Assembly: GCF_021369635.1 (NCBI RefSeq)
Contig: NZ_JAJNBZ010000003.1
Location: 1-24,000 of the forward strand
DNA: 24,000 nt
Origin: Paenibacillus profundus
Lineage (GTDB): Bacteria > Bacillota > Bacilli > Paenibacillales > Paenibacillaceae
Reading direction: 5' to 3'
Part shown: piece by piece, positions 1 through 24,000 of the stretch
How positions within the stretch are numbered: the first letter of the stretch is position 1
Layout: each line of letters starts with the position of its first letter
Notes under the pieces: generated by a model
Told to the model about the DNA's origin: nothing
Seen by the model: the letters and a program-made list of their open reading frames with translations, nothing else
Databases searched by the model: none
Translations under genes and position numbers: made by a program

Positions 1-52
1 CCTGTAGCGGACTTTCACCGCCGAGTTATCGCCCATGCCGGGCGCACTTAAA

Positions 53-79
53 AAGCTCCCCCTATAAAAAGAGGAGCTT
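53..79 (-). terminator. Candidate rho-independent terminator downstream of treA
   Basis: Inverted repeat AAGCTCC(C)C / G(A)GGAGCTT (53-61 / 71-79) with a 9-nt loop. On the minus strand the stem runs into TTTTTAAG. It lies about 85 nt after the treA stop. It could also end a plus-strand gene finishing near position 51. Confidence 0.45.
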
Positions 80-163
80 CTAATAGAGCTTCTATATTCT
101 GTTGAGCACAAGTTGTTCAGCCTCGTGCAGCATGTCATGTCAATGTGGCTCAGCGACGACATC

Positions 164-1864
164 TTACTTGTCGTTCACCACATGGAAAGCAACCGATTCA
201 TATGGGCGCAGTACGAGCCGTTCCATCGTATTCGGCGTGTCCGCATAGTTGCTTAGCAGAATGCGCGCATCGCCAGATACTCCAGCCTGCTGTGGCAGAG
301 TGAACGTCGTCGCGCGGCCGTAGAAATTGCTTACGACGAGCAGGTGCTCCTTCTTGTAGGAACGTACATACGCGAAGATGTCCGGATGGTCAGCCAGCAG
401 CAGCTTATAATCGCCGTGCACGATAATGTCGTATTGCTTGCGCAATTCAATCAATGTGCGATAGTGATAGAAAATGGAATCCGGATTCTGCAGCGCCTCC
501 TCGGCATGAACGGTGCGGTAGTTCGGCGCTGTCTGGATCCACGGCGTTCCGCTCGTGAAGCCGCCGTGCTCCGAATCATTCCACTGCATCGGCGTACGAG
601 AATTATCGCGCGATTTCTGCTGCAGAGCAGCCATCATATCAGATTCGGAAACACCGCGTTCCCGCAGCATCTGATACGCATTGATGGATTCAACGTCGCG
701 GTAATCGGCGATGTCAGCGAAATGCGGGTTCGTCATCCCAAGCTCTTCGCCTTGGTACACGTATGGCGTCCCTTGCATCAGATGCAGCGTCGTCGCGAGC
801 ATCTTGGCGGAAGGCACGCGGTACGCCCCGTCGTCGCCGAACCGGGACACGGCCCGCGGCTGATCATGGTTGCACCAGAACAGAGCGTTCCATCCGCCGC
901 CTGCGTTCATCCCTACTTGCCAGTCGCTCATAATCTGCTTCAGCTGCAAGAAATCAAATTCAGCGGCCACCCATTTCTCACCCTGCGGATAATCCACCTT
1001 CAGATGGTGGAAGTTGAACACCATGCTCAACTCGCGCTCATCCGGCCGAGTGTACTTCACGCAGTTATCCATCGTCGTCGAAGACATCTCGCCGACCGTC
1101 AGCAGCTGTGAATATTGCGAAAATACTCGCGCGTTCATTTCCTTCAAAAATTCATGAATGCGCGGGCCGTCCGTATAATATTTCCGTCCGTCAGCCGTCG
1201 GCATATCCAGCGAATCATCAGGAAAGCGTTGATCCTTGGAGATGACGTTGATGACATCCAGCCGGAACCCGTCAACGCCTTTGTCGAGCCAGAACTGCAT
1301 CATGTCGTACACACGGTCCCTGAGCATAGGGCTCTCCCAGTTCAAATCCGCTTGGGACACGTCGTATAGATGCAAGTAATATTGCCCCGTCGCTTCGTCA
1401 TATGCCCAGGCGCTGCCGCCGAACTTCGATTGCCAATTGTTCGGGGCTCCGCCGTTCATGCCGTCTTTCCAAATATAATAGTTGCGCAAAGGGCTGTCTG
1501 TGCCTTGGGCCGACTCCTTAAACCATGCATGCTCCGTCGACGTATGGTTGACGACGATATCCATGATGATTCTGATGCCTTTGGCATGTGCCTCGCGCAG
1601 CAGCTCCTCGAATGTCTCCATCGTGCCGTATTCCGGCTGGATACGATAATAGTCGCTAATGTCGTAACCATTATCCTTCTGCGGAGATTCATAGATCGGA
1701 GTGAGCCAAATGACATCGATGCCCAGTTCCTGCAAATAGTCCAGCTTGTCAATAATGCCTTGTAAATCGCCAAGTCCGTCTCCATCCGTATCGTTGAAGC
1801 TCTTCGGATAGATTTGATAAATGACTGATTTCTTCCACCACTCCTGCTCCAATTCCTGTTTCAT
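164..1864 (-). CDS. treA: Trehalose-6-phosphate hydrolase (GH13 alpha-glucosidase family)
   Basis: GH13 signatures are present (WWKKSVIYQIYPKSF, DGDGLGDLQGI, GIRIIMDIVVNHTS, GFRLDVIN, GEM). It lies directly downstream of a trehalose-type PTS EIIBC gene and near a TreR-like repressor. The start is set at ATG 1864 (MKQELEQEWWKK) by analogy with the short N-terminus of Bacillus TreA. ATG 1879 is an alternative. The track start at 1993 overlaps treP and is rejected. Confidence 0.85.
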   Translation of the reverse strand: MKQELEQEWWKKSVIYQIYPKSFNDTDGDGLGDLQGIIDKLDYLQELGIDVIWLTPIYESPQKDNGYDISDYYRIQPEYGTMETFEELLREAHAKGIRIIMDIVVNHTSTEHAWFKESAQGTDSPLRNYYIWKDGMNGGAPNNWQSKFGGSAWAYDEATGQYYLHLYDVSQADLNWESPMLRDRVYDMMQFWLDKGVDGFRLDVINVISKDQRFPDDSLDMPTADGRKYYTDGPRIHEFLKEMNARVFSQYSQLLTVGEMSSTTMDNCVKYTRPDERELSMVFNFHHLKVDYPQGEKWVAAEFDFLQLKQIMSDWQVGMNAGGGWNALFWCNHDQPRAVSRFGDDGAYRVPSAKMLATTLHLMQGTPYVYQGEELGMTNPHFADIADYRDVESINAYQMLRERGVSESDMMAALQQKSRDNSRTPMQWNDSEHGGFTSGTPWIQTAPNYRTVHAEEALQNPDSIFYHYRTLIELRKQYDIIVHGDYKLLLADHPDIFAYVRSYKKEHLLVVSNFYGRATTFTLPQQAGVSGDARILLSNYADTPNTMERLVLRPYESVAFHVVNDK

Positions 1865-1902
1865 CACTTGCACCACCATGTCTTTCTTTTTTGCATTCTC
1901 TA

Positions 1903-3315
1903 CTACGATTGCCGCTTTGTCTTCCCGATAAAGAGCGTAATGACGAACGGAACTACCAACGCAACCGCCATGCCGATGAAGAATGGCACCCATTGCTGCG
2001 GGAAGATGGACAAGAATCCCGGCAGCCCGCCCACACCGATGGATAAGGCCTTAACCTTGAACGCTGTAATAACGACAGCTCCGAGAGCCGAACCAATCAT
2101 CGCTGCAATGAACGGGTACCTCAGGCGCAGGTTCACACCGAACATGGCTGGTTCCGTAATGCCCAGATAAGCCGAGATTGCGGAGGTAATCGACATCCCT
2201 TTCAGCTTCTCGTCTTTGGATACGAACATCATGGCGAGCGCCGACGAGCCTTGCGCAATGTTGGACAGGGCCAAAATCGGCCACAAGAACGTGCTGCCCG
2301 TGCTGGCAATCAGCTGCAAATCAACGGCCAGGAACGTATGGTGCATGCCCGTGACAACTAGAAGCGGATACAGACTGCCGTAGATGAGTCCGCCCAATAT
2401 AGAAAAGTGTTCAAATATTCCAACGAACGCCGTCGTAATCGCATTGCCAATCGCAAATGTCAGCGGTCCAATAACGATGAAGGACAAAAATCCGGTCAGC
2501 AATAGCGTAATCGGTGCGACGAGCAGCAATTTGAACCCGTCAGGTACCCGTTTGTTCAAAAATGACTCAATTTTGGCCAAACAGAAAGCGGAAACGAGCA
2601 CCGGCAGCACCTGGCCTTGATACCCGATCTTTTCAAATTCGAAGCCAAATAAGTTCCAATGCGGTACGGTTCCGTTCGCAAGAGCATCTCCGTACGACCA
2701 TGCGTTCATCAGATCAGGATGAATGAGCATCAGGCCGAGCACGATCCCGAGCAGCTCGCTGCCCCCGAACTTCTTCACGGCAGACCAGCCGATAAGTCCC
2801 GGCAGGAAGACGAAGGCCGTATTGGCGATCAGATTGATCATTTCGGCGAAGCCTTTCCATTGACCGTACACATCGATGAAGGCTTGATCCGCGAAGAATA
2901 TCCCTTTGCCCGTCAAGATGTTGTTGATCCCCATCAAGAGACCGGCCGTTACGATGGCAGGCAGAATCGGAATGAAAATATCGGCCAGCGTTTTGATCGC
3001 ACGCTGCAGCGGATTTAATTTTTTTGCCGCCGCATCCTTAATGTCTTGCTTGGAAGCGCGTTCGCCTCCGGTCAGGGCCAGCAGCTCCCCGTATACTTTC
3101 TCAACGAGCCCGGGCCCGATGATGACTTGAAACTGTCCATTCGTTGAAAATGATCCTTTGACCAATTCATTGTGCTCAAGCGATTGTTGATCCACAACGC
3201 CCTCATCCTTCAGCGCGAACCGCAGCCGGGTCACGCAGTGGGTTACGGCATCAATATTGTCTTTTCCCCCAATGGCATCCAAAATCTGCTCGACCGACTG
3301 TTGCTTGATAGCCAT
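1903..3315 (-). CDS. treP: PTS trehalose-specific EIIBC component
   Basis: 470 aa. The N-terminal EIIB domain carries the phospho-cysteine motif (AVTHCVTRLRF), followed by a polytopic EIIC domain. SD is GGAGG, 7 nt before the ATG. It is syntenic with treA and treR. Confidence 0.85.
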   Translation of the reverse strand: MAIKQQSVEQILDAIGGKDNIDAVTHCVTRLRFALKDEGVVDQQSLEHNELVKGSFSTNGQFQVIIGPGLVEKVYGELLALTGGERASKQDIKDAAAKKLNPLQRAIKTLADIFIPILPAIVTAGLLMGINNILTGKGIFFADQAFIDVYGQWKGFAEMINLIANTAFVFLPGLIGWSAVKKFGGSELLGIVLGLMLIHPDLMNAWSYGDALANGTVPHWNLFGFEFEKIGYQGQVLPVLVSAFCLAKIESFLNKRVPDGFKLLLVAPITLLLTGFLSFIVIGPLTFAIGNAITTAFVGIFEHFSILGGLIYGSLYPLLVVTGMHHTFLAVDLQLIASTGSTFLWPILALSNIAQGSSALAMMFVSKDEKLKGMSITSAISAYLGITEPAMFGVNLRLRYPFIAAMIGSALGAVVITAFKVKALSIGVGGLPGFLSIFPQQWVPFFIGMAVALVVPFVITLFIGKTKRQS

Positions 3316-3330
3316 GTGTTAACCTCCCCA

Positions 3331-3345
3331 ATGGAATCGCTTCCA
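3331..3345 (-). promoter_or_regulatory. cre (CcpA catabolite-responsive element) candidate in the treP leader
   Basis: aTGGAATCGCTTCCA matches every fixed position of the cre consensus WTGNAANCGNWNNCW. The core TGGAATCGCTTCCA is a perfect 14-bp palindrome. It sits between the predicted -10 and the treP SD. Confidence 0.6.
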
Positions 3346-3359
3346 TGATTGTCGAATTT

Positions 3360-3388
3360 ATTATAACTTGTATAGACAGGTTTGTAAA
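3360..3388 (-). promoter_or_regulatory. Sigma-A type promoter of treP-treA
   Basis: On the minus strand, TTTACA (3388-3383), a 17-nt spacer, then TATAAT (3365-3360), about 45 nt upstream of the treP ATG. Confidence 0.65.
3366..3380 (-). promoter_or_regulatory. TreR (GntR/HutC) operator candidate, promoter-spacer copy
   Basis: ACTTGTATAGACAgg repeats the first 13 nt of the upstream operator. It fills the -35/-10 spacer. Confidence 0.55.
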
Positions 3389-3389
3389 C

Positions 3390-3405
3390 ACTTGTATAGA
3401 CAAGT
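3390..3405 (-). promoter_or_regulatory. TreR (GntR/HutC) operator candidate, upstream copy
   Basis: ACTTGTATAGACAAGT has perfect inverted arms ACTTGT/ACAAGT. It abuts the -35 element. Two tandem palindromic tre operators are known in B. subtilis. Confidence 0.6.
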
Positions 3406-3490
3406 TATTGAGTACGGCTTCATGTAATATATACCAAGCGTTTTCTTACTTAGTACTACCCATTTCCAGTGGATAAATAACCTTCTGGAC

Positions 3491-3524
3491 GCAAAAAATC
3501 CAGCCAAACAAATTCAGCTGGATT
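3491..3524 (-). terminator. Rho-independent terminator after the AraC-family gene
   Basis: Minus strand: AATCCAGC, 12-nt loop, GCTGGATT, followed by a T-run (GCTGGATTTTTTGCG). It starts 7 nt after the stop at 3531. Confidence 0.7.
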
Positions 3525-3530
3525 ACACGA

Positions 3531-4475
3531 TTATATAGATAAAGCATTCTTCTTGAAATGAGTAGGGGTGACGCCCGTCTGGCGCTTGAACACTCTTGAA
3601 AAGTATGGTACGTCGTTAAACCCGACCTGGAAGCAAATGTCCGTAACCGACATGTCCGTATCCAACAGCATCGCAGCCGCCTTGTGAACCCGCAGGTCGA
3701 CAAGATAGTCATTATACGTCTTGCCGGTAAACCGCTTGAACAACACGCAAAAATACGATTTTGAAATATTAAACTTACGGCATAGCATCTCTAGACGGAG
3801 CTCTTCATTATAGTGCTCGTGGATGTAATTGATTGCCCCGGTCATCAATTCCCTGAATTTCTCCAACCGTTCGTCTTCATCGTTCGATTGGCCGGATTGC
3901 CGGGCCATCTCCCGGACGAGGATCGACATGAGCTTAAGCAGATCCGCCTTCAGAACAAGCTCATAGTATCGTTTGCCATGCTGGAGCTCCTCCAGCATAT
4001 CATGCAGGATGCGCGACACTTCGAGATCTGTCTCTCCAGACAGCGCGACTTTCGGCGTTACATGCTCCTCGTCAAGCATGAACTGCTCTAGGTAGGAATA
4101 ATCGAACCCGCCCCTGCTGCCATTATGCGGATGGTACTGCTCGTCGATGAAGTGCGGCAGAAATTCACACCCGATAATATCGATTTCCTGTCCCGGCACC
4201 AGCGACACACGGTGAACGGCATAAGGGGGAATGACAAAAATGTTGCCCTTGACCATCCGGTACGTATGCTGGTTAATCGTATGCATAAATTCGCCTTTGA
4301 CGACATACCAAATTTGAAAATAATCGTGCGTATGATCGCGGATGCTGCCGCCCGCCCGATTCCAACGATATACCTTGAAGGGCAGCGGCGTTCCGATCTC
4401 ACTTTCCGCCCGGTAAAAAACGACATCTTCCGGCATCTCTTGATGCTGCTCTTGTCTTTGTTCCGGATTAGACAA
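3531..4475 (-). CDS. AraC/XylS-family transcriptional regulator with N-terminal cupin sensor domain
   Basis: The C-terminus has the dual HTH typical of AraC (SKSYFCVLFKRFTGKTYNDYL ... GFNDVPYFSRVFKRQTGVTPTHF). The N-terminal cupin has HTHDYFQIWYVVKG. TTG start at 4475, with SD GGGGGA 6 nt upstream. Confidence 0.85.
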   Translation of the reverse strand: MSNPEQRQEQHQEMPEDVVFYRAESEIGTPLPFKVYRWNRAGGSIRDHTHDYFQIWYVVKGEFMHTINQHTYRMVKGNIFVIPPYAVHRVSLVPGQEIDIIGCEFLPHFIDEQYHPHNGSRGGFDYSYLEQFMLDEEHVTPKVALSGETDLEVSRILHDMLEELQHGKRYYELVLKADLLKLMSILVREMARQSGQSNDEDERLEKFRELMTGAINYIHEHYNEELRLEMLCRKFNISKSYFCVLFKRFTGKTYNDYLVDLRVHKAAAMLLDTDMSVTDICFQVGFNDVPYFSRVFKRQTGVTPTHFKKNALSI

Positions 4476-4589
4476 CGTTTATCCCCCTTACTGTCCTCAT
4501 CATATTGCCGTAATCGGCTATCTTGCCTTGTATCGAGACGATCGCATGGAAATTGATCAACTGCAAAAGGACAGCTCGTTCCCTCTAAA

Positions 4590-5312
4590 TTAGCGGCGGC
4601 GTGCAAAATCAGTAAAGACGAAGCGCTCGGGATGGTGGCGCGATTCCGTATATTCGAACAAGGTGCCGTCATGCAAATGGACGAAGTTCTTCACGACGAC
4701 GACGAAGCTGTACGATTTCATATCCAGATGTTCGCGGTCCTTCGCCGCCGCCGGCTCGACTTGAATGATTCTTTGCGCAAAGCCTATCTTTAAGCCCAGC
4801 TCTTGTTCGATGAAATCGTAGATGGATCGTTCGGCTATCTCTTTCGTCAATCCTTCCAGCTTCTCTTTTAAAAAGTAGTTGATATCCAAAATGATGCGTT
4901 CCCCATCCAGCTTACGCACACGGTGCAGGCAGTACACCTGTTCACCTAGAGGCAGGCGTGTCCGTTGATGCAGCTTGTCGGTTATGTTCATTTCCGCAAA
5001 ATACGGAACCGCCGTGTCGAAATGCTGTCCGCTGCTCTCGCTCGCTTCTTTGAAGCTGACCAGTCCGCCGAACGAGAACGAAATGGCATTGTTGTCGAGC
5101 ACATACACGCCTTTGCCCGGATGACGGTTCACGAGCCCTTCCTCGACAAGCAAGTCGAGAGCGTTGCGAATCGTTCCTCTGCTCGTGTCATAGATGCCGC
5201 AAAATTCATGCTCCGACGGCAGTTTTGCCCCCGGACCGTATTGCCCGGATGCAATTTTCCCTTTGATATCATCATAAATGGTCATGTACCGCTTACTCGT
5301 GTTCATATTCAT
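4590..5312 (-). CDS. treR: Trehalose operon repressor, GntR/HutC family (wHTH + UTRA)
   Basis: By recall, similarity to B. subtilis TreR runs end to end (LPSEHEF..YDTSRGTIRNAL, VSFKE, ...FEYTESRHHPERFVFTDFARRR). The start is set at ATG 5312, with SD GGGGGA 5 nt upstream. The track start at 5339 lacks an SD. Confidence 0.8.
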   Translation of the reverse strand: MNMNTSKRYMTIYDDIKGKIASGQYGPGAKLPSEHEFCGIYDTSRGTIRNALDLLVEEGLVNRHPGKGVYVLDNNAISFSFGGLVSFKEASESSGQHFDTAVPYFAEMNITDKLHQRTRLPLGEQVYCLHRVRKLDGERIILDINYFLKEKLEGLTKEIAERSIYDFIEQELGLKIGFAQRIIQVEPAAAKDREHLDMKSYSFVVVVKNFVHLHDGTLFEYTESRHHPERFVFTDFARRR

Positions 5313-5453
5313 AGCAATCCCCCGATAATGCTTCCACATTCCGCTGCTTCAAGTATTCCTCTTTCATCATCATATCATGATCAGGGCGGCAGAGGAAAAC
5401 GGGAGGCACATCATCAGGCAGGCGCAATCTTGTCGGCCATCGTTCAAAGCCCC

Positions 5454-5937
5454 CTACGCTCCCTCATCCCAATCGAGCGGCCATCCTTCTCTCTGCTTGG
5501 TGAACGGTTCATATGTTCCGGATTCTGGGTCAAAAAGATATACTTGCCCCGCTCCTCCTTCCCGCACATGAATCGCATACTTGCCGATGACAAGCTGCAG
5601 CCAAGGTTGCTCTCCCTGCGTTAATGCGCGGTCGGCTCCCGTCTTCGGAACGATCACTTCCACACTCCGTCCAGCCGCCGCTGCCTCCCGCTCTACTAAA
5701 CGCACAGCATCCTCGTAAGTATAGGCAGGCAGTTGCGTAATATATATAATAGCTGCCTATCATACCGAAGCTAAGAAACGCTATCGCAAGGAGAATAAGC
5801 CTGCGCTTCATGAAAGACATTCGGTTGCGCCATGCAAACAGGAGCAGCAAGGGAATTCCGATAAGAACAAGTGCAAGTATATAATAATGCTCCGCGTTCA
5901 ACACGAATTCGTACTTTCGGTTTGGGAGGGAAAACAT
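5454..5937 (-). pseudogene. Two-TM membrane-anchored protein of unknown function, apparently frameshifted
   Basis: SD GGGGGAGG lies 8 nt before ATG 5937. The N-terminal part has two hydrophobic helices. After the TA-rich tract (about 5737-5756) frame 1 becomes R/G/C/S-rich junk running to 5530. The +1 frame opens at 5756 and encodes a well-behaved soluble domain ending at 5454. Confidence 0.45.
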
Positions 5938-5999
5938 CAATTTTTCCTCCCCCTTATGGTTCATCGGTGCAGCTCCCATATATAATCTATAGGAATTAT

Positions 6000-6140
6000 G
6001 CGATATACTGTTCATGAGTGTAAAAACACAGTTCGGTCGGTAGTCCGGACGCATCCGTCCATTCATAATACCGCGGATGTCAGTAACCTTCCCCCCTCGG
6101 GATGTCCGTCACTCGAAGTCTGATTGAGGGGGAACTGAAT
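6000..6140 (+). promoter_or_regulatory. Candidate yjdF-class (azaaromatic) riboswitch / SD-sequestering leader
   Basis: A leader of roughly 150 nt precedes a yjdF homologue, with a TATAAT hexamer at 5981-5986. Hairpin GGACG-catc-CGTCC at 6047-6060. Duplicated GGATGTC (6075-6081 and 6100-6106); either copy can pair with CATCC (6052-6056). TTCCCCCCTC (6089-6098) is complementary to the SD GAGGGGGAA (6126-6134). Class assignment rests on gene context, not on a model search. Confidence 0.4.
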
Positions 6141-6551
6141 GTGAAACTGACCGTATTTTTTGATGCTCCGTTCTGGGTGGGCGTAGTGGAGAAAGCAGAT
6201 GGAAATCAAGTGAAAGCGTGCCGGCATGTGTTCGGCTCCGAGCCGAAAGATGCAGACGTGCTGGAATTCGTGCAGACGCTCATGATGCCGTTAATCGAGC
6301 TCGTCTCGCAGAGCGCCGAGGCGGCTTGCGCTCCTATCCGCCGCGTAAATCCGAAACGGCTGGCTAGACTCGTAGCAAGAGAGATGCAGCTGCAAGGCAT
6401 ATCTTCGCAGTCGCAAGAAGCGCTGCGGCTGGAGCTGGAGAACCGGAAGAAGGAACGCACCCATCGTTCACGCGAGCAGCGCGAAGCATTGAAGGAGAAG
6501 AAGCGGAGCATTCGCATGCAGAAGAAGAAAGACAAGCATAAAGGCAGGTAG
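6141..6551 (+). CDS. yjdF: YjdF-like protein (DUF2992)
   Basis: VKLTVFFDAPFWVGVVE...RHVFGSEP...INPKRL followed by a K/R/E-rich tail matches the B. subtilis YjdF pattern. GTG start at 6141, with SD GAGGGGGA 7 nt upstream. Confidence 0.75.
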   Translation: MKLTVFFDAPFWVGVVEKADGNQVKACRHVFGSEPKDADVLEFVQTLMMPLIELVSQSAEAACAPIRRVNPKRLARLVAREMQLQGISSQSQEALRLELENRKKERTHRSREQREALKEKKRSIRMQKKKDKHKGR

Positions 6552-6563
6552 CATTTATGCTGC

Positions 6564-6598
6564 GGCCCCGGTAACCTTGGTTGCCGGGGCCTGTTTTC
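6564..6598 (+). terminator. Rho-independent terminator after yjdF
   Basis: GGCCCCGGTAACC-tt-GGTTGCCGGGGCC followed by TGTTTT. It starts 13 nt after the stop codon. Confidence 0.75.
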
Positions 6599-6671
6599 AG
6601 TTACATAACAGGTGTAATTCGATGTCGAATTTGCCTCTTGCCAGACTCATGAGCAGGCAACCGCTCAGCGC

Positions 6672-7547
6672 TTATTCAAAATATCGCGACTCCTTGATGA
6701 TATCGCTGGTCGGCGTCAAGGTCGCCTCCGCTGCCGTCTTGCCAGTCTTTTTCAGATAAGCCTGGACCATGTGATATCCGAAAGCATATCCTCCGGAAGC
6801 CGGCATTCCGATCGCTTCGCCTCCGAACATCGCCATGACTTCATCACCAAAAATATAGCTTCTCACCTCGTTGAAGCCGCTGACATGCAGCGCTGCGCCG
6901 ATTAACTGCTTCGCCCGTGCCAATGACTCCGCATCCACCCGGCTTACCCATGGCCCGACTTTATCCCAACCGTACAGCGAATGCACAAATGCTTCGGCCA
7001 AGCCTTCCATGACAATATACTGCGCAACCGTAACATTCATGCTCCAAGGCTCATAGCCAAGCCGCATTTGATGGTTGAATTCATGGGCAGCGGCAGCCGG
7101 AAGACGCGGAAGATTGAATTCATTCGGCCATACGTTAACCATAATGTAGCCCGGAATGCCTGCGAACCCGGTATATCCCTGATGAAATGCCGCCATCTCA
7201 GGCTGACGATCTTCCAGCAAAAAGAGGCCAAATTCGATGTCCGTTACGGGCGGCTTATAGCCAAGCTCGTTAAAGCTTGCCCACGATTGCTCCAGCGCTT
7301 GACGGCACAGCTCCTCGGCATCCGCCTCTGCCAACAGGTTGAGCGCCGTTTCATACCGCTCCGTCGGACCATCCGGCCGCATCAGGCCGAACTGCTCGAG
7401 CGGATCATTTTGCGGCGGCACGATATAGCCTATCATCCCCTCGAACGGCCCCAGCAGACGCTTGCGCATCGCTTCCTCCCTCAGTTCCTGCGGCAGCGCG
7501 ATAATATCACGTTGCCTCTGTACCATATCATGCATGTTAATATTCAT
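6672..7547 (-). CDS. DUF2268-family predicted Zn-dependent protease
   Basis: 291 aa with an HExxH motif (AAHEFNHQMR) in a context typical of DUF2268 proteins. SD AAAGGGGA lies 7 nt before ATG 7547. Confidence 0.7.
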   Translation of the reverse strand: MNINMHDMVQRQRDIIALPQELREEAMRKRLLGPFEGMIGYIVPPQNDPLEQFGLMRPDGPTERYETALNLLAEADAEELCRQALEQSWASFNELGYKPPVTDIEFGLFLLEDRQPEMAAFHQGYTGFAGIPGYIMVNVWPNEFNLPRLPAAAAHEFNHQMRLGYEPWSMNVTVAQYIVMEGLAEAFVHSLYGWDKVGPWVSRVDAESLARAKQLIGAALHVSGFNEVRSYIFGDEVMAMFGGEAIGMPASGGYAFGYHMVQAYLKKTGKTAAEATLTPTSDIIKESRYFE

Positions 7548-7783
7548 GATGTAATCCCCTTTCCTATCCTTGTCACTAATGAAGATACGGGATCACGTTA
7601 CGTGAGAGTCAAGCCTAACTTTTTAAGGCGCTGCATGTCCTTTCTTGGCGCCATAGAATGTCCCCGTTCAATGTCGTGCGCTCCAGTTGCCATGCTTGGC
7701 GTAGAAGTAAGGACTGTCTTTTCATCCGATAGGGTTTGCGATATAGTGAGGACAACATTGTTGATATTTCTCGAGGTGGTTAA

Positions 7784-8113
7784 ATGTTCATTGCTGTACT
7801 GCTCTTTATTGTTGCTGGTCTCGCTGAGATCGGCGGCGGCTATATGGTGTGGCTCTGGCTGCGCGAAGACCGGCCGCTATGGTATGGCATCGTCGGAAGC
7901 CTTATCTTAATCGCATATGGTGTTATCCCTACGCTGCAATCCTTTCCTTCATTCGGTCGCGTCTATGCGGCTTATGGAGGAGTATTCGTCATTCTTGCAG
8001 TTCTCTGGGGCTGGTGGGTGGATAAGAAGACGCCGGACTTTTACGACTGGGTCGGTGCCGTCTTCTGTCTGGCGGGCGTAGCCATTATGCTGTGGGCGCC
8101 GCGATCGTCCTAA
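7784..8113 (+). CDS. ynfA: YnfA/UPF0060 family small inner-membrane protein
   Basis: 109 aa with four TM segments and conserved YnfA blocks (LAEIGGGYMVWLWLR, GRVYAAYGGVFV, DWVGA). SD is GAGGTGG. Confidence 0.8.
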   Translation: MFIAVLLFIVAGLAEIGGGYMVWLWLREDRPLWYGIVGSLILIAYGVIPTLQSFPSFGRVYAAYGGVFVILAVLWGWWVDKKTPDFYDWVGAVFCLAGVAIMLWAPRSS

Positions 8114-8294
8114 GGCTGGGGACACCGGAAATTAATGATGACGACGACGAAAGCAGCGGCTATATAAGTTGAACTATTGAATTTTTTGGCTTCCACTCAC
8201 TCTCCCCTTTGATCAGTAACTACGACTCCCGCATATCTCAGACGCCAGGCAGTTTAAAAAAAGAAAAATCCTTGCGATCTGACTCCGAGCCAGA

Positions 8295-8329
8295 GGGCAT
8301 TTGTACCGATACAGATGCCCTTTTTTTTT
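8295..8329 (+). terminator. Rho-independent terminator
   Basis: GGGCATTTGT-accgat-ACAGATGCCC (one G-U pair) followed by T9. It lies about 180 nt after the ynfA stop. Confidence 0.7.
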
Positions 8330-8521
8330 ATTGCTTCATAAGACCGCTAGATTTAATATGATGGCAAGCGGCCTGACCGAAGCTTTGCATGCAAGCAAGA
8401 TAGAGAAATGATGATCCTGATGATAAACAGACAACACCGTTTATTTGCTGCTGTACTTTAAGGGGCGTACTGTCCGGACCGCATTTTGACAAAATATATT
8501 TTTTAAAGTGAGGACTTGTTC

Positions 8522-9394
8522 ATGAACAGGATAAATTACTTGCTGTTGCTAGGTATCGGCTTGATCTGGGGTTCGCAATTTTTCTTTGTCGACTTGGTAA
8601 TCAATTCCATAACGCCAATTACATTAGCCGCCTGCAAAGCATTGCTAGGTACCATCACACTTGCCACATTACATTTGTTTTCCGGTAAAAAGGAGAGAAC
8701 ACAAGGACAATCCGGAATATGGAAATCACTTATCTGGATTGGAGTGCTGGAGGCGGTTGTGCCTTTCATCTTGATCGGTTGGGGACAGCAGTATATTAAC
8801 AGCAGCACTGCTTCTATTTTATTGGGCACCGTGCCGATTTTTACGATTATTTTTGTTAAAATTTTCGCGCCGAACGAAAAGCTGCCATTCAAGAAATGGA
8901 TAAGCGTTATCATGGGATTTGGAGGCTTATGCCTGCTGTTTGCCCCTGATATTTCTTCAATCTCTTTTGCTGGGAATTTTATGGGTTATGGCGCTTTATT
9001 AGGAGCATCTCTCAGCTTTGCGGTGTCGCTGCTTCTGATTAAGCGTCTCCCTCCTATGTCTTCGATTGTGGCTATGCGAAATGTGTTATTTGTTGCGTCG
9101 GTCATTTTATTGCCGCTTGCTTTTATTTTTGAAGATCCATTACGTGTGCAATTGAGCTGGCAGCAAATCCTTGACGTTATTATACTGGGTGTGTTACAGG
9201 CTGGAATCGTATACATGCTGTACAATATTTTGATTAGGCGAACAAGCGCCGCATTTGCATCGCTCACTAACTATTTGGTGCCTCTGTTCGGTATTTTGTT
9301 AGGAACAATAGTGTTGGGTGATCAGTTAACATGGAATGCTATCGCTGCGCTATTCGTTATTTTAGTTTCCTTAGCAGTCGGTGAAAAAAGCTAG
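8522..9394 (+). CDS. EamA/DMT-superfamily permease
   Basis: About 10 TM segments with a duplicated EamA-like architecture. ATG 8522 is preferred, with SD GTGAGGA 7 nt upstream. The track start is TTG 8516. Confidence 0.75.
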   Translation: MNRINYLLLLGIGLIWGSQFFFVDLVINSITPITLAACKALLGTITLATLHLFSGKKERTQGQSGIWKSLIWIGVLEAVVPFILIGWGQQYINSSTASILLGTVPIFTIIFVKIFAPNEKLPFKKWISVIMGFGGLCLLFAPDISSISFAGNFMGYGALLGASLSFAVSLLLIKRLPPMSSIVAMRNVLFVASVILLPLAFIFEDPLRVQLSWQQILDVIILGVLQAGIVYMLYNILIRRTSAAFASLTNYLVPLFGILLGTIVLGDQLTWNAIAALFVILVSLAVGEKS

Positions 9395-9718
9395 ACTGCC
9401 ACCAGCCATCAACAACCTTGAGAATTTTATTTCCCATTCAATTCCCCCAGCATTTCACATCATATCAATAGAGGTGATATCTTAACTCTCCATTCTCCAG
9501 AATTCTGGGGCACAGTTCCTTTGAAATGGTCTCTCTGGATTTTGTCCGAAAAAGCCTCCACAGCCACTGTCAAAGTAGAGTTGGAGGCCCGCTCGATATG
9601 CCGCAGGAAGGCCATCGTGAGAAGCTAGACCATCCTGAATGCATACAGGTGTGTCCCAGAATAGAAATAGGGTCGGAGAACCAGAAACGCCATCCGTCTA
9701 TTTCATATAACCGATTGT

Positions 9719-10765
9719 TCAGTACTCATGCAATAAATGCTCCAACTCGATTTCATGATCGATTTTCAGCTCAAAACGGTTTCTTAATTCATAGTATTTC
9801 TCCAAAAGACTGTTCTGCAACCCGAAATGATCGATAATCAATCCGATAATCGACTCATCTTTATGTGGAGTAGGCCAGCTGAATAAATCCTGATAGATCT
9901 CCCGGATGGATTCATTATTTTGACAGGCGAACCGGATTGGTTGTTTATGGTAAGTCAGTTTTAGGCTCAGCATTTCATAGAGAACGTCCAAACGATAATC
10001 CAGTTCTGTTCTGTCCTCCATAAACACAGGAGCATGTTTGATATCCCCAATCAGCTCCTTGAAGGTCAATCCGACGTGCTGCATGGACACATAAGACCAA
10101 ATGCAGGTTCCTGTGCCCGTACCGTGCGCCTCCCAATTCGGACTCCATAAAATATGTTTGAGCACATCCTTCTGGCCGGTTCCAAACAAAGCGATGCCTA
10201 ATATAATTCCGGCGTTGCAATCGGTTGAAGCCGCGTGTTCTCCCCAATCCGCCAATCGGGGGACGATTTCAGGAGCGGCGCATTTAAAGCTCAGGGCCGG
10301 CAAAAATTCGTGGAATAAACTTTGACCGACCCATTTTTCTAGTTTCGACTTAATCAGATCCTTGTAAGGATCGCAGGGCAGATGGAGCAGCCCCATGCAG
10401 GCGCTCATCGATAAGCCCCAATCATCCGCTTCCATATAAGATATGAGCTGCTCCGTACAATCGGTGAAGCCAAGGTAGCCCAACACATGCAGGATATCAT
10501 CCGGAATCCCTTCTCTTAGCTCGTTATGGTAAAAACAGTTGTTATGAAGCTCTTTCGCCAGCTTTTCGTTACCATGCTTCATGATGGGATACAACAAGCT
10601 GCCGTTAAAGTCAGCCGGACTTTCAAGAAACCATTGAGCAAGGGCGATCGCGTCATCGATACTTCCGTATTTGGCAATGATATCTGCATACGCGGATACG
10701 ATTCCTGCATCCAATCTGTTGTTATGACGGTTTAAATGTATAAGCTTTTGGGTTATTTGAATCAT
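9719..10765 (-). CDS. Hypothetical protein, 348 aa, probably all-alpha (HEAT-like by eye), no recognised family
   Basis: A long ORF with SD GGAG 8 nt before ATG 10765. Its AT-richer codon usage matches its neighbours in this stretch. No catalytic motif was recognised. Confidence 0.7.
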   Translation of the reverse strand: MIQITQKLIHLNRHNNRLDAGIVSAYADIIAKYGSIDDAIALAQWFLESPADFNGSLLYPIMKHGNEKLAKELHNNCFYHNELREGIPDDILHVLGYLGFTDCTEQLISYMEADDWGLSMSACMGLLHLPCDPYKDLIKSKLEKWVGQSLFHEFLPALSFKCAAPEIVPRLADWGEHAASTDCNAGIILGIALFGTGQKDVLKHILWSPNWEAHGTGTGTCIWSYVSMQHVGLTFKELIGDIKHAPVFMEDRTELDYRLDVLYEMLSLKLTYHKQPIRFACQNNESIREIYQDLFSWPTPHKDESIIGLIIDHFGLQNSLLEKYYELRNRFELKIDHEIELEHLLHEY

Positions 10766-10790
10766 CGCATTAACTCCGGTTCTTTGATTA

Positions 10791-10919
10791 CTAATCCCAA
10801 TCCATGTAAAAGGATGCCGTCAGTTTGCCGCTTGCGCATTCGGGACAATCTAGCGTTCCGACAAAAACATTTGTGTGAAAGTCGCAATGACTGCATTTAA
10901 GTGTATAGGCTTCGCCCAT
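10791..10919 (-). CDS. 42-aa zinc-ribbon micro-protein (C-x2-C-x12-C-x2-C)
   Basis: Not in the supplied track because it is under 60 aa. SD AAGGAG, 8 nt, then ATG 10919. Translation: MGEAYTLKCSHCDFHTNVFVGTLDCPECASGKLTASFYMDWD, with stop TAG at 10793-10791. It ends 25 nt before the start of the 348-aa gene. Confidence 0.6.
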   Translation of the reverse strand: MGEAYTLKCSHCDFHTNVFVGTLDCPECASGKLTASFYMDWD

Positions 10920-11014
10920 AAAAAAGTCTCCTTTGACCGGCCTCTTTCGATCTTCCTGAACCATCCAAGGGAATAAACACCATGTAAATGTAAGTGGTTA
11001 CATAAATATCCCCG

Positions 11015-12754
11015 CTATGATGATGCAGCCGATGATTTGCTCTCCAGCCATACCTTCAGCTCATCCAGTTGCTGCAGTAATTGTTGCGAGCTGTCATCCA
11101 GCTGTTTGTAGCTCTGTATCGCTTCTTCCAGCTGTCCTTCATCAAATTGACGCGCTGCTTTGCCTGCCAATAGATGCATTTCCCGGTGCCGATCCACCAA
11201 GGCTTGAAATTTCGGGCTTTGCACAAGAGCAGACGACTTCTGCTCATGCTGCGCTTGAATCCATTTGCCCAAGCGGCATTGATTGTAGTTCTCCATCAAT
11301 TCAGGGTCGCTATCATCGTAGCCCAACAATCGATTGTATGTCCACCATTTCCAGAGCAGATGATCCGTCTTCATGATGCGAATCCACTGTGCGTCGTTCA
11401 TATGATTGAACCATTCCAACGAGCTTCGCCGCAAGCTTTCGACCGTTTTGCTCGTCGTATATATATGTTCTCCTGTCCGCTTGGCCATCTCCATCACCAC
11501 TTCGGTGTTCTTGACAATGCCTGCCATGTTGTTCGTTATTTCTTGCGTTGCCGCCGCTTGCTGTTCGACGATAGACGCGATTGTGTCTTCGGTTAACCCG
11601 ACCTCGCTCACCGAGCGCATCATTTGTTCCAATTGGTCGAACGCGCTTCTATTTTTATCGTGCTGGACTTCCATCTGATCCGACATCTTATTCGTTCGTT
11701 CTTGAACAGATGTTGCCAGCGTTTGAATGTTGCCTATCACTTCGTAGACATTGTGAACCGAGCGCTTCGTCTGCTCCGATAGCTTGCGGACTTCTCCGGC
11801 CACAACGGCAAAGCCCCGCCCCTCTTCACCCGCCCGGGCCGCTTCAATGGAGGCATTCAGCGCCAGCAGATGCGTCTGATCCGCTACCGAATCAATCAGC
11901 TGCACGACGTCGGACAAGTCTTGTATGGACTGCTGCAAATTCTCAAACCGATCTCTCGTATCGCGGAACATCTCCGTCATTTCCTCAAAGCCTTGAATCG
12001 TCTGTTCGACAATCGACTTGTTCTCTTGCAACGCGCTGACCATGCAATCCGTCGTTGTGGCTGCATCTGTCGTCTGGGACGATACTTCTTCAATCGAAGA
12101 GGTCAATTGTTCTGCGGCCGATTGAATACGCAACGCATCGTGTATCGAGTTATCTGCCGATTGAAGCAGCGAATGAATGCCGTCCATCTGGATGAGCATC
12201 TCCATCGTCTTGCTGTTCGAATCCATAATCCGATATTCATATGCAGCTTGATACGCTTCCAATACGATCTGGGCATCCAGCATTAGAATTCGATGAAGCG
12301 CCAGCGTCATCTGTGCCGCTTCCCCTGCGCGAAAGTCTTTTACAATGAGCGGGACGAGAAATTCATATACACGAAGGAACGAAGCGAGGAACCATTCTGG
12401 CTCCAATTGAATCCGGCTGTGCACTTGTCCGATTCTCTCGCGCGTACGCACATACTCGCCATCGAATGCAATATGCGGAATCGAACGTAAATAAATGATA
12501 AAAGTCTCCGTCAACCGTTTTCGTGTACTGTGTTGTTCAATGAGTGATTTCATTTCAGGAAGACGGAACAACAGCTCATAATGGCGCTCCGTGATAGCTT
12601 CGGCATACTTGTCAAAGTACGGGGCCAGGCGGCGCAAACATTCAACGTCTTGCGATGTAACTTGGAGAAACAGAAGCTTCGGCTTCAAAGAATCCAATGC
12701 GTCGACCGTAGTATCATGAATGGTTATGGGTAACGTTGGTTTGCGAAGAATCAT
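11015..12754 (-). CDS. Soluble methyl-accepting chemotaxis protein: globin-coupled sensor + MCP signalling domain + C-terminal CZB zinc-binding domain
   Basis: The N-terminus is HemAT-like protoglobin ([20 protein letters not shown]). MCP hairpin core is [30 protein letters not shown]. The C-terminus carries a CZB signature: DHLLWKW ... CRLGKW ... HREMH. No TM segment. The start is placed at ATG 12754 (AAGGGA plus 8 nt); ATG 12763 abuts the SD. Confidence 0.8.
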
Positions 12755-12993
12755 GTTGTTCATCCCTTTCTAAACTCATAAATATATAAAGATATGATCA
12801 TATTCACATATTAATTATAGTAACATATTCCTCCTTAGGACCATTAGACCTATTTTTTCGACTTATTTCGTGACAAAATTGTAAGCCTCGCGTAAGTCAA
12901 ATCGATAGGCGCCTTGCCGCCCCCTCTTCTACAATAAAAGTAAACCTCTACAAGGTAACGTCACTTATCTCATCGGCGGAAGGGGGAGCAAAC

Positions 12994-14580
12994 ATGAGTA
13001 AAATACAAATAAATCCATCTCTCTCCGGCTGCAAAATGTGCAAGCACAGCATAACGGTCATCCTGCTGCTTCTTATAATCAGCTTGCTCAGCGGATGCGC
13101 GCTAGGGAACAAGAGTGAGGCCCAATCCTCGCATCCTATGATTTCATCCTCCCCGATTCAATACGCTATCGAAGCAACTTGGAACGAACAGACGCATACG
13201 ATACATGCGTCAGCCAACGTCACCTTCCGCAATGCGCATGATAGAGGCTTACACGAATTGGTTTTTCATTGGTTTGCCGACAGCTATCGCAAGCCGGAGC
13301 TTCAGCCCATTCAATATCAACAACGCAACGAGCAGCTGCTGCTTGAGCGACAACATAACGCGATTGGCGACAACGATGTCTTCTTTGGCGGCGTAACGAT
13401 GAAGAAAGTAACGACAGGAGAGGGAAAGAGGCTTGACTATACCCACGCCAATCAAGCGCTCACTGTGAAGCTTGGCAAAGCTTTAGCGCCTGGAGCAACG
13501 ACCTCGATCCGAATCGAATATGAAGTACTAGTGCCTTATGGGGCACAGCGTTTATCATATACAGAACAGTATGCAGGCGGAACTTATTGGACGCCGCAGC
13601 TTGCCGTCTATGACCCGATACGTCAGGCTTGGAACAGGGTGCCCAATTATCCTGGCTACAAAAGCGACTTCTTCTATGCAGCCGATTATGATGTCCAACT
13701 GAATGTGCCGGCCGCTTGGACTTTGATTACGAACGGAACCCAAGTCGGGCGCACAGTGGAGCAGAACAGGCAAATTGTGCACACTCAGGCCTACGGCATC
13801 CGCCAGTTCGTATTTTATGCCAGCCCGGACTATCAAGAAACGAAGCATGCGTTAACAGGCGGCGGAACATTGTCGCTCTACACGTTCAAGCAACGGCAGA
13901 GCTCCGCGGGGGAGCAAGAGAAATGGCTCTCGACCGTCGAAGACGCCATCTCATTCTACAATGTTAAATTGGGAAAGCTGCCGGTGAAGCATTGGAAATT
14001 GGTCGAGGCGCCGTATCCGGAAATGAATGAAGGCTTGGACGGTATCATCCTCTTTGGCAAGCTTGGAGACAGCCAGACAGATTCGGATGCCACTGATGCC
14101 TTCGTAACCGATGACACGCTCCGTTCCATTGCGAAGCAGTGGTTCTCGTCATCAATCGGGAATAATGCGGTTACCGATGCGTTTTTGGAAGAAGGATTAT
14201 CTGAATTTGCCGTTCAATATTTTCGGCACGAAAGCCAGGGAGCGCCTTGGAAGCAAGTATCCCCGACTGCTCTGCCCGCGCAGCCTGTGACGACCTCCAG
14301 CATCTATCTGGATGAGGGTGCGCTCGAACTGTACCGTGTTAAAGGCGCGGCAGTAATGACGGAATGGGTGCGGCAAACGGGAACGGAAGCGCTGGATACC
14401 GTATGGCAGCGATATTTCACACGCTACGAAGGGAAGATGGCCTCTGTCGGGGGATATGTTAATGTAATCGGCCATGCGTTGGGACAGAAGGAGAAGGCTG
14501 CCATGCAGCAGCTGTTGTCCGGCACAGCGAGCGATGACGATCCTGGCAGCTCTGCCATAGAAGAAGGACGGAAGTCTTAG
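12994..14580 (+). CDS. Lipoprotein related to M1 (aminopeptidase N-type) peptidases, catalytic motifs degenerate
   Basis: Signal peptide with lipobox LLSGC. Where the M1 HExxH-x18-E motif is expected, the sequence reads RSIAKQWF...LEEGLSEF. The GAMEN position reads YPEMNEG. SD GGGGGAG lies 5 nt upstream. Confidence 0.65.
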   Translation: MSKIQINPSLSGCKMCKHSITVILLLLIISLLSGCALGNKSEAQSSHPMISSSPIQYAIEATWNEQTHTIHASANVTFRNAHDRGLHELVFHWFADSYRKPELQPIQYQQRNEQLLLERQHNAIGDNDVFFGGVTMKKVTTGEGKRLDYTHANQALTVKLGKALAPGATTSIRIEYEVLVPYGAQRLSYTEQYAGGTYWTPQLAVYDPIRQAWNRVPNYPGYKSDFFYAADYDVQLNVPAAWTLITNGTQVGRTVEQNRQIVHTQAYGIRQFVFYASPDYQETKHALTGGGTLSLYTFKQRQSSAGEQEKWLSTVEDAISFYNVKLGKLPVKHWKLVEAPYPEMNEGLDGIILFGKLGDSQTDSDATDAFVTDDTLRSIAKQWFSSSIGNNAVTDAFLEEGLSEFAVQYFRHESQGAPWKQVSPTALPAQPVTTSSIYLDEGALELYRVKGAAVMTEWVRQTGTEALDTVWQRYFTRYEGKMASVGGYVNVIGHALGQKEKAAMQQLLSGTASDDDPGSSAIEEGRKS

Positions 14581-14599
14581 AACCGCCGTCCTTTTATTC
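14564..14599 (+). terminator. Terminator hairpin between convergent genes
   Basis: AAGGACGG (14564-14571), 14-nt loop, CCGTCCTT (14586-14593), followed by TTATT. It overlaps the last codons of the lipoprotein gene and lies 5 nt from the convergent isomerase gene stop. Confidence 0.5.
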
Positions 14600-14603
14600 A
14601 TGC

Positions 14604-15476
14604 TTATTTATAACGTTTAATAAATTCTACCGCTTTGCGAATATCCGCTTCTGGCGTGTCGCCGACCTCGCGCTCAATCGTCAGGTAGCCTTGGTAGCCG
14701 ATATCTACGAGCGCTTGGAAGTAAGCATCGAAGTCAACCTTGCCTTCGCCGAGCGGCACTTCCTTGAATGGGCCTGATGTTGCCATTTCGGCAATCTTCT
14801 CATGCGACATCGGCTCATAACCGAGCATGCCGTATACATCGCGCGGATCGACCTCGCGCAGACGAACGCCGTCTTTGACATGAGTGTGAACGATATAATC
14901 CTTCAAGGTATACACGCCTTGAACCGGATCGTCGCCAGTTACCATGACCATGTTGGCCGGATCGAAGTTGACGGCTACCCCTGTGCCTGTCAACGTATCG
15001 AGGAACGACTTCAGATGCACAGAAGGCTCTGGCCCCGTCTCGATGGCGAAGTGCGCACCCAAGCTGTTGGCATATTGACTTAACTCTTCGCTAGCCTGCT
15101 GCATCGCGTAATAAATTTCATTTTCTTCATGCGGAACGATCCCGATATGAGTCGTTACCACATTGGTGCCCAGTTCGAGCGCAAGGTCGAGAATGCGCTT
15201 CGACTTCTCCACTTTTTCCGGGTTTGCATGTTTATCTTGGAAGCCGTGGCCGCCCAGATCACCGACAAGCGCGGAAATCTGCAATCCCAGAGAGTCGATA
15301 TAGCTGCGCAATTCTTTACGTGCCTCTTGCGATAAGTTGGCCGGATCCATCTCTCCGCTGACAGCATAGATTTGCACGCCATCTGCACCGACTTCTTTCG
15401 CTTTCACTAGTGCTTCTCGCACTGGGAGGCGGAAGCTGTCTGTAATGACACCGATTGGATTCGTAATTTTTGTCAC
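14604..15476 (-). CDS. Sugar phosphate isomerase/epimerase (xylose isomerase-like TIM barrel)
   Basis: Typical AP-endonuclease-2/XI-like TIM barrel pattern ([30 protein letters not shown]). GTG 15476 is preferred, with SD AAGGAG 8 nt upstream. The track start GTG 15485 lies inside that SD. Confidence 0.8.
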
Positions 15477-15630
15477 GGTTACCACTCCTTAATGTAATGA
15501 TGGCTTACTACGATCGTTGAGCAGAAGCAGGACCCGAGTGACGCTCCGGCCATTTATAGGCATGTTCACGGAGGCGTGCAGCCAACTCCTCGCGCAATCC
15601 CCCTGCCACCCTTTCCGCTCGCACCTGCTG

Positions 15631-16698
15631 CTAAGAGTATACGATCTCCGTTCCTTTGGCGCTGGATTCGTAAATACCGCACAGCATCTTCATCATTTCT
15701 ACTCCGTCTTCAGCCGGACACAACGTCTCTGTACGGCCGAGGCAACAATCAATAAAGTGATCGACTTCATTTTGGAAGCCGCGGTTGAAGTCGAAGCTCA
15801 GATGGTCGATTTGCGGACTCATGTTCAAAATCGTATTATGCTTCTCTCCGAGAATGAGAAGCTCTGGCTCCACTTCCGCTCCGCCTTTGTCGCCGAACAG
15901 CTTGACATTAAGTTCATCCTGCTTCAAATGCAAGGAGAAGCTGACATCCACGGCGAGAGAAGCGCCGTTCTCGAAGCGAATGAGCGCATTCGCCATATCT
16001 TCGACCGTATTAACGTTCGCGTCATAATCGGATGCTTTATAGAACGATAAATTCTCAATATGATTCCGGTTGCCGAGCAAGTTGTACGTATTGCCGCTGA
16101 CCGACTTCACCTTCGGCTTGCCCATGAGGTACCAGCACAGGTCGATTACGTGTACGCCCAAGTCGATCAACGGTCCGCCGCCAGAGCGCTCTTTATCGCT
16201 GAACCATCCGCCCGGATTGCCAAGCCGGCGCAGGCAGGAAGCTTTCGCGTAATAAATTTGACCCAGATCGCCATCATCGATAAACTTCTTCAACACACGG
16301 GTATTCATGCCGTAACGGCGCACATATCCCACCTGCAGCGTCTTGCCGCTCTTCTTCTGCGCTTCCTGTACGGCCAGCGCCTCTTCCACGGTCATGCACA
16401 GCGGCTTCTCCACCAGCACATGCTTGCCCGCTTCCAATGCAGCAATCGCAATCAGGGCATGGGAGTTGTTCCATGTACAAATGCTGATCGCATCAATATT
16501 CGAATCGGCAACCAATTCCTTATAATCCGTGTAGATTGTCGCTTCCGGCGCGCCGAATCTGACGGCCTTCTCTTTCGCGCGCTCTGCGTTCAGATCACAG
16601 ACCGCTACGAGTTCTGCCTCGCTGTTTTTCTCATAACCGCCAAAATGCATTTCAGATATCGATCCGGCACCTACTACCGCTACTTTTACTTTGCTCAT
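15631..16698 (-). CDS. Gfo/Idh/MocA-family NAD(P)-dependent oxidoreductase
   Basis: N-terminal Rossmann fold (KVAVVGAGSISEMH) and an EKP motif (VLVEKPL). ATG 16698 is preferred (AAAGGA plus 8 nt). Confidence 0.85.
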   Translation of the reverse strand: MSKVKVAVVGAGSISEMHFGGYEKNSEAELVAVCDLNAERAKEKAVRFGAPEATIYTDYKELVADSNIDAISICTWNNSHALIAIAALEAGKHVLVEKPLCMTVEEALAVQEAQKKSGKTLQVGYVRRYGMNTRVLKKFIDDGDLGQIYYAKASCLRRLGNPGGWFSDKERSGGGPLIDLGVHVIDLCWYLMGKPKVKSVSGNTYNLLGNRNHIENLSFYKASDYDANVNTVEDMANALIRFENGASLAVDVSFSLHLKQDELNVKLFGDKGGAEVEPELLILGEKHNTILNMSPQIDHLSFDFNRGFQNEVDHFIDCCLGRTETLCPAEDGVEMMKMLCGIYESSAKGTEIVYS

Positions 16699-16731
16699 CA
16701 CTTTCATCCTTTCTATATATAAGTAATGTAA

Positions 16732-17598
16732 TTAAACTTCATTCCAAATGCGGCGGGCATTGTCCATCGCAATCTTCGTGCCTGTAAGGCAATCTTCCAT
16801 GCCCTCGAATTCGATGCTGACGTAGCCGTCGAAGCCCGCAGCCTTCACCGCGCGCACAATATCGTACATCGGCAAGTCCCCTTGACCGACAATCGCGCCG
16901 CGCAAGTAATTGCCATGCAGCGACTGGAACCAGCCTTGGCCCGGATTCCGGTCCGCAGGACGGATATAGAAATCTTTCAAGTGAACCATTGATGCCACTT
17001 CAATGTTGTTGCGCACGGCGATAAGCGGATTTTCATCCACACAGACGAAGTTGCCCACATCCATCGTCGTACGGAAATTGTCACGATTGACAGCAAGCAC
17101 AAGGCGCTTCACGCGCTCGCTCGCTTGCGTGTAGAAGCCATGATTCTCTACGCTTGTAATGATGCCGTAGTTGGCGGCGTGGTCGGCGATTTGGCGACAC
17201 GCTTCCACAAGCTGAGGGAAGTCCTGTTCGAAGTAAGCCGTTCCCGTCTCGCCGTGGACACGCGATGCCACATCATGACGCATCCGTGCCACACCCAAGC
17301 GATTCGCGACATCCACGTGCGCCTTCACGCGATCGATCTCGCGCTGCAGCTCTTCACCATTCAGACCAGCGAAATTGGCGCCGATGCAGTAGTTGGACAA
17401 TTCCAGACCAATTTGCTTCGCCTTCTCACGAAGCTGGTCAGCGAATTCTGGACGGTTCACCATATCAAAGTCCAAGTCCACGATTTCCGCATGGTCCGCA
17501 CCTTGTTCTTTCAGCCATTCCAACGCTTCACACACGCTCATCTTTTTCTGATGCAAAGCGGCATGCAAGCTGTAAATACTGACTCCTAATTTCACCAT
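16732..17598 (-). CDS. Sugar phosphate isomerase/epimerase (xylose isomerase-like TIM barrel)
   Basis: 288 aa with a TIM-barrel pattern (GADHAEI, VENHG, HLKD, VSIEFEG). SD GGAGTGAG precedes ATG 17598. It ends 24 nt before the oxidoreductase start. Confidence 0.8.
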   Translation of the reverse strand: MVKLGVSIYSLHAALHQKKMSVCEALEWLKEQGADHAEIVDLDFDMVNRPEFADQLREKAKQIGLELSNYCIGANFAGLNGEELQREIDRVKAHVDVANRLGVARMRHDVASRVHGETGTAYFEQDFPQLVEACRQIADHAANYGIITSVENHGFYTQASERVKRLVLAVNRDNFRTTMDVGNFVCVDENPLIAVRNNIEVASMVHLKDFYIRPADRNPGQGWFQSLHGNYLRGAIVGQGDLPMYDIVRAVKAAGFDGYVSIEFEGMEDCLTGTKIAMDNARRIWNEV

Positions 17599-17646
17599 GG
17601 CTCACTCCATTTCATTGTTGTTCGAACTTGCTGTTCTTCCGCCAAG

Positions 17647-17661
17647 TGCAAGCGGTTACAT
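17647..17661 (-). promoter_or_regulatory. cre (CcpA) site candidate in the leader of the isomerase/oxidoreductase operon
   Basis: Minus strand aTGTAACCGCTTGCA matches all fixed positions of WTGNAANCGNWNNCW. It lies about 25-40 nt downstream of a TATAAT hexamer (17690-17685) and about 50 nt upstream of the first start codon. Confidence 0.55.
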
Positions 17662-17919
17662 GTCAGATGTAATGTCTCCTCTTCATTATAGGTAAGTCCT
17701 CCCCGCGCACATTGCACTATTTTCCACAATTGTTGGACTTTCTTACACAAATGAAGCCAACCTGTGCGAAACAGCGCCAGGATTCCCCAAATCGCAGGAA
17801 AGATAAAGAGATTATAATCATCCGGAGAACATTTCCCCGAAGGACCATAACCTCTTTACGGTACGTAATTAACATATTATTTTGCCAAAAGCGCCACCGC
17901 GACAATAACGCTTGAGCGA

Positions 17920-19152
17920 TTAACCGCGCGACAACTCCCCTGCCACGATCCGGCCCTGGAACAGGACGGCTGGACGCTTCGAGCATCGGGCTACAGCCTC
18001 TGCCGAGCAGCTTGCTTCGACGAACACCGCATCGGCCGGAGCACCGACCAGAGGCCACACCTGTTTGCCTGTCTGATCGAGCGGCATAGCGCCACCCGTA
18101 ATGAAGCCGAGGACGCGGGACAGCGCATATTCATCAGTGTAATGATACAGCTCCGCTACGAGCTTCGCCTTCTGCAGCATATCCCCCGTACCGAACGGAG
18201 ACCAGTGGTCGGTGATGCTGTCGTTGCCCAACTCGACGCGAACCCCCTTGTCACGGAGCATCGGTATCGGCATGTGAACTGCGCCGATTGGCACGGTTGA
18301 GGCAACAGAAATACCAAGCTTAGCGAATCGTTCCGCCAATTCCGTCCCTTGCGCAGGAGCCATGCCCGCGAAGCCGAACGCATGACTGACGGTTACCCGC
18401 CCCTGCCAACCTGCCTGCTCCGTCATATCGGCCAGCTTGTTCATCGTATATAGGCCCAGTTGGTTGCGCTCATGGAGGTGAAGGTCAATGCCCGCGTCGA
18501 ATTCCACCGCGATGTCCATCAGCGTCGCAAGCGACTTCTCGATGTTATCATCGACGACCGCAGGATCGACCGCTCCAACATGAGTCGCGCCCAGACGCAT
18601 CGCTTCCTTCACGCGATTGACGGAAGCGGACTTAAGAAGCCCATGCTGCGGGAAGGCAACAGTCTCTGCCGTCAGCTTGCCCTTATATTCCTCCAGCACT
18701 TCCAGCGTAAGCTCCATATTCTTTGTCTCGATGACCGGATCCACATTCGTATGGGTGCGAACATGAGTCGCGCCATGACCGATAATCAGATCCAGCATCG
18801 CGGCCGCACGATCCTTGAGGGTAGCCAACTGCTTCGGCAGCAGTTCCTGCTCCTCTGCCAGACGGTCGAAGATGCTTGCTGCCGGCTGCACAGCCTTCCA
18901 AGGCCCTCCGTAATAGGTCTTGTCGATATGGATGTGCATCTCCCGGAAAGCCGGCAGCATAAGCAGTCCATTCGCATCGATCTGCGGCAGGCCATCCTGG
19001 GGCAATCGGTCTGCAGGCTCGATGGCAGCGATAATGCCCTCCTCGACGCGCAAGTGATGGAGAGCAGTCTCTGTTCCTAAAATCCGTCCTTGTTCCGTAT
19101 GGAAGCCTGTTTCCAATCTGACATTGGTCAACCAATTTGTCGCAGCATTCAT
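17920..19152 (-). CDS. Amidohydrolase-superfamily protein, cytosine-deaminase-like (COG0402-type)
   Basis: Metal-binding HxH motif in a CodA-like context (LPAFREMHIHIDKTYYGG), with later H and D ligands. SD AAGGAGG lies 8 nt before ATG 19152. The track N-terminal extension to 19242 overlaps the ankyrin gene. Confidence 0.8.
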   Translation of the reverse strand: MNAATNWLTNVRLETGFHTEQGRILGTETALHHLRVEEGIIAAIEPADRLPQDGLPQIDANGLLMLPAFREMHIHIDKTYYGGPWKAVQPAASIFDRLAEEQELLPKQLATLKDRAAAMLDLIIGHGATHVRTHTNVDPVIETKNMELTLEVLEEYKGKLTAETVAFPQHGLLKSASVNRVKEAMRLGATHVGAVDPAVVDDNIEKSLATLMDIAVEFDAGIDLHLHERNQLGLYTMNKLADMTEQAGWQGRVTVSHAFGFAGMAPAQGTELAERFAKLGISVASTVPIGAVHMPIPMLRDKGVRVELGNDSITDHWSPFGTGDMLQKAKLVAELYHYTDEYALSRVLGFITGGAMPLDQTGKQVWPLVGAPADAVFVEASCSAEAVARCSKRPAVLFQGRIVAGELSRG

Positions 19153-19171
19153 GATGAATTCCTCCTTGTTG

Positions 19172-19963
19172 TTATCGTTCCAGCTTGCCGCCGGCTTGCT
19201 CCAGCATATTGGCAATCTCCGTGAAGCCGCGTTCACGCGCATGGGCTAACGCCGTCACCCCTTTGCTGTCCGGAATGTTCACATCTGCTCCATGCTCGAT
19301 GAGAAGCTTCACCGCCTGCTGATGCTCCTTCCCGCCGCTGCCGAGCACGATCGCTTCCATCAAGGCGGTCCAGCCGAGATTATTCACATGGTTGACACCC
19401 ACATCCGACTCCGTTAGCAGGTACTTGATCACGTCAAGATGCGCATGCTCTGCCGCCGGAATGAGCGCCGTCCCGCCAAAGCGGTTCGTCAGCTTCGTGT
19501 CCGCTCCCGCCTCGATCGTCAGCTTCAGAATGTCGAACAATCCCTCCGCTCCCGCGTACAAGTATGGATTGTCCTTGTTGTGAGCCTGAATATTAATGTC
19601 AGCGCCGTGATCGATGAGCGACTTGACCGTCTTCGGGTAATTGCCGAGCGTTGCCAGCATGGCCGGGGTCCGGCCGCTGCCGTCCTGCGCATTAACGTCG
19701 GCCCCATCCTTAATAAGCCGGCTCACGTCTGCCGTCTTGCCCTTTTTGGCAGCATCCAGCAAAGCGTCGTTCAAAGCTCCCACATCCTTCCCGCCGAGCT
19801 CCTTGTTCAGCCTTGTTTCCGTCACCTGCTCATGCTTCGGACCGGCATTGCGATCATTGTTCGGTTTTACTTGAGTCTGGGCCCCGGAACGATTCTTGTC
19901 TGGATCGTCGGCACATCCCGAGAACATAAGAATCGACAGAGCCAATGCCATCACGCGCAGCAT
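19172..19963 (-). CDS. Ankyrin-repeat lipoprotein
   Basis: Signal peptide with lipobox MFSGC, followed by about 5-6 ankyrin repeats (G.TPLM.A...G....V..LI..GADVN pattern). SD GGGGGGA. It ends 19 nt before the amidohydrolase start. Confidence 0.8.
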   Translation of the reverse strand: MLRVMALALSILMFSGCADDPDKNRSGAQTQVKPNNDRNAGPKHEQVTETRLNKELGGKDVGALNDALLDAAKKGKTADVSRLIKDGADVNAQDGSGRTPAMLATLGNYPKTVKSLIDHGADINIQAHNKDNPYLYAGAEGLFDILKLTIEAGADTKLTNRFGGTALIPAAEHAHLDVIKYLLTESDVGVNHVNNLGWTALMEAIVLGSGGKEHQQAVKLLIEHGADVNIPDSKGVTALAHARERGFTEIANMLEQAGGKLER

Positions 19964-20233
19964 CAGGCTTCCCCCCTTCTGTTATCGGGATTTTCCTTTA
20001 TGCTACCACGAAAAAAAATATACGAAAAATATTTACATAATTCGTTCCTCATATGATTCTGATATGGAGGTCTGTATGGTTGACACACACCTGGGTCGAT
20101 TCTTCGGGCTAAAAAGTGGACAGTATCCCCCTTGGCTCATCCATTGGATCAAATACAGCCTACACGACGTTTATCCGATCAATCCCTCCTTTCCGCTGTA
20201 CATTTTCCAACACGGCTACCGTTCGAATTGCAT

Positions 20234-22261
20234 TCACCGCGAGCTCTCTGCCGTTGTCCCGGCTCCTAAATAATGCTGAAGGTGCTTTTTATTGATTTTA
20301 ATGCGCTGCTTTTCAATGAACACACCGACATTTCCCTTGGTGTCTTCTTCTTCACAGACGATGCCCTCACGCTTCAGATAAGAAACATATACGCTGTCGC
20401 CGGCTTCGAAGCGCTTGTTGACGGGAACACTGACCGACGGTTCGCCTGCTTGCTCCTCCGGCGCATCGGCAGTAGACGCTTGAGCCATCAAGGTTGAGGA
20501 ACCAGGCTGCGCGATTGCCACTCCGTCGAGGTATTCTGCTAATTCCGCCATCATCGGTTCCGCATATGGCCGCTCCGCAATAGGCACTGCTCCCATGTCA
20601 ATCGTGTCTTGAGACTGCTGAACTGGGCTCGCTTGCCAACTGTGACCATCGGGCTTCGCTCCGGCCGCTTCCGCTGACTTGCCTTCGCCTCCGGCCACGC
20701 CGTTCCCAAGCGGCAATGAGGCAGCTCCAAGCTCCTTCCTGCCTGCCGTAATTTCCTCCGATCGGGCAATGATAGCGGGAGAGATGCCCAGCTTCTGCGC
20801 GATGAGGAACGCGTAGCTATGTCCCGCTTCCCCGATGCGAAGCTGATAGAGCGGCTGCAGCGTAGCGGAATCGAACTCCATGCGGGCATTTTCGAATCCC
20901 GGAGCAAGCGCCGCATAATTTTTAATTTCATTGAAGTGCGTCGTCACCATTACAGTAGTCCCTCTGCGATGCAATTCTTCCAATATTGCTATCGACAGCG
21001 CGACGCCTTCGCCCGGATCGGTCCCGGACGCCATTTCGTCGATGAGGATAAGCGTTGAATCATCAGCATAGCTCAGCATGTCTATTATATTTTTAATGTG
21101 CGCGGAAAAGGTGCTGAGCGATTGCTCAATGCTCTGTCCGTCTCCGATGTCTGCCGCCACATGCTTGAATACCGCAAAGGTGCTTCGTTCCTCTACCGGT
21201 ACCAGCAGACCGGATTGAGCCATCAGCGTGAGCAGTCCAACCGTCTTCAAAGCAACTGTCTTCCCGCCAGTATTTGGCCCGGTAATTATCAGCGTTCGGT
21301 ACCCGCGTCCAATGCGGAATGTGAGCGGAACGGTGTCGCGGCCAAGCAGCGGATGCTTGCCTCCGCGAATGTCGACAACCCCTTCAATGTTCAGTCCCAC
21401 GTTGCGTCCGCCGATGGCAAGACCGTATTTTGCTTTGGCGAACAAGTAATCATACGTCCCGACCGTCTCCACATTCGAATTCAGTTCACGGGCATGCTGC
21501 TCCATGAGGTCGGTCAATTCGCTAAGCACTTTCGCCTCTTCTCTCGCTTCGTCCGCTCGCAATCCCGCCTGCTCATGCTGCATATGCGCAATTTCAGCCG
21601 GTTCCATGTATACGGTCTGACCGCTCGCCGATTCGTCCAGCGAGTTGCCTTTGAATTGCTTGCGGAACTCTTTCTTAATCGGGAGCACATAACGTCCTCC
21701 ACGCATGCTGACCAGATTCTCCTGCAGCAGCGTGCGGTATCTGCTCATTAAAGCTTCGATTTTGGACTTGATGCGATTTTCAACGGCGGCAAGCTTCTTC
21801 CGGATTTTGCTTAAGTCCTTGCTTGCCTCATCAGCGACCCGTCCATTGTGAATGCAACGTTCGATTTCGGATCTCAGCTTATCCAAATCATGCATGGATG
21901 CCGCATAGCCGCTCACCGTCGGAGCAATCTCGCTTTTGGCGATCATATACCTTCTAAGCTGGGCACAGCTTCGCAAAAACAAAAGGGTATGCGTAAAATC
22001 CGATTCGTTGAACATATATCCAGTCCCGAGCAGAGACCGCACCGGCTCGATTCCTTGCAAAGATGGCAGCGGCACGCTGGCCCCCTGCATGAGAAGGGTG
22101 TGCGCTTCCGCGGTTTCGTCAAGCGCCTTGCGTATTGCGTTCAAATCCGTCATAGGCTCCATCTTCTCGACGTGCTGTCTGCCCAAATAGGAGACGGCAT
22201 TTTCCATGACGCGCTCTTTGATTCTGTCGTACTCCAAACGCTGCAGCATTTTGTTATTCAT
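20234..22261 (-). CDS. MutS2-family ATPase paralogue lacking the Smr domain
   Basis: MutS2-like N-terminal and core region. Walker A is GPNTGGKT, Walker B is LILIDEMASGTDPGEG, and TTHF is present. A low-complexity linker of roughly 110 aa (A/G/P/E/S-rich) leads to a KOW-like tail (FEAGDSVYVSYLKREGIVCEEE..GNVGVFIEKQRIKINKKHL). No Smr (LDLHG-type) motif before the stop. SD AAGGAG lies 8 nt before ATG 22261. Confidence 0.8.
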   Translation of the reverse strand: MNNKMLQRLEYDRIKERVMENAVSYLGRQHVEKMEPMTDLNAIRKALDETAEAHTLLMQGASVPLPSLQGIEPVRSLLGTGYMFNESDFTHTLLFLRSCAQLRRYMIAKSEIAPTVSGYAASMHDLDKLRSEIERCIHNGRVADEASKDLSKIRKKLAAVENRIKSKIEALMSRYRTLLQENLVSMRGGRYVLPIKKEFRKQFKGNSLDESASGQTVYMEPAEIAHMQHEQAGLRADEAREEAKVLSELTDLMEQHARELNSNVETVGTYDYLFAKAKYGLAIGGRNVGLNIEGVVDIRGGKHPLLGRDTVPLTFRIGRGYRTLIITGPNTGGKTVALKTVGLLTLMAQSGLLVPVEERSTFAVFKHVAADIGDGQSIEQSLSTFSAHIKNIIDMLSYADDSTLILIDEMASGTDPGEGVALSIAILEELHRRGTTVMVTTHFNEIKNYAALAPGFENARMEFDSATLQPLYQLRIGEAGHSYAFLIAQKLGISPAIIARSEEITAGRKELGAASLPLGNGVAGGEGKSAEAAGAKPDGHSWQASPVQQSQDTIDMGAVPIAERPYAEPMMAELAEYLDGVAIAQPGSSTLMAQASTADAPEEQAGEPSVSVPVNKRFEAGDSVYVSYLKREGIVCEEEDTKGNVGVFIEKQRIKINKKHLQHYLGAGTTAESSR

Positions 22262-22286
22262 TGTTTTAGCTCCTTTAGAGTTTAGT

Positions 22287-22335
22287 AAAAAAATAAAAAA
22301 AAGGCAGAAGAAATGCGTAGATCGCATTCTCTGCC
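22287..22335 (-). terminator. Strong rho-independent terminator (T2) immediately upstream of the mutS2-like SD
   Basis: Minus strand: GGCAGAGAATGCG-atcta-CGCATTTCTTCTGCC followed by T8-A-T7. Confidence 0.8.
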
Positions 22336-22420
22336 TTTCGTTATACCTGCCTCAGATATACGTACCGACAAGCCGTAACGGTATAGCTGTCCTGCTAAGG
22401 ACGTACCGTTACAAGACTAT

Positions 22421-22450
22421 AAACAAAAAAACGTGCTGAAAAACAGCACG
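22421..22450 (-). terminator. Rho-independent terminator (T1)
   Basis: Minus strand: CGTGCTG-ttttt-CAGCACG followed by TTTTTTTGTTT. Confidence 0.7.
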
Positions 22451-22499
22451 GAGTCGGCTCGTATAGAGGCTAGATCTCGGGCGTTGGATGATATCCGCT

Positions 22500-22612
22500 G
22501 TTCTTAACTAAATCCAGAGGCTCGTTAACGGTATAAGAAAATAAACGTCAGCTATAACGCTGCATTTTAATCGTCAACTTAACCTCGATATGGAATTTGA
22601 TTAGTTAAGAAC
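22500..22612 (-). ncRNA. Structured leader element: 113-nt extended hairpin with three nested helices, class unknown
   Basis: P1 is GTTCTTAACTAA (22612-22601) paired with TTAGTTAAGAAC (22511-22500), 12 perfect bp. GAGGTT (22586-81) pairs with AGCCTC (22522-17). GTTGACG (22578-72) pairs with CGTTAAC (22530-24). I recognise no match to a known riboswitch or T-box signature. Confidence 0.45.
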
Positions 22613-22624
22613 GCTTACCAACAT
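22601..22624 (-). CDS. 7-codon upstream ORF (MLVSVLN) candidate leader peptide
   Basis: SD AAGGGGAG (22638-22631), 6 nt, then ATG TTG GTA AGC GTT CTT AAC TAA. Codons 5-7 and the stop codon form the 5' strand of helix P1. Confidence 0.3.
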   Translation of the reverse strand: MLVSVLN

Positions 22625-22655
22625 CAAGTTCTCCCCTTAATTGAATAATATCCCA

Positions 22656-22685
22656 ATCATACTAAATAATTATATGTTGCGTCAA
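22656..22685 (-). promoter_or_regulatory. Sigma-A type promoter candidate for the leader RNA
   Basis: Minus strand TTGACG (22685-22680), 18-nt spacer, TATGAT (22661-22656). It lies 35 nt downstream of the AraC-2 stop. Confidence 0.5.
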
Positions 22686-22719
22686 GTGATTGCCTCTCCA
22701 TATATGGCAGAAACGCTTC

Positions 22720-23688
22720 CTACGGTTGGCTCAATCCGTTAATCGGCGGCGCTTTCTTCTTGTATTGCGAAGGAGATACGCCAGTATGCCGCTTGAACAT
22801 GCGCGAGAAATACGCCAAATCATTGAAGCCGACGCCGAAGCAGATTTCCGTCACGGACATATCAGTTTCCACGAGCCATTCCGCTGCCTTGCGTACACGG
22901 AAATCAATCAAATAATCGTTAAAGGTTTTGCCTGTAAACCGTTTGAACAAGTAGCAAAAATACGTCTTCGACAAATTAAACTGCCGGCACAAACGCTCGA
23001 GCCGCAGCTCTTCCGCAAAATGCACATGAATATACTCCGTCACTGTGGTCATCAAATCGCGGTATTTCTCCACGCGATCGTCTTCCTCACTCGGTTTGTC
23101 GGCCAATTTCGTGTACTCGCGGATAATGACGGACAGCAGCTTCAAGAGGTTGGCTTTTAAGACCAATTCGAAATAACGCTTCGATTGACGATACTCCGCC
23201 AGCATCTCCTCAAGCAGACGGCTGACCTCCATATCTGCCTCGCCTGTGAGCACCACCTTCGGCGTAATCTGCTCCTCGTCGATAAGAAACTGCTCCAAAT
23301 AGGAGAAATCAAAGCAATCCTTGCTCCAATCCGCCTTCTCAAAACGCTCGTTAATAAAATGAGGCAGAAACTCGCAGCCGATGACTTCCATATCCTGACC
23401 AGGGATCATTTCGACGCGATGCACGGCAAACGGCGGAATGACAAACAAATTGCCTTTGACCATATTATACGTTCGGTGATTGATCGTATGCTTGAATTCA
23501 CCTTTCAGCACATACCAAATCTGTATGTAATCGTGCGTATGATCCCAGATGCTTCCGGTCGATTGATCCAATTTGTACATTTTACAAGGCAGATGAGCCT
23601 CCAGCTCTTGTTCCGAATGAAAAACGATGACATCGTTCGTTGTGCGAGAGGGGCCTTTGTCGCGCCTCACGTCATGTGACATGTTCAT
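22720..23688 (-). CDS. AraC/XylS-family regulator with cupin domain, paralogue of the 3531-4475 gene
   Basis: Collinear with the first AraC protein; roughly two-thirds of residues look identical by eye (HTHDYIQIWYVLKGEF.HTIN, VIPPFAVHRV, GCEFLPHFI, GFNDLAYFSRMFKRHTGVSPSQY). The start is ambiguous: GTG 23691, ATG 23688 or ATG 23682. Confidence 0.85.
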   Translation of the reverse strand: MNMSHDVRRDKGPSRTTNDVIVFHSEQELEAHLPCKMYKLDQSTGSIWDHTHDYIQIWYVLKGEFKHTINHRTYNMVKGNLFVIPPFAVHRVEMIPGQDMEVIGCEFLPHFINERFEKADWSKDCFDFSYLEQFLIDEEQITPKVVLTGEADMEVSRLLEEMLAEYRQSKRYFELVLKANLLKLLSVIIREYTKLADKPSEEDDRVEKYRDLMTTVTEYIHVHFAEELRLERLCRQFNLSKTYFCYLFKRFTGKTFNDYLIDFRVRKAAEWLVETDMSVTEICFGVGFNDLAYFSRMFKRHTGVSPSQYKKKAPPINGLSQP

Positions 23689-23846
23689 CACCCTGTCAGT
23701 CTATTAAGATTCGTCTAAATGCACTATACTGCTAATAGCCCCCTGTTGCATTAACGCTTTGGGCATGCACTTCATTGTATTCTTCACGCAGGAATTAAAT
23801 CCTCTAAACGTACAATCTAAAAGGAAACATTTTGGAGGTAGATAAC

Positions 23847-24000
23847 TTGGACATCAAAATCAAATCATTAAACGTCGCCCTGCCGCATGATTGCTTGGAA
23901 CACAACGGAAAGCCGGTCCTGTCGGGTATGGTGAAGCTGCCGGTATCCGAACCGACGTATCTTCACCCACTCGGGTTCGACGGCGATGGCCAAGCCGACA
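23847..24000 (+). CDS. MOSC-domain protein (YiiM-like), 5' part only, runs off the window
   Basis: SD GGAGG lies 8 nt before TTG 23847. The translation LDIKIKSLNVALPHDCLEHNGKPVLSGMVKLPVSEPTYLHPLGFDGDGQAD resembles YiiM/MOSC N-termini (..L.GD.QAD). Confidence 0.6.
   Translation, partial: MDIKIKSLNVALPHDCLEHNGKPVLSGMVKLPVSEPTYLHPLGFDGDGQAD

What the first reader, a model, noticed from the sequence alone, without database searches (positions are those of the whole stretch)
22262..22690. uORF-gated structured leader with two tandem intrinsic terminators feeding an Smr-less MutS2 paralogue
Seen on the minus strand: a TTGACG-18-TATGAT promoter. Next comes a strong SD with a 7-codon uORF whose last four codons (GTTCTTAACTAA) form the 5' strand of a perfect 12-bp helix. 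That helix encloses two further nested helices, about 25 bp in total. An alternative 10/11 pairing, TATCGAGGTTA (22590-80) with TAGCCTCTATA (22472-62), cannot nest with that hairpin, so two conformations or a pseudoknot are possible. Downstream lie terminator T1 (22450-22421), a 9+5-bp hairpin GTAACGGTA.../...TACCGTTAC (22412-22375), a duplicated CGGTACGT octamer, and the very strong terminator T2 (22335-22287). T2 ends about 15 nt before the SD of the ATPase gene. I find no convincing promoter between T1 and the start codon, so the gene appears to depend on terminator read-through. Established knowledge: short uORF plus terminator leaders act as ribosome-stalling sensors for antibiotic-responsive genes in Firmicutes (erm, cat, vmlR, bmrCD; Term-seq, Dar et al. 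2016). B. subtilis MutS2 senses ribosome collisions and splits ribosomes (Cerullo et al. 2022). Inference: this may be a translation-stress-inducible ribosome-rescue module, a coupling I have not seen described. I could not derive a clean terminator/antiterminator logic by hand.
Basis: partly seen in the sequence, partly recalled or inferred. Interest (0 to 1): 0.7.

Follow-up and report, generated by a model that had tools for sequence, protein, structure and literature searches.

The report
Conserved uORF attenuator before MutS2-like gene
A 400-base leader holding a seven-codon mini-gene, a likely polymerase pause site and two successive transcription stop signals is conserved in front of a ribosome-rescue-like ATPase gene across Paenibacillus and Brevibacillus, and it looks like an undescribed sensor of stalled ribosomes that may switch on a new kind of antibiotic or translation-stress defence.

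Summary
On the minus strand, 22262-22690 contains a sigma-A promoter, a strong SD, a 7-codon uORF (MLVSVLN*), a 12-bp helix P1 made from the last four uORF codons, nested helices, and terminators T1 and T2. The ATG of a 675-aa Smr-less MutS2-like gene is at 22261.

It is not chance. The uORF is present in all 79 orthologous loci with upstream DNA (Paenibacillus, Brevibacillus). P1, a fixed-position TTNTTT pause-like motif, T1 and T2 are conserved in nearly all of them. Gene neighbourhoods vary. No Rfam family matches.

The same leader also precedes BpsA_C-like transferase genes and Eis-like acetyltransferase genes in metagenomes.

Best reading: a ribosome-dependent transcription attenuator of the vmlR/tlrB type. 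P1 and its extension sequester the whole uORF and a 24-nt strand X. With a ribosome held at the uORF start, folding predicts that X pairs first with the 5' strand of T1 and then with that of T2. This two-checkpoint logic is inferred, with modest statistical support, and is weak for T2 in this window.

The inducer and the protein's function are untested.

Verdict: new variant of a known kind.

The parts
22656..22685 (-). Sigma-A type promoter TTGACG-18-TATGAT
   Evidence: scores it 10 of 12. In 75 of 77 distinct orthologous upstream regions there is a promoter scoring at least 9 of 12. Its -10 hexamer ends a median of 32 nt (IQR 31-34) before the uORF ATG.
22631..22638 (-). Shine-Dalgarno of the uORF (AAGGGGAG), 6 nt before the ATG
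   Evidence: AAGGAGAG followed by 6 nt (consensus ATTTTG) and the ATG is nearly invariant in 75 aligned leaders.
22601..22624 (-). 7-codon uORF ATG TTG GTA AGC GTT CTT AAC TAA (MLVSVLN*)
   Evidence: All 79 loci with upstream DNA carry M-[S/L]-V-x-V-L-N-stop. The stop codon varies only among TAA, TAG and TGA. Codon 4 is free and lies in a bulge of P1.
22601..22612 (-). P1 core, 5' strand GTTCTTAACTAA (uORF codons 5-7 plus the stop)
   Evidence: The 12 pairs are 99-100% paired and 9 of them never vary. TGA stop codons are compensated by TCAG in L025, L034 and L076.
22500..22511 (-). P1 core, 3' strand TTAGTTAAGAAC
22513..22600 (-). P1 loop holding nested helix P2 and the small hairpin P3 (CAGC...GCTG, 22562-22549)
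   Evidence: One search gives the fold. For the P2 strands, mean z is -2.2 against shuffles, and the native pairing beats cross-species pairing in 32 of 33 representatives.
22538..22545 (-). T-rich TTTATTTT (TTNTTT, a NusG-type pause motif) just 3' of hairpin P3
   Evidence: TTNTTT occurs in 70 of 106 distinct P1 loops, against 37 expected. Its position is fixed: 59 nt after the stop codon and 28 nt (IQR 27-29) before the P1 3' strand. The motif definition comes from PMC12288461. Pausing itself was not tested.
22476..22499 (-). Strand X (AGCGGATATCATCCAACGCCCGAG). It is the 3' strand of the P1 extension and the proposed antiterminator strand for both T1 and T2.
   Evidence: GAUAUCA pairs with UGAUGUU over the uORF start. 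It is the best complement of the T1 5' strand in at least 55 of 77 leaders and is complementary to the T2 5' strand. Shuffle tests give mean z of about -1.
22422..22451 (-). Intrinsic terminator T1 (CGTGCTG-TTTTT-CAGCACG followed by T7)
   Evidence: The CCG[T/C]GCTG core is invariant in 75 aligned leaders.
22453..22470 (-). 5' strand of the long-range helix that encloses T1 (GCCTCTATACGAGCCGAC)
   Evidence: One search gives the MFE structure. Family-wide, the pre-T1 region paired with the inter-terminator region averages -23.6 kcal/mol with mean z = -2.0, and the native pairing beats cross-species pairing in 29 of 33.
22349..22369 (-). 3' strand of the helix that encloses T1 (GTCGGTACGTATATCTGAGGC)
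22375..22412 (-). Extra hairpin GTAACGGTA...TACCGTTAC between T1 and T2, a lineage-specific insertion
   Evidence: One search gives -15.2 kcal/mol. It is found only in the window and, in degenerate form, in L001 (P. apiarius).
22287..22335 (-). Intrinsic terminator T2 (GGCAGAGAATGCG-ATCTA-CGCATTTCTTCTGCC followed by T8 A T7)
   Evidence: A strong hairpin plus U-run downstream of T1 was found in 111 of 118 leaders examined. This includes leaders in front of other genes.
22270..22275 (-). Shine-Dalgarno AAGGAG of the MutS2-like gene
20234..22261 (-). Smr-less MutS2-like ATPase gene (675 aa)
   Evidence: TIGR01069 matches residues 2-508 at 597 bits, and Pfam finds only MutS_V. B. subtilis MutS2 (7qv3) aligns with residues 1-538. 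The C-terminal domain is KOW-like by fold. The sequence is 100% identical to a Paenibacillus profundus protein.

Best explanation
This is a cis-acting, ribosome-dependent transcription attenuator built as anti-antiterminator / antiterminator / terminator. It uses the same logic as the Bacillus subtilis vmlR and tlrB leaders, but it belongs to a separate sequence family and has two terminators in series.

Proposed sequence of events:
1. Transcription starts about 25 nt before a strongly initiating 7-codon uORF.
2. RNA polymerase probably pauses at a hairpin plus TTNTTT site about 28 nt before it makes the 3' strand of P1. This gives a ribosome time to load on the uORF.
3. If the uORF is empty when the 3' strand emerges, a roughly 30-bp irregular helix forms (P1 plus its extension). 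It buries the uORF from start codon to stop codon, so no new ribosome can load, and it also buries the 24-nt strand X. T1 then forms and most transcripts end there. Any leak-through ends at T2.
4. If a ribosome or initiation complex is held on the uORF, X stays free. Folding predicts this works best at or near the start codon. X pairs with the 5' strand of T1 and blocks that terminator.
5. After read-through, a covarying helix closes around T1. X, extended by that helix, then pairs with the 5' strand of T2 and blocks it too. Two checkpoints about 100-150 nt apart would let only long-lived stalls express the gene.

Shown: anatomy, conservation and complementarity.
Inferred: pausing, the switch itself, the inducer, and the output.
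The likely output is a MutS2-type ribosome-acting ATPase that has KOW but no Smr. In other genomes the same leader precedes amine-modifying enzymes.
For: - The uORF and its SD are present in all 79 loci that have upstream DNA. The start codon is invariant, the stop varies only among stop codons, and codon 4 is free.
- P1, its extension and T1 are 93.5% paired, against 31-46% when the partners are slid.
- P2 and the helix flanking T1 keep complementarity while their sequences change: 32 of 33 and 29 of 33 native pairings beat cross-species pairings.
- TTNTTT sits at a fixed position, in 70 of 106 loops against 37 expected.
- The promoter position is conserved, and there is no promoter between T1 and the gene.
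- X is the best complement of the T1 5' strand in at least 55 of 77 leaders. Within a T1 5' flank that is the same in both clades (AUUUCCGC), the L066/L071/L073/L077 clade carries GCGGAAAU in X, giving 8 contiguous pairs, where the L050 clade carries GCGGAUAU, giving 5. This is a change on one side only.
- X is complementary to the T2 5' strand, with UGCC/GGCA replaced by CGCC/GGCG.
- Nascent-RNA folds show X pairing with T1-5' in 25 of 33 leaders and with T2-5' in 19 of 33 when the uORF is masked. When it is free the figures are 1 of 33 and 4 of 33. Shuffled terminator strands give 10.2 and 8.5 of 33.
- A footprint at the start codon gives 31 of 33 and 25 of 33. A footprint at the stop codon gives 4 and 5 of 33.
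- The same leader, including T1 and T2, precedes unrelated genes (BpsA_C-like, Eis-like). This is as expected for a portable sensor.
- Known analogues: vmlR (PMC9226507), tlrB (PMC6851288) and HflXr (PMC6310831).
Against: - Thermodynamically, T1 and T2 outcompete the X pairings. The MFE of the leader folded through T1 keeps T1 even with the uORF masked, and T2 is formed in the full-leader MFE. X duplexes are only -8 to -12 kcal/mol, against -10 to -28 for the terminators.
- Shuffle tests on isolated strands are modest: mean z about -1, and only 14-28% of leaders are individually significant. Covariation is weak, at 17-20 of 33.
- In this window the predicted X:T2 pairing covers only 3 of 13 nt.
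- The invariance of the P1 core at synonymous sites and on both strands is not explained by the model.
- The representatives are phylogenetically related, so the counts overstate independence.
- There are no expression data.
Confidence: 0.6

Rival explanations
1. The leader works by processive antitermination. The conserved structured leader RNA, alone or with a factor, modifies RNA polymerase so that it ignores both T1 and T2, as EAR or put RNAs and LoaP-type systems do. On this view the uORF only tunes the folding of that RNA.
For: - Two strong terminators in series are conserved even in front of different genes.
- The local antiterminator pairings are weaker than the terminators.
- The P1 core is invariant on both strands, which suggests sequence-specific recognition.
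Against: - No Rfam family matches, EAR included if it is in the library.
- The switch predicted from uORF masking is specific relative to shuffled strands.
- The variable P2 and P3 show no conserved loop or junction nucleotides of the kind a polymerase-binding RNA would need.
- No NusG-paralogue gene is linked in the variable neighbourhoods.
Confidence: 0.1
2. The leader is a ligand- or protein-binding riboswitch-like element. The P1-P2-P3 structure senses a metabolite or a protein directly, and the uORF is incidental.
For: The fold is highly stable (z = -8.2). The long helices are conserved. The associated genes (BpsA_C-like, Eis-like) could point to a polyamine-type ligand.
Against: - The SD, its spacing, the ATG and a stop codon that changes only to other stop codons are conserved in 79 of 79 loci.
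- Conserved nucleotides lie in the uORF, P1, X and T1, not in junctions or loops. P2 and P3 vary freely in sequence and length, with loops from 84 to 261 nt.
- No Rfam match.
Confidence: 0.1
3. The roughly 200-nt RNA ending at T1 is an independent small RNA or micro-protein gene. Its position in front of the MutS2-like gene has no regulatory meaning.
For: T1 is a good terminator right after a self-contained structured RNA that has its own conserved promoter. Attenuator-derived sRNAs are known to act in trans.
Against: - The element is always on the same strand, directly upstream of a gene, with no intervening promoter.
- It travels with the gene through variable neighbourhoods.
- It recurs in the same arrangement before two other gene families.
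- The helix that spans T1 covaries, so read-through transcripts are under selection.
Confidence: 0.07
4. The ribosome stalls at termination on the nascent peptide ...V-L-N-stop in response to a small molecule. The candidates (a polyamine, a termination inhibitor such as apidaecin-type peptides, or polycationic antibiotics) are suggested from general knowledge and were not checked here. On this view that stall, not a start-codon stall, is the inducing event.
For: - V-L-N-stop is invariant in 78 of 79 protein-anchored loci, while the N-terminal residues vary.
- Associated genes include an Eis-like amine acetyltransferase and a BpsA_C-like aminopropyl/methyl-transferase.
- Precedents from general knowledge: MAGDIS, SpeFL and TnaC. 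MsrDL is described in PMC10314930.
Against: - With a footprint at the stop codon, X re-pairs with the exposed start region and the predicted switch is lost (4-5 of 33).
- Codons 5-7 are invariant at synonymous sites too, so the constraint is at least partly at the RNA level.
- The metagenome loci were selected using this very motif, so their invariance carries no information.
Confidence: 0.13

Closest known systems
Bacillus subtilis vmlR leader (Takada et al. 2022, PMC9226507)
   Same: An SD-driven short uORF lies inside a first stem-loop that acts as anti-antiterminator. A pause hairpin with a NusG TTNTTT motif follows, then an intrinsic terminator. A ribosome stalled on the uORF frees an antiterminator strand. 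The default state is off.
   Different: There is no sequence or Rfam relationship. Here the uORF has 7 conserved codons rather than 3, and it is wholly base-paired from start to stop codon. The pause hairpin lies inside the P1 loop. A second strong intrinsic terminator stands where vmlR has an SD-sequestering hairpin. The regulated gene is not an ABCF.
Bacillus subtilis tlrB (yxjB) leader (Yakhnin et al. 2019, PMC6851288)
   Same: Both combine a leader peptide, NusG-dependent pausing that gives time for leader translation, and drug-dependent ribosome stalling that controls attenuation.
   Different: The leader peptide and the structures differ. tlrB combines transcription and translation attenuation with one terminator. 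The inducer (tylosin) is known there and unknown here.
Listeria HflXr (lmo0762) under a uORF/terminator leader (Duval et al. 2018, PMC6310831)
   Same: In both, a paralogue of a housekeeping ribosome-splitting factor sits behind an antibiotic-responsive attenuator. The logic is that a stalled ribosome induces a ribosome-recycling factor.
   Different: The effector there is a GTPase (HflX family), not a MutS2-type ABC-like ATPase. The leader is unrelated. The resistance phenotype is shown there and untested here.
Bacillus subtilis MutS2 / RqcU (Cerullo et al. 2022; Park et al. 2023, PMC10897456; PDB 7qv3, 8r55)
   Same: The N-terminal core and the MutS domain V ATPase align over residues 1-538 (E = 1e-108). 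The C-terminal barrel is closest by fold to the MutS2 KOW domain.
   Different: There is no Smr domain. The region between the ATPase and KOW is a low-complexity linker that does not align with B. subtilis MutS2. The window's copy also lacks the roughly 45-aa tail found in most family members. According to the abstract of PMC10897456, recruitment of MutS2 to collisions uses both SMR and KOW, so recruitment here may differ.
Classical E. coli trp-type 1:2 / 2:3 / 3:4 attenuator (textbook)
   Same: Ribosome position on a leader ORF decides which of several mutually exclusive helices forms ahead of a terminator.
   Different: There are no regulatory codons for an amino acid. Strand 2 (X) appears to be used against two successive terminators.

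Membership tests
Leader-peptide (uORF) transcription attenuators of Bacillota (vmlR / tlrB / msrD / bmrCD / HflXr type) | Short ORF with its own Shine-Dalgarno in the 5' leader | tested here: met
   SD plus a 7-codon uORF is present in 79 of 79 loci with upstream DNA.
Leader-peptide (uORF) transcription attenuators of Bacillota (vmlR / tlrB / msrD / bmrCD / HflXr type) | Intrinsic terminator between the uORF and the regulated gene, with no internal promoter | tested here: met
   There are two terminators (T1, T2) and no promoter-like site between them and the ATG.
Leader-peptide (uORF) transcription attenuators of Bacillota (vmlR / tlrB / msrD / bmrCD / HflXr type) | Mutually exclusive anti-antiterminator, antiterminator and terminator pairings, selected by ribosome occupancy of the uORF | tested here: inconclusive
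   The anti-antiterminator (P1 plus its extension) is well supported. The antiterminator X is supported by nascent-RNA folds, 25 of 33 and 19 of 33 against 10 and 8.5 in shuffles. Strand-level z is only about -1, and the terminators are more stable.
Leader-peptide (uORF) transcription attenuators of Bacillota (vmlR / tlrB / msrD / bmrCD / HflXr type) | Pause hairpin with a NusG TTNTTT motif (a feature of vmlR and tlrB, not of all members) | tested here: met
   The motif sits at a fixed position in 70 of 106 loops against 37 expected. Actual pausing is not testable here.
Leader-peptide (uORF) transcription attenuators of Bacillota (vmlR / tlrB / msrD / bmrCD / HflXr type) | Read-through induced by a ribosome-stalling drug or stress | not testable with these tools
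   This needs Term-seq, Northern blots or reporters with and without inhibitors.
MutS2 (TIGR01069, endonuclease MutS2 / RqcU) | N-terminal core plus MutS domain V ATPase | tested here: met
MutS2 (TIGR01069, endonuclease MutS2 / RqcU) | KOW domain | tested here: met
   The AF2 model has core pLDDT of 85-89. The top Foldseek hits are 8r55_z and 9a5o_B (MutS2), then NusG and Spt5 KOW domains, but E-values are only 4e-3 to 5e-2. Sequence searches did not detect the domain.
MutS2 (TIGR01069, endonuclease MutS2 / RqcU) | C-terminal Smr nuclease domain | tested here: not met
   There is no PF01713 in the window protein or in any of 120 listed homologues. The TIGR01069 match stops at model position 514 of 790.
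MutS2 (TIGR01069, endonuclease MutS2 / RqcU) | It is a second copy beside a canonical MutS2 in the same genome (the 'paralogue' claim) | not tested
   Only 24 kb of this genome and 8-kb loci of the others were available.
Any curated RNA family (Rfam 15: riboswitches, T-box, ribosomal leaders, EAR and others) | Covariance-model match | tested here: not met
   There was no hit at gathering score or at E <= 10 on 22200-22760. There was none on six other leaders.
MITE or other mobile inverted-repeat element | Multiple dispersed copies bounded by terminal inverted repeats | tested here: not met
   There is one copy per locus, always at the same place relative to the gene. Plant-derived repeats that share the 12-nt inverted repeat are unrelated.

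The most novel reading that the evidence does not exclude
The leader defines a previously unrecognised regulon-type sensor in Paenibacillaceae. A single antiterminator strand is used against two terminators in series, which times how long a ribosome stays stuck on a mini-ORF. Through this it switches on a MutS2-type (KOW-only) ribosome-acting ATPase. That ATPase would be a new class of inducible defence against ribosome-targeting compounds, alongside amine-modifying enzymes (Eis-like, BpsA-like) controlled by the same sensor.
Probability: 0.3. Interest if true: 0.85.

Novelty: new variant of a known kind. Interest (0 to 1): 0.7.

Why it matters
- Ribosome-stalling attenuators reliably flag genes that protect translation (erm, ABCF, HflXr).
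- Finding one conserved across at least three genera in front of an Smr-less MutS2 homologue gives a directly testable prediction. MutS2-type ATPases may act as inducible rescue or resistance factors, not only as housekeeping collision sensors.
- The same sensor in front of Eis-like and BpsA_C-like enzymes gives a handle on the inducer.
- The tandem-terminator design, if it works as inferred, would be a simple persistence filter that lowers leakiness. That is of general interest for RNA regulation and for synthetic biology.
- The family is absent from Rfam. These genes are currently annotated as 'endonuclease MutS2' or 'DNA mismatch repair protein MutS', which hides all of this.

Tried and rejected
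1. Rfam at gathering score and at permissive thresholds, on the window and on six other leaders: nothing at the leader.
2. RNAalifold on a MAFFT alignment recovered only P1 and T1, because the variable parts are not structurally aligned. I replaced it with per-sequence duplex and fold tests.
3. MFE of the leader folded through T1, with the uORF masked, never loses T1. The antiterminator cannot be argued from equilibrium folding alone.
4. I tested whether the ATG inside T2 starts an N-terminally extended protein. The in-frame open extension is not conserved.
6. Plasmid search with the leader: no match.
7. In the metagenome pattern scan, about 25 'MVLN*' hits and some others proved to be plant repeat elements sharing the 12-nt inverted repeat. 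L156 encodes a plant lectin receptor kinase. These were discarded.
8. Sequence search of the C-terminal 73 aa against the PDB found nothing. Only the fold comparison showed the KOW-like barrel.
9. Literature searches for a MutS2 paralogue with a leader, uORF or antibiotic link found nothing relevant.
Full report
**What is in the window**

All features are on the minus strand. Downstream of an AraC-family gene (stop at 22720) lie, in order:
- a TTGACG-18-TATGAT promoter at 22685-22656;
- SD AAGGGGAG at 22638-22631;
- a 7-codon uORF at 22624-22601 (MLVSVLN*);
- a large hairpin whose outer 12 bp pair uORF codons 5-7 plus the stop (22612-22601) with 22511-22500;
- terminator T1 (22451-22422);
- a hairpin at 22412-22375;
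- terminator T2 (22335-22287);
- SD AAGGAG and the ATG at 22261 of a 675-aa protein.

The 406-nt leader folds far better than shuffles, z = -8.2. No promoter-like site lies between T1 and the ATG. Rfam 15 gives nothing at gathering score or at E <= 10.

**The gene**

- TIGR01069 (MutS2) matches residues 2-508 only. Pfam finds only MutS_V and no Smr.
- B. subtilis MutS2 (7qv3) aligns with residues 1-538.
- After a low-complexity linker comes a small domain. AlphaFold models it as a five-stranded barrel. Its best structural matches are the MutS2 chains of 8r55 and 9a5o, then NusG and Spt5 KOW domains, at weak E-values.
- The protein is 100% identical to one from Paenibacillus profundus. 120 listed homologues from Paenibacillus, Brevibacillus and Aneurinibacillus are 626-762 aa long and all lack Smr.
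- Most of them carry a further conserved tail of about 45 aa. The window's copy and P. apiarius lack it.
- I could not test whether a canonical MutS2 coexists in the same genomes.

**Conservation**

A protein-anchored scan of one genome per species returned 80 loci. Blastn of the leader shows that positions 83-300 (22638-22421, from the SD to the T1 tail) are 70-76% identical upstream of orthologues in other genera. The part after T1 matches in full only in P. apiarius, and the T2 segment alone also in six other loci.

- All 79 loci with upstream DNA have the uORF M-[S/L]-V-x-V-L-N-stop behind AAGGAGAG and a 6-nt spacer.
- GTTCTTAAC is invariant in 78 of 79 loci. Its partner TTAGTTAAGAAC was recognisable, allowing up to two mismatches, in 78 of 79.
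- The stop codon is TAA, TAG or TGA and never a sense codon. TGA is compensated by TCAG.
- Codon 4 is free.
- A promoter scoring at least 9 of 12 lies with its -10 hexamer 32 nt (IQR 31-34) before the uORF ATG in 75 of 77 distinct upstream regions.
- Flanking genes differ between loci, so leader plus gene is an autonomous module.

**Structure**

On the 75-sequence alignment, P1, its extension over the start codon, the inner helix and T1 (35 pairs) are 93.5% paired. Slid partners give 31-46%. Because the strands hardly vary, true double changes are few, 6 pairs.

The variable helices give better covariation evidence:
- The two P2 strands inside the P1 loop: mean z = -2.2, and native pairing beats cross-species pairing in 32 of 33.
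- The region just before T1 with the region just after it: mean -23.6 kcal/mol, z = -2.0, 29 of 33.

So read-through transcripts form a selected helix that encloses T1. Inside the P1 loop, a small hairpin is followed by TTNTTT in 70 of 106 distinct loops (37 expected). Its position is fixed, 28 nt (IQR 27-29) before the P1 3' strand. This is the B. subtilis NusG pause motif (PMC12288461). Pausing itself is inferred.

**Terminator logic**

The 24 nt after P1 (strand X, 22499-22476) pair with the uORF start region (UGAUGUC with GAUAUCA). The divergent leader L151 has GGAUGUCUG with CGGGCAUCC instead.

- X is also the best complement of the T1 5' strand in at least 55 of 77 leaders.
- X is complementary to the T2 5' strand (GCG/CGU, UCAU/AUGA, UGCC/GGCA or CGCC/GGCG).
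- On 29 representatives each of these three pairings is better than shuffles by about 1 SD. Control strand pairs give z of about 0. Native pairings beat cross-species pairings only weakly.

Nascent transcripts were folded after cutting just past each terminator's 5' strand:

| uORF state | X pairs with T1-5' | X pairs with T2-5' |
|---|---|---|
| Free | 1 of 33 | 4 of 33 |
| Masked (whole uORF) | 25 of 33 | 19 of 33 |
| Masked, terminator strand shuffled | 10.2 of 33 | 8.5 of 33 |
| Footprint at the start codon | 31 of 33 | 25 of 33 |
| Footprint at the stop codon | 4 of 33 | 5 of 33 |

With the footprint at the stop codon, X re-pairs with the exposed start region.

Against the model:
- Equilibrium folding keeps T1 and T2.
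- The X duplexes are weaker than the terminators.
- In this window X:T2 covers only 3 of 13 nt.

**Wider distribution**

A metagenome pattern scan returned 120 loci.
- 51 have the MutS2-like gene downstream.
- About a dozen have the same leader (uORF, P1, X, T1, T2) before a roughly 400-aa BpsA_C-domain protein.
- Two have it before an Eis-like GNAT acetyltransferase.
- The rest are mostly unrelated plant repeats.
- A T2-type hairpin plus U-run was found in 111 of 118 leaders examined.

The leader is therefore a portable sensor. The tandem terminators are part of it.

**Interpretation**

The closest known system is the vmlR leader. It has a uORF inside an anti-antiterminator stem, a NusG pause hairpin, and a terminator relieved by a ribosome stalled on the uORF (PMC9226507). 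tlrB (PMC6851288) and HflXr (PMC6310831) are further analogues.

This leader is a separate family. It has a conserved heptapeptide uORF that is fully sequestered, and two terminators apparently opposed by one strand. I read this as a two-checkpoint filter for long-lived stalls.

The inducer is unknown. The fold model favours agents that arrest ribosomes at the start codon. The Eis-like and BpsA-like partners hint at amine-rich compounds. Literature searches found no description of this leader or of an inducible MutS2 homologue.

- The alternative pairing 22590-80 with 22472-62 is not conserved.
- The 22412-22375 hairpin and the CGGTACGT repeat are lineage-specific.
- The ATG inside T2 does not define a conserved longer ORF.

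Noticed in passing
window 6010-6125 (+): There is a full-length azaaromatic (yjdF) riboswitch aptamer, RF01764, at 81.4 bits with E = 2e-15. It is the only Rfam hit in the window.
   Followed up: no
window 20234-20330 (-); compare P0004-P0120: The window's MutS2-like protein and that of P. apiarius end right after the KOW-like domain. They lack the conserved tail of about 45 aa (ELYPDDYDxDIVFETKENRKKRKLMxRKHVEG) present in most family members. No remnant of the tail is found in any frame downstream.
   Followed up: partly
L093, L101, L112, L120, L124, L128, L137, L151, L176, L179, L188, L194 (BpsA_C-like); L114, L195 (Eis-like): The same uORF/P1/T1/T2 leader precedes a protein of about 400 aa with a wHTH-like N-terminus, a BpsA_C domain, a DPPY motif and a C-terminal zinc ribbon. 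It also precedes an Eis-type GNAT acetyltransferase. L101, L124 and L128 have an extra short ORF between T2 and the gene.
   Followed up: partly
L081, L083-L085, L088, L097, L156 and about 20 other metagenome loci: These loci hold a repeat family with the same 12-nt inverted repeat (GTTCTTAACTAA...TTAGTTAAGAAC) and an apparent 'MVLN*' mini-ORF. It lies in DNA with almost no bacterial-type ORFs, and L156 encodes a plant lectin receptor kinase. It is probably a plant MITE and a false positive of the pattern scan.
   Followed up: partly
L013:2560-2800: The P1 loop of Paenibacillus ginsengihumi is 261 nt instead of about 90. It contains two copies of a unit of roughly 50 nt (GGCGACGACYGATGACGAGAGA..TCATTCGTCATAGGCG). 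This is an insertion or duplication tolerated inside the leader.
   Followed up: no
window 19172-19963 (-): The gene just downstream of the MutS2-like gene encodes a 263-aa ankyrin-repeat protein (Ank_2, E = 2e-31), an uncommon family in bacteria. It is present in P. apiarius (L001) but not at most other loci.
   Followed up: no
L038 (DASQNU010000009.1) and L072 (JBBOTQ010000005.1): One record is titled 'Candidatus Bathyarchaeia archaeon' and another 'Priestia sp.'. Both carry Brevibacillus- or Paenibacillus-type loci with the leader. This suggests mis-binning or mislabelling of those assemblies.
   Followed up: no
L114:12999-13128 (+): A c-di-AMP riboswitch (RF00379, 97.6 bits) lies on the contig that carries the Eis-like locus.
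   Followed up: no
family-wide; window 22601-22612 and 22500-22511: This is unexplained. The P1 core is invariant on both strands, even at synonymous codon positions (GTT CTT AAC), across genera. Other helices of the same leader covary freely. Neither pairing alone nor the peptide alone accounts for this.
   Followed up: partly
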